Part shown: positions 1 to 64,000 of the stretch, in pieces | Layout: each line of letters opens with the position of its first letter | Position numbering within the stretch: the first letter of the stretch is position 1 | Source: an uncultured Acidobacteriota bacterium | GTDB lineage: Bacteria > Acidobacteriota > Terriglobia > Terriglobales > Acidobacteriaceae | NCBI GenBank assembly: GCA_963758565.1 | Contig: CAVWVX010000002.1 | Span: 202,186-266,185 of the forward strand | Length of the DNA stretch: 64,000 nt | Reading direction: 5' to 3' | Notes under the pieces: generated by a model | Databases searched by the model: none | What the model was told of the DNA's origin: nothing | Seen by the model: the letters and a program-made list of their open reading frames with translations, nothing else | Translations under genes and position numbers: made by a program

Positions 1-144
1 TGCCGCCACCACCCCAGCTCCTGTGCCATCAATAACAGCCGCTCTGAACTCCGGAGCCGCCAAAAATCTTCACTGTCCGCAACCCCTCCCCTCCGGCTTC
101 TGACCAGGGAGAAAGCCCGCGGTCAAAACGGTGGGGAACGGCAG

Positions 145-364
145 AGCCCGGGAAAGATAAAGGCTCGGGAAGGGCAAAGCCCGGGAAAGATAAAGACTCG
201 GGAAGGGCACGACTTTAGTCGTGCCGTCAGACGAACGTAGAATTTGGGGCTTTAGCCCCTGAGGGTTTCAGATGTACGCAGCACCAGAAATACCAGCACG
301 ACCGTGGAAGAGCGGCGCTTCAGCGCCGCGTTAGCCGCAAAAAAAATCCGGGGCTTTAGCCCCC
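145..364. repeat. Tandem 33-nt direct repeat (2 copies) followed by short GC-rich hairpin modules of the dispersed palindromic repeat family
   Basis: agcccgggaaagataaagRctcgggaagggca occurs at 145-176 and 178-209. Hairpins: ggcacgacTTTAgtcgtgcc (206-225), ggggcTTTAgcccc (246-259 and 350-363), gcggcgcTTCAgcgccgc (312-329). The same hairpin types recur at 6.6-7.4, 8.1 and 9.2-9.9 kb. Confidence 0.75.
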
Positions 365-464
365 GAAACGCTCTTTGAAACACCCCCGAATCCGTTTCGG
401 GAACCCGATCTCCCCGCCTCCGCCGCGCCGAATCGGGCCTATGTTGAAAAGAATCTAATTATTA

Positions 465-3400
465 ATGGAGAGACCAATGTCCGACCTCAAAACGCCCGAC
501 CTCAAAACGCCCGACCTCAAAACCACCACCGCCAATTCCCCTGCGGCCGCCCCCGTACACCCCGTCACCTCCGATAAAAAGAAGGCCCCCGGCCTCTCCT
601 TCCGCCGCTTCTTCACCAAACCCGGCGTCTCGCCCTACGACGAAGTGGAATGGGAACACCGCCTCGCCCAGATCACCGATGCCAAAGGCAACGTCATCTT
701 CGAACAGAAAGATGTCGAAGTCCCCAAAGATTGGTCCATGACCGCCACCAACATCGTGGCCTCGAAATACCTGCATGGAAAAATCGGTACCTCCGAGCGC
801 GAGACCGGCGTCCGCGCCCTCGTCACCCGCGTCGCCGAAACCATTCGCGATTGGGGATACGCTCAGGGATACTTCAAGACCGCCGAAGACAGCGCCACCT
901 TCCACGACGAACTCGTCCACATCCTCGTCCGCCAGTATGCCGCCTTCAACTCGCCCGTCTGGTTCAACGTGGGCTGCGATCGCATCGAGCCCAACTCTGA
1001 CGCCCGCAACTGGCACTGGAATCCCGCCACCCAGCAAGTTGAATTCGGCATCGCCGGCTACACCAAGCCGCAGTGCTCGGCGTGCTTTATCAACTCCGTA
1101 AAAGATTCGCTGGATTCCATCCTCACTCTGGCCAAGACCGAAGGCATGCTGTTCAAGTGGGGATCCGGCACCGGATCGAATCTCTCTCCGCTGCGCAGCT
1201 CCACCGAAGGCCTCAGCGGAGGAGGAACCGCCAGCGGCCCGCTCAGCTTCATGAAAGGCTTTGATGCCTTCGCCGGAGTCATCAAGTCCGGCGGCAAAAC
1301 CCGCCGCGCCGCCAAGATGGTCATTCTCAACGTCGACCATCCTGACATCATTGACTTCGTCGAGTGCAAACAAAAAGAAGAAGCCAAAGCTCACGCCCTG
1401 GTCGCGCAAGGCTACGACGGATCGCATCCCGATTCCGACGCCTACTCTTCCATCTTCTTCCAGAATGCCAACAACAGCGTCCGCGTCACCGACGACTTCA
1501 TGTACGCCGTCGTTCGCGACACCGATTTCTCTACCAAAAAAGTTCAGGACGGCAGCGTCATGAACACCTACAAAGCGAAAGAGTTGATGCGCAAGATTGC
1601 CGAAGCCACCTGGCACTGCGGCGATCCCGGCATGCAGTACGACACCACGACAAATCGCTGGCACACTTCGAAGAACACCGACCGCATCAACGCCTCGAAT
1701 CCGTGCAGCGAGTACATGTTCCTCGATGACTCCGCCTGCAACCTCGCCAGCCTGAACCTGCTGAAGTTCGCGCCCAACGGCACCTTCGACGTCGAAGCCT
1801 ATCGTCACGCCGTCGATGTCTTAATCACCGCGCAGGAAATCCTCGTCGACAACGCCGGCTACCCAACAGAGATGATCATGCGCAACTCGCATGACTACCG
1901 TCCGCTCGGCCTCGGCTACGCAAACCTCGGAGCGCTGTTGATGGCCGCGGGCCTGCCTTACGACTCCGACAGCGGCCGCGACTATGCCGCCTGCGTCACC
2001 GCTATCATGTGCGGTGAAGCCTATCTGCAATCCAGCAAGATCGCCGAACAATGCCAACCCCTCACTCCTGCAACTGAAACTATCTCCACCCGTCTCGGCG
2101 TCACCGATGCCGACCACATGCCCGGCGGAGCCTGCCCCGGCTGGTACATCAACCGCGAACCTTTCCTCGACGTAATCCGCATGCACCGCGCCTCCGTCAA
2201 CAACATCAACAAATCAAACGTCCCAAGTTCCCTCTACGAATCCAGCAAACAATGCTGGGACGAAGCCCTCGCCCACGGCGAAAAGCACGGCTACCGCAAC
2301 AGCCAAGTAACCGTCCTAGCCCCCACCGGAACCATCGGCTTCATGATGGACTGCGCGACTACCGGGGTGGAGCCGGATTTGGCGTTGGTGAAGTTTAAGA
2401 AGTTGGTCGGCGGAGGCATGATCAAAATCGTCAATCAGACGGTGCCGACGGCGTTGTTTAAGTTGGGGTATGACCACGATCAGACGAATGCGATTGTGAG
2501 TTACATCGATGCGACGGGGACGATTGAGGGGGCTCCGCATATTAAGGATGAAGATCTGGCGGTGTTTGATTGTTCGTTCAAGCCGGCGAAGGGGACTCGG
2601 TCGATTGCGTCCATGGGGCACTTGCGGATGATGGCCGCGGCGCAGCCATTTATCTCCGGGGCTATATCGAAGACGGTGAATCTTCCGGAGAATGCCTCCG
2701 TGGAAGACATCATGGAGGCTTATCTTCAGGCTTGGAAGCTGGGACTGAAGGCGGTTGCCGTGTATCGCGATGGATGCAAGAAGTCGCAGCCATTGTCGGC
2801 GGCGGGGACGAAGACGGCCAACTCTTCGAAGGATGACGCGCGAGTGGCGGTGGTGCGCGAAGAAGAAAATCTGAATGCGCCTCCGCGGGCGGTGCGGCAC
2901 AAGCTGCAGGAGGAGCGCGCGTCGATCACGCACAAGTTCAAGGTCGGCGATCACGAGGGCTACATCACCGTGGGTCTCTATCCCAATGGCGATCCTGGAG
3001 AGTTGTTCGTGACCATGGCCAAAGAAGGTTCGACGGTCAGCGGGTTGATGGACAGCTTTGCGCTGGCGGTTTCGATCGCGCTGCAACATGGCGTGCCGCT
3101 GAAACTGTTCTGCGAAAAGTTCGCGCACACGCGCTTCGAGCCCAGCGGCTGGAGCGGCAACGCCGACATCGGGTACGCCAAGTCGATCATGGACTACATC
3201 TTCCGCTGGCTGCAGTTGCGATTTCTGACTGGGCAGCAGGGGATGTTGTTCGAGAATCTCCGGCTGCGGTCGGGTCCCGAGTCCCGAGCCCTGAGTGCCG
3301 AGGGAATTGGCTCACAGGAATCGCTGGTGACTCGCGACTCGGGAATTCGAACTGGTTCGGTGCATGCCGCCGACAATCTGGCGGGAATCATCGACCTGAG

Positions 3401-3497
3401 CGACGCTCCGAGTTGCAGCTTCTGCGGCAGCATCATGACGCGGAATGGTTCGTGTTATCGCTGCGGGAGTTGCGGGAGCACCAGCGGGTGCTCGTAG
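465..3497 (+). CDS. nrdJ: Class II (adenosylcobalamin-dependent) ribonucleotide reductase
   Basis: 1010-aa ORF with blocks I recognise from B12-dependent RNRs: SACFINSV, NVDHPDIIDFV, ASNPCSEYMFLDDSACNLASLNL, VLAPTGTIGFMMDCATTGVEPD. It ends in a Cys-rich tail (CSFCG..CYRCGSCG). The N-terminus carries a PDLKT x3 repeat. An alternative ATG lies at 477. Confidence 0.93.
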   Translation: MERPMSDLKTPDLKTPDLKTTTANSPAAAPVHPVTSDKKKAPGLSFRRFFTKPGVSPYDEVEWEHRLAQITDAKGNVIFEQKDVEVPKDWSMTATNIVASKYLHGKIGTSERETGVRALVTRVAETIRDWGYAQGYFKTAEDSATFHDELVHILVRQYAAFNSPVWFNVGCDRIEPNSDARNWHWNPATQQVEFGIAGYTKPQCSACFINSVKDSLDSILTLAKTEGMLFKWGSGTGSNLSPLRSSTEGLSGGGTASGPLSFMKGFDAFAGVIKSGGKTRRAAKMVILNVDHPDIIDFVECKQKEEAKAHALVAQGYDGSHPDSDAYSSIFFQNANNSVRVTDDFMYAVVRDTDFSTKKVQDGSVMNTYKAKELMRKIAEATWHCGDPGMQYDTTTNRWHTSKNTDRINASNPCSEYMFLDDSACNLASLNLLKFAPNGTFDVEAYRHAVDVLITAQEILVDNAGYPTEMIMRNSHDYRPLGLGYANLGALLMAAGLPYDSDSGRDYAACVTAIMCGEAYLQSSKIAEQCQPLTPATETISTRLGVTDADHMPGGACPGWYINREPFLDVIRMHRASVNNINKSNVPSSLYESSKQCWDEALAHGEKHGYRNSQVTVLAPTGTIGFMMDCATTGVEPDLALVKFKKLVGGGMIKIVNQTVPTALFKLGYDHDQTNAIVSYIDATGTIEGAPHIKDEDLAVFDCSFKPAKGTRSIASMGHLRMMAAAQPFISGAISKTVNLPENASVEDIMEAYLQAWKLGLKAVAVYRDGCKKSQPLSAAGTKTANSSKDDARVAVVREEENLNAPPRAVRHKLQEERASITHKFKVGDHEGYITVGLYPNGDPGELFVTMAKEGSTVSGLMDSFALAVSIALQHGVPLKLFCEKFAHTRFEPSGWSGNADIGYAKSIMDYIFRWLQLRFLTGQQGMLFENLRLRSGPESRALSAEGIGSQESLVTRDSGIRTGSVHAADNLAGIIDLSDAPSCSFCGSIMTRNGSCYRCGSCGSTSGCS

Positions 3498-3571
3498 CCG
3501 GGTTGAAATGGCACGAAGGTGGTCTTGTAAGCGGCAAGCAGAGGTAATACAAAGTGTCTCGACTGTGAGGG

Positions 3572-3597
3572 GGCCACGGCAATGCCGTGGCCTTTTT
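3572..3597 (+). terminator. Rho-independent terminator downstream of nrdJ
   Basis: Perfect 9-bp stem ggccacggc / gccgtggcc with a 3-nt loop, followed by TTTTT. It lies 75 nt after the nrdJ stop. Confidence 0.8.
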
Positions 3598-3629
3598 CGC
3601 CGAGGGTTCATGGTTTGATGGGTCTTTGA

Positions 3630-4568
3630 ATGAAGCGCCATTACCGACTCCACGAGTTGGAGGACACCGAATTCGAGGACTTGGTGTGCAGGATCTGCAT
3701 GAGGATTCTGGGGATGGGTACGATTGCTTTCTCCTCCGGCAAGGATGGAGGAAGAGATGCTCGTTTCGATGGAACCGCCCAGCATTTTCCAAGTGACGCG
3801 AAGCCAGCGAAAGGCAAATTCGTTGTCCAAGCGAAGCACACATCGCAGCCAGGCGCCTCGTGTTCAGACAGCGCCTTCAAGAGGATTTTCCAGGACGAGT
3901 TACCGAAAATCAGGAAGCTTGCAAAGGCTGGGAACCTCGAACTGTATTTGCTGTTCACGAACCGTGATCTTACTGCGGGCATGGAAAGTTCAATGGTTAA
4001 GCGTCTAGGTAAGGTTAAGGGTCTCTCGGAGGCTTGGATACTCGGTAATGACTCAGTTCGTCAGCGGTTGGACATGCACCCGGACGTGTGGACAAGTATG
4101 CGGTTAGATCGTCATGAGGTGCCCTTTCGGATCTCGCCCGTTGAAATGGTCGAGGTCGTGACGGCGTTCCATGGCGCTGTCACGGACGGTGGCAGTTCCT
4201 TCAACAGTGCACTAAATTTCAATTTTGTTGGGAAGGATCGAAAGAACAGAATTAACCGCCTGTCGAGGCCCTACTATGAGTACATCCAGAGGGATTCACT
4301 ACCCCACTTTCGTCGGATTAAGACCTTCCTGGAAGACCCCCGCAATGACCGGCTTAAGGCTTTGTACCACGACACCGCAGACGAGTTGAAACAGAAAATC
4401 GTTACCTTCAGGGGGGATTTCAGCAGCTTCGACGAGGTTCTCACACACATCCGGGATCTTGTCGTCAGTCACGAGAGCAAACTCTTGGGAAAGAAACGCC
4501 TTGTGAGCCTGTTCCTTCATTACATGTATTGCAACTGCGACATCGGCGACCATGCTAAAGCCAACTAA
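3630..4568 (+). CDS. Mrr-cat-like PD-(D/E)xK restriction-endonuclease-fold effector with a helical C-terminal region (ABC-3C effector / LmuA-like)
   Basis: 312-aa ORF starting 33 nt after the nrdJ terminator. The N-terminal pattern FEDLV..GKDGGRDARF..KFVVQAKH matches the E-D-(Q)xK arrangement of Mrr-type nucleases. Its stop overlaps the next ORF by 17 nt. Confidence 0.7.
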   Translation: MKRHYRLHELEDTEFEDLVCRICMRILGMGTIAFSSGKDGGRDARFDGTAQHFPSDAKPAKGKFVVQAKHTSQPGASCSDSAFKRIFQDELPKIRKLAKAGNLELYLLFTNRDLTAGMESSMVKRLGKVKGLSEAWILGNDSVRQRLDMHPDVWTSMRLDRHEVPFRISPVEMVEVVTAFHGAVTDGGSSFNSALNFNFVGKDRKNRINRLSRPYYEYIQRDSLPHFRRIKTFLEDPRNDRLKALYHDTADELKQKIVTFRGDFSSFDEVLTHIRDLVVSHESKLLGKKRLVSLFLHYMYCNCDIGDHAKAN

Positions 4569-4806
4569 GCACTTGAATCCGGACAAGTCCGTGCTGCACA
4601 CAGCAGCGAGGATATTGCGGCTGCTCAGCAGGTATCGCATTCAGCCATATGACGAATTGTATGACCGCCTGCACAAACAGGCTGGCGATGACCTGCGGGA
4701 GGTTTTTCTCCCGGCCTTGGGTTTCCTGTTCCTCTTGGGAAAGATCGAATACTATGAGAAGACGGACAGCTTCGAGTTCGTAGGAGCGAACCGAGTGACC
4801 GTATGA
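4552..4806 (+). CDS. Small helical middle component of an ABC-3C / Lamassu-like system (LmuC-like)
   Basis: 84-aa ORF. Its ATG lies inside the 3' end of the effector gene, and its stop overlaps the ATPase start (ATGA at 4803-4806). Size, position and predicted helical character fit the middle component. No catalytic motif is visible. Confidence 0.6.
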   Translation: MLKPTKHLNPDKSVLHTAARILRLLSRYRIQPYDELYDRLHKQAGDDLREVFLPALGFLFLLGKIEYYEKTDSFEFVGANRVTV

Positions 4807-6611
4807 AGATCGCAAGAATCTATAGCAACCTAGCGACAGCCTTTCTGCCGATTAGATTGAACGGTATCGATGACGAAAAGTTGAGCGTTGTATTTGCGAG
4901 GATCACTCGCCCCAAGGACAACAGTCGAGACAGTCACAATCTGGGCAAGACCACCCTCATCCATCTTATCGACTTTCTGCTGCTGAGAGATGTGAGCGAC
5001 AAAACAAGTTTCCTTCTTAAGCACGTTGACCGCTTCCGGCAGTTCGTTTTCTACATCGAGCTGCAGTCGCATGCAGGGGGCTTTGTCACAGTTCGGCGAG
5101 CCGTCGAAGAGTCCACAAAAATCTCTCTAAAGCGACATGCGAAGCGTGATCAGGATCTGAGGGATGCGGGGGAGAAGGATTGGGACCATTTCGACGTCCC
5201 TATCGATACTGCGAGGCAGATCCTTGACTCTTATCTTGATTTGCAGGTTGTGAAGCCCTGGAACTATCGCAAGGGCGTGTCGTACTTCCTGCGAACGCAG
5301 GCTGACTATCAGGACTACTTCCAGATCTCAAAATTTCAAAAAGGTCAGGATTCGGAATGGAAGCCGTACCTCGCTCACTTGGTGGGACTCAACTTTGCCC
5401 TATTGGAGAACAAGTATGAATTGGACTCCCAGATAGAGGATCTCGAGAAGAGGAGGGGAGAACGGCAGGCCGAAATACAGATTGACGAGAAGGAGTTCAG
5501 CAAGCTCTCGGTGCAGCTAGACATCGATCGTGCAGAGGTCGCAAGGACGGCGGCCCTCCTCGACGACTTTGATTTCAGGGAGGAGGAGAAAAGGGTCAAC
5601 AAAGAGTTGATTGAGGGCGTGGAGCGTCGAATTTCCGAACTCAACAGCGAGATCTACAAGGTTGGCTATGACCTCGACGAAATGAGAAATTCGCTGGCGC
5701 AGGGGTTCAGCTTTCGAAGTGATTCCGTGCGGCAGATTTTCGAGGAGACCAAGACTTATGTGCCAGAAAACCTGCTCAGGGATTACGACGAACTCGTGGG
5801 GTTCAACCGTAAGCTCACGACAGAGCGGAACAGGTTGCTGAAGGGCCAGATTCGGGACTTGGAGGGGGAACTTGAAAAACTGAATGCGGAGGCTGCAGAG
5901 TTGAATCTCCGGCGGGTCCATTACTTAGAGCTTTTAAGAACTGCTGACGCGTTCAAGAAATTCAAAGCGCTCCAGCGTGAACACGCTGCACAGCGCGCAC
6001 AACTCACGTACCGTGAGACTCAAATGCACCGTTTGTCCCAGGTTAGGGAAATGACACGCGAGTTGCGAGGCCTTGAGATCAAGCGCAAGCAACTGGTTGA
6101 CGAGATCACGGACGAGACCGAGCGCGACAACCCAGTCAAGACAAGGATTGCTCTGGAGTTCCACTCACTTGTCCGGCGCGTGCTTGATCTGAACGGTTCC
6201 TTTTACGTGGCCATGAATCGGAGTGGGAATGTCGAGTTTGTGGTCGAGACTAAGCTTTCGGAGAAGAGTGCCGAGGTGTCGAGCCAATCCGAGGGCACCA
6301 GCTACAAGAAACTCCTTTGCGCGCTGTTCGACATCACCCTCCTCACGACCTACGCTACGCAACCGTTTTATCACTTTGTGTACCATGACGGGATATTTGA
6401 AGGACTCGACACGCGCAAGCGGCGCGTTCTGCTCCTGTTACTTAGGGAGATCGCGGGGAAGTACCGCATCCAATACATCCTTTCAACGATTGATTCCGAC
6501 CTGCCGCGCGATGAGGATGATAAAAAGATTGAGTTTCCTCAAGACGAAATCGTGCTTGAGTTGAGCGATCAGGGGACGAAGGGTCGCCTGTTCCGGATGG
6601 CAGAGTTTTGA
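4803..6611 (+). CDS. Coiled-coil-containing ABC/SMC-like ATPase (DUF2326/YydD-type; ABC-3C ATPase / LmuB-like)
   Basis: 602 aa. P-loop SRDSHNLGKTT (GKT codons at 4944-4952). A long E/K/R/L-rich heptad-like insertion spans roughly residues 195-420. The C-terminus has the signature-like SQSEGTSYKKL followed by the Walker B/D-loop-like FYHFVYHDGIFEGLD. Confidence 0.75.
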   Translation: MKIARIYSNLATAFLPIRLNGIDDEKLSVVFARITRPKDNSRDSHNLGKTTLIHLIDFLLLRDVSDKTSFLLKHVDRFRQFVFYIELQSHAGGFVTVRRAVEESTKISLKRHAKRDQDLRDAGEKDWDHFDVPIDTARQILDSYLDLQVVKPWNYRKGVSYFLRTQADYQDYFQISKFQKGQDSEWKPYLAHLVGLNFALLENKYELDSQIEDLEKRRGERQAEIQIDEKEFSKLSVQLDIDRAEVARTAALLDDFDFREEEKRVNKELIEGVERRISELNSEIYKVGYDLDEMRNSLAQGFSFRSDSVRQIFEETKTYVPENLLRDYDELVGFNRKLTTERNRLLKGQIRDLEGELEKLNAEAAELNLRRVHYLELLRTADAFKKFKALQREHAAQRAQLTYRETQMHRLSQVREMTRELRGLEIKRKQLVDEITDETERDNPVKTRIALEFHSLVRRVLDLNGSFYVAMNRSGNVEFVVETKLSEKSAEVSSQSEGTSYKKLLCALFDITLLTTYATQPFYHFVYHDGIFEGLDTRKRRVLLLLLREIAGKYRIQYILSTIDSDLPRDEDDKKIEFPQDEIVLELSDQGTKGRLFRMAEF

Positions 6612-6639
6612 TTTTTTCCCACGGTGCCGCCCCTGACGG

Positions 6640-7429
6640 GACTCGTTCCTTTTCTTGGTAGCTTTCGGCACGACTGAAGTCGTGCCCTTCCCGGTCGTGG
6701 CGGGGGCGAATTTCAAGAGGGATGGCGGCGGGGTGGCGCAGGCGAACAGCAGGTTCCTCGACTTCGCAAGATCATCCGCTTCGCGGATAATCCTGCTTCG
6801 CTCGGAATGACAAAATTGTTTGGGGGCTTGCGACGGGACTGAGGGCGTGCCCTTCCTGATCGTAGCGCTGCCAAAGTTCAAAACGTCCACGGGGGCTGAA
6901 GCCCGGCTAGCTTTTGGGGGGCTGGACGCGGCGCTGAAGCGCCGCTCTTCCACGGCGGTGCACGGGTTTGGGCGCGGATTGCGGCGGGACTGAGGGCGTG
7001 GCCTTCCTGGGCGTGGCGGTGGCGAATTCCTGGGGATGCGGCCGTGGAATCCCATGTTTCGCAAAGGACGCGAAACATGGGGCACCCGCGGTTCGTGGTG
7101 GCGTGGGAATTTTTCTTTCGCCCCTGCGGGGCTGGGTTATCGTCTCCTGCTTTTACCCACGGCGCGCGCCGTGGGCTGCATTCTTTCGCCGCTTCGCGGC
7201 TTGGTTCCATCTTAGGCGGCGTGCGGCCGATTTCGGCGCGCTTCGCTTGCTGAGGGCAGGCTCAAGAACTGAAGTTGTGCCCTTCGCGGTCGTGGCACTG
7301 CCGAATTCCTAGAAGGATGGGGCCGTGGAATCCCACGTTTCGCAAAGGACGCGAAACATATGGCACCCGCCGTTCGTGGTGGTTCCGGCGGACAGCAGAT
7401 TCCTCGCCGGGCTTTCAACTCCGTTCGGA
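6640..7429. repeat. Array of modular palindromic intergenic repeats (REP/MITE-like family)
   Basis: Hairpin ggcacgacTGAAgtcgtgcc at 6667-6686. Module 'cagcagRttcctc-[hairpin]-tcggaatgaYRa' at 6745-6814 and 7391-7436. A roughly 115-nt unit (..cgaattcct..ggccgtggaatcccaYgtttcgcaaaggacgcgaaacat..ggcacccgc.gttcgtggtgg) occurs at about 6985-7100 and about 7270-7385. Also gcggcgcTGAAgcgccgc and ggggcTGAAgccc hairpins. Confidence 0.85.
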
Positions 7430-8104
7430 ATGATGAAATTTTGTGAGGCTTACGACCCGGTGAGGAATGAGAGCGACTTTGAGCAAAGATATTCGAGGAA
7501 TCGGCCCTATCTGTATCACCTTACGGATCGGTCAAACCTCGATCACATACGAGAAACAAACAACATCTTGCCCGCAGCCAGATTGATGGAGCTTGCTGGA
7601 CGTGTCGATCTTCGTAGGGCCCGGAGACGCGAGCATGAACGGCTTATCATAGGACGGAAATCGATTTTGACTCGCGACCAAGCCCCTCTGCACCAGGGAA
7701 ATGTAGAGTTGATAAACGGGTTCAGCTTCGAGGACCTGGTTGAGAGCATCAATAGAAGAAGTTTTTTTTGGCCGGGGACCGCTGTCGGTCCAATCAGCTG
7801 TGGAGTGCGTCACTTCGAGCGGTATCAAGAGGAACGCCCTATTATTCTTCAGATTGCTTTTCAATCGTTGCTCGACGTGAATCGCGGTGTTGATCCACTT
7901 TATTGCAAGTACAATTCTGGTTCGCCGCGTTGCTCAAATGGAAATAAGAGTCCTCGTGGCCCCGATACCTTCCTGTCGTCAGGGCGTTTCAAGGGAACTC
8001 CAAGCCAGGTCGTCGAGGTGACCTTTGATGTCCCGATCATGCTGCCTGCTGATACGAAAGTTGGAGATCATTCGGCAGGGCCGTGGAGGCTGTTCCGTCG
8101 TTGA
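7430..8104 (+). CDS. Hypothetical protein, tentatively DarT/DUF4433- or DUF7002-like ADP-ribosyltransferase fold
   Basis: The track ORF 7325..8104 is trimmed to the ATG ATG at 7430/7433, because residues 1-35 are translated repeat DNA. Motifs YLYHLTDRSNLDHIRETNNILPA, LTRDQAPL, RRSFFWPG and VVEVTFDVP resemble the H..T..NL / FFW / E pattern I associate with DarT-like ART proteins. This is recognition from memory only. Confidence 0.4.
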   Translation: MMKFCEAYDPVRNESDFEQRYSRNRPYLYHLTDRSNLDHIRETNNILPAARLMELAGRVDLRRARRREHERLIIGRKSILTRDQAPLHQGNVELINGFSFEDLVESINRRSFFWPGTAVGPISCGVRHFERYQEERPIILQIAFQSLLDVNRGVDPLYCKYNSGSPRCSNGNKSPRGPDTFLSSGRFKGTPSQVVEVTFDVPIMLPADTKVGDHSAGPWRLFRR

Positions 8105-8111
8105 GTTGTAA

Positions 8112-8205
8112 TCGCAGCGCTTGATGCGCTGCGCCACTCAAAATCGAGGCGCTTGCGGCACGACTGAAGTCGTGCCCTTTCCGGTCGTGGCGCTACCGAC
8201 CCGCC
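8112..8205. repeat. Palindromic repeat modules (same family)
   Basis: gcagcgcTTGAtgcgctgcgccactcaaaatc, then ggcacgacTGAAgtcgtgcc (8157-8176) and ccggtcgtggcg. These match modules at 6667-6700 and 9810-9842. Confidence 0.8.
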
Positions 8206-8327
8206 CCCCCCGGGAATGGGCCCATGGCGGATCATTACATTTTGGCTTTTAAATTCCCAGTTACTCGGAGTATAGTTGTTGGCCTTCCTCCATCTCGGCC
8301 CCAAATACTTTGACTAAGGAGCTGACT

Positions 8328-9221
8328 ATGGCTGCTGCACCGGTTCCGGAACCGACCAATAAGAATGAAGATAGTTCTGTCTACGTTCTGTTCTACAAGT
8401 TGACTAAGGAGAGTCCGCCTTGGGTTCGCACTGTTGCGGTGCTTCTGATTGCGGGAGGGATCGCACTTGCCTTGTCGGGCAAGGTTTCCGATTGGTTCGG
8501 CAAAACAAAGAAAGCGGATATGCCGAGTGGAGCGGCACAGGTGCAGAATCCGATTTCCATACAGATTCAAAATGGGCCCTACCCAGTGCCGGCCGGAAGC
8601 AAGCAGATCAATGGGCCGGGCAATGCCAATAATGCACCGCAAAACCTGGACGCTACTCATCACTTCGATGAAGATGCGGAGCACTATAAATACCACCAGG
8701 ATCATCCAGAAGACAATCCCGACCTGACGCAGATAGCGAAATTTGATGACAAGAATGACATCAGTTTCAAGTTTTATGCGAAGACAGACAAATGCGTGTG
8801 GGTGCTGCGCCACGAGAATGGCGTGCCGGTTTCCCAATATGTGAAGGATCCAGCTTATCGGGATGGGGTTGCGCTGCCTCCGCATTCGGCCAGCGCTGGG
8901 AAGTTACCAAATTCTGACAGGCCTCCTGAACGGCCTAGTCTGTTCGATGCGCTTGTTCCTACGGCTGAGGCAGCGCAGGTTGAATTTCCGAAGGGGATGG
9001 ATGAGGCCCACCTCCACGAGGTCCAGGCAGGATGCGTCAATGGGCAGCACCCCGGCCCATTTAATTGGTGGTGGGGACCGCCGCAGGATCAGTGCTGGAG
9101 TCCGATGTTCCGGCAGTGGAGGGACGGTTGCACTCACTATCAAATGTTTAACCGTTGCGCGAATGCGTGGGACGGCCGTATTGTCTGGACTGCATGCACC
9201 CCCGGCCCGAATCACTTCTGA
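8328..9221 (+). CDS. Hypothetical single-pass membrane protein with a Cys/Trp-rich C-terminal domain
   Basis: Start moved to the ATG at 8328, which has AAGGAG 7 nt upstream. TM segment WVRTVAVLLIAGGIALALSG. C-terminus GCVNGQHPGPFNWWWGPPQDQCWSPMFRQWRDGCTHYQMFNRCANAWDGRIVWTAC. I recognise no family. Confidence 0.6.
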   Translation: MAAAPVPEPTNKNEDSSVYVLFYKLTKESPPWVRTVAVLLIAGGIALALSGKVSDWFGKTKKADMPSGAAQVQNPISIQIQNGPYPVPAGSKQINGPGNANNAPQNLDATHHFDEDAEHYKYHQDHPEDNPDLTQIAKFDDKNDISFKFYAKTDKCVWVLRHENGVPVSQYVKDPAYRDGVALPPHSASAGKLPNSDRPPERPSLFDALVPTAEAAQVEFPKGMDEAHLHEVQAGCVNGQHPGPFNWWWGPPQDQCWSPMFRQWRDGCTHYQMFNRCANAWDGRIVWTACTPGPNHF

Positions 9222-9239
9222 GGAACATGTTACGGCCTG

Positions 9240-9870
9240 TGGCGCTCTGCACGGTCCGCATTTCCTTGGGTTCGCGCCGCGCTTCGCTTGGTCAGGGCAG
9301 GCTCAAGAGCTGAAGTCGTGGTCTTTCCGGTCGCGGCGTTGGCGAATTCCTGGAGGGATGGAGGCATGGAATTCCCGGTCGTGGAGGCGTCGGCGAAAAG
9401 CAGATTCCTCACCGGCAAAGGACGCCGGTTCGGAATGACAAGGATTTTGGCTGGTTTGAGCTCTCTGTGGCGTCCCTACGGGCCTCGGTTCTATTTCGTG
9501 CGAGCTTACCCAGGATTTACGTCCCTTCGGCAAGCTCAGGGCAGGCTCTGGGCTATCATCTGGCGCCCCTCCGGGGCTTGGGTGTGGTGACGTCGGCTTA
9601 TTCTTCTTCTTCTTCTTCTTCTAACCGCCTTGTGGCTCCTCATTGAGGCTTACGGCAAGCTCGAAATCGTGCTCTTCGGGCGCGTCCGCTGACGAATTCC
9701 TGGAGGCCTGCGGTCATGGTTAGCGTCGGCGAAAAGCAGATTCCTCACCGGCAAGGACGCCGGTTCGGAATGACAAAGAATTTTGGAGGGTTTGAGCGGT
9801 TCGCTGATCGCAGTGCTGAAGCGCTGCGCCACCCAAAATCTCATTCTCTGTAATTCCGAGTTTTCCACAG
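9240..9870. repeat. Second array of modular palindromic repeats
   Basis: Module 'aaaagcagattcctcaccggcaaRggacgccggttcggaatgacaaRg' at 9395-9443 and 9727-9777. '..gaattcctggagg..' units at about 9340-9360 and about 9695-9712. gctcagggcaggctc units. gtgcTGAAgcgctgcgccacccaaaatc at about 9812-9842. Confidence 0.8.
9601..9622. repeat. (TTC)7 microsatellite
   Basis: ttcttcttcttcttcttcttct read directly from the sequence. Confidence 0.95.
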
Positions 9871-9935
9871 GGGAAATTTATTTGGTGTGACGGATGTACG
9901 TGACTCTCGGTTTAGGGGGTGGAAGAGTGGAAGAA

Positions 9936-9998
9936 CAGTGGCCAGTGGGCAGTGGTCAGTGGCCAGTGGAACAGGGGTTAGGGGTTAGGGGGCAGGGG
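9936..9998. repeat. Tandem heptamers (CAGTGGN)x4-5 followed by a G-rich (GGGGTTA)-like tract
   Basis: cagtggc cagtggg cagtggt cagtggc cagtgga, then ggggtta ggggtta gggggca gggg. Confidence 0.9.
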
Positions 9999-10118
9999 CT
10001 CGTAACATCTGGTCTGTGGGACACGCAGGGGTCCTTCGGCGGGCGAAAGGACGTCGCCTCAGGATGAAAAATCTATTTGGTATCGACAAATTGGTATCGA
10101 CGACGGGGAGGAGATTTT

Positions 10119-10734
10119 ATGTGGAGGAAGAAGGATCGGTTGGCGGGTGGGAGGTTGGAGGGGTGCAAGGAGCGGGGGGAGTGGGCGGAGTTGTATTTCA
10201 TGATGCAGGCGGCGGGGAGGGGGTTGAAGGTGTCGCGTCCGTTTGGGCAGGCGGGGAGATATGACGTGGGGGTGGAGAGTTCGGTGGAGGGGGCGGCGGC
10301 GGTCAGGGAGAGTGGGGAGGGGGATGAGTTTGCGATTCCGAGGCGAGCGGCGACGGTGTTGCGGGTGCAGGTGAAGTCGACGATCTACAAGCGGCGGAAT
10401 GAGGAGTACAGCTTGAATGTGATGGGGCCGCAGAGGAAGAAGTATGTTCCGGGGACGGTGGATTTTTTTTGCGATTCTGGTGATACCGATCGATGCGTGG
10501 TACATCATCCCGTTTGATGTGCTGGGGAGGACGAATTCGTCGATTCATTTTACGCCGGCGGCGGTGCGGCAGAAGTATGGGAGGTATCTGGAGGCTTGGG
10601 ATTTGCTGAAGCAGAGCGGGATCACGATTGAGGCTTGTGTGGATGAGGAGTGGGAGGAAGGAGTGGAGGAGGAGGTGGTGATTGAGGTGTTATCGGCCGA
10701 TGGGGACGGTGCGGGGATTGAGGATTTGAGGTAG
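10119..10734 (+). pseudogene. PD-(D/E)XK endonuclease (group-I-intron-associated PDDEXK_5-like family) disrupted by a 1-nt frameshift in a T8 run
   Basis: ORF 10077..10517 reads ..GEWAELYFMMQAAGRGLKVSRPFGQAGRYDVGVE..LRVQVKST..VDFF. ORF 10444..10734 reads FFAILVIPIDAWYIIPFDVL.. These are two frames of one gene. Removing one T from T8 (10463-10470) joins VDFF to AILVIPIDAWYIIP. Confidence 0.65.
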
Positions 10735-10742
10735 TGGGGAGG

Positions 10743-10812
10743 AACAGCAGATTCCTCGGCTGCGAAAGATCGTCCGCGTTGCGAACGATCTTTCTGCGCT
10801 CGGAATGACAAG
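10743..10812. repeat. Palindromic repeat module ('cagcagattcctc..hairpin..cggaatgacaa')
   Basis: aacagcagattcctcggctgc-gaaagatcgtccgcgttgcgaacgatctttc-tgcgctcggaatgacaagg. It lies between the endonuclease pseudogene and the 3' end of moaA. Confidence 0.85.
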
Positions 10813-10893
10813 GGTATTTTTTGGGGGTCGAGAAGGATCTTGTGCGCTCGGAACGACCGAACTATTTTTGCGTTCGAGATGGTGATTGAGGGG

Positions 10894-11898
10894 TTATCCG
10901 CCGATGTGGACCATGGTGCGTGAGGCGGGGACGAAGTCGGGCTCGCCGATGTGGTGGCGGGCTTCTTTTTTCTGGATGACGGAGTGGATGAAGGATTCGA
11001 GTTCGTGGTCGGAGGCGCCGCGGCGCATTTGGGCGTGAAGGTCGTGGTCCCAGATGGAGAAGAGGCAGGTGCGGATTTTGCCGTCGCTGGTGATGCGGAT
11101 GCGGCTGCAGTGTCCGCAAAAAGGGTGGGAGACGGGAGCGATGATGCCGATTTCGCCGAGGCCGTCGTCGAAGCGGTAGCGGCGAGCGGTCTCGGAGTGG
11201 GCGTGAGGGATTTCGACGAGCGGGCGGAATTGCGCCATGCGGTCGAGGATTTCTTCGAGGGGGACGACGGTGTCGGGGGACCAGGTGCGGCCTTCCTCGA
11301 GGGGCATGAATTCGATGAAGCGGACGGTGACGCCTTCGTCGCGGGCGAATTTTCCGAAGGGGATGATTTGGTCTTCGTTGAAGCCGCGCATGAGGACGCA
11401 GTTTACTTTGAGGGGCCAGAGGCCGGCGGTGCGGGCGGCGCGGATGCCGGCGAGGACGTTGTCGTATCCGTTGGAGACGCGGGTGATGCGGGCGAAGCGG
11501 TCGGGGTCGACGGCGTCCATGGAAACGGTGACGCGGGAGAGTCCGGCGGTTTTGAGGGGGGCGGCGAGGTCGGGGAGGAGATGGCCGTTGGTGGTTAGGG
11601 CGATGTCGAGTGGCTGGGCTTCGGCGGAGTTTTCGGTCGGAGGGCGGAGTTGGGAGAGGTTGCGGACGAAATCGACGAGGCCGTTGCGGAGGAGGGGTTC
11701 GCCTCCGGTGAGGCGGATTTTGGTGACGCCCATGCCGACGAGAATGCGGGCCATGCGGAGATAGTCTTCGAAGGGAAGGTCGCCGTAGAGGGCGCCTTCG
11801 TTGCCGGTGCGGCAGTAGACACACTTGTAGTTGCAGCGGTCGGTGACGGAGATCCGCAGGTCGGTGATGGGGCGGCCGAATTTGTCGGAGAGAGGCAA
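10894..11898 (-). CDS. moaA: GTP 3',8-cyclase (molybdenum cofactor biosynthesis protein A), radical SAM
   Basis: 334 aa. N-terminus DKFGRPITDLRISVTDRCNYKCVYC (CxxxCxxC) and C-terminal CGHCSRIRITSDGKIRTCLF cluster motif. It appears to use a TTG start at 11898. Confidence 0.93.
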   Translation of the reverse strand: MPLSDKFGRPITDLRISVTDRCNYKCVYCRTGNEGALYGDLPFEDYLRMARILVGMGVTKIRLTGGEPLLRNGLVDFVRNLSQLRPPTENSAEAQPLDIALTTNGHLLPDLAAPLKTAGLSRVTVSMDAVDPDRFARITRVSNGYDNVLAGIRAARTAGLWPLKVNCVLMRGFNEDQIIPFGKFARDEGVTVRFIEFMPLEEGRTWSPDTVVPLEEILDRMAQFRPLVEIPHAHSETARRYRFDDGLGEIGIIAPVSHPFCGHCSRIRITSDGKIRTCLFSIWDHDLHAQMRRGASDHELESFIHSVIQKKEARHHIGEPDFVPASRTMVHIGG

Positions 11899-11906
11899 GG
11901 TGAACC

Positions 11907-11988
11907 GTCGTTGGTCGTCGGTCGTTGGTCGTTAGTCGTTAGCTTACTTGACCCTGTATGGGCCAACGACTAACGACCATCGGCTAAC
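11907..11988. repeat. Five tandem GTCGTYN heptamers plus an inverted partial copy (long hairpin potential) immediately upstream of moaA
   Basis: gtcgttg gtcgtcg gtcgttg gtcgtta gtcgtta at 11907-11941. The inverted copy caacgac taacgac lies at 11964-11977. Confidence 0.9.
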
Positions 11989-12246
11989 TACTTTTTGGGG
12001 AAAGACAGGCGCAGGCGGAGACTTCCCGGCGGGCGGCTTCCTTTCCAATGCGCTTCTTTCGGAGCGCGGGAGGCGCGAGCATTTCTGCTGGTGCCCTTGG
12101 GAGAATCTTTCTCGCGGAACTCGCGGGAGAAATCCTTCCTTGCCGCTGCGGCCTGGGTATACCCGAAGGCCGTGAGCGGTCGGAAACTCGATTTCATTAT
12201 AGAGCTTAGGAGGAGGGAAAAGGTTCAAAAGTCTGCGATTCAGGTT

Positions 12247-13014
12247 TCAAGGTTTCGGAGTTTCAGGGGCTTTAGTAATCGCGGCTTCCGCGAGTGGGGC
12301 CATGATTTTGTATCCCGCAGCGTTGGGGTGGAGGCCGTCTTCGGCGAGGTCGCGTTTGAGCAGACCTTTGTCGTCGACCATGGGGGTGAAGTAGTCGAGG
12401 TAGATGGTGTCGGGGTGGGCGGAGACGTAGGACTTCATCCAGCGATTGAGTTCGAGGATTTTTTCGGGAGAGCGCTGGGCGAAGAGGTTTTGCGATTGCG
12501 GCGTGTAGTTGTGGACGGGGAGGACCGACGAGAATATGACGCGGATGTTGTTGGCGCGGGCGAGGTCGGCGAAAGAGGCGTAGTTGGCTTCGATGTCTTC
12601 GAGGCGCATGGGGCCGGTGTTGCCGGCGATGTCATTGGTGCCGGCGAGGATGACGACGACTTTGGGGTGAAGGTCGATGACGTCCTGGCGGAAGCGGATG
12701 AGCATTTGCGGCGTGGTCTGGCCTCCGATGCCGCGGTTGATGTAGGGCTTGCCGGGAAAATATTCGTCGAGGTGCCAGATGTCGGTGATGGAGTCGCCGA
12801 AGAAGACGACGCGGTTTTCGCCGGGCGCGGGCGGCTTGAGGGCGGCATTGGCGTCGCGGTAGCGGGCGAGTTCTCCGAAGTCGTCGCGCAGGGTGATGGC
12901 TTTCGAAGCGCGGTAGTTTTGCAGAGCCTGGTCAGGAGTGGGAGTGGGCTGCTGAGAGAACGAGGGTAGAGCCGCTGAAAGTAAAAGCGCGAATACGACG
13001 GCGTGAGGTCGCAT
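12247..13014 (-). CDS. Secreted SGNH/GDSL-family hydrolase
   Basis: Start trimmed to the ATG at 13014 (MRPHAVVFALLLSAALPSFSQQ signal peptide). Motifs VVFFGDSITD, GIGGQTT, ILAGTNDI, DGLHPN. Confidence 0.85.
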   Translation of the reverse strand: MRPHAVVFALLLSAALPSFSQQPTPTPDQALQNYRASKAITLRDDFGELARYRDANAALKPPAPGENRVVFFGDSITDIWHLDEYFPGKPYINRGIGGQTTPQMLIRFRQDVIDLHPKVVVILAGTNDIAGNTGPMRLEDIEANYASFADLARANNIRVIFSSVLPVHNYTPQSQNLFAQRSPEKILELNRWMKSYVSAHPDTIYLDYFTPMVDDKGLLKRDLAEDGLHPNAAGYKIMAPLAEAAITKAPETPKP

Positions 13015-13060
13015 GGCGCAAATGCTAACACGGGGTGGCGGGTGGCTGGCCGTTCTCTGT

Positions 13061-13840
13061 TTAAGGTTGGCTGGCCAGGGCGCGTGCAATTGCTTTCTCG
13101 GCGAGCGGAGCCATTAATTTGTATCCGGCGGGGTTGGGGTGCAAGCCGTCGTCGGATAGATCACGCCGTAACATACCGGTGCTGTCGACTAAAGCTGAAA
13201 AATAGTCCAGGTACACCAGGCCGTTCTTGGCGCAGTAACTTTTCAGCCAGGCGTTCAGCGCGAGAATTCTTTCGCGGGGACGCAGGGCGAAAGATTCTTT
13301 CGACTCGGGTGTGTAATTGTGTGCGGGGAGCAGCGAGGCAAAGACTACGCGGATGTGGTGGGCGCGGGCCAACTCGGCCATGGAACTGTAGTTGGCTTCG
13401 ATATCCTCGTTGCGGGTTGGTCCGGTGACGCCAGCGATGTCGTTGGTTCCGGCGAGGATGATCAAGACTTTAGGATGGAGATTGATTACGTCCTGCTGAA
13501 AGCGGACGAGCATTTGCGGCGTGGTTTGTCCGTCGATGCCACGGTTGATGTAAGGCTTGCCGGGAAAATAGTCGGGAAGCTTCCAGTAGTCGGTGATGGA
13601 GTCGCCCAGAAAGATAACTCGATTCTCTTTCGGGGTCGGCGGCGCGAGTGCGGCGTTGGCGTCGCGGTAGCGCTTGAGTTCTCCGAAGTCGTCGGTGTAG
13701 ATGGCGATACGGGAGACGCGGTATTCGTCGAGATCGGGGTGGCCGGTGGAGGGGATGGAGGGTTGCTGAGCGAGCGCTAAGCAGGGGATAAGCACCAGAA
13801 AGAGGGAGGCAGCGAGACGACGATCGCGCAGGAGGTGCAT
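13061..13840 (-). CDS. Secreted SGNH/GDSL-family hydrolase (tandem paralogue)
   Basis: The ATG at 13840 has GAGG 6 nt upstream (an alternative ATG lies at 13864). Motifs VIFLGDSITD, GIDGQTT, ILAGTNDI, DGLHPN. It is colinear with the adjacent paralogue. Confidence 0.85.
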   Translation of the reverse strand: MHLLRDRRLAASLFLVLIPCLALAQQPSIPSTGHPDLDEYRVSRIAIYTDDFGELKRYRDANAALAPPTPKENRVIFLGDSITDYWKLPDYFPGKPYINRGIDGQTTPQMLVRFQQDVINLHPKVLIILAGTNDIAGVTGPTRNEDIEANYSSMAELARAHHIRVVFASLLPAHNYTPESKESFALRPRERILALNAWLKSYCAKNGLVYLDYFSALVDSTGMLRRDLSDDGLHPNPAGYKLMAPLAEKAIARALASQP

Positions 13841-13948
13841 CGGGTGCCTCGAAAGAAACAGCATAGCTTATAAGCTCGCCGGCGACGCAGGACAAAGACT
13901 GTTCTAGTGGACGCCGGTCGCGGGCGAGGGCGCCCTCGCCACAGAAAC

Positions 13949-15667
13949 TTACATGCCGTCATAGTTCGGGCCGCCCCCGCCTTCGGGGGGGACCCAGGTG
14001 ATGATCTGGTAGGGGTCGGCGATGTCGCAGGTTTTGCAGTGGACGCAGTTCGAGGGATTGAGGCTGATGCGTTTGCCGTTGGGCTGCGAGGGATCGTCCA
14101 GCATTTCGTAGACGTTGGCGGGACAGAAATTCTGGCAGGGGCTGCCGTATTCTTTTACGCAGCGATCGTTGCAAATGTTGGTGTCTGCGATGACGAGGTG
14201 CGCGGGCTGATCTTCTTCGTGACGCGTGCCGGAGTGGTAAAGGTCGGTGAGTTTGTCGAAGGTGAGTTTGCCGTCGCCTTTAGCGGGGCCGATGATGTGG
14301 GCTTCCGCGCCTCCGTTGGCGGGGAGGCCGGCGAGTTTGTGCATGTGCTCGTGCCCTGCCTTGGCGAGGTAGCGGTTGCGGAGGCCGCGGCCGCCGGTGA
14401 TCATCTGCAAGCCGGTGTGGAACATTCCGGCGTACATGCCTTGTTCGAAACCCTGGTGCATGTTGCGAACTTTCCAGAGTTCGTCTTTGATCCAGCTGGA
14501 GTCGACTTTTTTCTGATAAGCGCCAAGCGAGGCGGCGGAGAAATCATCTTTCTTCATCGCGTCGAAGGCGGTTTCGGCGGCGAGCATGCCGCTCTTGATG
14601 GCCAGATGAATTCCTTTGAGGCGTGCGGAGTTTAGGAATCCGGCGGAGTCGCCGAGTATCATCCAACCGTCGCCGGCGACTGGCGGAATCGCCCACCAGC
14701 CGCCGTAGGGCATGGACTTCGCGCCGTAGCGAATCATCTTGCCGCCTTCGAGCAGTTTCGAGACGAGAGGATGTTTCTTGAATTCCTGGAGGACGCGCTG
14801 CGGGTCGAGGCGCGGGTCGGGGTAGTCAAGCCCGGTGACGAAGCCGAGGGAGACGACGTTGTCTTTGCCGCCGTAAATCCAAGCGCCGCCGTATTCTTTG
14901 GTGGTGAGCGGCCAGCCCAGAGTGTAGATGACTTCGCCGGGTGCGATGCGTCCGGCAGGGACTTCCCAGAGTTCTTTGATGCCGACGCCGTAGGTTTGCG
15001 CGTTGGCGTCTTTGGCAAGATCGAATTTGTTTATGAGTTGTTTGGTTAATGATCCGCGGGGGCCCTCGGCGAGGATTGTGATTTTTGCGTTCAGGTCGTA
15101 GCCGGGTTCGAAGTTGGATTTCTGGTTGCCTTCTTTGTCTACGCCCTTGTCGTCAGTGCGGACGCCGGCGACGCGGTTGCCGTCGTATAAAAGTTCGGAG
15201 CCGGCGAATCCGGTGAAGGTGGTGATGCCCGTTTCCTCCACCTTGCCTCCCAGCCACTTCACGAAGCGATTCAACGAGATGACGTAGTTGCCGTGGTCGC
15301 GGAGCGGAGGAGGAGTGATGGGAAGCTTGAACTTGCTTTTTTGAGTGAGGAAATAAACGGCTTCTTTCTCGACCTTGGCATCGAGCGGCGCTTCTTTTTC
15401 AAATTCCGGAAGAAGCTCGCGCATGGAGCGCGGATCGAGCAGCGCACCGGAGAGGCAGTGCTGTCCGATCTCGCGGGCTTTCTCCAGGACGTAGATATTT
15501 TCTTTGCTGAGCTGGGAGTCGGGATTGGCCGCGTTGTGGGCGTCAATGAGCTGCGAGAGACGCAGGGCGCAGGCCATGCCGGCCGGGCCTCCGCCAACGA
15601 TGACGACGTCGGCGGGCATTTGAGGGCGCTCGACGTTGGGGATGGGTTTGCGGAAGATCAAGGTCAT
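13949..15667 (-). CDS. Electron-transfer flavoprotein:ubiquinone oxidoreductase (ETF-QO)
   Basis: 572 aa. FAD-binding VVIVGGGPAGMACA at the N-terminus. C-terminal 4Fe-4S ferredoxin-like CPANVY..NCVHCKTCDI. The overall length is typical of ETF-QO. Confidence 0.9.
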   Translation of the reverse strand: MTLIFRKPIPNVERPQMPADVVIVGGGPAGMACALRLSQLIDAHNAANPDSQLSKENIYVLEKAREIGQHCLSGALLDPRSMRELLPEFEKEAPLDAKVEKEAVYFLTQKSKFKLPITPPPLRDHGNYVISLNRFVKWLGGKVEETGITTFTGFAGSELLYDGNRVAGVRTDDKGVDKEGNQKSNFEPGYDLNAKITILAEGPRGSLTKQLINKFDLAKDANAQTYGVGIKELWEVPAGRIAPGEVIYTLGWPLTTKEYGGAWIYGGKDNVVSLGFVTGLDYPDPRLDPQRVLQEFKKHPLVSKLLEGGKMIRYGAKSMPYGGWWAIPPVAGDGWMILGDSAGFLNSARLKGIHLAIKSGMLAAETAFDAMKKDDFSAASLGAYQKKVDSSWIKDELWKVRNMHQGFEQGMYAGMFHTGLQMITGGRGLRNRYLAKAGHEHMHKLAGLPANGGAEAHIIGPAKGDGKLTFDKLTDLYHSGTRHEEDQPAHLVIADTNICNDRCVKEYGSPCQNFCPANVYEMLDDPSQPNGKRISLNPSNCVHCKTCDIADPYQIITWVPPEGGGGPNYDGM

Positions 15668-15673
15668 AGAAGT

Positions 15674-16060
15674 CTAGCGATTCGCCAAAGTCGCAATTTC
15701 ACCCAAGCCAAGCAATCTCTGATCTGCTGTTACCAAGGTTAACTTCAACACTTTGGCGGTCGCAGCCAAGAATCTGTCAGCTGGGTCGGCCTGTGGTAAT
15801 GGCAGCGCCAGACCGACACTTACGATCTCGCGCGTCAAAGGTGCTTCGCGCATCTGCTCGGCTGCGCGCTCGACCCAGGCAAAAGGATCCTCCATCCGAA
15901 TTCTGCCCTTCTGCATAAGAGTCAGAGCTTCCCAGACGCTAATCGGAGACAACCAGAGTTCGTTGGCCGGATCCGATAATTCCGCATTCACCCGCTTGAC
16001 GAGTCGAGCCGGATTACCTTTAGTCCAAATCCAAATATGGGTATCCAGAAGGAGCTTCAA
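15674..16060 (-). CDS. vapC: Type II toxin, PIN-domain ribonuclease (VapC family)
   Basis: 128 aa with N-terminal MKLLLDTHIWIW and a C-terminal LVTAD acidic motif typical of PIN domains. It overlaps the upstream antitoxin by 4 nt. Confidence 0.85.
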   Translation of the reverse strand: MKLLLDTHIWIWTKGNPARLVKRVNAELSDPANELWLSPISVWEALTLMQKGRIRMEDPFAWVERAAEQMREAPLTREIVSVGLALPLPQADPADRFLAATAKVLKLTLVTADQRLLGLGEIATLANR

Positions 16061-16320
16061 TCGCGGTAGGCCTCGATGTCATCCAAATCGATGATTGGAG
16101 AGACGATGTCGCCAAGAATCTCGATAGTTCCCACCATATCGCCCACAAAATTTCGCTTGCGATCAGGTCCAGTGGGAACAACTTCCGCGACGGGAACGCC
16201 GTGCCGCGTGATGCGTAGTGGCTGGCGTGTTTTCTGAACTTGCTCAATCAGCCCGAGGCACTTGGCCTTGAACTTCGAAATGGGGATGTCTCGCATGACC
16301 ATTATTTTAACCATAGTCAA
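16057..16320 (-). CDS. Type II antitoxin, Phd/YefM family
   Basis: Contains ISKFKAKCLGLIEQVQKTRQPLRITRHGVPVAEVVP, typical of Phd/YefM. The start is ambiguous (TTG at 16320; ATGs at 16314, 16302 and 16296). Confidence 0.8.
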   Translation of the reverse strand: MTMVKIMVMRDIPISKFKAKCLGLIEQVQKTRQPLRITRHGVPVAEVVPTGPDRKRNFVGDMVGTIEILGDIVSPIIDLDDIEAYRD

Positions 16321-16349
16321 TTAAAAGGTCAATCCCGAAGGATGGCGAG

Positions 16350-17345
16350 TTATCCGCCCGCCTTTACCTTCTTAACCTCCTCCGTCAGCGGCGGCACGAT
16401 ATCGAACAAATTTCCCACGATGGCGTAGTCTGCGATTTCGAAGATGGGGGCTTCGGAATCTTTATTGACGGCGATGATGGTGCGCGCGCCTTTCATGCCG
16501 ACGATGTGCTGAATCGCGCCGCTGATGCCGAGGGCGAGGTAGACCTTAGGCGCGACGGTCTGGCCGGAGGAGCCGATCTGGCGGTCCATGGGGAGCCATC
16601 CGTTGTCGCAGATGGGGCGCGAGGCCGCGAGGTCTGCACCGAGGGCGTCGGCGAGTTGCTGGGCGATCTCGATATTCTTTTGTTCTTTGATGCCGCGGCC
16701 GACGGCGACGATTACTTCGGCTTGGGTAAGGTCGACGGCCTGCTTGGCTTCCTTGAAAACTTCTTGTGGCTTGTTGCGGACGACGCCATCGGCGATTTCC
16801 GCATTAATGGTTTCAACGGGCGCGGCGGCGGTTCCGGCTTCCGCTTTATCTCCGCGGAACGCGCCGTTTTGGAAGGTGGCGAACCAGGGAGCGTCGCTGG
16901 CGAAGCTGACATCGGCGGCGAGCTTGCCTTGAAACATCTGACGGGTGAAGAGCAGTTTGCCGTTCTCGTGCTTGAAGCCGATGCAGTCGCTGATCACAGC
17001 GCGGCCCATGGAGGTGGCGAGTTTGGGGACGAAGTCGCGCACCTGATAAGTGTGGGGCATGAGGACGAGTTTCGGCTGCTTCGCGCTGATGAGTTGCTTG
17101 AGCGCGGCGGCGAAGGCGTCGGGAGTGTAGGGTTCGAGCTGGGGAGACTCGACGGCGTAGACCTTCGCGACTTTTTTCGTCGCGACCTCGGCAGCGAAAC
17201 CAGCGGGAGTGGCTCCGGCGACGGCGGCTTCGAGAGTCCATCCGGTGGCGGCGGCGATGGCCTGGCCGGCGGCGATGGTCTCCCATGAGACGCGGTTTAG
17301 TTTGCCTTCGCGTTGTTCGACGATTACTAAGATTGATTCGGACAT
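16350..17345 (-). CDS. etfA: Electron transfer flavoprotein subunit alpha
   Basis: 331 aa. The C-terminal FAD-binding region VGRGI...SRPICDNGWLPMDRQIGSSGQTVAPKVYLALGISGAIQH is diagnostic. Confidence 0.93.
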   Translation of the reverse strand: MSESILVIVEQREGKLNRVSWETIAAGQAIAAATGWTLEAAVAGATPAGFAAEVATKKVAKVYAVESPQLEPYTPDAFAAALKQLISAKQPKLVLMPHTYQVRDFVPKLATSMGRAVISDCIGFKHENGKLLFTRQMFQGKLAADVSFASDAPWFATFQNGAFRGDKAEAGTAAAPVETINAEIADGVVRNKPQEVFKEAKQAVDLTQAEVIVAVGRGIKEQKNIEIAQQLADALGADLAASRPICDNGWLPMDRQIGSSGQTVAPKVYLALGISGAIQHIVGMKGARTIIAVNKDSEAPIFEIADYAIVGNLFDIVPPLTEEVKKVKAGG

Positions 17346-17402
17346 AAAAAGCTTCTAGCTCCTAGCTTCTAGCTCATGAAACAAACCGACGAGACGCCGG
17401 CG

Positions 17403-18173
17403 CTACAGCACGCGCAATTCGTTGCGCAGTTTGTCCACCAGCTTTTTGGCGATTTCGGCTGGTGAGCCTTCGATGTGTTCGGTCTTTTTTGTTTTCTGCG
17501 GGACGTAGAGGCGTTCGATTTTTTGCAGGTTCTCGCCGACTGCCGATTGAACGTCTGCCATGGTCACTTTGCGGATGGGTTTATTTTTCGCCTGTTTGAT
17601 GCCGATCAGTGTGGCGTAGCGCAGCTTGTTGATTCCGGATTGAATGGTGAGTACTGCGGGCAGGGGCATGTCGACGAACTGAAAATATCCGGCTTCGAGT
17701 TCGCGCTTGACGCGGATGCCGGCGTCGTTCTTCTCGATCTGCATAATGATGGTGGCGTGCGGCCAGCCCATCAGTTCGGCAAGGATGACCCCGGTTTGCG
17801 CGTATCCATAGTCGTCAGACTGCAAGCCGGTGAAGATGAGATCGAACTGTTCGTCTTTGATGGCGGCGGCGAAGGCCTTGGCGGTATTGAGGGCGTCGAG
17901 ACCGACGAAGGCATTGTCTTCCAGATGAATGGCGCGGTCCGCGCCCTTGGCCAGGGCTTCTCGCAGAACTTGTTGCGCTCGCGCCGGGCCCGAGGTGATG
18001 ACCACCACTTCGCCTTTATGTTTTTCGCGTTGGCGAAGCGCTTCTTCCAGGGCGAAGGCGTCGGGTTCGTTCACTTCGTAGGAAACGTCTTCGCGGATCC
18101 ACGCGGCGGTTTCGTTCAGTTTGAGCGGTGCATCTTTTTGCGGCACCTGCTTCATGCAAACCAGGATTTTCAA
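17403..18173 (-). CDS. etfB: Electron transfer flavoprotein subunit beta
   Basis: Conserved KILVCMKQVP N-terminus. I prefer the TTG at 18173 (GAGGAG 6 nt upstream) over the track start at 18197, which is also TTG. Confidence 0.9.
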   Translation of the reverse strand: MKILVCMKQVPQKDAPLKLNETAAWIREDVSYEVNEPDAFALEEALRQREKHKGEVVVITSGPARAQQVLREALAKGADRAIHLEDNAFVGLDALNTAKAFAAAIKDEQFDLIFTGLQSDDYGYAQTGVILAELMGWPHATIIMQIEKNDAGIRVKRELEAGYFQFVDMPLPAVLTIQSGINKLRYATLIGIKQAKNKPIRKVTMADVQSAVGENLQKIERLYVPQKTKKTEHIEGSPAEIAKKLVDKLRNELRVL

Positions 18174-18329
18174 AACGTCACTCCTCGGCAAAGGCAATAA
18201 TTAGGGAGAGCCAAACCGGTAAGTATAAATGAGTTTCAATCCTGGGGGCGATATCAGTCTTTGAGCAAGGGGCCTTGCGGGTACGAATAGCGCTTGTCGG
18301 CCAATACCCTCCGGCCCCCGAGCCTAACC

Positions 18330-18722
18330 CTAGTGTTTGCTGGATTCGATGGGTTGCACGAAAACCCAAACGCTTCGGTTGCGGTCGCTATAGAACAAAG
18401 TGACAGTCACGTCGATGGGATTACGTTTAAAAGAGAAATGGTAACGGAATTTGCAATGGAGTTTACCGGCTGCGACTCCCTCGCGGAAGCGGCCGTAGAA
18501 TTCCTGAACGTCAGTGCAGGGAGCAACCTGCTTGAAGAAATTCTTGCCGAGGACGGTTTCGCGGTTCAGGCCGGCCAGGTTCGCTTCATACGAGTTGTAT
18601 TTGAGAATGGTGCCGTGGGCATCGAGTTCAATGACTCCCTGGGGAAGTGCATCTAACTCCGCTTGCGACATGGAATCGATGGTCTGAAAAAGTTGCGGCG
18701 TAGCGAGGGCGGCAGCTTGCAT
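18330..18722 (-). CDS. pyp: Photoactive yellow protein (PYP) homologue, PAS-fold photoreceptor
   Basis: 130 aa, colinear with Halorhodospira halophila PYP as I recall it. GKNFFKQVAPCTDVQEFYGRFREGVAAGKL aligns with [30 protein letters not shown]. Tyr42, Glu46 and Cys69 fall at identical numbering. Thr50 and Arg52 are replaced by Ala and Leu. Confidence 0.85.
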   Translation of the reverse strand: MQAAALATPQLFQTIDSMSQAELDALPQGVIELDAHGTILKYNSYEANLAGLNRETVLGKNFFKQVAPCTDVQEFYGRFREGVAAGKLHCKFRYHFSFKRNPIDVTVTLFYSDRNRSVWVFVQPIESSKH

Positions 18723-18897
18723 GAATCGTCTCCTAAAGCGATTGATGTTAAATAAATAAAACCGTTCACGATCATCCGCATTTCGAGAGCGGGCCGCAAG
18801 AGGAGCGGCAGGGGCTGGGCAAACTTCCGTAATCGTAGAATTTATTTTTTATGCTTAAGAGAAAAATTGGCGGAAAATTTTGAATAAGCAGCAACAG

Positions 18898-19173
18898 CTA
18901 GTCGGTGAAGACGACGGATTGCAGGCCGGATATTTCGAAGCGCTTGCGGCAGCGCATGTTCTTGCAGGCCATCTGGTCGTCTTTGCGCAGCATATAGGAG
19001 CGGGCTTTGGCGAAGCGGGCGCGGTCGCGGTCGTCGGCGCGTCCAGCCAGTTGACGCTTCTTGGTGCGCACCACCCAAGTGACCTCATACTCGCCAGCTT
19101 GATGGCAGTGCGGACAGTTCAGGGTCGCGGGTTTCTTTTGCGTGCTCTCGTCGAAAAAATCGCGTTCTTCCAT
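18898..19173 (-). CDS. Small zinc-ribbon-like hypothetical protein
   Basis: 91 aa with CPHC..(41 aa)..CKNMRC. Basic central region. No family recognised. Confidence 0.5.
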   Translation of the reverse strand: MEERDFFDESTQKKPATLNCPHCHQAGEYEVTWVVRTKKRQLAGRADDRDRARFAKARSYMLRKDDQMACKNMRCRKRFEISGLQSVVFTD

Positions 19174-19186
19174 GGGAGAAAAGTTG

Positions 19187-19214
19187 GTGTTGGTCGTCGG
19201 TCGTTAGTCGTTGG
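19187..19214. repeat. GTCGTYN heptamer array (same unit as at 11907-11941) in the 5' leader of the zinc-ribbon gene
   Basis: ggtgttg gtcgtcg gtcgtta gtcgttg, located 14-41 nt upstream of the ATG at 19173 (minus strand). Confidence 0.85.
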
Positions 19215-19327
19215 CCGGTTTAGTTGAGAAATTCAACCCGAGCCTTCAACCAAAACCGCGAAAGCGATTATTACATGTTCGATAGCGAACATGCTATGGC
19301 AAGATGTGGGAGCGGGGGAAACCAGGG

Positions 19328-19495
19328 ATGGCGCGCAAGAAAAAAGTGAAGCGGTTTCGGGCAGTGCAAGCGGTAAAAGAGTTGGCCCGCGAGCGTTTGG
19401 GCGCGCCTCCGGCGGAGAAGGTGGTTCCGCATAAGAACAAGGATGACGCCAAGCATAAAGCTACGTTGGCCAAACTTTTGAATGACGGTGAGTAG
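19328..19495 (+). CDS. Small basic hypothetical protein
   Basis: MARKKKVKRFRAVQAVKELARERLGAPP.. (55 aa counted from the ATG at 19328). No homology recognised. Coding status is uncertain. Confidence 0.3.
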   Translation: MARKKKVKRFRAVQAVKELARERLGAPPAEKVVPHKNKDDAKHKATLAKLLNDGE

Positions 19496-19506
19496 CGCGG
19501 GCAACG

Positions 19507-20124
19507 TTACTGGAAAGTGGCCATCACTGACCGGTTGGTGGTGAGCGCGAGGGTGCAGCCCGTCGCCGTGCTGGTATCACACCCAACCCAGGTCACCGTG
19601 GTTGCGCCGGTACCGATGCTGGCACTCAGCGTGACAGTCGAATCCAACGCAAAGAGCGCAGAACAACTACCCGGGCAAGTGATTCCGCTGGGCGAACTGC
19701 TTACCGTTCCATTGCCGGTGACTCCCACGGTTAAGGCCGCCTGATTGCAAGCGGAGGTGCCAATCCCTGACCCTGTAAGAAAAGCGGATCCGGTTATGTA
19801 ATTCGGAGGAGCGTTCAAACTCGCCGTCAAGTTTCCGCTGCCGCAAATGCTGGTGGAGGTCACCAGACCTGAACTGGTGACAGTCGCCAGGTTCTGCGAA
19901 TCAATTGCCCATTGCACCTGGCTGCTGATGTCTTTGGTTTCGGGTGGGTGGATGTACGTGCCAACGGCCGTGAACTGTATTTGCGCGCCCACTCCTTCGA
20001 AGGTCGCACCGGGGGGACTGACCTTAATCGAAACCAGATGCTGGTTATAGCCGCAGCTGGACACAGTCATCAAAAACGACGCAACGGTGATAAGGGCAAC
20101 AACGCTGAACCACTTCCAGCTCAT
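19507..20124 (-). CDS. Lipoprotein with bacterial Ig-like (Big_2-type) domain
   Basis: Signal peptide plus lipobox (..FLMTVSSC). VSIKVSPPGATFEGVGAQIQFTAVGTY resembles Big_2. The remainder is Ser/Thr/Gly-rich. Confidence 0.6.
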   Translation of the reverse strand: MSWKWFSVVALITVASFLMTVSSCGYNQHLVSIKVSPPGATFEGVGAQIQFTAVGTYIHPPETKDISSQVQWAIDSQNLATVTSSGLVTSTSICGSGNLTASLNAPPNYITGSAFLTGSGIGTSACNQAALTVGVTGNGTVSSSPSGITCPGSCSALFALDSTVTLSASIGTGATTVTWVGCDTSTATGCTLALTTNRSVMATFQ

Positions 20125-20238
20125 CGACGGCTCCTGGGATTAAAACGGCCCGGCTGAGGGCTGAATCGGGGATGGGCCAATTTAGTCAAAAGCGGCGAAA
20201 AAAGCAAACGCAATAACCACGAGGATAGCAGGGAAGTG

Positions 20239-21291
20239 CTAGGCCAGTTCTACGGCCTCCGCCACTACCGCCACAAACTCGCGGATATCGTCTTCCGTGG
20301 TATCGAAGGAGCACATCCAGCGCACGATGGATTCTTCTTCGATCCAGGTATAAAAAAAGTATTGCGACTTGATTTTTTCCACGGCGTGCCGGGGAATTTG
20401 CGCGAAGACGCCATTGGCTTCGACTTTCCAGACAATCCGGATCTGGGGAATTTTTCTGAGTTCGCGCTCGAGCAGCAAGGCCATGCGGTTGGCGTGGCCG
20501 GCGCTGCGCTTCCAAAGATCGTTGGTGAGCAGGGCCTCAAACTGGGCGGCGGTGAAGCGCATCTTCGAAGCTAACTGCATCGACTGCTTGCGAAGATAGA
20601 GAAAATCTTCGCTCTGTTCGGGATGGAAGAAAACGATGGCTTCGCCACCGAGGATTCCATTCTTAGTGCCGCCGAAGGAGAGCACGTCCACGCCGAGATC
20701 GCGGGTGGACTGGCGCAGGGTCTGGCCGAGCGAGGCGGCGGCATTGGCCAGGCGGGCACCATCCATATGCAGGAACATATTGTGCTGGTGGGCGAAGGTG
20801 GCGAGAGCTTTCACTTCATCTGGTTGGTATATGGTGCCCATCTCGGTGGACTGCGTAATTGAAATCACGCGGGGCTGGGCGTGATGTTCGTCGCCAATGC
20901 CGTGATAGGCATGGCGGACGGAGTCCAGCGTAATCTTGCCGTCCTGATGGGGAAGCGGAATGAGTTTGCATCCGGTGTGCTTTTCGGGAGCGCCGCATTC
21001 GTCGGTGTAGATATGAGCGAAGTCGCTGCACAGCACCGAGTGGAAGGAGCGGGTGAGGGCCTGCAGGCTGAGGACGTTCGCGCCCGTGCCGTTGAAGGTG
21101 AAAAAGACTGCGATGCCGGGACCGAAGTGCTCTTCGAACTTCTTCACCGCCGAGCGGGTATAGGGGTCATCGCCGTAAGCGACTACGTGGCCTTGGTTTA
21201 CGCGCGCGAAGGCAGCGAGTATTTCAGGGTGAACGCCGGCATTGTTGTCGCTGGCAAAGCCGCGACGAGGCTGGTCGGGCAGGGATGGCAT
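20239..21291 (-). CDS. ltaE: Low-specificity L-threonine aldolase (PLP-dependent beta-eliminating lyase family)
   Basis: Motifs FASDNNAGVHPEIL, YGDDPYT, and GGTKNG (PLP lysine). Start set at the ATG at 21291; the track ORF extends to 21339. Confidence 0.8.
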   Translation of the reverse strand: MPSLPDQPRRGFASDNNAGVHPEILAAFARVNQGHVVAYGDDPYTRSAVKKFEEHFGPGIAVFFTFNGTGANVLSLQALTRSFHSVLCSDFAHIYTDECGAPEKHTGCKLIPLPHQDGKITLDSVRHAYHGIGDEHHAQPRVISITQSTEMGTIYQPDEVKALATFAHQHNMFLHMDGARLANAAASLGQTLRQSTRDLGVDVLSFGGTKNGILGGEAIVFFHPEQSEDFLYLRKQSMQLASKMRFTAAQFEALLTNDLWKRSAGHANRMALLLERELRKIPQIRIVWKVEANGVFAQIPRHAVEKIKSQYFFYTWIEEESIVRWMCSFDTTEDDIREFVAVVAEAVELA

Positions 21292-21633
21292 ATCGCTTAA
21301 TCTAGCAGACCGGGGGGTTGCGAGCCCGACTTGGGGCAAGTTTGAGGATCGGCCTCAGAAAAAGGCGGACCTATTCAAAAAAATTGTTAAACTCGGTCTT
21401 TTTTGCCGACTCTGGTTCGTCTAAGGGAGGAAGTCCCAAGTCCGGCGAACGCTTAGAGGCCTGAATATGACATGCGCGCAATTTTTTTCACGGTGGGGAT
21501 GAAATCTACAGTTGCGGGGTTGTGAATCTTTTGGACTCTCGGTTCAATCAATAGTTAGAATGTTCGGGCGTGGGGCGTCCGGTTTTCACTGTCAGTAGCA
21601 TCCCCAGTTTATAGTTGTTGACCGGGAGAATGT

Positions 21634-22764
21634 ATGGCGAAAAGATTTTTTATTGTGATTTTGTTGATGGTCGTCTTGATTGGCGGGCTGGCCTTTGTGA
21701 AATACCGGCAGGTAGAAGCCGCCATCGCGATGGGTTCCAGTTTTCAAATGCCGGCCACGTCGGTGACGACGGTGGTCGCCAAACGGGAGACGTGGCCTTC
21801 CACGTTGTCGGTAATCGGAACGGCGGCGGCGGTTCAGGGCGTCACCGTGGGCGCAGATTTGCCGGGGGTGGTGGAGAAGATCCACTTTGAATCCGGGCAA
21901 ACGGTGCATGAAGGGGACGTTCTGGTGGAACTGGATATTCGCCAGGAAAAAGCGCAACTCGCCACTATTGAAGCGCAACGCGATCTGGCTCACGTTCAGT
22001 TTGGCCGTTCGGAGCAACTTTCGAAGGCCGGGGTGATCTCGAAGGCGGATTATGACAACGCGGCCTCGCAGCAGAAAACGACGGATGCGCAGGTCAGTGA
22101 GGTTAAGTCCACCATCGCGCGCAAAACGATTCATGCGCCCTTTACCGGGGTTCTGGGGCTTCGCCAGATCAGCGTTGGGCAATATCTGGCGGCGGGGCAG
22201 GCGATTGTCACGCTGGAGTCGCGCAATCCAATCTACGTGAATTTCGGCGTACCGCAGCAGGATACGCCGAAGATGAAGCTTGGCCGCAGCGTACGGGTGA
22301 GCAGCCAGGATCTTCCGGGCGTGAAGTTTAACGGGAAGATCACCGCGCTTGATTCCGTGATCAACGAGCAGACGCGCAACATCCAGATTCAAGCCACGCT
22401 GGAAAATCCGGGCGGGAAACTGCGTCCCGGAATGTACCTTGATGTGGAGTTGCCGCTGGGCGAGTCTCGCGATGTGATTCCTCTGCCCGCATCCGCCATC
22501 AACTACGCGCCATCGGGCGATTCCGTATTTGTGGTGAGCGACATGAAGGACGAAAAGACGGGTAAGAGTTACAAGGGTGTGCGCCAGCAGATCGTGAAGA
22601 TTGACGGCACCAAGGGCGATCAAGTCGCAATCGTTTCGGGCTTGAATCCTGGGGACGAGGTGGTGAGCGCGGGAGCTTTCCGCCTGCGCAATGCCGCGCC
22701 AGTGCAAGTGAACAACTCGGTGCAGCCGTCGAATAGTCCGAAGCCGAATCCGGAAGAGAGTTAA
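21634..22764 (+). CDS. RND efflux membrane-fusion (periplasmic adaptor) protein
   Basis: 376 aa. N-terminal TM, then lipoyl/hairpin/beta-barrel pattern (GDVLVELD.., coiled-coil QLATIEAQRDLA.., IHAPFTGVLG). GGGAGA RBS. Confidence 0.9.
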   Translation: MAKRFFIVILLMVVLIGGLAFVKYRQVEAAIAMGSSFQMPATSVTTVVAKRETWPSTLSVIGTAAAVQGVTVGADLPGVVEKIHFESGQTVHEGDVLVELDIRQEKAQLATIEAQRDLAHVQFGRSEQLSKAGVISKADYDNAASQQKTTDAQVSEVKSTIARKTIHAPFTGVLGLRQISVGQYLAAGQAIVTLESRNPIYVNFGVPQQDTPKMKLGRSVRVSSQDLPGVKFNGKITALDSVINEQTRNIQIQATLENPGGKLRPGMYLDVELPLGESRDVIPLPASAINYAPSGDSVFVVSDMKDEKTGKSYKGVRQQIVKIDGTKGDQVAIVSGLNPGDEVVSAGAFRLRNAAPVQVNNSVQPSNSPKPNPEES

Positions 22765-22770
22765 ACGGGC

Positions 22771-22820
22771 GAACAGCAGATTCCTCATTGGCAAGGAACG
22801 CCGGTTCGGAATGACAAAAG
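22771..22820. repeat. Solitary palindromic repeat module in the intercistronic spacer of the RND operon
   Basis: gaacagcagattcctcattggcaaggaacgccggttcggaatgacaaaag. This is the same module as at 9395-9443 and 9727-9777. Confidence 0.85.
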
Positions 22821-22864
22821 CCGGGCGAGGCCCTACTCCATGATTAAAGGTAGGAGATGCAGCA

Positions 22865-25800
22865 ATGAAGTTCACTGACTTATTTGTAAGGCGTCCGGTA
22901 TTGGCGATGGTGGTGAACCTCGTGATACTGATCGCGGGGCTGCAGGCGGTGCGTTCGTTGAGCGTACGCCAGTATCCGCGTAGCGATATTTCGGTGATCT
23001 CCGTGACCACGGTGTACGTGGGCGCCAACGCCGATCTGGTGCGTGGTTTTATCACGACGCCGCTGGAGAGGGTGATTGCGAGCGCGGACGGCATCGACTA
23101 CATGGAGTCGAACAGCGCGCAGAGCCTGAGCACGATTACCGTCCACCTGAAGCTGAACTACGACACCAACGCGGCCTTGACGCAGATTCAGGCGAAGGTG
23201 GCGCAGGTAAAGAACGATCTGCCGCCGGAGTCGCAGGTTCCGGTGATCGATTTGCAAACGGCGGATCAGCAGTTTGCCGCAATGTACATCGGGTTTGGAG
23301 CGAAGGACCTCGACGAGAACCAGATCACCGACTACCTGACGCGCGTAGTGCAGCCGAAGTTAAGCGCGGTGAGCGGGGTGCAGCGCGCCGATATCCTGGG
23401 CAATCGAACCTTCGCCATGCGCATCTGGCTGAAGCCGGATGAGATGGCGGCGCGTGGCGTTTCTCCCTCCGACGTGCGCGACGTGCTCTCCAAGAACAAT
23501 TATCTTTCTGCGCTCGGAAGCACCAAGGGCTCCATGGTTTCGGTGAACCTGGTGGCGAATACGGATCTGCGCACGCCCGATGATTTCAAGCAGATGGTGG
23601 TGAAACAGTCGAATGGTGTTGTGGTCCGGCTGGGCGAAATTTCGGATGTGCAACTGGGCGCGGAAAACTACGATCAGGACGTCCGCTTCAACGGTCAAAC
23701 CGCAACCTTCATGGGCATCTGGGTTTTGCCGACGGCCAACTCGCTGGATGTAATCAAGGAAGTGCGCCAGCAAATTCCGGCGATTCAGGCGCAGCTGCCC
23801 GCGGGTATGACCGTAGGCATTCCGTACGACTCCACGGCATACATTCAAGATGCCATCAACGAAGTGCTTCATACGCTGGTGGAGACGTTGCTGATCGTGA
23901 TCGTCGTGATCTTCCTCTTTCTGGGATCGTTCCGTTCAGTACTGATTCCAGTGGTGGCGATTCCGGTTTCTCTGATCGGCGCAGTTTTCCTGATGCTGGT
24001 AGCCGGCTTCACGATCAACCTGCTGACGCTGCTGGCGATCGTTCTCTCTGTGGGATTGGTGGTGGATGACGCCATCGTGATGGTGGAAAACGTGGAACGC
24101 CATTTGCAGATGGGCAAAACGCCGTTCCATGCGGCGCAGGATGCGGCCCGCGAGTTGGTGGGCCCGATTATTTCGATGACGATTACGCTGGCCGCCGTGT
24201 ACGCGCCGATCGGCATTCAAGGCGGACTGACGGGTTCGCTGTTTCGCGAATTCGCCTTCACCCTGGCGGGCGCGGTAACGGTTTCCGGCATCGTGGCGCT
24301 GACCTTATCGCCAATGATGGGTTCGAAGTTGTTGCGCGCTGGAGATGCCGAAAAGGGATTCGCGGGCATCGTGAACCGCCGCTTCGAGTGGGTACGCAGT
24401 TTGTACACCCGCACGCTGACCGGAACCTTGAAATACCGTCCGATTGTCCTGACGGTGTGGGTGTTGGTTGCGGTGCTGGCGGTTCCGTTCTACATGTTCT
24501 CGTCGCGGGAACTGGCGCCCCAGGAGGATCAGGGAGTAGTTTTCGGCGTCATCCAGGCTTCAGCGAACTCTACGCTCGATCAAACCAATTTGTTTGCCAA
24601 CCAGGTATACGACGTTTACCACTCGTTTCCGGAGAGCGACAGCTTGTTTCAAATCACCAGTCCTGGTGGGGGTTTCGGAGGCATGGTGGTGAAGCCCTGG
24701 AGCCAGCGTACCAAGACCACGCAACAATTACTGGTGGAGTCTTCGGCAAAGCTGTCGAAGATTGCCGGTGTGCGCGTGATTCCACTGACGCCGCCACCCC
24801 TGCCGGGCGGCGGTAATTTTCCGGTCGACTTCGTAATCATGTCGGCCGCCGAACCGCAGCAAGTGAGCCAACTCGCCGAAAAACTGGTGCAGAAGGCGAT
24901 GACCAGCGGCATGTTCATCTACGCTGACACGGACGTGAAGTTTGACCAGCCGCAGACGGAAGTGGTGTTTGATCGCGACAAGCTGCGCTCGCAGGGCGTG
25001 GATTTGAGCCAGGCCGGCCAGGATCTCTCCACCATGCTGGGGGGGAACTACGTCAACCGTTTCAGCATTCAGGGCCGCAGCTATAAGGTGATTCCGCAAG
25101 TACAGCGCTCGGAGCGCTTGACCGCCGACCAGCTTTCGCACATTTACGTGAAGGGCTCAGCCGACAAACTTGTCCCGCTCTCCACGTTTGCCACGTTGAA
25201 GACGACCACTGAGCCGCGTTCGCTGAATAAATTTCAGCAATTGAATGCAGTGCGAATTCAGGGTGTGATTCCTCCCAACGTGCCACTGGATAAGGCGCTC
25301 ACGTTCCTGGAAGATCAGGCCAAACAAATTTTGCCGCAGGGATTCACAGTGGATTACGCCGGTGAATCGCGGCAGCTGCGGGTGGAAGGCAGCAAGTTTC
25401 TGGGAACGTTTTTGCTCTCGGCCATCCTGATATACCTGGTGCTGGCGGCGCAATTCGAAAGTTTCCGCGATCCCTTTATCATTCTCGCCGGGTCGGTCCC
25501 CTTGGCGCTCTCTGGCGCACTGATGTTCTCCTTCCTCGGCTTCACCACGCTGAACATCTACAGTCAAGTGGGATTGATTACGCTGGTAGGACTGATCGCG
25601 AAGAACGGAATCCTGATTGTGGAGTTTGCCAACCACTTGCAGGAATCTGGCAAGAGTAAACTCGAAGCGATTATCGGCGCGGCCAATACCCGGCTGCGTC
25701 CCATTTTGATGACCACCGCAGCCACGGTTTTCGGACACTTCCCGCTGGTGTTGGCGCGAGGGCCGGGAGCAGGCGCCCGGAACAGCATCGGTATCATGCT

Positions 25801-25945
25801 GGTGAGCGGCATGATCATCGGCACCATCTTCACTTTGTTCGTGGTGCCTTCGATCTACATGCTGGTAGCCAAGACCCACACCGCGTTCAAGGAAGAAGCG
25901 GAAGAGAAAATTGATATGGGCGAACCGGTGGGTGCGGGAGTATAG
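22865..25945 (+). CDS. RND-family multidrug/efflux transporter permease (AcrB/MexB-like)
   Basis: 1026 aa with the typical N-terminus MKFTDLFVRRPVLAMVVNLVILIAG, 12-TM architecture, and VVDDAIVMVENVERH. Confidence 0.93.
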   Translation: MKFTDLFVRRPVLAMVVNLVILIAGLQAVRSLSVRQYPRSDISVISVTTVYVGANADLVRGFITTPLERVIASADGIDYMESNSAQSLSTITVHLKLNYDTNAALTQIQAKVAQVKNDLPPESQVPVIDLQTADQQFAAMYIGFGAKDLDENQITDYLTRVVQPKLSAVSGVQRADILGNRTFAMRIWLKPDEMAARGVSPSDVRDVLSKNNYLSALGSTKGSMVSVNLVANTDLRTPDDFKQMVVKQSNGVVVRLGEISDVQLGAENYDQDVRFNGQTATFMGIWVLPTANSLDVIKEVRQQIPAIQAQLPAGMTVGIPYDSTAYIQDAINEVLHTLVETLLIVIVVIFLFLGSFRSVLIPVVAIPVSLIGAVFLMLVAGFTINLLTLLAIVLSVGLVVDDAIVMVENVERHLQMGKTPFHAAQDAARELVGPIISMTITLAAVYAPIGIQGGLTGSLFREFAFTLAGAVTVSGIVALTLSPMMGSKLLRAGDAEKGFAGIVNRRFEWVRSLYTRTLTGTLKYRPIVLTVWVLVAVLAVPFYMFSSRELAPQEDQGVVFGVIQASANSTLDQTNLFANQVYDVYHSFPESDSLFQITSPGGGFGGMVVKPWSQRTKTTQQLLVESSAKLSKIAGVRVIPLTPPPLPGGGNFPVDFVIMSAAEPQQVSQLAEKLVQKAMTSGMFIYADTDVKFDQPQTEVVFDRDKLRSQGVDLSQAGQDLSTMLGGNYVNRFSIQGRSYKVIPQVQRSERLTADQLSHIYVKGSADKLVPLSTFATLKTTTEPRSLNKFQQLNAVRIQGVIPPNVPLDKALTFLEDQAKQILPQGFTVDYAGESRQLRVEGSKFLGTFLLSAILIYLVLAAQFESFRDPFIILAGSVPLALSGALMFSFLGFTTLNIYSQVGLITLVGLIAKNGILIVEFANHLQESGKSKLEAIIGAANTRLRPILMTTAATVFGHFPLVLARGPGAGARNSIGIMLVSGMIIGTIFTLFVVPSIYMLVAKTHTAFKEEAEEKIDMGEPVGAGV

Positions 25946-25983
25946 CTCGGGACCAGAACGATGCGAAGAACGGGGAAAATGAA

Positions 25984-26021
25984 GAGGCGCGGAAATCCTG
26001 ATTCCGGCGCCTCGGTTTTTT
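25984..26021 (+). terminator. Probable rho-independent terminator of the RND operon
   Basis: gaggcgcgg..ccggcgcctc imperfect stem followed by ggTTTTTT. It overlaps the 3' end of the convergent SET gene. Confidence 0.55.
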
Positions 26022-26475
26022 ACCGGGCCTTTTTTCGTGCCTTCTTTCGTGCTGCCTTGCGCCGAAGTTTCGCCATCCACTCGCGCGAATACATTGTGCC
26101 GCGGCATTTGGGCGAGCCGCAATGGCAGGGCGCGGGATCGTCATCGTCATACAGGTTGTAATCCCAGAGCAATTCTTCTCCGGCCGCGATGTCGCGCAAG
26201 GCGAAGATGTAAGCGCGGTTTTTGACCTCATCGATCTCGCAATTGGGATCGCAGGAATGATTCAGGAAAGCTGCGATGCCAACTCCGTCGATCACAGTTT
26301 TGCCGTCCTCCAGCCCATAGAGATACGTCTTGGGCGCGTTGAGGTAAAGCCGGTCGGCCTCTTCCGGCGTTATACGCGGTCCATCGTATTCGACAATGCG
26401 CGTGCCTTTACGGATGGGAGCATTAGTGAACACTCCGGTCGAATGAATTTTTGAGGGACGGACGGCCAAGGGCAT
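26020..26475 (-). CDS. SET-domain protein-lysine methyltransferase with a Lys/Arg-rich tail
   Basis: Motifs GTRIVEYDG, FLNHSCDPNC, ELLWDYN, post-SET-like CHCGSPKCRG, then the C-terminal AKLRRKAARKKARKKAR. Confidence 0.85.
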   Translation of the reverse strand: MPLAVRPSKIHSTGVFTNAPIRKGTRIVEYDGPRITPEEADRLYLNAPKTYLYGLEDGKTVIDGVGIAAFLNHSCDPNCEIDEVKNRAYIFALRDIAAGEELLWDYNLYDDDDPAPCHCGSPKCRGTMYSREWMAKLRRKAARKKARKKAR

Positions 26476-26710
26476 ACAACTAATTTCGCACGGTTCCCCG
26501 GTTTGTAGGAAGGCGAAAAGGAAAAAATATTCTCTGCCGCGGCGAGTTTCATGCGTCCGGCTGGATTCGAAGCTGCCGATCTGCGAAAACGCCCGCCGGA
26601 TAAGGCTTTCCGGTGAAAAGATTCTTTGCAGCCGATCCCTTCGTGGTAGACTCTCAGTCCGTTGACATTGCTTGCGAATTTTGCGGCGCTAACCTGAGGG
26701 GGAGACAAAC

Positions 26711-27298
26711 ATGCGGATCATTCGTAAAAGACTTGGATTATTAGCAGCTTTGATTTTCTGTGGAGTATTGTTCAGCGCGGCCCAGAGTACAACCAGGAAA
26801 TCCAGCGCGGCTGAGGATTACTGCACCAGCACCGGAGGAGCGGTGGAAATTCGCGTTCCTTCTTATGGTACGAACGGCCCGCCGAATACCTGGCTGAAGC
26901 TCGCCGGACGGCAGGAGTTCTGCCGCTATACCGCTTCAGACCATTCGCACATTCATCTGAATCTGGAAACTCTGTTCACGCCGCAGCCTACGCTGGCGGC
27001 GCTGGCTTACTACGCAGAGATTCCGTGGAATGGTCAGGGGAATGGGAGTCCAGCTTCGTACTATTGCACGCAGCTTGGTGGAACCGATCTCTTCGGCGGG
27101 GTGAATGCCGCGGGCGGCGGATGGGTGGCTCTGGGCACGGTCGACGAAGTTCTCGACTCCTGCATCTTTCCCGACAATTCCACCATTGATTCGTGGGGAC
27201 TGTTCTATCACTCGGACGCCATCATCCGTGGCATCGATCTTTCAACAGTGCTGAAGTATGCGAATCCTTACGCCCCGGCCAAGGGCGGTTCAAAATAA
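26711..27298 (+). CDS. Secreted hypothetical protein, possibly two DUF333-like repeats
   Basis: Signal peptide MRIIRKRLGLLAALIFCGVLFSAAQS. Repeated ..YCTxxGG.. segments (EDYCTSTGGAVE; SYYCTQLGGTDL) and C.FPDNSTIDSW resemble DUF333 as I remember it. Confidence 0.5.
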   Translation: MRIIRKRLGLLAALIFCGVLFSAAQSTTRKSSAAEDYCTSTGGAVEIRVPSYGTNGPPNTWLKLAGRQEFCRYTASDHSHIHLNLETLFTPQPTLAALAYYAEIPWNGQGNGSPASYYCTQLGGTDLFGGVNAAGGGWVALGTVDEVLDSCIFPDNSTIDSWGLFYHSDAIIRGIDLSTVLKYANPYAPAKGGSK

Positions 27299-27323
27299 TA
27301 TTTTGCCGCACGTAAAATAAAAT

Positions 27324-27361
27324 GCCGCCCCGGCTGCGCTGGCAGGGGCGGCAATTTTTTT
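27324..27361. terminator. Bidirectional rho-independent terminator between convergent genes
   Basis: gccgcccc / ggggcggc stem flanked by AAAATAAAAT upstream and AATTTTTTT downstream. T-runs therefore follow the hairpin on both strands. Confidence 0.8.
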
Positions 27362-27373
27362 GTTGAGGCAGGT

Positions 27374-27919
27374 TTACTTGGTCACATCCGGTTCGTAGAC
27401 CGAGTTGCCAAAACCCTGTCTGCGGGCTGACTCCTGCGCTTGCTCGAGAGCCTTCTTCTTTGTATCGAGTTCCGCTTGCATGCGTTCGACCTGCTGCTGC
27501 TTTTGCCGCTGCCGCTCATTCCACTCGACGCAACGAGGTCCGTTACACGGGTGCGAAGCAAAGCGAATCGACTGGTTGAGCTGGTCAATTTGTTTTTGCA
27601 GATTTGCGATCTGGCTCTTTTGCGTCTGAATCTGAGACCTCCAACGTTCGCCGGATTGCTTCATTGCATTTGAACGCGCGGACACATTGCCATGTTTGGT
27701 CGATGGATTTGCCGGCGGTTGCGGAGGGGAGTTCTCCGGGATTTCCTCGTTGGTCACAACGTTGGGAGCGTCGGGATCTTTCGTCCCGGCAGCGGCTCTC
27801 TGCAATCGTTGCTGGCGCGCAACGTCGCCAAGAGAGGGAGAATCCTGACCGGCGGCGAGGGATGAGAATACCGAAATCGCGGCGACGGCAATCAAGATGA
27901 GCTTGCACTTTCTGGGCAT
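27374..27919 (-). CDS. Secreted coiled-coil hypothetical protein
   Basis: Start set to the ATG at 27919 (MPRKCKLILIAVAAISVFSSLAAGQ signal). The C-terminal half is Q/R/K-rich heptad-like (QIANLQKQIDQLNQSIRF..QQQVERMQAELDTKKKALEQAQ). Confidence 0.6.
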   Translation of the reverse strand: MPRKCKLILIAVAAISVFSSLAAGQDSPSLGDVARQQRLQRAAAGTKDPDAPNVVTNEEIPENSPPQPPANPSTKHGNVSARSNAMKQSGERWRSQIQTQKSQIANLQKQIDQLNQSIRFASHPCNGPRCVEWNERQRQKQQQVERMQAELDTKKKALEQAQESARRQGFGNSVYEPDVTK

Positions 27920-28016
27920 GGAAAAGCCCTCCGCCATCAATGCTAGTGGCAAAGAGCGCCGCAGCTCGCATTACCAACGGACCGTCGAAGGTCGGGCGCT
28001 AGGCCAATGCCCAGGG

Positions 28017-29054
28017 TCACGACAGATGTTCTGCGATCAAGGCGTCAAGCTTGGCCAGCAGGGCGTTGTTGCCCTGCCGGGGATAATTGGCCAGCTTTTC
28101 CTGATAGTGCGGCAAATTGTAGAGGAAGGAATCGACGCGCTCTTTTTCCAGCTCTTCCCAGTAAGCGCCGTAACCAGTTTTCTGCAACCAGTAGGCGTTA
28201 AAGATTTGTTCAAACTGGTGCTCGACCGGCACAGCGAGATATGGCTTGGCCAGATGCAAGGCTTCGGTGACCAGTGAAAATCCGGAGTTGGCTACGATAG
28301 CCTTCGCGTTTGTGAGGTCGTGCAAGAATCCGTCAACGGAGGGCTTCTTGTAAACGATCTTTCCCTCTTTGCCGTCCTTACCGAATCCGTAGGCGACGAA
28401 ATCGGCGCGCACCGAGCTCAGTATTTTCGCCAGAGCGGGAGCAGGAGATGTGACGTAAACCAGAATGCTTTCTCCCTGCGCCGGCCGCGCCTCAAGAATT
28501 TCCTGGCGCAGCAATGGCGGGAAGAGGAATGTGTTGCGCTTCTTCACTGGCGCGGTAAAAAAAGAAATGACCAGATAGACGTCGGCGTGTGGGGTCATGA
28601 GCCGGGTGACGAGCTTGGCGGCCGCTGCGTCGTTGCGATACTGCCGCGGATAAGACACCGTCGTGTTGGTCAGGCAATGCTGATTGTCGATGGAGATGAC
28701 CGGCAGCCCCAGGCTGCGCCCTACGTGGCAGGTTAACGGCTCGAAGTCCGTGATTACCAGATCGATCTTCCAATCGGTGGCCAGCCGCTTGAGTTGGTGG
28801 GCGCTCTTTGCCGCCTTGCCCGCGGTCAGCACGTTTTTTGCCAGCGTGCGTTCGTAGCGCACACGATTATTCACGTAGGTCAGGCGGAAGCCGAAAATTT
28901 CGGTGACCTCGAAGTCGCTGAGGTTACGCAATCCGCGGTCGAAGGAGGCGACGTGCAGCGTATGGCTTTGCTGGCGGAGGTGAGTGAGAACTTCCCGGGC
29001 GCGGGTTGAGTGCCCAGCGCCTTCGCCGTTCACACCGTAGAGAATATTTGCCAT
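28017..29054 (-). CDS. Glycosyltransferase (GT-B, MJ1255/TIGR00661-like family)
   Basis: The N-terminus MANILYGVNGEGAGHSTRAREV is characteristic of this GT family. 345 aa. It starts 33 nt downstream of the radical SAM gene on the same strand. Confidence 0.7.
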   Translation of the reverse strand: MANILYGVNGEGAGHSTRAREVLTHLRQQSHTLHVASFDRGLRNLSDFEVTEIFGFRLTYVNNRVRYERTLAKNVLTAGKAAKSAHQLKRLATDWKIDLVITDFEPLTCHVGRSLGLPVISIDNQHCLTNTTVSYPRQYRNDAAAAKLVTRLMTPHADVYLVISFFTAPVKKRNTFLFPPLLRQEILEARPAQGESILVYVTSPAPALAKILSSVRADFVAYGFGKDGKEGKIVYKKPSVDGFLHDLTNAKAIVANSGFSLVTEALHLAKPYLAVPVEHQFEQIFNAYWLQKTGYGAYWEELEKERVDSFLYNLPHYQEKLANYPRQGNNALLAKLDALIAEHLS

Positions 29055-29087
29055 GGTCGAAGCAGTATACGGCAGGCGAGATGCCAG

Positions 29088-30239
29088 CTAAGCTGAAAGC
29101 GCAGTGGCGGCGTGGTCCAGGGCTGAGAGTCTGCGGCCTGTAATCGCGGGCACAAGTTGAATCTGTACCAGGCGCGGCGCGGGAGCATTATCTTTTTTCG
29201 CCAGCAGGTTTTTTGAGGGGATGCCGGTCCGGGCGAAGGATTTTTCGCAGTCGGATGTAGATGGTCCTCGCATATTGCCTTCCAGAAAAGCTACGCCCGG
29301 GCAGCGGGTGCAGGTGGCGCCATGGGCGCATTGCGAGCAGCCGGAAAGATCGCGCAGGCGGATGGAGCGCACATCTTTCAATTGCTCGGAATTGCGCCAG
29401 ATGTCGATGAAACTTTGCTGCCTCACATTGCCGCACGATAAAGGGAAAGCCACGCAGGGATAAAACTCTCCGTAGGGGGAGACGTAACATCCGGTGTGGC
29501 CGGCACTGCAGGGCAACGAATCCATGATCTCTTCGGTGGGTGCGGGCGGAGGCGCGCAAAATTCTTCGGCGTTACCCACATAACTCTCGTCGCGAAATAG
29601 AGTCTGGAGTTCGGAGACGCCGGTTTTCAAGTCGAGGATGGAGCGGTCGCCGTCCATCATCGGAGTGATGGTCGGATCCAGCGTGTATCTGACGCCGAGT
29701 TCTTCGGCCAGCGCGCCAACGCCGCGATGGTCGTGCAAGTTCGCGGTCATGAGCACATTGGCGATCACCACTTTTAAGCCTTGCGCTTTCAGAAACCGAA
29801 TGGCGTCGACGGAGCGCTGCAGGGAGCCAGCAATTTTCGTGATGGCATCGTGCACTTCCGGGCGGTGAGAATAGATGCTGATCTGAATGGATTCCACGCC
29901 GAGATCGCGGAGGCGCGCGGCCTGCGGTTCGCGAATCAGCACGGCGTTCGTTTTCAACTTGATGCAGAAGGTGAGAGCGCGCGCGTGCTCCAGTATTTCA
30001 AAAAAATCCTTGCGCATGAAGATCTCACCGCCACTCAGGGTGAGAATGAAAACGCCGGCCTCGGCCATTTCCGACAGCAGGTTCTTGATTTCAAGCGTGC
30101 TCATTTCGCCATGATCGTCGTGATCGAGATAACAGTGAACGCACTGCTCATTGCAGCGGTAGGTGAGATCGAGTTGCGCGCTCAAAGGCACGCCCAGCTT
30201 CAGGGCCCGGTTGCTCATCTCCTGCAGCAGGGCGCTCAT
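29088..30239 (-). CDS. Radical SAM / SPASM-domain peptide-modifying enzyme
   Basis: CNEQCVHCY (CxxxCxxC) near the N-terminus. C-terminal SPASM-type Cys pattern CSAGHTGCYVSPYGEFYPCV..SGCSQCAHGATCTRCPG. ATGA overlap with the upstream PqqD gene. Confidence 0.88.
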   Translation of the reverse strand: MSALLQEMSNRALKLGVPLSAQLDLTYRCNEQCVHCYLDHDDHGEMSTLEIKNLLSEMAEAGVFILTLSGGEIFMRKDFFEILEHARALTFCIKLKTNAVLIREPQAARLRDLGVESIQISIYSHRPEVHDAITKIAGSLQRSVDAIRFLKAQGLKVVIANVLMTANLHDHRGVGALAEELGVRYTLDPTITPMMDGDRSILDLKTGVSELQTLFRDESYVGNAEEFCAPPPAPTEEIMDSLPCSAGHTGCYVSPYGEFYPCVAFPLSCGNVRQQSFIDIWRNSEQLKDVRSIRLRDLSGCSQCAHGATCTRCPGVAFLEGNMRGPSTSDCEKSFARTGIPSKNLLAKKDNAPAPRLVQIQLVPAITGRRLSALDHAATALSA

Positions 30240-30556
30240 CGAGACTCCTGTCGAGGTGCGGTGGATTGCCCAATGGGTTGCTCGGAGAGCAACAGAATCC
30301 CGTGCTCAGCGAGGTCCTTGGCCAGGGCGGAAGCGTCCTGTAAAGCTTCTTGCGGCTGAACGTCGAACGCGGAACAAATCTTATGCTCAACGATTTCATC
30401 GAGCGGGGTGGAGCCATCGGCAGCCTGCCACAGAATGGTTGCCGTAGGATTCAGCGTGAACAGCGTAGAACCCTGTGCCGACATGACCAGCATTTCTTCG
30501 CCCAGCTTTCGTGCGGCAATGCGCGGACTGCGAGCGATATAAAGTTTCTTGGTCAT
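30236..30556 (-). CDS. PqqD-family RiPP recognition element / peptide chaperone
   Basis: ARKLGEEMLVMSAQGSTLFTLNPTATILWQAADGSTPLDEIVEHK.. matches the PqqD pattern. I prefer the ATG at 30556, which forms ATGA with the kinase stop; an alternative GTG lies at 30571. Confidence 0.8.
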   Translation of the reverse strand: MTKKLYIARSPRIAARKLGEEMLVMSAQGSTLFTLNPTATILWQAADGSTPLDEIVEHKICSAFDVQPQEALQDASALAKDLAEHGILLLSEQPIGQSTAPRQESR

Positions 30557-31368
30557 CGAATCATCTCCCACACCCGCGCGTCAGGAACAAACGTGAGCCG
30601 GTAGGTTGGAACACGCTGCACGAAATCGCAGGCAGTTTGAAATACATGCTGAACCAACTCGGGGTCGCTGGCAAAAAATAAAACGTTCGTTAATAGTTCG
30701 CGGCCAGCCTCCGTAACAGGAATTGGATCGATCCGATTCTCATTCCCTTTTGCCAGCAGGTACAGCGCCGCAATGGGTGCTGAAGTGTTCTCTCCCAGCT
30801 TTGTGAGCTCTCCAACGAAGGGCGTGCCGAAGGCGATGTAACCCTCGCCCCGCTCGCGCACGTAGGACATCTCATCGGTTAAAAGGGTGGCGTCAGGGGG
30901 AGCGAAGCGGGAAATGGTCGTCTTCCCGGCCCCAGAAACACCGGCAAATAAAAATGCCCTTCCGTTCCGGATCGCGCTGGCGGCGTGAAGCAAAAATCCC
31001 CCCTGCTGTGCCAGTGCCAGGGTATGGACGATGCGCAATACGCAGTCCATGGAGTAGGGATTCGCAAGCTGCTCAATTGTCGCGATGCGCGAAGCTGGAT
31101 CCCATTCGGCGCGAAAATCAGCGCGCTGCATCAGCCAGCGCCCGGCTTCGCGACGGACGGTGACCTCGGTATGCCGCTCGGCGAAGGTGGATTGCACGAG
31201 TTCAATGTTGAATTCAAATTCAGCCGTGGTTTCCGCCGTCACGAACCCGGCGTATCGTTCTTGCAGCAGTGCAAGAAAGTCCGAGGAGGCCGTGTTCACC
31301 TTAACGGCAACGCCACCCACGGCGACCACGACGCTGTAGCGTTCGACCTGGAGTTCTACTGCGGGCAC
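30553..31368 (-). CDS. HPr kinase-related (HprK-like) P-loop kinase
   Basis: LLHAASAIRNGRAFLFAGVSGAGKTTISRF P-loop region, typical of the HprK-related kinases found next to PqqD/radical SAM genes. GTG start overlapping the upstream gene by 13 nt. Confidence 0.7.
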   Translation of the reverse strand: MPAVELQVERYSVVVAVGGVAVKVNTASSDFLALLQERYAGFVTAETTAEFEFNIELVQSTFAERHTEVTVRREAGRWLMQRADFRAEWDPASRIATIEQLANPYSMDCVLRIVHTLALAQQGGFLLHAASAIRNGRAFLFAGVSGAGKTTISRFAPPDATLLTDEMSYVRERGEGYIAFGTPFVGELTKLGENTSAPIAALYLLAKGNENRIDPIPVTEAGRELLTNVLFFASDPELVQHVFQTACDFVQRVPTYRLTFVPDARVWEMIR

Positions 31369-31874
31369 GAAATTTCCTTGGAGTTCAATTTTCGGCTGAA
31401 TCGTAGTATGCGATGGGCAAACACCATGGCCCGCGCAGCCGGAACCGCATGCCGGATAATTGTCGCCGTCATTCCTTGAAAAAAGGTCAACGCGGCCGGG
31501 ATTGGAATCAGTCTTCCCGCCCGCACCACATAGGCGACGCGTCCCATCAATTCACTGGCAAACACCGGAGGATCTGGATCTGGCAGGGCATCCCCTTGCG
31601 TGATCCAGTGCCGATTGTTCTCCTTGCCCTTCACTGCCACAACCCGGTGGGCACACAGTGTGCCATGCCGCCCGACAACTACCACTTGGCCGGGAAGAAT
31701 GTCGTCCGGCAAGACTCTCTCGACGATCAGAGTGTCTTCCGGCCAAATGGCCGGCAACATGCTGCGTCCTGTCGCGCTAAGGCGCAACGAACCGGCCGAG
31801 CGCAAAACCTCGCCGGCAAGATCGCATTTCACGACGGAGGCAGGTTCAACCGTCGAGTAAATAGTTTGCCTCAT
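31356..31874 (-). CDS. S24/S26-family (LexA / signal-peptidase-like) serine peptidase, candidate leader peptidase
   Basis: ATGRSMLPAIWPEDTLIVERV (Ser nucleophile context G-x-S-M-x-P..GD) and WITQGDALPDPD. Hydrophobic C-terminal segment. Its ATG overlaps the stop of the precursor ORF (ATGA). Confidence 0.65.
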   Translation of the reverse strand: MRQTIYSTVEPASVVKCDLAGEVLRSAGSLRLSATGRSMLPAIWPEDTLIVERVLPDDILPGQVVVVGRHGTLCAHRVVAVKGKENNRHWITQGDALPDPDPPVFASELMGRVAYVVRAGRLIPIPAALTFFQGMTATIIRHAVPAARAMVFAHRILRFSRKLNSKEISCPQ

Positions 31875-32038
31875 GACCTCGAAACGATGTTGCAGCCGCT
31901 GGAGGTAGGATCGGTTTTCCCGCAGTTCAGCGCAGAAGTAACAAAGACTTGTTCGTAGCGAAAGCTGGGCTTGTCGTAGGGCTTCTTCTCGCTTGCCGCG
32001 GTGCGCGGGTTTTCGTCGAATGATTGATTTGCAGCCAT
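31871..32038 (-). CDS. Candidate RiPP precursor peptide (55 aa), not in the supplied ORF track
   Basis: Manual reverse-complement translation gives MAANQSFDENPRTAASEKKPYDKPSFRYEQVFVTSALNCGKTDPTSSGCNIVSRS*. GAGGAA lies 8-9 nt upstream of the ATG at 32038. The TGA overlaps the ATG of the peptidase gene. It lies 16 nt downstream of the 712-aa gene. Confidence 0.6.
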   Translation of the reverse strand: MAANQSFDENPRTAASEKKPYDKPSFRYEQVFVTSALNCGKTDPTSSGCNIVSRS

Positions 32039-32054
32039 GGTTATTATTCCTCGC

Positions 32055-34193
32055 TTACTTTAAACCAGCTTGTGACGCTTGAATCGCACATCCCCCGGCA
32101 CCCGACGTCCCACAAGGCTGGTTGCCCAAGGTAGAGAAGTAGACTTGGGAACCGCCCGCCGAAGTCACGGTATTATCGATGATCACGGCACTGGCGCCGC
32201 CGCTCACGGGCAGAGCCGCAGTGCTCAGCAATCCCACGTTCGTCCACTGCAGACCCGAGGAACCATCGTTGGTCACCACGCCAGCCGTCGTACTAAAAGT
32301 GGGAATGGACCCGCCGGAGGTTCCGTGTGCTGTTACCAACTGAACGTAATTATTGGCATCAAGAATCTTGGTGTTAAGCGCGTAGGCATGATTGGCCTGC
32401 CAGGCGGCGGGCGTGAAAGCCGATTGCGGTCCCTGATTCAGCCACTGTACCGAGCCATCGCTAGTGGTGCCGCCAAGGCTCGCGGTCCAGGTGGGAACGG
32501 ACGATCCAGAGGTTCCTGCAACGCTTACTACCTCAATCTGGAAGTGGCTATCGAGAACTTCCTGGCCTACTGTATATGCATTGGAGGGTTGCCAGGGCGT
32601 GTTCTTAAAATTGAAGATGCATCCGCCTGATGCGCACGACGAGGCAGCTCCAAGGTTCTGCACGCTCATGAAAATCCATTCCGTCGGTCCGCCAGAGACA
32701 TTCGGATTCAGAAAATCAGTGACTGGAGAGCATGCCGGGCTTCCACTGCTCGCAAGCACTGGTCCAGCTGTGCCGAAACCGCTTAAAGAACTGGCAGCAA
32801 TGGGCACGCGATAAAGAATTGGGGGGCCGCCCGTGTTTCCGCAAACGTAAATATCTCCCGTCGCATTTAAAGAAGTTCGATAGGCGCTGTCAAAGCCCGC
32901 TAAATAGAGTGGATTCGGCTTTGTAGGAGAAATCGAACTGGCACCCACAATGGCTTTCTGTCCGGTATTGCCGGCTGGAAAATCCGCAACCAGCGCATAC
33001 ACGGCCGAGCAGTCAGATCCGCCCGTGCAACCGGCGCTGCCGTCGCTCGTGGCAAAGGCATAAACCAGTTCAGCCGCCGGATCAACCGCCGGGCCATCGA
33101 TCATTCCGGGCCCGCCATCCAGTGACTTGGAGAAATCCAGTTGGCCGGAAGCGGCCACAAAGGCAGTGTCAGGTCCGACCCGGTACAACAAGCCCCCGCG
33201 GTCCGAGACAAAGGCGAGTCCTGAAGTTGGGTCATACGCCGGACTGGAAAGCGGCGTGGGCAGCAACGCGTTCACCTGGACCGGCCAACCGGCGCTGCCT
33301 ACTTCAGCGGGCACGCCATCGAAAACCGGCGTAATTTTGTGCAGCCACCCGGCATCATCCCCCACAAAAGCAATATCGAGACCGTAAACATAGAAGACGG
33401 AGGATCCCGTATCGGCGTTCGGATTTCCGCTCGAGTCTTTCAGCGGCTCGGTGGTCATGCAAGGGGCGCTGCACGTGGGGTACTGCGCGTTGGTGACTCG
33501 CGCTAGAGTCATGGGATTGCTGACGGTCTCCGAGGTGGAAGCGGCCCATTTCAGCAAAACCAAGGTGGCATTGCCGGAGGGATCGCTCTGCACAAATGCC
33601 ACTTGGGTTCCGTCCATCGAGAGAACGGGCGAAGTGGTGACGGTTCCGCCAGCGGTGTTGTAGGCCCAATAAACTGAAGGCACCGTGCCGCTGCAGCTGG
33701 AGTACAGATTGTCGTACGCGACTATATTAGCCTGGGTTGACGATCCCGCCAGTCCAGTTCCGTAAACCACGAAATCCGGTTGCGCCGCGCTGGCGCAATT
33801 GGCGCTGGTAATGGTGAACGCGAACTTTGCTGGATAATTTCCCGCGCCCACACTTGCGCCGGAGTTCATGTTCTCGGCCCAGTCGCGCTTAAGTTTCTTT
33901 TTGCCAGATAAGCTCGCCCGCTGCAGCTCTTCAGTTACTGCTCGGTCTACCGCTTGCGGCGACTTGGCTGACATGCGCAACTGTTGCTGCCGGTAGCGGA
34001 AATCCCGCTCCAGCAACTTTGCCCGCTCCGCATTGGCTGGCTTGGAGAAGATCACGCGGTTCTGGCTCCAATCGCTGATCACCGGGGTGGTATTTTTCAA
34101 ATCAGGCGAAGTTTGCGCAAAAACTGCCCCACTAAAAACGAACGTTGCAAGCAGCCAGACTCCCAGCCGGAGCTGGCGTTGCTGGTTTCTCAT
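32055..34193 (-). CDS. Large secreted hypothetical protein (beta-rich, Ser/Gly/Thr/Ala-rich) with two C-terminal ~40-aa repeats
   Basis: Signal peptide MRNQQRQLRLGVWLLATFVFSGAVFAQ. Repeats GTSGSSVPTWTASLGGTTSDGSVQW and GTSGGSIPTFSTTAGVVTNDGSSGLQW. No enzymatic motif recognised. Confidence 0.7.
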   Translation of the reverse strand: MRNQQRQLRLGVWLLATFVFSGAVFAQTSPDLKNTTPVISDWSQNRVIFSKPANAERAKLLERDFRYRQQQLRMSAKSPQAVDRAVTEELQRASLSGKKKLKRDWAENMNSGASVGAGNYPAKFAFTITSANCASAAQPDFVVYGTGLAGSSTQANIVAYDNLYSSCSGTVPSVYWAYNTAGGTVTTSPVLSMDGTQVAFVQSDPSGNATLVLLKWAASTSETVSNPMTLARVTNAQYPTCSAPCMTTEPLKDSSGNPNADTGSSVFYVYGLDIAFVGDDAGWLHKITPVFDGVPAEVGSAGWPVQVNALLPTPLSSPAYDPTSGLAFVSDRGGLLYRVGPDTAFVAASGQLDFSKSLDGGPGMIDGPAVDPAAELVYAFATSDGSAGCTGGSDCSAVYALVADFPAGNTGQKAIVGASSISPTKPNPLYLAGFDSAYRTSLNATGDIYVCGNTGGPPILYRVPIAASSLSGFGTAGPVLASSGSPACSPVTDFLNPNVSGGPTEWIFMSVQNLGAASSCASGGCIFNFKNTPWQPSNAYTVGQEVLDSHFQIEVVSVAGTSGSSVPTWTASLGGTTSDGSVQWLNQGPQSAFTPAAWQANHAYALNTKILDANNYVQLVTAHGTSGGSIPTFSTTAGVVTNDGSSGLQWTNVGLLSTAALPVSGGASAVIIDNTVTSAGGSQVYFSTLGNQPCGTSGAGGCAIQASQAGLK

Positions 34194-34466
34194 CGGTTCT
34201 CTCCTGATGCCTCGGCCCCAAACAAATCGAGCGCCCAGATTCTCATGCTTGCTGGCTGGTTCTCACCTTAGCGATCGAGCGGAAAATAATCATACACCCG
34301 GGCCTCAGGAGTAATTTCTGAAATTTCGCAGTTTAATTGGAGTTTTCCACAGGAATTCCGCACGTGAAAACCTGCTGCGGGAGGTCGATCCCACACGCAG
34401 CTTCCGGCGCTTTTCGTCGTGCCGGGAACCTCTCCTCGGCCTAAGTGCTTGTGCTCACCCCGAGTT

Positions 34467-35438
34467 TCACGCCGGGATCGCCGAGGTTGGAATCTGCTGC
34501 GCTTTATTCCTAAGTTCTTCAAAGAGGATCGTGCTCAGGTAGCGTTCTCCGAACGAGGGCAATACCACCACAATCAGCTTCCCGGCATTCTCCGCCCGGC
34601 GCGCCACTTGCAATGCCGCCGTCACCGCAGCGCCTGAAGATATTCCGACAAACAATCCTTCTTCCAGTGGAAGACGTCGCGCCATGCGAATGGCTTCATC
34701 GTTCGTGACCGTGATGACTTCATCAATGTAGTCGCGCCGCAAGATGCTGGGAACAAAGCCCGCGCCAATTCCCTGGATTTTATGCGGCGATGGTTTTCCT
34801 CCCGAAAGCACGGCGCTGTCAGCGGGCTCTACCGCAATCGCCTTGAACGACGGTTTCTTCGGCTTGATGTATTCGCAAACCCCGGTGATGGTTCCCCCGG
34901 TGCCGACGCCGGAAATCAGAATATCGACACGCCCGTCAGTGTCGTTCCAGATTTCAGGACCGGTGGTTTCGAAGTGTATCTTGGGATTGGCGGCGTTATC
35001 GAACTGTTGCAGCATGTAGCTATTGGGAGTGTTTCCTAACAACTCCTGCGCTTTGGCTATGGCACCCTTCATTCCGTTGGGACCAGGTGTAAGAACGATC
35101 TCTGCACCGAAAGCCAGCAGCAGCACGCGCCGCTCCATGCTCATGGTTTCCGGCATCACCAGGATGAGCCGGTAACCTTTCACCGCTGCTACAAAGGCCA
35201 GGCCGATTCCGGTATTGCCGCTGGTAGGCTCAATCAGCACGGTTTTTCCCGGGGCAATTTTCCCCGCCCGCTCCGCCTCGGTAACCATGCTTACGCCGAT
35301 GCGGTCTTTCACGCTGCCCACTGGATTCTGACTTTCCAGCTTGGCCACCACTTCCGCCACGCAGCCGCCGGTCACTTTGTTCAGCCGTACCAGCGGAGTG
35401 TGCCCGATCAGTTCGGTAACGTCTTTGGCAATCTTCAT
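34467..35438 (-). CDS. cysK: Cysteine synthase A (O-acetylserine sulfhydrylase)
   Basis: Start trimmed to the ATG at 35438 ([22 protein letters not shown]). PLP-lysine context [11 protein letters not shown]. Also [18 protein letters not shown] and GTGGTITG. Confidence 0.92.
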
Positions 35439-35473
35439 GGCGAGTGCTCTCCCTTCATCGCTTCGATCCCGGC

Positions 35474-36028
35474 TTACTTTGTCATGACGGTCTTCGCTGC
35501 CTCGTCGGTGCGAAGCGGCAATGCCAGAGCATCCTGCACAGACTTCGGCAGCTTGTCGGCCTGCGCCACCAACAAACTTACCTGCCACATCTGAGTATCG
35601 GATAGCACGGGCTTGAAGCCGGGCATCCCCGTGAGGCGAATACCATTCGCCACTTTCCAGTAGCTTTCACCCGGCTCGTCGTCGGTGACGCCCCGGCCTT
35701 CCATCAATTTTGGCGGCCGCGGAAACATTCCGGTCGCAATCAGCGTCTCTTTTTGCGCCGGAAGTCCGTGGCATACGGCACAATGCTCGCGGTAGATTTG
35801 CGCTCCCGCGGCCAGATTGGATTCATCTCCTTGAATGGGAACTGTCTTCGGCATCTCGCGCTGCACTCGCGCGTTCAGTGCTTGATGCGCCAGCTTCTTT
35901 TCAAATGGCATGGCCTGGGCAGAAGTCGCCACTGGAGCCTGCCCCGTCGCAAAGTAAAAATAAACGCCGGCCAGAACCCCAACCACCCCCAAAATGATTC
36001 CGAAAACCAGCGTGCCGAACATGCGCAT
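35474..36028 (-). CDS. Membrane-anchored monohaem c-type cytochrome
   Basis: N-terminal [25 protein letters not shown]. Single CAVCHG haem-binding motif. Distal Met candidates are present downstream. Confidence 0.8.
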
Positions 36029-36299
36029 GCAAAGCTCCTTGCCTGGGTCAGAACCGGTAAAAGTATGAAACCGGAGATGTGATTCTAGCTGATTTGATCG
36101 TCAAGGCGCATTTTTGCCGGATTGAATTACGCGATAGGAAAGATCGAGAGAAAGCCCCGGAAATCATGCGGAGGGGCTGATTTCTGGGGCGAGGAGCCGG
36201 AACACGTATCTCCCGATCAGACTGGGTTTGAAGCAGCAAGCCATCGACCAAGAAACCCGCCAAGGCGTACGAGCAGCGGGACGGTGCTCGTCGAACTTG

Positions 36300-39155
36300 C
36301 TACACCCCGACCGTCTCTTCCCGCGGTTTCCCCGCCAGCAACTGCCTCAACACGTACTGCAGAATCCCGCCGTTAGCGTAGTACAGCGCCTCCTGCGGAG
36401 TATCGATGCGCACCAGCGCTTCAAACTCTTTGGGCTGGTCTTTGCCGCCTCCGCCGCTGTTGGCTGCTGACGATGCGCGAACTTTCACTTTCTGTCCCGC
36501 CGCGTAACGGTCGATCAGCCCGCGGATGCCGGTGATCTCAAACACTTCTTCGCCGGTCAGGCCATGGGTTTCGGCATTCTCTCCCGCAAGAAATTGCAAC
36601 GGCAGCACTCCCATTCCCACCAGGTTCGAGCGGTGAATGCGTTCGTAGCTTTCGGCGATCACGGCGGAGACGCCCAGCAGGCGCGGCCCCTTCGCTGCCC
36701 AGTCACGAGATGAGCCCGAGCCGTATTCTTTGCCCGCCAGAATGATCAGCGGCGTGCCCTCCGCAATATATTTCTCCGACGCGTCGAAGATCGACATCTC
36801 CTGATTGGTCGGCAGATGGCGGGTGTAGCCGCCTTCCACACTCACTAGCTTATTTCGTAAGCGGACGTTGGCGAACGTTCCCCGCACCATCACTTCGTGA
36901 TTGCCGCGCCGCGAGCCGTACGAGTTAAAGTCTGCCGGCTTTACGCCATGCTCCTGCAAGTATTTTCCTGCCGGTCCATCCTTCTTGATCGAGCCTGCGG
37001 GAGAAATGTGGTCGGTGGTCACGCTGTCGCCCAGTACCGCCAGCACCCGCGCGCCTTTAATCTCGTTTACAGCCGAAGGCTGGATCTTCATGTCATCGAA
37101 ATAAGGCGCGCGCCGAATGTAGGTGGAATCTTCTTCCCACTCGTAAGTTTCGCCCTTGGGCACCGAGAGTCCGCGCCAGCGCTCGTCGCCGTCGAAGACT
37201 CCGGCGTAACTCTTGGTAAACATTTCGGCGGTCACTGATTTCTCCACCGCTTGTTCCACTTCACTTTGCGTTGGCCAGATGTCCTTGAGATAAACCGGCT
37301 TGCCATCCTTACCTTTGCCGATCGCGTCTTTGCGCAGGTCAATATCGATACGCCCCGCCAGCGCGAAGGCCACCACCAGCGGCGGCGACATCAAATAATT
37401 TGCCCGCACCTCGGAGTTGATGCGTCCTTCAAAGTTGCGATTGCCCGAAAGCACCGAAGCCACCACCAGCTCTTTTTCTTCAATCGCCTCCGAAACTTCT
37501 GTGGGCAGCGGCCCCGAGTTGCCGATGCACGTGGTGCATCCGTAGCCGACGATATTGAACTTGAGTTCGTCCAGATAAGGACGCAGTCCGGCATTCTCCA
37601 GATAATCGCGAACCACTTTTGACCCCGGCGCCAGCGATGCCTTCACCCAGGCCGGCAGCGATAGTCCTTTCTCGACAGCTTTTTTGGCCAGAAGTCCCGC
37701 GGCCATCATGACCGAAGGATTCGAAGTGTTCGTGCACGATGTGATCGCCGCGATCACCACGCTGCCATGCTTCAACGACTTCTTCACGCTGACCGGGACG
37801 TGTTCCGCCACACTGTCATCCTGTACCCCAACCGCCGTGGGGCTACCGCCTTCCTGCTCCCAGCGATCCATCTGCCGCGGCGCGCTGCCTGGAGACGCAT
37901 TTCCTGAAGCAGCTGGAATCGCCACATTCGCCGCCGCTGCCGTCTTCGGCTTGATCAACGAGGGCAACGCTTTGTTGAACGATTCTCCCGCCTGCGACAG
38001 AAGGACGCGATCCTGCGGACGCTTCGGCCCCGCCAGGCTCGGTTCAACTGTGCCGAGATCAAGCGACAGCAGCTCGGAGTACTCCGCCTCCGGCGTGTGC
38101 TCGTCATGGAACAATCCCTGCTCGCGGCAGTAAGCCTCCACCAACGCAACTTGCTCCGCGCTCCGCCCGCTGAGTTTCAAATACTTCAACGTCTCTTTAT
38201 CTACCGGAAAGATTCCACATGTCGCCCCGTACTCCGGAGACATATTTGCAATCGTCGCCCGATCCGCCAGCGGCAAATCGCGCAGTCCGGGTCCAAAGTA
38301 TTCAACAAACTTGCCGACCACGCCATGCTTCCGCAACATCTCCGTAATAGTCAGGACCAAATCCGTAGCAGTCGCGCCTTCGGGCAGTTTCCCCGTCAAC
38401 TTCACCCCCACCACCAGCGGAATCAACATGGAAACCGGCTGCCCCAACATCGCCGCCTCCGCCTCAATCCCCCCCACTCCCCACCCCAAAACCCCCACCC
38501 CATTTATCATTGTCGAATGTGAGTCGGTGCCGACTAACGTGTCGGGGCTGGCGACGGGTTTGCCGTTTTCATCTTTTACGAAGACGACGCGGGCGAGGTA
38601 TTCGAGGTTCACCTGGTGGACGATGCCGGTGTCGGGGGGGACGATGGCGAGGTTGCGGAATCCGGTTTGGCCCCAGCGGAGGAAGGAGTAACGCTCTTTA
38701 TTGCGCTGGAATTCGAGCAGGGCGTTCATGTCGAAAGCTGAAGAGGTGCCGAACTCATCCACTTGCACGGAGTGGTCGATGACTAACTCGACCGGCTGCA
38801 GAGGATTGATGAGGGTGGGGTCGCCGCCGAGTTGCTGCATGGCATCGCGCATGGCGGCCAAGTCGACCACGCACGGAACGCCGGTGAAATCCTGCAGGAG
38901 GACGCGGCTGGGAGTGAAGGCGATTTCTTTATCCGGCTTGGAATTTTTGTTCCACGCGGCCATGGAGCGCACGTCTTCTTTCTTGACGTTGCGGCCATCT
39001 TCGGTGCGCAGAAGGTTCTCCAGCAGTATGCGCAGGGAGTAGGGAAGATGTTTGGTGGAGATGCCTTGCTTATCGAGGGCGTCGAGGCGATAAATTTCGT
39101 ATTCTTTGTTGCCGACTTTGAGGGTGGCGCGGGAGTTAAAACTATTCAGCGACAT
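36300..39155 (-). CDS. acnA: Aconitate hydratase A
   Basis: 951 aa. MSLNSFNSRATLKVGNKEYEIYRL.. N-terminus, Fe-S ligand contexts ITSCTNTSNP and GCTTCIGNSG, and the C-terminal swivel domain. Confidence 0.95.
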   Translation of the reverse strand: MSLNSFNSRATLKVGNKEYEIYRLDALDKQGISTKHLPYSLRILLENLLRTEDGRNVKKEDVRSMAAWNKNSKPDKEIAFTPSRVLLQDFTGVPCVVDLAAMRDAMQQLGGDPTLINPLQPVELVIDHSVQVDEFGTSSAFDMNALLEFQRNKERYSFLRWGQTGFRNLAIVPPDTGIVHQVNLEYLARVVFVKDENGKPVASPDTLVGTDSHSTMINGVGVLGWGVGGIEAEAAMLGQPVSMLIPLVVGVKLTGKLPEGATATDLVLTITEMLRKHGVVGKFVEYFGPGLRDLPLADRATIANMSPEYGATCGIFPVDKETLKYLKLSGRSAEQVALVEAYCREQGLFHDEHTPEAEYSELLSLDLGTVEPSLAGPKRPQDRVLLSQAGESFNKALPSLIKPKTAAAANVAIPAASGNASPGSAPRQMDRWEQEGGSPTAVGVQDDSVAEHVPVSVKKSLKHGSVVIAAITSCTNTSNPSVMMAAGLLAKKAVEKGLSLPAWVKASLAPGSKVVRDYLENAGLRPYLDELKFNIVGYGCTTCIGNSGPLPTEVSEAIEEKELVVASVLSGNRNFEGRINSEVRANYLMSPPLVVAFALAGRIDIDLRKDAIGKGKDGKPVYLKDIWPTQSEVEQAVEKSVTAEMFTKSYAGVFDGDERWRGLSVPKGETYEWEEDSTYIRRAPYFDDMKIQPSAVNEIKGARVLAVLGDSVTTDHISPAGSIKKDGPAGKYLQEHGVKPADFNSYGSRRGNHEVMVRGTFANVRLRNKLVSVEGGYTRHLPTNQEMSIFDASEKYIAEGTPLIILAGKEYGSGSSRDWAAKGPRLLGVSAVIAESYERIHRSNLVGMGVLPLQFLAGENAETHGLTGEEVFEITGIRGLIDRYAAGQKVKVRASSAANSGGGGKDQPKEFEALVRIDTPQEALYYANGGILQYVLRQLLAGKPREETVGV

Positions 39156-39582
39156 GATGGCCTTCTTTGCGATGAGAGATGCCGCACTGTCTGAGGGGCG
39201 GGAGTGGGTGAGGATCTCCGGCCTGGGGATCAGAGCGGAACACCGGAACTTATAAGTTTAGCTGGTTTGGGGAGGAAAGCGTAGGGGAGTGGGGCGATGT
39301 CGAGATTTTGGTTCCGGAAAATAAATGGGGCCAGTTCCGTCTGTCCCCGGTTTATTCCTCGCGCATCGATACCAGTTCCCCTAGGGTATGTGAGCTGGGG
39401 TTGGTCGGGTACTGCCACGTACACTCCGGGCCAGTGTGCTTCGACTTCTAACTGGTGCTTGACCTCGCCCAGCGTAACCACGCCTTCGTGGAGGCCAGGA
39501 AGCTCATATCCCACCTGGGCGGATTTGGTGCCTTTTAACGGGCAGATCTCGTGCCACTAGTTTTGTGAATGTGAGGATACTA

Positions 39583-40047
39583 ATGCGACTGATCAGATAT
39601 GCCCTTGTTGTCGTCCTTATCGCCTCAAACGCGAGCGCAGGTGATACTGCGGCGCTGTCCCTCAAGCTGACTGCGCTTGACTATGTGGTGAAGAGCGGAT
39701 CCAAGATTATGATTCAGGTGACTACTACCAACCGGTCCGATCACCCGATCACCTATCATAATACGAATCGCTGCGATTACTCGGTTAAGGTCCTATCGGG
39801 CAATGGCGCACCGGCTCCCGAAACACCGTTCAAGAAACAGCTGGACTGCAGCGGCGGCGAATTGAGAACTACCGGCAGAGATATCGTGGTGACTCTGAAG
39901 AGCGGCGAATCTGATCGGGAGCAGATCGAGATCACAGAGTTATACAATATGTCCGCTCCCGGTGATTATATAGTTCAGGTAGAGCGGACATTCCCTGAGA
40001 TTGGCCACTTTCGCTCCAATGCCGTAAATGTAAGGCTCAAACAATGA
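39583..40047 (+). CDS. Secreted hypothetical protein
   Basis: ATG at 39583 with GAGGA 7 nt upstream (the track ORF starts at the GTG at 39565). Signal peptide MRLIRYALVVVLIASNASAGD. No family recognised. Confidence 0.55.
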   Translation: MRLIRYALVVVLIASNASAGDTAALSLKLTALDYVVKSGSKIMIQVTTTNRSDHPITYHNTNRCDYSVKVLSGNGAPAPETPFKKQLDCSGGELRTTGRDIVVTLKSGESDREQIEITELYNMSAPGDYIVQVERTFPEIGHFRSNAVNVRLKQ

Positions 40048-40062
40048 ATTTAAGCATCGCCC

Positions 40063-41595
40063 TTGGGGGCGAATAGCGTCAGAAGCACAGGTTGCCGGGA
40101 ACGAGCAGTGAATCGTAGAATCGCATCTCTCTTAGCTTCTCAGATGCTCCTTGTCGGAATGCGCTCCGCCGCCGAGCTAACGCCCGTCTCACCAGACTTC
40201 GCGGTTCAATGGAACTCCGCCACCCTCCAGGGCATCCGCGATGCCAAGCTTGGCGCGCCCGTGGTCGCCCGCGCCCTAGCTATCGTCCACACTTGCATGT
40301 ATGACGCCTGGGCGGCCTACGATGAGCGCGCCATCGGACTCATCTGGGCGGGGCGCTGCGGCGTCCGGCGTCCGAGCGAACGCTGGCCAACAAAGAGCAA
40401 GCCGTCAGCTATGCTGCGTACCGCGCGTTGGTGGACGTGCTGCCCGTCGATACCAATGCGGTTTACATTCCGCTGATGAAGCAGCTCGGCTACGATCCGG
40501 GCGACGATTCCACCGACATTGAGACGCCCACCGGCATTGGCAATGTCGCCTGCGCCGCCGTGCTTGAATACCGCCATCACGATAAGTCGAACCAGCTGGG
40601 CGATCTGGCGCAAGGGCCTTATTCCGATTGGACGGGCTACGCCTCCCTAAACACGGCCAGCCCGGTGCCGTCGCGAACGCCGCCAGCCGACCCTAACCAT
40701 TGGCAGCCGCTGACCTACGTGAACTCCACCGGCGACCTGATGGCGCAACGATTCGTCGGAGCCCAGTGGTGCTACGTGACTCCGTTCGCGCTTACCGGCG
40801 GAGACCAATATCGCTGGCTCATGCGCCTTTTCGGTCCGGCCAAGGATGGCTCGAAGGAATATCAGCGAAGAGTTGGTGGCGATGAGCGCGGGGCTGACCG
40901 ACCGGCAAAAGATGATCGCCGAATACTGGTCGGATGGGCCGAACTCCGAGCAGCCTCCCGGCCACTGGGCACTATTCGCGCAGATCGTCTCCGAGCGCGA
41001 CCACCACACGCTGGATGATGATGTGAAGATGTTTTTCGCATTATCGAACGCCATGTTCGACGCCAGCATTGCGGTGTGGGATGCGAAGCGGGAATATGAT
41101 TCGGTGCGTCCGGTGACCGCGATTCCATTTCTGTTCCGCGGCAAGACGATCCGCTCCTGGGGCGGTCCGGGCAAGGGAACGGTGGAGATGGATGGTTCGC
41201 AGTGGATTCCGTATCAGGCGGTAACCTTTCCGACGCCGCCGTTTCCGGACTATGTTTCCGGACACAGCGCTTATAGCGCAGCGGCGGCGCGAATCCTTGA
41301 ACTGTGGAGCGGCAGCGACCGGTTCGGGTATTCCGTCACTGTTACTGCAGGGAGTTCGAAGATTGAGCCGGGGATCACGCCAGCGCGGCCGGTGACTTTG
41401 CGATGGGAGACATTTAGTGCTGGCGCGAACGAAGCTGGCATGTCACGGCGGTATGGCGGAATCCACTTTCGCGCGGCTGACCTGGCGGGGCGATTATTGG
41501 GGCGCGTGGTGGCCTTCGATGCCTGGAAGAAGGTGCAGGGGTATTTCGATGGAAGCGCTGGGGAACGCGTCAGTGCGATCGTCGGTGCCGAGTAG
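40063..41595 (+). pseudogene. Vanadium-dependent haloperoxidase / PAP2-superfamily protein disrupted by two 1-nt frameshifts
   Basis: Three overlapping ORFs (40063.., 40428.., 40846..) in frames 1/0/1 read through as one protein. The junctions are ..MYDAWAAYDERAIG | LGGALRRPASERTLANKEQAVSYAAYRALVDVLP.. and ..AKDGSKEYQ | EELVAMSAGLTDRQKMIAEYWSDGP..PPGHW.. PAP2 motifs: KREYDSVRP, YVSGHSAY, SRRYGGIHFRAAD. Confidence 0.7.
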
Positions 41596-41803
41596 GTTCA
41601 GGATCTCCTCTGCTCGCTGACTCGGCAATTCATCCCAAGCAGCCGAGCGCGGCCGCCTTCATCGTCACCAAAATAATGAGTGAGCACTATTGAGCAGCCT
41701 TGCAGCCTTGCCTCGCCCTACCATCGTCGCAAGGTAAATATCCATGACAACCGCAGTGCTCGAAGCCTCCACTCCTCTCGTCACTTACAACAGCAAAGCC
41801 ATC

Positions 41804-42856
41804 ATGAAAGCGCTGGTCTATCACGGACCGGGCAAATACGGCTGGGAGGACAAGCCGCGACCCACGATCATGGAGGCAGCCGACGCCATCGTGCGAGTTA
41901 CGACGTCCACGATCTGCGGAACCGATCTGCACATTCTTAAAGGCGATCTGCCTGCCGTAACCGACGGACGCATTCTCGGCCACGAGGCTATCGGCGTGAT
42001 CGAAGAAGTCGGCACGGGGGTCTAGGAGTTTCACGCCGGCGACAAGGTGATTGTCTCCTGCGTCACCGCTTGCCTGAAGTGCGACTTCTGCAAGCGAGGC
42101 ATGTATTCGCATTGCCGCCACGGCGGTTGGATTCTGGGCTACACCCTCGACGGAACTCAGGCGGAGTACGTACGCATCCCGCAAGCCGATGGCAGCTTGT
42201 ACCACTTTCCGGCTGGCGCCGACGAAGAAGCCATGGTCATGCTCAGCGACATTCTGCCCACCGGCTTCGAGTGCGGCGCCCTGAACGGCCAGGTGAAGCC
42301 AGGAGACTCCATTGCGATTGTGGGAGCGGGACCGGTGGGACTGGCGGTTCTGCTGACCGCGCAATTCTATTCGCCGGCGGCGATCTTCATGATCGACCTC
42401 GACCAGAAGCGGCTGGCGGTGGCCAGGACGTTAGGCGCGACCAATCTCGTCAATAGTTCTGACGGACACGCTGCGCAGGAGGTGATGAAACTCACCGAAG
42501 GCGCCGGCGTCGATGTGGCCATTGAAGCCGTCGGGCTGCCCGCTACTTTTGCCATCTGCCAGGACATTGTAGGACCCGGCGGCCGCATCGCCAACGTAGG
42601 CGTTCACGGGAAGCCTGTGGAACTCCATCTGGAAAAGCTTTGGGACCGCAATATTGCCATCACCAATGCCCTGGTGGATGCGGTGACTACTCCGATGCTG
42701 CTCAAGGTCGTGCGTTCGGGCAAGCTGCAGCCCGCCAAGCTGGTGACTCACCGCTTTGCCATGAACGACATCCTGAAGGCATACGACACATTCGCCAACG
42801 CAGCCAGAGAGAGCGCACTGAAGGTGGTGCTCACGAATGGCGGGGCGCGCGGGTGA
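41804..42856 (+). pseudogene. Zinc-dependent (MDR-family) alcohol dehydrogenase interrupted by an in-frame TAG
   Basis: ORFs 41744..42025 and 42047..42856 share one frame. The sequence reads ..ICGTDLHILKG..GHEAIGVIEEVGTGV-TAG(42023-42025)-EFHAGDKVIVSCVTACLKCDFCKRG.. NAD-binding motif IVGAGPVGL. The likely true start is MKALVYHGPG at 41804. Confidence 0.7.
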
Positions 42857-43023
42857 GTAGGCGCGATTTCAGGACTCAAAACGGGAATCGGATCGCCACA
42901 CTTTAGGGCCCCCTCTGCAGTTCTGGCTTGTGGTTCTGCGCCTCACTGCCGAAAGATTAATTACAGGCACTGGACCAAAAAATTTCGGACGATTGATCAA
43001 CCTTATCCAGGGAGGGCACGCTC

Positions 43024-43977
43024 ATGCGGACGCCAGAATATTTCAGGGCCTCTCAAGTTCTATTGTTCTCGACTTTATTTCTTTGCTGCGTGGCTGATGT
43101 TTCGGGACAGGCCAAGCCGGCGGCTCCCGCCAACCATGCTCAGTCCTCCAGCGCAGGCGTGCCCTCCGCCGATGCTTCCAAGTATGTGGGTGTGGAAACC
43201 TGTAAGGGCTGTCACGAAGAAATCTACACGGCATGGGAGAAGACTCCGCACTGGAAGACCACTCTCAATACAAAGGGTGGTCCGGGGCAGCAGGGTTGCG
43301 AAGGCTGCCATGGTGCCGGCGCCGAGCACGTGGCCGGAGGCGGGGACAAGAGTAAGATTTACATTTTTAAGGACCACTCGCGGGAAGAAACCAGCGCCCG
43401 CTGTTTAACCTGTCACGGCGAGGGTCGCCAACAATCTCACTACTCGCAGTCCGCCCATGCCGGCAGCGCAGTCGGTTGCCTGGATTGCCACTCTCCGCAT
43501 CACGCCAAAGAGCCGGAGCACCTTCTGGTGCAGAGCCAGCCCCAGTTATGTTATGGCTGCCACACGGCCGCCAAAGCCGATTTCGCCAAGCCCTTTCATC
43601 ACCGGGTGAATGAAGGTCTGGTGCAATGCGCCGACTGCCACAATCCGCACGGCACCGCGACGGTGAGGCAAGTACGCACCCTGCCCAGCGGAGATGCCGT
43701 CTGCTACAAGTGCCACGTCGATAAGCAGGGACCATTTGTTTACGAGCATGTGCCGGTCAAGACGGAGGGTTGCACCAGCTGCCATTCGCCCCACGGCTCG
43801 ACCAACCCGCGGCTTCTAAAGGTGGGCTTGGTCAACATGATGTGCCTGCAGTGCCACACCGCCCCGACGCAAGGGCCAGCCGGGCCGGCGCACAATCAGT
43901 CGGCGAAATATCAAGCCTGCACCATGTGCCACAACCAGATTCACGGCTCGAACTTCAGCGCTGTCTTTTTCAAATGA
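43024..43977 (+). CDS. Periplasmic decahaem c-type cytochrome (MtrA/DmsE/PioA family-like)
   Basis: 317 aa with a signal peptide and ten CxxCH motifs: CKGCH, CEGCH, CLTCH, CLDCH, CYGCH, CADCH, CYKCH, CTSCH, CLQCH, CTMCH. Confidence 0.88.
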   Translation: MRTPEYFRASQVLLFSTLFLCCVADVSGQAKPAAPANHAQSSSAGVPSADASKYVGVETCKGCHEEIYTAWEKTPHWKTTLNTKGGPGQQGCEGCHGAGAEHVAGGGDKSKIYIFKDHSREETSARCLTCHGEGRQQSHYSQSAHAGSAVGCLDCHSPHHAKEPEHLLVQSQPQLCYGCHTAAKADFAKPFHHRVNEGLVQCADCHNPHGTATVRQVRTLPSGDAVCYKCHVDKQGPFVYEHVPVKTEGCTSCHSPHGSTNPRLLKVGLVNMMCLQCHTAPTQGPAGPAHNQSAKYQACTMCHNQIHGSNFSAVFFK

Positions 43978-43985
43978 GGATTTAT

Positions 43986-46307
43986 ATGACTTTATCCAAG
44001 AAGAACAACTCTGCGACTTCGCCTCCATGGCAACGGTCCGGGTCGAGCAAATCCTTCGCTACTCACGCCTTGGTCTTGAGTGTGCTTTGCGGGTTGATCT
44101 TCGCCTGCCCGCCGTGCCTCATTGCCCAATCCAACCCGGGCCAGCCCGCCAGCGACGATGGCGCGATTCGCGGCGGGTATCTGGTGCACTCTTCCGTGGA
44201 AGTCGGGTATCGCTCCACCGATGTGGATGGCAGTAGCGCAATGTACGACACTCTGGTGAATCTGCAAACCGGTCCGCGCCTTCTGGAGCAGACCCTCTCC
44301 ATGCATGCGCTCGATCATCAGGGCTTCCTGTTTGACGATCTGTCGCTGAACAGCTTTGGCTGGGGCGGCGATCCTAACAATGCCTTGCGTCTACGCGTCG
44401 GCAAGAACAAGTGGTATAAACTGCAGAGCAGTTTTCGACGCGACCAGTATTTCTCCGATTTCGATTTGCTGGCCAACCCGCTGAATCCGCCGCCGCCCCC
44501 GGCGATCGGGGGCTCCACTCCGTCGATACCGGTGCTGAACTCCCCCGCCGAATTCGCCACAACGCGGCGCATGAGCGATGTCGACCTCACTTTGCTGCCG
44601 CAGTCCCGCCTAAGCTTTCGACTGGGCTACTCGCACAACAACATGACCGGTCCGGTTTACACCAGCGTCCACGAGGGCACCGAGGGATTGCTCTTGCAGC
44701 CGTGGAACACAACCATGGATTCCTACCGGATGGGGGCGGATTTTAGAATCGCGCCGCGCACTGTTCTCAGCTATGACCAATTTCTCGATTACTACCGTGG
44801 AGACACCAATACGCAACTCACTTCGTTCGCCCCGGCGCTGTTGCCGGGCGGCTCTCCGGTGGAGCTGGGATTGTCGATTGACACCGCGAACAAGATACCC
44901 TGTGCCGTAAAGGCTCCGGCGACCAGCCTGATCGATTCCACTGGAACCCTTACCAACACTACGTGCAGCGCCTATTTCGACTACTCCCGGGTGCAGCGGA
45001 TACGCACTTCTGCTCCCACTGAGCGCCTCAGCTTTCGCAGCAATTACTTCCAGCGCGTCGATTTGACCGCTTCGTTCTCCTACAGTGACGCGGAGATGAC
45101 CACTCCGTTGACCGAATCCTTCAACGGACTGCTCACCCGCACCAATACGCTGGCGTTCCTGGGCACTGGAACGGCGGCAGCGAGCCGAATCTCCGACACG
45201 TTCGATCTTGGGGCCACGGTGCACTTGACCCCGCATCTTCGGCTGATAGAGAAATTTTATTTCTGGGCTTACCGCATTCCGGAGAACGCGAATTTCAACG
45301 AACTCGACTATAGCTGCGCTGTGGCGCCGTGCAACCTTTTAAGCACGCCGCTGGCCGTGCCGGAGGTGCCGGGTGGAACCCCCACGGTAACTACATCTTC
45401 TTTTAATCAGGACTGGAAGAGAAACCAGACCGAACTGGCCTGGGACATTTCAAAAAAAGTCGGTGCCCGCATCGGCTACCGCTGGGGTGATCGCGAATTT
45501 AATCACTTCAACGACTTTCTGCCGGGAGACCAGGACCATTTCGTAGCCATCGAGAAGACTGCCTTGCTCGGCCTGTGGGCGCGGCCCATTCATACCTTGC
45601 GATTGAATTTCGACTACGAGCACAGCAACTACAACGCTGTCTTCGTCCGCATCTCACCGCGCAAAGAAGCCCGCTACCGCTTTCAGGCCAGCTACACGCC
45701 GCGGCCTTGGGCCATTCTGGGTGGCTCGATCAATCTTCAGCAGGATTCCAATGCCGACATACTCACGGCGTACAAGGCACATAACCAGAACTACGGCATC
45801 ACCGCTTCGCTCGCGCCCCGCCAGCGCTTTAGTCTTGATGTTGCCTATAACTACAACAGCGTTTTGCAGAACGCCCTGATCTGTTTTGCCGACACCGTGC
45901 CCGTTGGAGCGGTGCTGCCCTTCGTCAGCGGCGCCAGCAACAACAATTGCGCGGGCGCCGACATGTCGAACAACCTGATGGCGAATTCGTTCTACAACGC
46001 CCGTACGAATTTCGGCATGACCACCATCCGTTTCAAGTTTGACAAGCGGACCACAGTGAACGCGGGTGGCAGCGTCACCAGTGTTGACGGCAGTATGCCG
46101 CAATTTAATATTCTGCAACCGCAAGGCTCCGCCCAATACAAGTTTTACCAGCCGGTAGCCGGGTTGAGCGTTGATCTGGGTCACAAGCTGGCATGGAACA
46201 GCGGCTGGAACTATTCTCAGTACAACGAAGGTTCGTTTATTGGTCCCACCGCACCGCGTTATTTCCATGCCAACTTGTTGACAGAGTCGCTGCGCTACGC
46301 TTTCTAG
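43986..46307 (+). CDS. Outer-membrane beta-barrel protein, MtrB/PioB-like partner of the decahaem cytochrome
   Basis: Track ORF 43770..46307 trimmed to the ATG at 43986 (GAGGA 6 nt upstream; an alternative ATG at 43974 overlaps the cytochrome stop). Signal peptide. About 770 aa with alternating aromatic/polar beta-strand texture and a C-terminal ..SLRYAF (terminal Phe). Confidence 0.65.
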   Translation: MTLSKKNNSATSPPWQRSGSSKSFATHALVLSVLCGLIFACPPCLIAQSNPGQPASDDGAIRGGYLVHSSVEVGYRSTDVDGSSAMYDTLVNLQTGPRLLEQTLSMHALDHQGFLFDDLSLNSFGWGGDPNNALRLRVGKNKWYKLQSSFRRDQYFSDFDLLANPLNPPPPPAIGGSTPSIPVLNSPAEFATTRRMSDVDLTLLPQSRLSFRLGYSHNNMTGPVYTSVHEGTEGLLLQPWNTTMDSYRMGADFRIAPRTVLSYDQFLDYYRGDTNTQLTSFAPALLPGGSPVELGLSIDTANKIPCAVKAPATSLIDSTGTLTNTTCSAYFDYSRVQRIRTSAPTERLSFRSNYFQRVDLTASFSYSDAEMTTPLTESFNGLLTRTNTLAFLGTGTAAASRISDTFDLGATVHLTPHLRLIEKFYFWAYRIPENANFNELDYSCAVAPCNLLSTPLAVPEVPGGTPTVTTSSFNQDWKRNQTELAWDISKKVGARIGYRWGDREFNHFNDFLPGDQDHFVAIEKTALLGLWARPIHTLRLNFDYEHSNYNAVFVRISPRKEARYRFQASYTPRPWAILGGSINLQQDSNADILTAYKAHNQNYGITASLAPRQRFSLDVAYNYNSVLQNALICFADTVPVGAVLPFVSGASNNNCAGADMSNNLMANSFYNARTNFGMTTIRFKFDKRTTVNAGGSVTSVDGSMPQFNILQPQGSAQYKFYQPVAGLSVDLGHKLAWNSGWNYSQYNEGSFIGPTAPRYFHANLLTESLRYAF

Positions 46308-46566
46308 GTTTCCTGCAATGCCTGGGTGACGTGCCGCTAAAACCTTGTGTCACGCCGTTTCGTCCTGCGTTTCGGCTATGGCGCACTACTGTCATCCGCC
46401 GCTGGTTGCGAAAGATTGTCTGCGCCCAGGGTTTGGCTCTGCGGGAGCACGACATGGCGGACCCGCCGGCAGTGATGGTATTGACGCGAGCGTTGTCGCG
46501 CTTCCACTGATTTCCTCGCTTCTTCCGAACCCGCCCGCATCTTCCAACTTTAATTCAACGAGAACG

Positions 46567-47928
46567 CTATACACCCCAGAGGTAGTCCTCCTGTTGCTGG
46601 TCGTGATGATCGGTCGGAATGGGAAGAGGGAGATTGAAGGTCTGGGTTTGCGCAGCCATGGGGAAAGGCCGGTGCGGCTCCGGCGAAGCTACGGAGTTGG
46701 AAGCTGCGGCAGAGGCCGTGGCGGCGGCGGGCAGCGGTTCGAACAGCGGTGTAGCGGAAGCTGCGGGCTTGTGCGTATCGCGGATCAATTCGAGCAAGTG
46801 GTGATCTTCGACGTGCTTGATCTTGTCGGCGAGCCGGACGAAGCGACGGTAGATATCGTCGAGAGCGCGGCGGTCGAATTCGTACCCCAGCTGCCCGCAG
46901 CGGATGGCGAGCGCGTGGCGTCCGGAGTGTTTGCCCAGCACCAGTTTTGAGTCCGGCACGCCCACCGATTTTGGAGTCATGATCTCGTAGGTGAGCGGAT
47001 TTTTCAACATGCCATCCTGATGAATGCCGGCTTCGTGGGCGAAGGCGTTCCGTCCGATAATAGCTTTATTCGGCTGTACCGGGACGCCAGTAATTTCGCT
47101 GAGCAACTGGCTGGCGGGAAAAAGATGTTCGGCGGCTACGCCCGTTTCGTAGGGGTAGCGATCGTGGCGGACGCGCATGGCCATGACCAGTTCTTCAAGC
47201 GAGGCATTTCCCGCACGCTCGCCGATCCCATTGATGGTGCATTCGACCTGGCGGGCTCCAGCGGCGACGGCAGCCATGGTATTGGCGACAGCCATGCCTA
47301 GGTCGTTATGGCAGTGAGCCGAGATAGTAACGTTCTCGATTCCCTTCACGCGGCGGCGGATCGTGGTGATGAGTTCGCCGAACTCAGAGGGAATGGTATA
47401 GCCAACGGTGTCGGGAATATTGAGCGTGGTGGCCCCGGCGGAGATGACCGCCTCGAGCACATGGCAAAGAAAGTCTGGATCGGTGCGGGTGGCGTCTTCG
47501 GGGGAAAATTCAACGTCGTCGCACAGCGATTTCGCGAATGCCACAGCTTCGCGGGCCTGGGCCAGACACTCTTCCCGGCTGATGCGCAGCTTATGTTGCA
47601 GGTGAATGTCGGAAGTGGCCAGGAATACGTGAATACGAGGGCGGGCGGCGTGCTTCAAAGCTTCCCAGGCCCGCTCAATGTCGGGGCGGCAGGCACGGGC
47701 CAGACCGGCAATAATAGGGCGGCGGATGACGGCAGATATGGCTTTGACTGCGGCGAAATCGCCGTCGGAGGCAATGGGAAATCCGGCTTCAATCACATCG
47801 ACGCCAAGGCGGTCGAGTTGGTGAGCCAGGCGCAGCTTTTCCTGATGGTTCATGCTGCAACCGGGAGACTGTTCTCCATCGCGGAGAGTGGTATCGAAGA
47901 CGGTAACGCGAACCTGATCCGTAGCCAT
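46567..47928 (-). CDS. 2-isopropylmalate synthase / homocitrate synthase-family enzyme lacking the usual C-terminal regulatory domain
   Basis: The N-terminus [36 protein letters not shown] and GIGERAGNA form the HMGL-like TIM barrel. The last ~70 aa are a low-complexity Ala/Pro/Ser/Gln tail. Confidence 0.8.
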
Positions 47929-48065
47929 GAGATTTCTTGATTCCTTCGTAGTCTCAATGGTACGGGGTTACTGTGGTTAAGCAAAACTTATAATTCTTAA
48001 ATGACCATTAGTTTTGCTACTATGATAAGATATTCTAATTGACAATGAAGTTATTATAAGGGTGA
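47929..48065. promoter_or_regulatory. AT-rich divergent promoter / LysR-operator region
   Basis: Markedly AT-rich 137-nt spacer between divergent genes. The 8-nt inverted repeat cttataat (47987-47994) / attataag (48053-48060) places a TATAAT hexamer in each orientation. TTGACA at 48039-48044. Confidence 0.35.
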
Positions 48066-48986
48066 ATGATGGAGCTTTCGCAGCTGGAAGTGTTCCTGGC
48101 AGTGGCGCGCGAGCATCGCTTCTCGCGGGCGGCTGAAAAACTGCATCGCACGCAATCGGCCGTGAGCCAGACCATCCGCAAGCTCGAAGACGAGCTCGGA
48201 GAGGCTTTATTTGACCGTTCGTCTCGGGAAGGTGCGCTGACCGACGCGGGAACCGTGCTTTACGAATACGCCGAGAAGTTGTTGAATTTGCGGCATGACG
48301 CGCAGGAGTCGCTGACCGAACTGCGGGAGTTGCACAAGGGTAAGCTGGTGATCGCGGCCAATGAATTCACCGCGCTGTATCTTTTGCCGGTGCTGGCGGA
48401 ATACCGCAGGCTGCATCCCATGATCAAGATTACGGTGCAGCGGGCTTTGGGCAGCAGGATTCCGGACGACGTGTTGCAGCACACCGCCGAACTGGGGGTG
48501 TTGTCGTATAAGCCAGAAGAGCCTCGGCTGCACTCGGTGGTGACTTATCTGGACGAACTCGTGCTGGTGGTCCCGCCAAAACATCCACTGGCGACGGCGA
48601 AGCAGGTAAGCATTCGCCAGTTGGGGGCTGAATCTTTTGTGGCGCACATTGTGTCTTCGCCGTACCGCGAAAAAGTCTTGCAAACATTTCATAAATACAA
48701 AACCCCGCTCCATATGGATTTGGAATTGCCGACGCTGCAGGCGATCAAGCAATTTGTTGCTCTGGGAAACGGCGTCGCCTTCATGCCGGAAATTGGTGTG
48801 GAAGCGGAACTGGCTCGCGGTGAGTTGGTGCGAATTCCGGTGCGGGAGTTGAGAGTGCAGCGGAAGTTGCGGCTGATTTATCGCAAAGAGGCAGGATTGT
48901 CCCATGCGGCGCGCGCGTTTATGAAAGTGGCGGAAGCGGTGGCCGTGGAGCGGGCGGGGCGCTATCGGTTCCAGCGGGAAAGTTGA
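48066..48986 (+). CDS. LysR-family transcriptional regulator
   Basis: N-terminal wHTH LSQLEVFLAVAREHRFSRAAEKLHRTQSAVSQTIRKLEDELG. About 300 aa with a typical LysR substrate-binding domain. Confidence 0.92.
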   Translation: MMELSQLEVFLAVAREHRFSRAAEKLHRTQSAVSQTIRKLEDELGEALFDRSSREGALTDAGTVLYEYAEKLLNLRHDAQESLTELRELHKGKLVIAANEFTALYLLPVLAEYRRLHPMIKITVQRALGSRIPDDVLQHTAELGVLSYKPEEPRLHSVVTYLDELVLVVPPKHPLATAKQVSIRQLGAESFVAHIVSSPYREKVLQTFHKYKTPLHMDLELPTLQAIKQFVALGNGVAFMPEIGVEAELARGELVRIPVRELRVQRKLRLIYRKEAGLSHAARAFMKVAEAVAVERAGRYRFQRES

Positions 48987-49046
48987 CTGCTGCAACACCA
49001 GGCTATGCCGGAGCCAGCGGTCTCCCCCGCATTCAAAGGATGTGTC

Positions 49047-49412
49047 TTAGCAGTCGGCGCAAGCTTCGGAGGGCTGCAAAGCCGCCAGCGCTTCGCCCAG
49101 GGTGGAATGAATATCGAGAACAGAATTTACATGAGTAATCCGGAGCAGGGTATGCACCAGGGGCGTGGGATTGGCGCACTTAAGCTCCGCGTTGCGCGAA
49201 CGTGCCCAGGTTTGAAGAAAAACTAACTCACCAATGCCAGCACTGTCGATGGATGTGACGCCGTTAAGGTCGAGCACGACTTTGCCGCCCTGATCGAGAA
49301 TTTCGCCGACCAGGCGCGAAAGAGAAGCGGCCTCTTCGCGATAGACGATGCGGCCCTGGCAGTGAACGATCATTACATCACCGCGATTGCGAGTTTCCAA
49401 ACTGAGTTTCAA
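49047..49412 (-). CDS. STAS-domain anti-sigma-factor antagonist (SpoIIAA-like)
   Basis: VVLDLNGVTSIDSAGIGELV motif with the phosphorylatable Ser context. TTG start with AAGGAG 6 nt upstream. Confidence 0.8.
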   Translation of the reverse strand: MKLSLETRNRGDVMIVHCQGRIVYREEAASLSRLVGEILDQGGKVVLDLNGVTSIDSAGIGELVFLQTWARSRNAELKCANPTPLVHTLLRITHVNSVLDIHSTLGEALAALQPSEACADC

Positions 49413-49709
49413 CGTTGACTCCTTGTAGGGTGCTGCCAGAACGGCCCAAGGTTGCGGTTGCGAGGATGATGGCTAATTTGTGTTTGAGAATTCCATGCTA
49501 CCTGATAGACGCGTGAAAATGGGTTTCGGAATCATGAAAAACACATAATTTCTCGCACAGAGGTTCTAGTTCTGCACTGCCATGATTTTAAAAGGCATGG
49601 GCATCCTGCGAGGGCGTTCGGCCGCATCCAAGCAATAGTCGCTAAAGTATTTCGTACATTCAGGTAGAATTTGCTGCTGGCACTTATTTGCCGGGGAGGA
49701 TTCATCTTC

Positions 49710-50240
49710 GTGTTGAAAACCGTTGCCGTAGTTCTGGCATTCCTGACCTTAATGCTGGTCTCAGCAAATTCCAAAGCCCAACTTATTCCCAGCGGAAACC
49801 TTTATGCCGGGGCGGCGTATGCGTCTTCTGAAGACGTCGTGAACCGGCTGGCCTTCCGGGGATGGGATGGTTCGGTGGAAGCATTTCCATTTCACCATGC
49901 CGCTTATGTGGGTATTGTGCTGGATGGCAGCGGTCTTTATACGAAAGGTGCGGCCAACTCGGGCACCATTCAACAGTACAACCTGGTGCTGGGTCCGCGG
50001 GTATCGATGAACTACGGAAAGTGGCGTCCATTTGCGCACGTGATGGGCGGGATACAACAGACCAAGTCTGGCGGAAACAACTATCATCCGGCTGCCCTCG
50101 ACTTCGGCGGCGGCGTCGACCGCAAACTGACCTTCAAGAATTTCTCCTGGCGATTGCAATTCGACTACGTGCATACCCACCTGCTCAGCCAGAGCCAGAA
50201 CGAATATCGGGGCTCAACCGGAATTGTCTGGCGCTTCTGA
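49710..50240 (+). CDS. Small outer-membrane beta-barrel protein (paralogue 1 of 3)
   Basis: GTG at 49710 with GGAGGA 9 nt upstream. Signal peptide ..LVSANSKAQ. Shared motifs IPSGN.., GWDGSVE, FGPRVS..GKWRPFAH, GGGVD.K, C-terminal STGIVWRF. Confidence 0.7.
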   Translation: MLKTVAVVLAFLTLMLVSANSKAQLIPSGNLYAGAAYASSEDVVNRLAFRGWDGSVEAFPFHHAAYVGIVLDGSGLYTKGAANSGTIQQYNLVLGPRVSMNYGKWRPFAHVMGGIQQTKSGGNNYHPAALDFGGGVDRKLTFKNFSWRLQFDYVHTHLLSQSQNEYRGSTGIVWRF

Positions 50241-50346
50241 GAGAGAAGCGGTTTAAACATAAAACGTTTCACGCATCCGAAACTTCCGGCAACGATCTGG
50301 GTTGGTGGAGTTGTCCACGTTCGAACTCGAACTCCGGAGGGACTCT

Positions 50347-50964
50347 ATGCGGCTGCCCGGAACCACAACGGCGCGCCTGCGCCGATCGCTAGCAATTGCC
50401 ATCGTGAGTTTGGTCTCTTGTGTGGCGAACGCACAAGTTCCCACCAGCGGAAACGTTTTCTTCGGCTACTCCTATCTCAATACGACACCCCTCACTTTCG
50501 TCGGGATCACCAGCCGGCAGGGCCTGAATGGATGGGAAGGGTCAGTCGAGGGCAAGGTGTTTCGTTATGTCGGAGTGGTGGCTGACTTCAGCGGAAATTA
50601 TGGCTCGCAGACACTGCCGATCGCCGTTGGAACCTGTGCAATTGGAGTGGTGTGCTCGCCCATCCGGACGAACACCCACATCCAGAACTTTCTCTTTGGG
50701 CCACGAGTGTCAGCCAACTTTGGGAAGGTACGCCCGTTTGGCGAATTCTTGGTGGGCGCCGGACATGCGGATGCGACTTCGCCTGGGCCTGATTCCATAG
50801 TGTCGAACGACACGACGTTTGCCCTGGCTGTCGGGGGTGGCCTGGATTACAAAATCATCCGACCCATCGCTGCACGCTTTCAGGCTGATTACATTCAGAC
50901 ACATCTCTTCGGAACGAATCAGAACAATATTCGGTTGTCGACGGGCATCGTGCTGAGATTTTAG
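50347..50964 (+). CDS. Small outer-membrane beta-barrel protein (paralogue 2 of 3)
   Basis: ATG at 50347 after GGAGGGA. Signal ..VSCVANAQ. VPTSGNVFFGYSY, NGWEGSVEGKV, LFGPRVSANFGKVRPFGE, GGGLDYKIIRP, STGIVLRF. Confidence 0.7.
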   Translation: MRLPGTTTARLRRSLAIAIVSLVSCVANAQVPTSGNVFFGYSYLNTTPLTFVGITSRQGLNGWEGSVEGKVFRYVGVVADFSGNYGSQTLPIAVGTCAIGVVCSPIRTNTHIQNFLFGPRVSANFGKVRPFGEFLVGAGHADATSPGPDSIVSNDTTFALAVGGGLDYKIIRPIAARFQADYIQTHLFGTNQNNIRLSTGIVLRF

Positions 50965-51096
50965 CTGTTGTGTGCGATGCCGGACGCATAGAAAAACTGG
51001 CCAGCATTCGTGTTAATGCTTCCCTACTCAAGGGCATCCAAACGGTTATTGCATCCTCGTGCAAATCAAGTTAGAGAGTTGAGGTTGAATGTTGCT

Positions 51097-51642
51097 ATGC
51101 GAAAAGTTGGAATCACTCTTGCTCTTCTACTATTTGCTGGACTGGCAAGCGCACAAATTCCGACCAGCGGGAATGTGTCTTTTGGCTATACCTATTACAG
51201 TGCCGACGTCACGTCACTGGGTCGCACCAGTTTCAACGGCTGGAACGGATCGCTGGAGGGCAAGGTCCTCCCTTTCATCGGAATGGTCGCAGATATAAGC
51301 AGTGTCTACGGTTCCGCCAATGAACTAATTTTGTGTCCCGAGATTGTTTGTCCCACACAGAGCATCAGCGCGCACGAGCAGAATTTTCTATTCGGCCCGC
51401 GGGTGTCGGCATCGGTGGGCAAGTTTCGTCCTTTTGCCGAAGCGTTATTTGGAGCGGGCCACGTGAACGTGAATGGCTATTCTTCCGATACGTCGTTTGC
51501 GACGGCAGTCGGCGGCGGGCTTGATTACAAAATCATACGACCCCTCGCGTGGCGGTTTGAGGGGGACTACGTTCAAACTCGCTTCTTTGGCACGACCCAG
51601 AACAATGTGCGGATCTCTACGGGAATCGTGTTGCGCTTTTAG
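51097..51642 (+). CDS. Small outer-membrane beta-barrel protein (paralogue 3 of 3)
   Basis: ATG at 51097. Signal MRKVGITLALLLFAGLASAQ. IPTSGNVSFGYTY, NGWNGSLEGKV, LFGPRVSASVGKFRPFAE, GGGLDYKIIRP, STGIVLRF. Confidence 0.7.
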   Translation: MRKVGITLALLLFAGLASAQIPTSGNVSFGYTYYSADVTSLGRTSFNGWNGSLEGKVLPFIGMVADISSVYGSANELILCPEIVCPTQSISAHEQNFLFGPRVSASVGKFRPFAEALFGAGHVNVNGYSSDTSFATAVGGGLDYKIIRPLAWRFEGDYVQTRFFGTTQNNVRISTGIVLRF

Positions 51643-51654
51643 CGGCGCTTCGTT

Positions 51655-52410
51655 TTAAGTCTGCCAGTATTTGTGATCGCGTAAGAAGTAGTTTTCGTTC
51701 CAGTAGTTCATTGCCGTCTTCAGGAAGAGCCATCCCACGCGCATGTGTCCCATCTTCTGGAAGCGGCGGTTGGTGGTGTAGACGCCGCCGCGCACGATGC
51801 CGAAGCGCTTGCGTTCTACTTGTTGGCTGAGCCGATAATCCTCGGCAAAAAGAACTTGTTCGTGAAATCCGCGGAGCTCGCGAAATTTCTTCAGGTCGAA
51901 AAGCATGAACATCCCAGTGGCGAAGGGATGATGCAGCCGCGAGAGATGCTGGAATAGATCGTTGCCAACATAGAACAATTTGTCGACCCAGTTGCCGCCC
52001 TGGCACAGAATATTTGTCGTCACGCAATGAAGTTTCTTGCCTTGCGCCAGTTCCACCGCACGGCGGATGACCGAGGGATGCGCCAGTTCAATATCGGCGT
52101 CGAGAAAGAGAACGTAGGTGCTCTCGGCGTGTGCCGCACCCAGATTGCGCCCCACGGATGGCATGCCGCCGCGAATCACGCTGACGTTCAGGCGGTCGCG
52201 AAAGCCAAGAACAATTTCAGGAGTGCCGTCGGTCGAATTGGCGTCAGCGACCAACACTCTCGTACTCGACATCTTCGAGTAGTCCTGATTCGTCAGCGAA
52301 GTCAGCAGGCGCGGAATCAGTTTCGCCTCGTTCTTGGCCGGAATCACGATCGTCAGTTCGCTCGTGGTATTGATGCTCATCGTATTCATGGATTTGAACT
52401 CCCTGTTCAT
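51655..52410 (-). CDS. Family 2 glycosyltransferase
   Basis: LTIVIPAKNEAKLIPRLLTSLTNQDY.. and FLDADIE (DxD). The start is ambiguous (52410, 52389 or 52380). Confidence 0.85.
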   Translation of the reverse strand: MNREFKSMNTMSINTTSELTIVIPAKNEAKLIPRLLTSLTNQDYSKMSSTRVLVADANSTDGTPEIVLGFRDRLNVSVIRGGMPSVGRNLGAAHAESTYVLFLDADIELAHPSVIRRAVELAQGKKLHCVTTNILCQGGNWVDKLFYVGNDLFQHLSRLHHPFATGMFMLFDLKKFRELRGFHEQVLFAEDYRLSQQVERKRFGIVRGGVYTTNRRFQKMGHMRVGWLFLKTAMNYWNENYFLRDHKYWQT

Positions 52411-53068
52411 CGATTGTCAGATACGTCATGCGCGAATCGACCCAGCCGCCTGAGTTGTAATAATGAATTTCGTTTTCATGCACATGAACCGCCTGGTGAG
52501 TATGCCCGCAGAAAATACGATCAGCGCCCTGCTGGTGCGCATAGTGCACCGCACCGGAAGAAACTTTCGACGACATGCGCAGCCAGCGCGTATTGAGCCG
52601 GTCAATCAGCCGGACGATGGGCTTGTTCTTGAAATCCATCTTCTGCAGGGCGAGATAGAGCGATGTCCCAAACTTGCTCAGGCGCACGTTATTCACTTGA
52701 AAGCCATCGAACTGGTGCCCGTGGATCGCCACGTGACGCAGGCCGCCATAGTCCCACGTGTAATCTTGATAAACGCGCACCCCGACCAGGTGCGACATGA
52801 TATCGGTGAGCCCGTGGTCGTGATTGCCTTCCACCCAAACGACTTCGACGCTGCGCTTAGGGTTCGAGAGCTTGCGAATGTAGCCGAGAAACTTCCAATG
52901 ATCTTTGGTGAGGCGGGCAAAGTTGAGGTCGGCGAAAATGTCGCCCAGCAAAATCAGCCGCCGAAAACGGTTTTCCTTCAGCACGCGCGTGGCTTCGCGG
53001 GCATGGCTCGTCTCTGCACCGAGGTGCAGGTCGGAAAGGATCAGCGTGTTGTACACGGGCAGATCCAC
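52244..53068 (-). CDS. Calcineurin-type metallophosphoesterase (LpxH-like)
   Basis: LILSDLHLG, LLGDIFAD, VEGNHDHG, AIHGHQFD, CGHTHQ. An acidic ~45-aa C-terminal tail overlaps the downstream GT2 gene. Confidence 0.75.
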   Translation of the reverse strand: MDLPVYNTLILSDLHLGAETSHAREATRVLKENRFRRLILLGDIFADLNFARLTKDHWKFLGYIRKLSNPKRSVEVVWVEGNHDHGLTDIMSHLVGVRVYQDYTWDYGGLRHVAIHGHQFDGFQVNNVRLSKFGTSLYLALQKMDFKNKPIVRLIDRLNTRWLRMSSKVSSGAVHYAHQQGADRIFCGHTHQAVHVHENEIHYYNSGGWVDSRMTYLTIDEQGVQIHEYDEHQYHERTDDRDSGQERGETDSAPADFADESGLLEDVEYESVGR

Positions 53069-53251
53069 AGTTCAGTTATAGCCTTGGAATGTTACGGCCC
53101 GGTTAAATGTGCATCAAAATTGGTGCAGTGGTATCGGGCGGGTAACCCGCAGTAGCTGCAACTAAACAAAGGATTTGGCGGAACCCGATCTCGGAAATGT
53201 TTCAGCTGTGTGAATCAGTAGCGGCCTTTTCACGTAGACTGAATTTCCCTT

Positions 53252-53875
53252 TTGAAAACTATCGGACACATTCTGGCGAAATACACGGCGTGGATCCTGC
53301 ACCTGCTCACGCCACTGGGGATGTGGGGCGTGTTCGCCATCGCGTTCGCCGACTCCGCTCTGCTGGGGATGCCGGTGGATGCCATCGTAGCGCTCTACGT
53401 CTTCCAGAATCACGGCCGGCTGCTGCTGTACGTGCTGATGGCCGCGCTGGGTTCGGTGTTGGGCAGCATTCCGCTTTACATCGTGGGATATCTGGGCGGC
53501 GAGAAGGTTCTACGCAAACGCATTTCTGAAGAGCGCTTTCAGCGCATTCATCGCTCGTTCGAAGAGCATGAATTCTGGGCGCTGATGTTTCCCGCCATGA
53601 TGCCGCCGCCGATCCCCTTCAAAATATTTGTGCTGGGCGCGGCAGTATTTGAGATGCGTTTCCGCGATTTTGTCGCTGCCATGTTCGCGGGACGATGCGT
53701 GCGCTTCCTCGTGCTCTCTCTGCTGGTGCTGTGGTTCGGTCCGCAGATTGTGGGCTTAATGGGGACGGTGGTGCGGCAGCACTTTGGCGGGCTACTGGGA
53801 GCGATTGCGGGCGGAGTGCTTGTCTGGCTTGTGATGCGGCGGAACAAGCGGCGCAAGGCTTTGCGTGCTGAATAA
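53252..53875 (+). CDS. DedA/YqaA-family (SNARE-associated) membrane protein
   Basis: FAIAFADSALLGMPVDAIV.., ..GYLGGEKVLRKRI.., and multiple TM segments. TTG start. Confidence 0.7.
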   Translation: MKTIGHILAKYTAWILHLLTPLGMWGVFAIAFADSALLGMPVDAIVALYVFQNHGRLLLYVLMAALGSVLGSIPLYIVGYLGGEKVLRKRISEERFQRIHRSFEEHEFWALMFPAMMPPPIPFKIFVLGAAVFEMRFRDFVAAMFAGRCVRFLVLSLLVLWFGPQIVGLMGTVVRQHFGGLLGAIAGGVLVWLVMRRNKRRKALRAE

Positions 53876-53922
53876 CTGAAGCGCGAGGGCGGACAGCCGG
53901 GAGCGGCTGTCCGAAATTTTTC

Positions 53923-54486
53923 CTACGCTGCGGCGACGTGATCGCCGGAATGTTTCTGCATCCATCCCGAGAGCGCGTGCAGAAAAACTGGCGTTCCAAA
54001 AAACGCGACCGAGAAGAACAGATCGCTCTCAACCGTTCCGCGGAAAAATGGAATGCCCGCAGCATAGGACATCATCAGGCCGTTCAGGCCTCGCGGATAC
54101 ATTGCCGGCCATGCCGCCCACACCGCGAAATTGCTGATCAGGAAAAACGAAACGGAACTGGCCAGCGCCGCGCCGATTACACGCACCGGGCCGGATTTCT
54201 GGCGCAGGTTTGTTCCCAGCCATAGGATTGCCGCGTACCACGCCCACGTGACCAGATGATCCCAAGAGAAGGCGTAGGAGTAAATGAATCTGGTCAGGAT
54301 CACGTCGGTCGCCATCAGCAACGCGAGAGGTATCCACATCTGACGCTTTTGGCCGCGGGCTCCGAAGAAAAGCAGCGAGGCCGCCAGCGGCGTGAAGTGC
54401 CAGGCGTGGGGAAGTACATTCAACGACCCTGCGAAGGGCAGGAAGCGCACCGCGATGACTAGAAGGATGAATAGATAGGGCAGCAT
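53923..54486 (-). CDS. Polytopic membrane protein (DUF6580-like)
   Basis: About 187 aa and highly hydrophobic. The pattern NFTPLAA..FFGA and SNFAVW resembles DUF6580 as I recall it. ATG at 54486 (the track start at 54492 is GTG). Confidence 0.55.
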   Translation of the reverse strand: MLPYLFILLVIAVRFLPFAGSLNVLPHAWHFTPLAASLLFFGARGQKRQMWIPLALLMATDVILTRFIYSYAFSWDHLVTWAWYAAILWLGTNLRQKSGPVRVIGAALASSVSFFLISNFAVWAAWPAMYPRGLNGLMMSYAAGIPFFRGTVESDLFFSVAFFGTPVFLHALSGWMQKHSGDHVAAA

Positions 54487-54578
54487 GAGCACCTCAGGAC
54501 TGAACTATTATTCTGGGCGTTGCGGGCGAGAACGTCAAGCGGCGGGGTGGCTGCTGCCCGATCTAAAAGGCGAAACTC

Positions 54579-55652
54579 TCAGCGTGGTTCTGGATAAGCT
54601 TTTTGATTTTCCCCCGAACCGTAGATATCGGCGACCACATGCAAATCTTTGTCCAGTTGAACGCCAGCGCCCAAGGCGCGGCGCCCTTGATTCCGCCGGC
54701 CGAGAGGACTCGGCAGTTGCACGAAGCGCAAATCCTGAAAGTTCACAATGTAGCCGCCTGGCGAGGAATTAATCGTTTCCGTTTCGGTGATGGGATACTT
54801 TGCCCAATCAAGGTAGACGCGCCCGAGATACGATTTCTTCGCGGCCAGCGTGACCGCAGTCTCTTCCGGCTTATAGCGGATGGTCTGGCTGTATTGAGGA
54901 TCGGCATCTGGTTGCAACAGATTCACCGGAGCGAGAACAAAGAACGCGGGTGTCTCCACCACTCCGTACCACTGAAACGGATCTGTCAGCGCAGGATAAG
55001 CCGATACGCGAAGCGGTTCCGCATCTTGATACGTGCGTGCGGCCAGCGCATTCACCGCGCGCCGATGCTCGTAGTCGCGCAGCCCCCACATAAAGACCAC
55101 GCCGGCCAGCGCGACCGTCGCGGCAATGCGCCCTTTAGGTCCATCCCGTCGAGCGCCCACTTCTTTATCTATCAGGGAGAACAACGAGGGAACGATCAAG
55201 CCCAGCAAGAGGATTCCAAACATGATCGGTTCGAAAATAAAGACGATGTCCCAGGAATACCACTTCTCGGAAAATGGCCAGAACGGGCGGACGCCGTAGT
55301 TGTTGGTAAAGTCGAGCAGAATGTGACTCACTCCGGCGAGGCAGGCATAGAAGAAGAGCAATCCCCAACGCGGCGGCAAGTCAGGATTGTTGGTCTTGCG
55401 TCCGCGCAGCCGCCAGATGAGGTAAACGAAACCGACGACCGCAGGCGCGTCGATTGGAAGCCCAAGAAAAGAGTGGGTAAATCCGCGGTGATGGGCAAAT
55501 CCGAACGCCGGGCCACCGAAAGTTCTGCCGAGGACGTCGAGATCCGGCGCCTCCGCCGCTAAGGTAAGCGTCAGCGTGGCCAGAGCGGTCTTGCGATTGA
55601 GGCCGGCGCGGCCCAGGCATGCGCCCGTCAGAAAGTGGGTTATGGGTTCCAA
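54579..55652 (-). CDS. Membrane-bound metal-dependent hydrolase (YdjM/DUF457 family)
   Basis: The N-terminus EPITHFLTGACLGRAGL and HRGFTHS are characteristic. TTG start. Confidence 0.75.
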   Translation of the reverse strand: MEPITHFLTGACLGRAGLNRKTALATLTLTLAAEAPDLDVLGRTFGGPAFGFAHHRGFTHSFLGLPIDAPAVVGFVYLIWRLRGRKTNNPDLPPRWGLLFFYACLAGVSHILLDFTNNYGVRPFWPFSEKWYSWDIVFIFEPIMFGILLLGLIVPSLFSLIDKEVGARRDGPKGRIAATVALAGVVFMWGLRDYEHRRAVNALAARTYQDAEPLRVSAYPALTDPFQWYGVVETPAFFVLAPVNLLQPDADPQYSQTIRYKPEETAVTLAAKKSYLGRVYLDWAKYPITETETINSSPGGYIVNFQDLRFVQLPSPLGRRNQGRRALGAGVQLDKDLHVVADIYGSGENQKAYPEPR

Positions 55653-55713
55653 GGTTTGAAGATTCTATTTGGATATGGCTGCAATTGCCATTGGGCTGGG
55701 AGGTTCGGCAAAA

Positions 55714-56679
55714 TTATCTGCGAGGAGCCAGCAGCGTCAGGGCGTCCCGTACCACGGTGATTTCTGCCGGCAAGGTTCCCACTAGTTCGCCATCGGTCTC
55801 CAGGTAAATCTTCTGTCGCTTCACCGCGGACGAATTTTCATCCGCATAATTGCACGACACCTTCTCGCTGCTGACGAGTTCAATTCCCTTAACCTTCCAC
55901 GTTTGCCGCAAGAGGCCGCGAGTCACATAGAGAAGATAAGACCAGCGGCTTGCCGTACTGCAAATAACAACCCGCACATCGTCGCGATCAAGCGACGCTC
56001 CAGGAGCCAGTTCCTGCAACACTCCGCCAAAATGTTGGATTCTGATAGCCATCAGTTCCGTGACGAGAGACGAATTTATCTTTCTCGTTCCGACCTCGTG
56101 CACTTCCGCGCGAAATCGCGTCATGGCATAGCTGAACCACAACTGCCATGCCTTCGCGTAGTAGGCGCCCATGCCCATGCGCTGCTTGGTGCCACTGTGG
56201 AGCTTATAGAAAAGATGCGCATCTACTCCGGCCCCGGCCGCGACAATAAAAAATCTAGAGCCGGGATTACCTTTAAGATCGCTGAAATCAACTTTTCCTA
56301 GCGCAACCCGGCGAGTGCTTCCTTGCAATGCAGCCTGAGCCGCGTCTTTGATTTTCATGGGCAGCCGCAGGTCGTGCGCTAAAGCATTGGCTGTCCCCAT
56401 GGGCAAGATTGCTAGAGCCACTTGCGTGTTTGCCAACTCCTGGATCACGGTGTGGATGGTGCCGTCCCCGCCGCAGGCGAAGACTGTATCGCACCCTGAT
56501 TGCACGGCCAACTGCGCCTGGCGCTGGGCTTCCTCGGCGGAATCACAGAGCGCCAGTTCAGCATCCACTTTGGCGTCTCGGAGCAAGGCCACCGCGGACT
56601 CAACCTCGGCGCGGCGTCTCGCTTGCTTGCCTCCTGTTCCTCCGGAGTTCGGATTGTAGAGTAGCGCTGCCTTCCGCAT
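55714..56679 (-). CDS. Diacylglycerol/lipid kinase family protein (YegS/BmrU-like)
   Basis: LLYNPNSGG, VFACGGDGTIHTV, LPMGTANALA. Start set to the ATG at 56679 (the track start at 56706 is TTG). Confidence 0.85.
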   Translation of the reverse strand: MRKAALLYNPNSGGTGGKQARRRAEVESAVALLRDAKVDAELALCDSAEEAQRQAQLAVQSGCDTVFACGGDGTIHTVIQELANTQVALAILPMGTANALAHDLRLPMKIKDAAQAALQGSTRRVALGKVDFSDLKGNPGSRFFIVAAGAGVDAHLFYKLHSGTKQRMGMGAYYAKAWQLWFSYAMTRFRAEVHEVGTRKINSSLVTELMAIRIQHFGGVLQELAPGASLDRDDVRVVICSTASRWSYLLYVTRGLLRQTWKVKGIELVSSEKVSCNYADENSSAVKRQKIYLETDGELVGTLPAEITVVRDALTLLAPRR

Positions 56680-56724
56680 GGACGGTTGAAACCGGATCGT
56701 CTTCAAGCTTAATTCAGATGCGTT

Positions 56725-57243
56725 TCAGCGCGTGCCCCACTCCCACATTCCGAAAATTATTTTCTGTGGTAAGGGATGGCACAACTGTCTGGTCAGCATA
56801 GCAATTTGCCCGCGGTGGTGAGCGTCGTGAGCAATGAGGTAAGCGAGAAAGCCGGCCACGTTGGGACGAAAACCCTTTATTCTGCCGTTTGTTTCCAGCG
56901 CGTGTCCAATCAGTTCACCGAGAGCTTTGCAACTTTGTTCCAGCGCCTGAGAGGCCTGCGCGGGGGTCACCGTGGTGCGATCCAACTGTTCTGGAATCTC
57001 GCTCCCTTTGGCCGAGGCCTTCAGCCACATCACGCGCACGTTATGCATGTGAGCCACGATGGCGGAAATGGTGCGTCCCTTGCCATCCGGCGGCTTCGCT
57101 TTCCACATCTCCACATCGACGCTTTCGATCAGATACTGGTTGATCCGGTTGTTGGTGTTAAAAGCGTCAAGCAGCGCTCGCGGAAGGTCGCCCACGAACA
57201 TTCCGGCAACCGGCGCGCTTGCCGGAACTGTCATTTTCTTCAT
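56725..57243 (-). CDS. DinB-family (DinB_2) metal-binding protein
   Basis: IVAHMHNVRVMW.. and LIAHDAHHRGQI His-triad context. The start is ambiguous (57243 or 57234 ATG; 57261 TTG). Confidence 0.75.
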   Translation of the reverse strand: MKKMTVPASAPVAGMFVGDLPRALLDAFNTNNRINQYLIESVDVEMWKAKPPDGKGRTISAIVAHMHNVRVMWLKASAKGSEIPEQLDRTTVTPAQASQALEQSCKALGELIGHALETNGRIKGFRPNVAGFLAYLIAHDAHHRGQIAMLTRQLCHPLPQKIIFGMWEWGTR

Positions 57244-57377
57244 GGTCTTCTGGCTTGGCAAGGACCTTCAATTTGGCATAAGCTTGGCATCGCTTGCAAG
57301 GGGTGATGGCTGCAAGCTCCGTTCCGGAATTTTGCTGCTGGGTATCGTTAAAAATCAATTTCAGGAGGATCGTCCAG

Positions 57378-59024
57378 ATGAAAGTTCTGGCCCACGTTCT
57401 CTGTGGAATGCTTCTTTGCCTGGGTCTGCCGGCTCAGGAACACGCTGCTCACACTCAATCCCATCCGGTCACGCTGGTGACAGGACTGGGGGATCTTCAT
57501 CACCCGGTTTCCACGAAAAATCCGCAGGCGCAGGAGTTCTTCGATCAGGGCCTGCGATTTATATATGCCTTCAACCACGATGAAGCGGCGCGCTCCTTTC
57601 AACGCGCGGCCGAGCTCGACCCGAAGCTGGCGATGGCGTATTGGGGTGTTGCCGAGGCGGTTGGCCCGAACTATAACGATCCTGCCGATCCTGACCGGTA
57701 CAAGCATGCGCACGATTCAGTCCAGAAGGCGGTCGATCTGTCGGCCGACGCTTCGCCCAGCGATCAGGCCTACATCCAGGCTCTCGCCAAGCGCTTTCCT
57801 GCCGATCCCAAGTCTGATTTGAGGAAGGCAGCAGAAGATTATCGCGACGCCATGCGTCAGGTGGTCAGCGAGTTTCCCGACGATCTGGACGCCGCCACGC
57901 TCTTCGCCGAGGCCGCAATGAATTTGCATCCGTGGGGATTGTGGCATGTCGATGGCACGCCCGAGGCTGGCACCGATGAAATCGTCTCCACCCTGGAGTC
58001 AGTGATGCGGCGCGATCCTAATCATCTGGGCGCCGTCCACTATTACATCCATGCAGTGGAAGCATCAGCATCTCCTGAGCGCGCGCTCGCCGGAGCTAAC
58101 CGGTTGGCCGCCCTGGCGCCGGGCGCCGGACACATTGTCCACATGCCCGCCCATGTTTACATCCGAACCGGTGACTATGAAGCCGCGGTGAAGACGAATG
58201 AGAAAGCCGCTGAAGTCGATCGTGCCTATATCAAAGCGACCGGAGCGCAGGGCCTTTATCCCATGATGTATTACAGCCACAACCTGCATTTCATCGCTAT
58301 GTGCGGCGCCATGAATGGCAGCTATGCCGAGTCGCGAAAGAACGCGGATCTGCTGGTCGAAAATGTGGGCCCGCACGTAAAAGACATGCCGCCACTCGAA
58401 GGTTTTATGACAATTCCCGTGGCAGTGGAAATTCGTTTTCATCACTGGAATGAAATACTGAAAATGCCGCAGCCCGCCGCAGAGATGAAAGTCGCCACCA
58501 TCTTCTGGCACTTCGGCCGTGGTCTGGCGCTGGCAGGTACGGGCAAACTGCCCGAGGCGGAAGCGGAATACAAAATCGTGTCCGATGCTGAAGCGGCTAC
58601 CCCTCCTGACGTAATTTTTCAAATGCCCATCAACAACAAGGCGAAAGACATTATGAAGATCGCGAAGGATGTTCTGGGCGCCAAAATTGCCGTCGCGAAG
58701 AAAGACAACAACGGGGCGATTGCCATGCTGCGGGATGCAGTCGCCATCCAGGACACACTCAAGTATGGCGAACCTCCCGACTGGTTCTATCCCGTTCGCG
58801 AATCCCTGGGTGGAGTGCTGCTGCTGAGTGGCGATGCCGCCGGAGCGGAGAAAGTATTTCGTGATGACCTGGAACGGAACCTGCGCAATCCCCGGTCGCT
58901 GTGGGGACTGCATCTGGCCTTGCTCGAGCAGAAGCGGAGCTACGATGCCGGGTTCGTTCAGAAACAATTCGACGCCTCCTGGAAAGGTGGTACGCAGGTG
59001 TTGAAGCTGGAAGACTTGGTATAG
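57378..59024 (+). CDS. Secreted TPR-repeat protein
   Basis: ATG at 57378 with AGGAGGA 8 nt upstream. Signal MKVLAHVLCGMLLCLGLPAQE. TPR-like helices (AARSFQRAAELDPKLAMAYWG..). Confidence 0.7.
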   Translation: MKVLAHVLCGMLLCLGLPAQEHAAHTQSHPVTLVTGLGDLHHPVSTKNPQAQEFFDQGLRFIYAFNHDEAARSFQRAAELDPKLAMAYWGVAEAVGPNYNDPADPDRYKHAHDSVQKAVDLSADASPSDQAYIQALAKRFPADPKSDLRKAAEDYRDAMRQVVSEFPDDLDAATLFAEAAMNLHPWGLWHVDGTPEAGTDEIVSTLESVMRRDPNHLGAVHYYIHAVEASASPERALAGANRLAALAPGAGHIVHMPAHVYIRTGDYEAAVKTNEKAAEVDRAYIKATGAQGLYPMMYYSHNLHFIAMCGAMNGSYAESRKNADLLVENVGPHVKDMPPLEGFMTIPVAVEIRFHHWNEILKMPQPAAEMKVATIFWHFGRGLALAGTGKLPEAEAEYKIVSDAEAATPPDVIFQMPINNKAKDIMKIAKDVLGAKIAVAKKDNNGAIAMLRDAVAIQDTLKYGEPPDWFYPVRESLGGVLLLSGDAAGAEKVFRDDLERNLRNPRSLWGLHLALLEQKRSYDAGFVQKQFDASWKGGTQVLKLEDLV

Positions 59025-59083
59025 AGATTCGTGGAGGGGGCAGCCATCCCGGCTGCCCCTGCCTTATTCATTCCCGCCTATAA

Positions 59084-61156
<2,073 letters not shown>

Positions 61157-61291
61157 TCCCAGGAGTTGCTTACAGTTTGTTCCACCCTTCGGAATGCATG
61201 ACAAACCTTCAGGGGCATCCGGCATCGAAGCTATTGCTTTTCCAAAGACCATTCGATGAGGGGACATATGAGCCAAAAGAGTAGATTTTCT

Positions 61292-61588
61292 ATGAACGTT
61301 AAATCGTTGCTTTCCGGAGCGGTGCTGACGGGAGCGCTCTTTTTCACCGCAGTCCCGCGCCTCCACGCCGAAAGTTATGAACATTGCCAGCGAAGAATCG
61401 TTCATGCCGACCATGAATTGCACGAGGCTATCGAAAGGCACGGACGGCACAGCGTTCAGGCCGACCGCAAGCGCCAGGTATTACGCGAAGTCCGCGAGCG
61501 CTGCTGGAGCGAATATCATCGCTGGTGGGATGAAGACGAGCACCGCTGGCACACCGAGCGCGACTGGAATGAACACGACCACGATTAG
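61292..61588 (+). CDS. Small secreted His/Arg/Trp-rich hypothetical protein
   Basis: Signal MNVKSLLSGAVLTGALFFTAVPRLHA, then ESYEHCQRRIVHADHELHEAIERHGRH..RWWDEDEHRWHTERDWNEHDHD. Confidence 0.5.
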   Translation: MNVKSLLSGAVLTGALFFTAVPRLHAESYEHCQRRIVHADHELHEAIERHGRHSVQADRKRQVLREVRERCWSEYHRWWDEDEHRWHTERDWNEHDHD

Positions 61589-61599
61589 TTCTCGGTTTC

Positions 61600-62214
61600 G
61601 TGCTTGCCATTCCGCGGGGTAGAGATACCGTGCTCCCAATTTGGGAAAACAAACGAATTCCCGCTTGTTTTATTCCACGAACCAGATCGATTCGAAGCGC
61701 TGAAGGGCTACAGTTTACGCTGGAGCCCTTTGTGCTTTCCCCCCGCGCCCTCTATTGCCGTGCATTCTCCGGACGTCCAACGCAGGCGGCGCTGCGGTTC
61801 CTGGATTGGCTGGCGCAACACACCTTGCCTCCCGAGCAGAAAGCCCAGCACCACCGCACCGGCCGCCGCGGAGAAGAAGCTGCTTACTTCCACTTGCGCC
61901 GCCTCGGCTACACCATGGTGGCCCGCAACTTCCGCTCCCCGCGCTGCCGGGGTGAGATCGATTTGATCGGATGGGAAGAGGATGTTCTCTGCTTTATCGA
62001 AGTCAAGACTCGCACCACCCGCGACGTCAAGCCAGGAGAAGCGGCGGTCGACCGCTACAAACGAAAACTGCTGGCCATGGTGATTCGCGAGTACCTGCGG
62101 CGGCTTCCCCCTTTATGCCAGTGGCGCTTCGATGTGGTCAGCGTATACTATGGCTCGTCCCAAGCCGGCCAGCCCCAGATTGAAGTATTTCGCAATTCCT
62201 CACTGACGGCTTAG
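61600..62214 (+). CDS. yraN: YraN-family (UPF0102) PD-(D/E)xK endonuclease with a long N-terminal extension
   Basis: GRRGEEAAYFHLRRLGYTMVARNFR..GEIDLIGWEEDVLCFIEVKTR is the YraN core. About 85 aa precede it. The start (GTG at 61600) is uncertain. Confidence 0.75.
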   Translation: MLAIPRGRDTVLPIWENKRIPACFIPRTRSIRSAEGLQFTLEPFVLSPRALYCRAFSGRPTQAALRFLDWLAQHTLPPEQKAQHHRTGRRGEEAAYFHLRRLGYTMVARNFRSPRCRGEIDLIGWEEDVLCFIEVKTRTTRDVKPGEAAVDRYKRKLLAMVIREYLRRLPPLCQWRFDVVSVYYGSSQAGQPQIEVFRNSSLTA

Positions 62215-62255
62215 AATGAGAAAAATCGTTATTCTAATCACAGAGGTCTAGTCGA

Positions 62256-63296
62256 GTGCCTGAGCTGAGAAAAGATCCGATCGTGGGGCGCTGGGTGATT
62301 ATTTCCACCGATCGAGCCAAGCGTCCCACCGATTTCGCGCGCGAAAATGTGAAGTTGAAGGGCGGCTTCTGCCCCTTCTGTTACGGAAATGAAAGCAAGA
62401 CCCCGCCCGAGATTCAAGCCTACCGCCCGGGTGCAAATGGCGGTCCGGCATCGCAGCGCGATACCCCGGGCTGGACGGTCCGGGTCGTCCCCAATAAGTT
62501 CCCCGCGCTGGGGATTGAAGGCACTCTGAACCGCCAGGCGGAAGGGATGTTCGACCGCATGAACGGGATCGGGGCGCACGAAGTGATTATCGAAACCCCG
62601 GATCACACCGCCAGCCTGGCCACGCTACCTCCCAAGCGTATTGAAGACGTGCTTTGGACCTTTCGCGATCGTATTCTCGACCTAAAAAAAGACCGGCGCT
62701 TCAAATATATTTTGCTGTTTAAGAATCATGGCGAGGCAGCGGGAGCCTCCCTCGAGCATGCCCATTCGCAACTCATCGCGCTTCCCATCTTGCCGATCAA
62801 TGTAGTGCAGGAAATCGAAGGCGCGAAACAATATTTTCTCTACAAAGAGCGCTGCGTTTTTTGCGACATCATCCGGCAGGAAACAGAAAGCGGCAGCCGC
62901 GTGGTGGCGGAGAACGAAAACTTCCTGACCATCGCCCCCTACGCGCCCCGTTTCCCCTTCGAAACCTGGATCCTGCCGAAACAACATGAATCGGCCTTCG
63001 AGAATTCATCCTCGCACATGTTCGAAAATCTCGCCAAGGCGCTCAAGACCTTGCTCATCAAAGCCGATCGCGTGCTGGATAATCCTCCCTACAATCTGGT
63101 GATCCACACCTCTCCCGCGCAGGATCCCACCAACGACCACTATCACTGGCACATGGAATTCATGCCGAAGCTGACTAAGACCGCAGGTTTCGAATGGGGC
63201 ACCGGTTTCTACATCAACCCTACGCCACCCGAGGAATCGGCAAAATTTCTGCGAGAGGCCAGCGTGGAAGATCCGGTCCCAGCAACCATGGTTTAG
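62256..63296 (+). CDS. galT: Galactose-1-phosphate uridylyltransferase-family nucleotidyltransferase (HIT superfamily)
   Basis: ELRKDPIVGRWVIISTDRAKRP, Zn site CPFCYGNE, active-site HAHSQLIA. GTG start. Confidence 0.85.
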   Translation: MPELRKDPIVGRWVIISTDRAKRPTDFARENVKLKGGFCPFCYGNESKTPPEIQAYRPGANGGPASQRDTPGWTVRVVPNKFPALGIEGTLNRQAEGMFDRMNGIGAHEVIIETPDHTASLATLPPKRIEDVLWTFRDRILDLKKDRRFKYILLFKNHGEAAGASLEHAHSQLIALPILPINVVQEIEGAKQYFLYKERCVFCDIIRQETESGSRVVAENENFLTIAPYAPRFPFETWILPKQHESAFENSSSHMFENLAKALKTLLIKADRVLDNPPYNLVIHTSPAQDPTNDHYHWHMEFMPKLTKTAGFEWGTGFYINPTPPEESAKFLREASVEDPVPATMV

Positions 63297-63317
63297 CACG
63301 TTCGACATCCCATTACC

Positions 63318-63349
63318 AAAAAATAGGGCACAGCTCACAAGCTGTGCCC
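63318..63349 (-). terminator. Probable rho-independent terminator (minus-strand orientation)
   Basis: gggcacagc / gctgtgccc 9-bp stem (63326-63349) preceded on the plus strand by AAAAAATA, which reads as a T-run after the hairpin on the minus strand. It lies about 230 nt downstream of iscX. Confidence 0.45.
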
Positions 63350-63579
63350 TTCGCAGTTGGACTGAGCGAGGTTGATGGTCGAAGGCGGTTCTTGGAAAGC
63401 CTCGCCTCAACGCTTCGGCATAAGGCTAAGCCGAGGTTACTCGAGAAATGTCACGAAATTGTAAAATCACCTGAAAAGCGAGACTGCGCACGAACCTGCC
63501 ATGCCGGGCAAAAACTATTGTCAATCCCAGATAGCCGTTGGGCCCTTCAGGAATCTGCTATCGTTCACCGCGTCCTGCT

Positions 63580-63801
63580 CTAACCAATCGTGCGGTCCTG
63601 AAACTCCTCATGCCACGCCATCTGAATCGCTTCGAGTTTTCCTTCGTTCGAGGCCGCCGGATCGCCCTTGAAGTCAGGCAGTGCGGTGACATAGCGATGC
63701 AGGTCAGTGAACCGGACAGTGAGGGGTTCGAGCTGAGGATGAGTCTCCGACAGCAGAATGCCGATGTCTTCGGCGTCGTCCCAGGTAAGAGATTTCGGCA
63801 T
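63580..63801 (-). CDS. iscX: Fe-S cluster assembly protein IscX
   Basis: 73 aa. LTWDDAEDIGILLSETHPQLEPLTVRFTDLHRYVTALPDF is typical of IscX/YfhJ. Confidence 0.88.
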   Translation of the reverse strand: MPKSLTWDDAEDIGILLSETHPQLEPLTVRFTDLHRYVTALPDFKGDPAASNEGKLEAIQMAWHEEFQDRTIG

Positions 63802-63813
63802 AAAATAATTTCC

Positions 63814-64000
63814 TTAGTGATGTTCTTCTGAAATGTAATTTCGGTTCCAGGCGGGAATCTCAACCACGACTTTCCCCGGCTTCACAATCTGCACCTGGCA
63901 GCCGAGACGAGAGTTTAACTGCAAATCGGCAGCCATGTCGAGGCGGTCGGCCTCATCGTCTTCCATCGGCGAAAGATTCTCCGCTCCTTCTTTCACCCAG
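63814..64000 (-). CDS. fdx: ISC-type [2Fe-2S] ferredoxin, C-terminal part (gene continues beyond the window)
   Basis: ..WVKEGAENLSPMEDDEADRLDMAADLQLNSRLGCQVQIVKPGKVVVEIPAWNRNYISEEHH matches the C-terminal half of Fdx. The reading frame is open to the window edge. Confidence 0.8.
   Translation of the reverse strand, partial: WVKEGAENLSPMEDDEADRLDMAADLQLNSRLGCQVQIVKPGKVVVEIPAWNRNYISEEHH

Follow-up and report, generated by a model that had tools for sequence, protein, structure and literature searches.

Decahaem cytochromes paired with an outer-membrane barrel, and lacking MtrC, act as conduits for Fe(II) oxidation in Rhodopseudomonas palustris TIE-1 (PioAB) and in Sideroxydans and Gallionella (MtoAB). 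[quoted passage not shown] GSU2204 of Geobacter sulfurreducens is listed as a barrel of the MtrB/PioB type (PMC13188914), and both GSU2203 and GSU2204 are induced with iron oxides (PMC4070692). Candidate mtrA/mtrB genes were reported earlier in Acidobacteria (PMC5900883, PMC3669403). MtrCAB 'Group 5' occurs in Bryobacteraceae (PMC8805035), and a preprint on extracellular electron transfer (EET) clusters of peat Acidobacteriota assigns EET1 to Terriglobales/UBA7540 and the Mtr-like EET2 to Bryobacterales (10.64898/2026.05.27.727921). Terriglobales-type Acidobacteria rank with the most abundant bacteria of peat and acidic soils, and their mode of respiration without O2 is an ecological question that bears on the proportions of CO2 and methane that peat releases.

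The window analyzed here is a 64-kb stretch of DNA from an uncultured acidobacterium. Two adjacent genes in it probably constitute an MtrAB-type outer-membrane electron conduit, with outward flow judged the likelier direction. Genes of mtrA/mtrB type from Acidobacteria are already in the literature; the pair is real but ordinary, being of a kind that is common and known in Acidobacteria of peat and soil, and comes as no surprise. The following features are referred to below.

43024..43977, + strand: gene for a DmsE/MtrA-family periplasmic decahaem c-type cytochrome, 317 aa (ten CxxCH; matches to TIGR03508 and 6R2Q_A)
43976..43980, + strand: Shine-Dalgarno-like GAGGA, 5 nt before ATG 43986 and overlapping the cytochrome stop codon (read from sequence 43951-44010)
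43986..46307, + strand: gene for an outer-membrane beta-barrel, 773 aa, about 26 strands, MtrB-like fold, OMP-type C-terminus ...LRYAF (AlphaFold2, Foldseek, hhalign)
43986..44126, + strand: barrel signal peptide, residues 1-47, predicted cleavage between ...CLIA and QSNPGQ (A47/Q48 conservation, low pLDDT)
44106-44117, + strand: CPPC, barrel residues 41-44 of the 773-aa form, just before the conserved A/Q cleavage site
44901..45950, + strand: two conserved cysteine pairs, C306/C327 (44901-44966) and C633/C655 (45882-45950) (conservation, loops of the model)

Judged by its sequence, the upstream protein is a member of the DmsE/MtrA decahaem family. The profile search proposed in the initial annotation was positive for the cytochrome, which scores 263 bits on TIGR03508 (curated cut-off 192.2), with residues 56-312 matching profile positions 1-257 of 258. 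The Pfam model Paired_CXXCH_1 also matches (E 1.5e-32). As had been noted from the sequence, the 317-aa ORF contains exactly ten CxxCH motifs (residues 60, 92, 127, 152, 176, 202, 227, 250, 274 and 299), which span residues 60-303; CxxxCH and CxxxxCH variants are absent. Six-frame translation of the remainder of the window gave only six isolated CxxCH motifs, never two per ORF, so ten within 317 residues are far beyond chance. All ten align, in collinear fashion, with those of MtrA in the solved Mtr complex (6R2Q_A, E 7.8e-38). The N-terminus reads as a hydrophobic signal peptide (residues 1 to ~28, hydrophobic segment 11-27), and an Ala-, Pro-, Ser- and Gln-rich linker of ~27 aa connects it to the haem motifs; export to the periplasm and covalent haem attachment are predicted. 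An AlphaFold2 model of the cytochrome alone, built with 50 homologues, was too poor for a fold search (pLDDT 43.7, pTM 0.25), probably because a haem-packed protein was modeled without its haems and from a shallow alignment.

The barrel gene was originally described as encoding roughly 770 aa ending in ..LRYAF and as beginning within 9 nt of the cytochrome gene or overlapping it through ATGA. This description stands. Translation could start at ATG 43974 (777 aa), where ATGA overlaps the cytochrome stop codon, or at ATG 43986 (773 aa), which leaves a gap of 8 nt. The second is likelier because GAGGA lies 5 nt upstream and because it agrees with the N-termini of the closest homologues. The overlap of GAGGA with the stop codon suggests, at the level of sequence, that translation of the two genes is coupled and that they form a single operon. 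The mechanical ORF list also contained an 845-aa ORF from TTG 43770, which is an artefact of upstream read-through.

Conservation supports the predicted signal-peptidase site of the barrel protein: A47 is nearly invariant and Q48 invariant in close relatives, and both are nearly invariant in a more diverse set. Residues 1-56 have pLDDT values below 50 in the AlphaFold2 model, with a helix at 27-38. The initial annotation suspected that the CPPC motif might lie within the signal peptide, and both its position and the family-wide cleavage site bear this out. A CxxC at this site is found in one of 58 close and one of 56 distant relatives, the window protein itself in both sets. We therefore reject CPPC as a functional redox motif, as it lies inside the signal peptide and is unique to the window protein. 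Four other cysteines are conserved in 55, 52, 55 and 56 of the 56 diverse relatives. They make up the pairs C306/C327 and C633/C655, situated in or beside long loops of the model (residues 273-328 and 636-662), and probably form disulfides. The window's barrel protein has no CxxCH or selenocysteine motif.

The AlphaFold2 model of the barrel (pLDDT 84.5, pTM 0.77) is all-beta from residue 60 and contains 26-27 strands between residues 60 and 772, counted as segments in the DSSP string. There is no plug or TonB-box domain at the N-terminus, where residues 1-56 comprise the signal peptide and a short tail. Foldseek identified MtrB (6R2Q_B) as the top match among solved structures (E 8.7e-16, TM 0.60/0.71, the higher value by MtrB length), and the next matches, 22-strand TonB-dependent receptors, gave TM values of 0.30-0.46. 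Alignment of the barrel family profile with the MtrB family profile by hhalign gave a probability of 94.6% (E 6.6e-8) over 532 columns, collinear to the C-terminus; the same family profile against a single MtrB sequence gave 3.3%. Shewanella MtrB has an N-terminal CxxC (C42 and C45) that is invariant in 43 sequences. This motif is absent from the mature barrel protein, CxxC in its family being confined to the signal peptide of the window protein.

The curated MtrB/PioB models PF11854 and TIGR03509 did not match the window barrel at E <=0.1, and among 56 diverse relatives PF11854 matched one (E 0.0056) and TIGR03509 none; the positive control, Shewanella MtrB, reached 763.8 bits with TIGR03509. 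When the PDB was searched with the barrel sequence and with its profile, nothing relevant appeared. The model for the GSU2204 family (NF041027) gave a weak match of 43.9 bits limited to residues 562-638. The model matched the window barrel and 32 of the 56 diverse relatives, and these matched no other outer-membrane model. Thus, the search with MtrB/PioB family models that had been suggested gave a negative result for the barrel, and its kinship with MtrB emerged from the profile-profile comparison and the fold. A protein predicted to be no barrel or one with too small a lumen, or belonging to an unrelated outer-membrane family, would have spoken against the module as first proposed. What we found is a confident barrel of about 26 strands with MtrB as its best match, and searches of Pfam, NCBIfam and the PDB revealed no unrelated outer-membrane family that claims it. 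We conclude that the barrel has an MtrB-like fold with remote homology to MtrB, the homology resting on one profile-profile result and the predicted fold.

The pairing of the two genes was followed through 80 related loci, nearly all from Acidobacteriota metagenome genomes and many of them from peat. In 74 of these the barrel gene is immediately preceded by a decahaem ORF, and cytochrome similarity was detected in 78; the loci that lack the full pair are truncated or frameshifted. The predicted conduit is conserved in at least 130 species-level genomes. At 50% identity the barrel clade falls into 1,386 clusters; no Pfam domain is assigned to any of them, and all those named in their source are 'hypothetical'. 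A gene for a NapC/NirT-type multihaem quinol dehydrogenase adjoins the pair in 25 of the 80 loci (about 30%), and one locus additionally encodes a CbcL-like protein in which a multihaem domain is fused to cytochrome b. None of the 80 loci has a decahaem protein of MtrC size; the extra multihaem ORFs that were characterized (25 loci) are of the NapC/NirT or CbcL type. NapC/NirT cytochromes are the only recurrent neighbors.

The genes flanking the pair in the window encode a Zn-ADH pseudogene (interrupted by a stop codon), a VCPO/PAP2-like protein, an HMGL-like (homocitrate/isopropylmalate) synthase, a LysR regulator and a STAS protein. With the exception of Zn-ADH in five loci, none of these neighbors is conserved around the pair in the 80 loci, so gene context gives no functional clue. 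No other ORF in the 64-kb window carries two or more CxxCH motifs, and tblastn with the NapC/NirT proteins of relatives found no counterpart in it. The window contains no quinol dehydrogenase, periplasmic shuttle, MtrC-like protein or haem-maturation (ccm) gene; the earlier statement that no MtrC-like or CymA-like gene is adjacent thus extends to the whole window. Proteins of the HiPIP (PioC), MtoD and Cyc2 types were not found among the ten neighboring ORFs scanned (39565 to 52410). A search of 41500-48200 for promoters and terminators produced no usable candidate, its counts deviating by no more than ~1.4 sd from the shuffled expectation, and Rfam reported nothing near the module. GC content is 0.58-0.59 across the module and 0.52-0.61 across the window, with no sign of a foreign island. 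Elsewhere in the window, high GC skew at 10-14 kb accompanies ordinary minus-strand genes, which encode a MoaA-like protein and two paralogous secreted proteins.

The cytochrome family assignment, the alignment with MtrA and the barrel fold support the MtrA-MtrB-like porin-cytochrome module that was first proposed, and a working model can be outlined. Both proteins would be exported by means of their signal peptides, the 773-aa protein forming a barrel of about 26 strands in the outer membrane. With the decahaem cytochrome threaded into the lumen, its chain of ten haems would span the membrane, insulated by the barrel. The periplasmic end of the chain may be fed from the quinol pool by an inner-membrane cytochrome of the NapC/NirT type, directly or through periplasmic carriers; in this genome, the gene for such a partner would have to lie beyond the window. 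On the outer side, given that no MtrC-like partner is present, the terminal haem would exchange electrons directly with small or soluble redox species outside the cell, and chelated Fe(III), humic quinones or peat organic matter are the candidate acceptors. The sequence itself sets no direction. Outward transfer to Fe(III) or humics is nonetheless likelier than Fe(II) oxidation because the hosts are heterotrophic, Terriglobales-type Acidobacteria of acidic, often anoxic peat and soil. On the other side of the balance, many Terriglobales are considered aerobes. The silence of the curated MtrB/PioB models, the poor model of the cytochrome, the missing N-terminal CxxC and the lack of a quinol dehydrogenase, shuttle, MtrC-like protein or haem-maturation gene in the window also count against the conduit.

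The same conduit could run in reverse, in the manner of PioAB and MtoAB, and draw electrons inward from Fe(II) or reduced humics outside the cell, passing them by way of the periplasm to the quinone pool or an oxidase. We regard this as unlikely, although several observations are compatible with it. A two-component module without an MtrC-like surface cytochrome, in the window and in all 80 loci, fits the description of PioAB and MtoAB (PMC8805035); NapC/NirT-type neighbors are also present in oxidizing systems (CymA, ImoA; PMC13390463); and PioA/PioB homologues are reported to be widespread in Acidobacteria (PMC10654088). However, the ten neighboring ORFs include no HiPIP (PioC), MtoD or Cyc2, no carbon-fixation context is seen, and the hosts are heterotrophs of organic-rich peat, where extracellular acceptors, and not donors, are considered the limiting factor (10.64898/2026.05.27.727921). 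The initial annotation took the lack of MtrC as a sign that the module is closer to the Fe(II)-oxidizing PioAB and MtoAB. This interpretation did not hold, as the NapC/NirT neighbors of the relatives would work either way. Furthermore, MtoA and PioA do not form a function-specific clade apart from MtrA (PMC8805035), so that architecture alone cannot decide direction.

Two other explanations were considered. The curated family to which the cytochrome belongs is named after DmsE, and DmsEF, which serves DmsAB, is homologous to MtrAB (PMC13390463, PMC9732548). The pair might accordingly pass electrons to a non-haem terminal reductase outside the cell, such as a molybdoenzyme acting on DMSO, iodate or another soluble oxidant, whose gene would lie in another part of the genome. 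This appears very improbable: known dmsEFAB genes are clustered (PMC9732548), yet no evident DmsAB-like molybdoenzyme gene lies beside the pair, where the Zn-ADH pseudogene and the homocitrate/isopropylmalate synthase-like gene are found, and the recurrent neighbors in the 80 loci are exclusively NapC/NirT cytochromes. It is also conceivable that there is no conduit at all and that the barrel is a large porin or transporter of the usual kind, merely co-transcribed with a cytochrome that serves as a soluble periplasmic electron carrier or reductase. The silence of the curated MtrB/PioB models would be expected in that case, and large barrels do look alike, with 205 PDB chains matching the model at E <=0.001. 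Nevertheless, MtrB stands apart from the other barrels in the fold search (TM 0.71 versus at most 0.46), a plug or TonB-box domain is missing, the profile-profile comparison ties the family to MtrB, and a decahaem cytochrome accompanies the barrel gene in 78 of 80 loci while other neighbors vary. We consider this explanation hardly credible.

For the preferred reading, an MtrAB-type conduit with outward flow, the wider consequences can be stated tentatively. It is possible, though we would not call it likely, that the barrel represents a large unannotated MtrB-like clade nearer to GSU2204 than to MtrB/PioB and that, together with the decahaem cytochrome, it forms a minimal, MtrC-less conduit with which abundant peat Terriglobales use humic or particulate organic matter, or chelated Fe(III), directly as respiratory acceptors. 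In that case, the conduit would account in part, at the molecular level, for the unexplained formation of CO2 in bogs under anaerobic conditions. Present in so many genomes, it would offer a concrete means of respiring Fe(III) or humics, or of oxidizing Fe(II). Under standard annotation the cytochrome receives a name and the barrel remains a 'hypothetical protein', and since PF11854 and TIGR03509 miss the barrel, surveys that require matches to such models would undercount the module.

Among characterized systems, Shewanella MtrAB (6R2Q) offers the closest structural comparison. Both have a decahaem cytochrome of the same curated family with ten aligned CxxCH motifs, a barrel of about 26 strands, and tightly linked genes in the order cytochrome, then barrel. 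In contrast to MtrCAB, the window pair and its relatives have no surface decahaem cytochrome of the MtrC/OmcA type, and the host is an acidobacterium rather than a gammaproteobacterium. The window barrel is only ~12-14% identical to MtrB, escapes PF11854 and TIGR03509, and is ~75 aa longer; it has the two conserved loop cysteine pairs in place of the invariant N-terminal CxxC of MtrB.

PioAB and MtoAB, compared here by description rather than by sequence, share the two-component organization without an extracellular cytochrome, and the NapC/NirT genes near the relatives recall CymA/ImoA beside mtoAB (PMC13390463). They differ in that the ten scanned ORFs lack HiPIP (PioC) and MtoD, in the heterotrophic peat hosts of the window module, and in that the models named for PioB/MtrB (PF11854, TIGR03509) do not pick up its barrel. 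With respect to Geobacter sulfurreducens, the model for GSU2203 (OmcK, a decahaem protein), NF041028, matches the cytochrome over its full length with 221.9 bits, but the scores for GSU2203 and GSU2204 fall far under the curated cut-offs (221.9 versus 325 and 43.9 versus 350), and the GSU2204 family consists of CXXCH (or UXXCH) barrels, a motif that the window barrel does not have. The acidobacterial EET1/EET2 clusters and Group 5 were identified with extracellular multihaem cytochromes as anchors and possess surface cytochromes or scaffolds, unlike the window module, which has none. They share with it the phylum, the habitat, the idea of a conduit built from a porin and a multihaem cytochrome, and low identity to characterized Mtr components.

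The module consists of two adjacent genes, both on the forward strand:

43024–43977, + strand, decahaem cytochrome gene, 317 aa, exactly ten CxxCH motifs
43986–46307, + strand, barrel gene, 773 aa, C-terminus ...LRYAF, separated from the cytochrome gene by an 8-nt gap

The initial annotation had described both genes accurately with respect to the haem motifs, the cytochrome length and the barrel C-terminus. All ten motifs are CxxCH, with no variant haem motifs in the 317-aa protein. Elsewhere in the 64-kb window, six-frame translation yields CxxCH just six times, each time in isolation; ten in one ORF is therefore not a chance cluster, and the earlier statement that no further multihaem gene lies nearby holds. 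The barrel ORF in the mechanical ORF list reaches back to a TTG at 43770. Two starts are realistic: ATG 43974, in an ATGA overlap with the cytochrome stop codon, and ATG 43986. The latter is preceded at 5 nt by GAGGA and gives an N-terminus resembling those of the nearest homologues; on these sequence features, ATG 43986 was taken as the probable start.

The cytochrome is a member of the DmsE/MtrA family. It scores 263 bits against NCBIfam model TIGR03508 (DmsE family decahaem; curated cut-off 192), and the match (residues 56–312) covers essentially the whole model. The GSU2203 (OmcK) family model is also matched over its full length, at 222 bits, below its cut-off of 325. In the PDB, only chain A (MtrA) of 6R2Q is a strong match (E 7.8e-38). 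We take this entry to be the Shewanella baltica MtrCAB structure; in the alignment, each of the ten CxxCH motifs of the cytochrome falls on one of the ten in MtrA. Homologues of the cytochrome number in the thousands. AlphaFold2 modelling of the cytochrome on its own gave a poor result (pLDDT 43.7), which was set aside.

The initial annotation had proposed MtrB/PioB family models as a check on the barrel, and these did not recognize it. A Pfam search gave no match whatever, PF11854 (MtrB_PioB) included, and TIGR03509 gave none; Shewanella MtrB, used as a positive control, scored 764 bits on TIGR03509. The barrel shows a weak, partial match (43.9 bits, residues 562–638) to NF041027, the GSU2204 family. 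A word-indexed search identified 1,962 related proteins; the best 120 carry no Pfam domain, and those named by their source are "hypothetical protein." At 50% identity, the relatives found by an exhaustive search fall into 1,386 clusters, and 258 clusters have E ≤ 1e-30. A diverse set of 56 full-length relatives was used for model scans and structure prediction. One of these touches PF11854 (E 0.0056), four touch the generic OMP_b-brl model, and 32 weakly match the GSU2204 model.

Structure prediction with the 56 sequences gave a confident model of the barrel (pLDDT 84.5, pTM 0.77). Residues 1–56 are disordered except for the signal-peptide helix, and residues 60–772 are all-beta, with 26–27 DSSP strand segments linked by tight turns and long loops in alternation. 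The top match in a Foldseek search of the PDB was MtrB (6R2Q_B, E 8.7e-16), with TM scores of 0.60 (query length) and 0.71 (MtrB length); the next matches, mostly 22-strand TonB-dependent receptors, gave 0.30–0.46. Chain B was confirmed as MtrB with an S. oneidensis MtrB sequence, which was checked against the PDB and matches 6R2Q_B end to end (1,401 bits); the S. baltica sequence of 6R2Q_B served as MtrB in later comparisons. The barrel family profile matched a single MtrB sequence with only 3% probability. Against a profile of 43 Shewanella MtrB proteins, the probability was 94.6% (E 6.6e-8), in a collinear alignment of 532 columns that extends from approximately residue 134 to the last residue of both. 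The predicted fold and the profile–profile result, taken together, indicate that the barrel is a remote MtrB homologue beyond the reach of the curated models.

A CPPC motif near the barrel N-terminus had been suspected of lying within the signal peptide, and its location supports this. It occupies residues 41–44, directly ahead of a family-wide ...A|Q motif that we read as a putative signal-peptidase site. A CxxC occurs there in one of 58 close and one of 56 distant relatives, in both cases the window protein itself; the N-terminal CxxC of Shewanella MtrB is invariant. Because the motif is unique to the window protein, CPPC is no counterpart of the MtrB motif, an equivalence we rejected since CPPC precedes the cleavage motif and is absent from the relatives. 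Four cysteines, in the pairs C306/C327 and C633/C655, recur in 52–56 of the 56 relatives. In the model they are located in or beside long loops, and they are probably disulfide-bonded. In the weak alignment to the GSU2204 "(seleno)protein part 1" model, the matched region stops at position 575 of the 580 in the profile, only a few residues short of the invariant C633, and the CXXCH/selenocysteine site of the Geobacter family may be equivalent to the conserved C633/C655 loop (window 45882–45950).

Related loci were scanned using one genome per GTDB species. A barrel relative is encoded at 130 loci, of which 80 (52–81% identity) were kept. Apart from one Candidatus Binatia genome, these come from Acidobacteriota metagenome genomes (79/80), labeled Terriglobales, Acidobacteriaceae, Ca. 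Sulfotelmatobacter or Ca. Acidiferrales. Many originate from palsa, bog, fen and other peat sites, and the peat genome SbA1 is among them. Pairing of the two genes is strict: an intact decahaem ORF lies directly upstream of the barrel gene at 74 of the 80 loci, and cytochrome similarity is present at 78, the remainder being cut by contig ends or frameshifted. At one locus (L073, 6753–8918), a single 722-aa ORF with nine CxxCH extends from the cytochrome gene into that of the barrel; it reflects a frameshift or an assembly artefact, or else a natural cytochrome–barrel fusion. The window's other neighbours are not conserved around the pair, with the exception of a Zn-dependent alcohol dehydrogenase (five loci).

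A quinol-dehydrogenase neighbour recurs among the relatives. A further multihaem gene abuts the pair at 25 of the 80 loci. Twenty-one of these genes encode a membrane-anchored pentahaem protein (∼480–510 aa), whose gene follows the pair in the closer relatives and precedes it in the 52–58% identity group; the other four encode a NapC/CymA-sized protein (∼204 aa). Representatives that were scanned exceed the Pfam NapC/NirT cut-off, and their N-terminal modules resemble NrfH, TorC and NapC. No MtrC-sized surface decahaem protein was found at any of the 80 loci, and no NapC/NirT relative was found within the 64-kb window. The pair at locus L061 (6109–14155, 58% identity) has as its neighbours a small five-CxxCH ORF, a six-haem NapC/NirT protein and a 691-aa fusion of 11 CxxCH with a cytochrome b561/FdnI-like membrane domain, which we take to resemble Geobacter CbcL. 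This would be a complete inner- to outer-membrane route in one locus.

The window is ordinary chromosome, with unremarkable GC content over the module. Its sequence includes genes for class II ribonucleotide reductase, ETF-QO, an AcrB pump, NAD-dependent DNA ligase and, judged by its sequence, aconitase, together with the following features:

7156–7201 and 9535–9578, + strand, two copies of the Acido-Lenti-1 RNA motif (Rfam RF01687), scoring at least the gathering threshold
40063–41595, + strand, vanadium chloroperoxidase/PAP2-like gene (DUF6851 and VCPO second domain), three overlapping ORFs
41744–42856, + strand, Zn-dependent alcohol dehydrogenase gene just upstream of the module, in-frame TAG at 42023–42025
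49671–51642, + strand, three tandem paralogous small OMP beta-barrel genes, 189–220 aa, ends ...GIVLRF / ...GIVWRF

The RNA motifs are consistent with an acidobacterial origin of the window. The tandem paralogue that was scanned (50302–50964) falls just under the OMP_b-brl cut-off. At the position of the TAG, the dehydrogenase genes of four related loci (L007, L012, L037 and L045) carry Ser (GVSEFH), and the window gene is otherwise ∼75–89% identical to them; the TAG is either a nonsense mutation or a sequencing error. The chloroperoxidase/PAP2-like ORFs lie in frames 1, 0 and 1, thus implying two frameshifts. That both of these neighbouring genes, which lie upstream of the module, look disrupted points to gene decay or to errors in the assembly.

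The best reading of the pair is an MtrAB-type conduit. Both proteins would be exported and the barrel would sit in the outer membrane, with the decahaem wire running through its lumen. A NapC/NirT-type cytochrome that oxidises quinol would supply the electrons, which would exit at an exposed outer haem. We infer that the cytochrome is loaded with haem and forms a complex with the barrel, and that partners are encoded in this genome. The direction of electron flow is likewise a matter of judgment. A pair without MtrC resembles PioAB and MtoAB, from which the initial annotation had drawn a link to Fe(II) oxidation. The lack of MtrC fits inward electron flow of this kind, but it does not fix the direction; MtoA and PioA form no function-specific clade, and partners of the NapC/NirT type work in both directions (PMC8805035, PMC13390463). 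Since the hosts live as heterotrophs in peat that is acidic and often anoxic, we judge outward flow, to chelated Fe(III) or humic matter, the more probable direction, with slightly better than even confidence. The same lifestyle argues against Fe(II) oxidation, which we consider rather unlikely. Smaller weight is given to a DmsEF-like role and to the pair forming no conduit at all.

Candidate mtrA/mtrB genes were reported from many cultured Acidobacteria, strains of Koribacter, Granulicella, Terriglobus and Edaphobacter among them, without complete mtr/omc operons (Eichorst et al., PMC5900883), and acidobacterial MtrA homologues were pointed out in Arctic peat (Lipson et al., PMC3669403). Homologues of PioA and PioB have been described as widespread among Acidobacteria (PMC10654088), and MtrCAB proper was found in Bryobacteraceae (PMC8805035). 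A 2026 preprint reports the expression, in peat Acidobacteriota, of porin-cytochrome clusters that had been anchored on extracellular cytochromes (10.64898/2026.05.27.727921). The pair, read as an MtrAB-type conduit, is therefore a further example of a known system. Modestly new is the placement of its barrel within a large clade that the curated MtrB/PioB models miss and that, among family models, shows affinity only to that of the uncharacterised GSU2204 family of Geobacter. GSU2204 has been listed as an MtrB/PioB-type barrel (PMC13188914); both its gene and the adjacent one for OmcK (GSU2203) show induction with iron oxides (PMC4070692).
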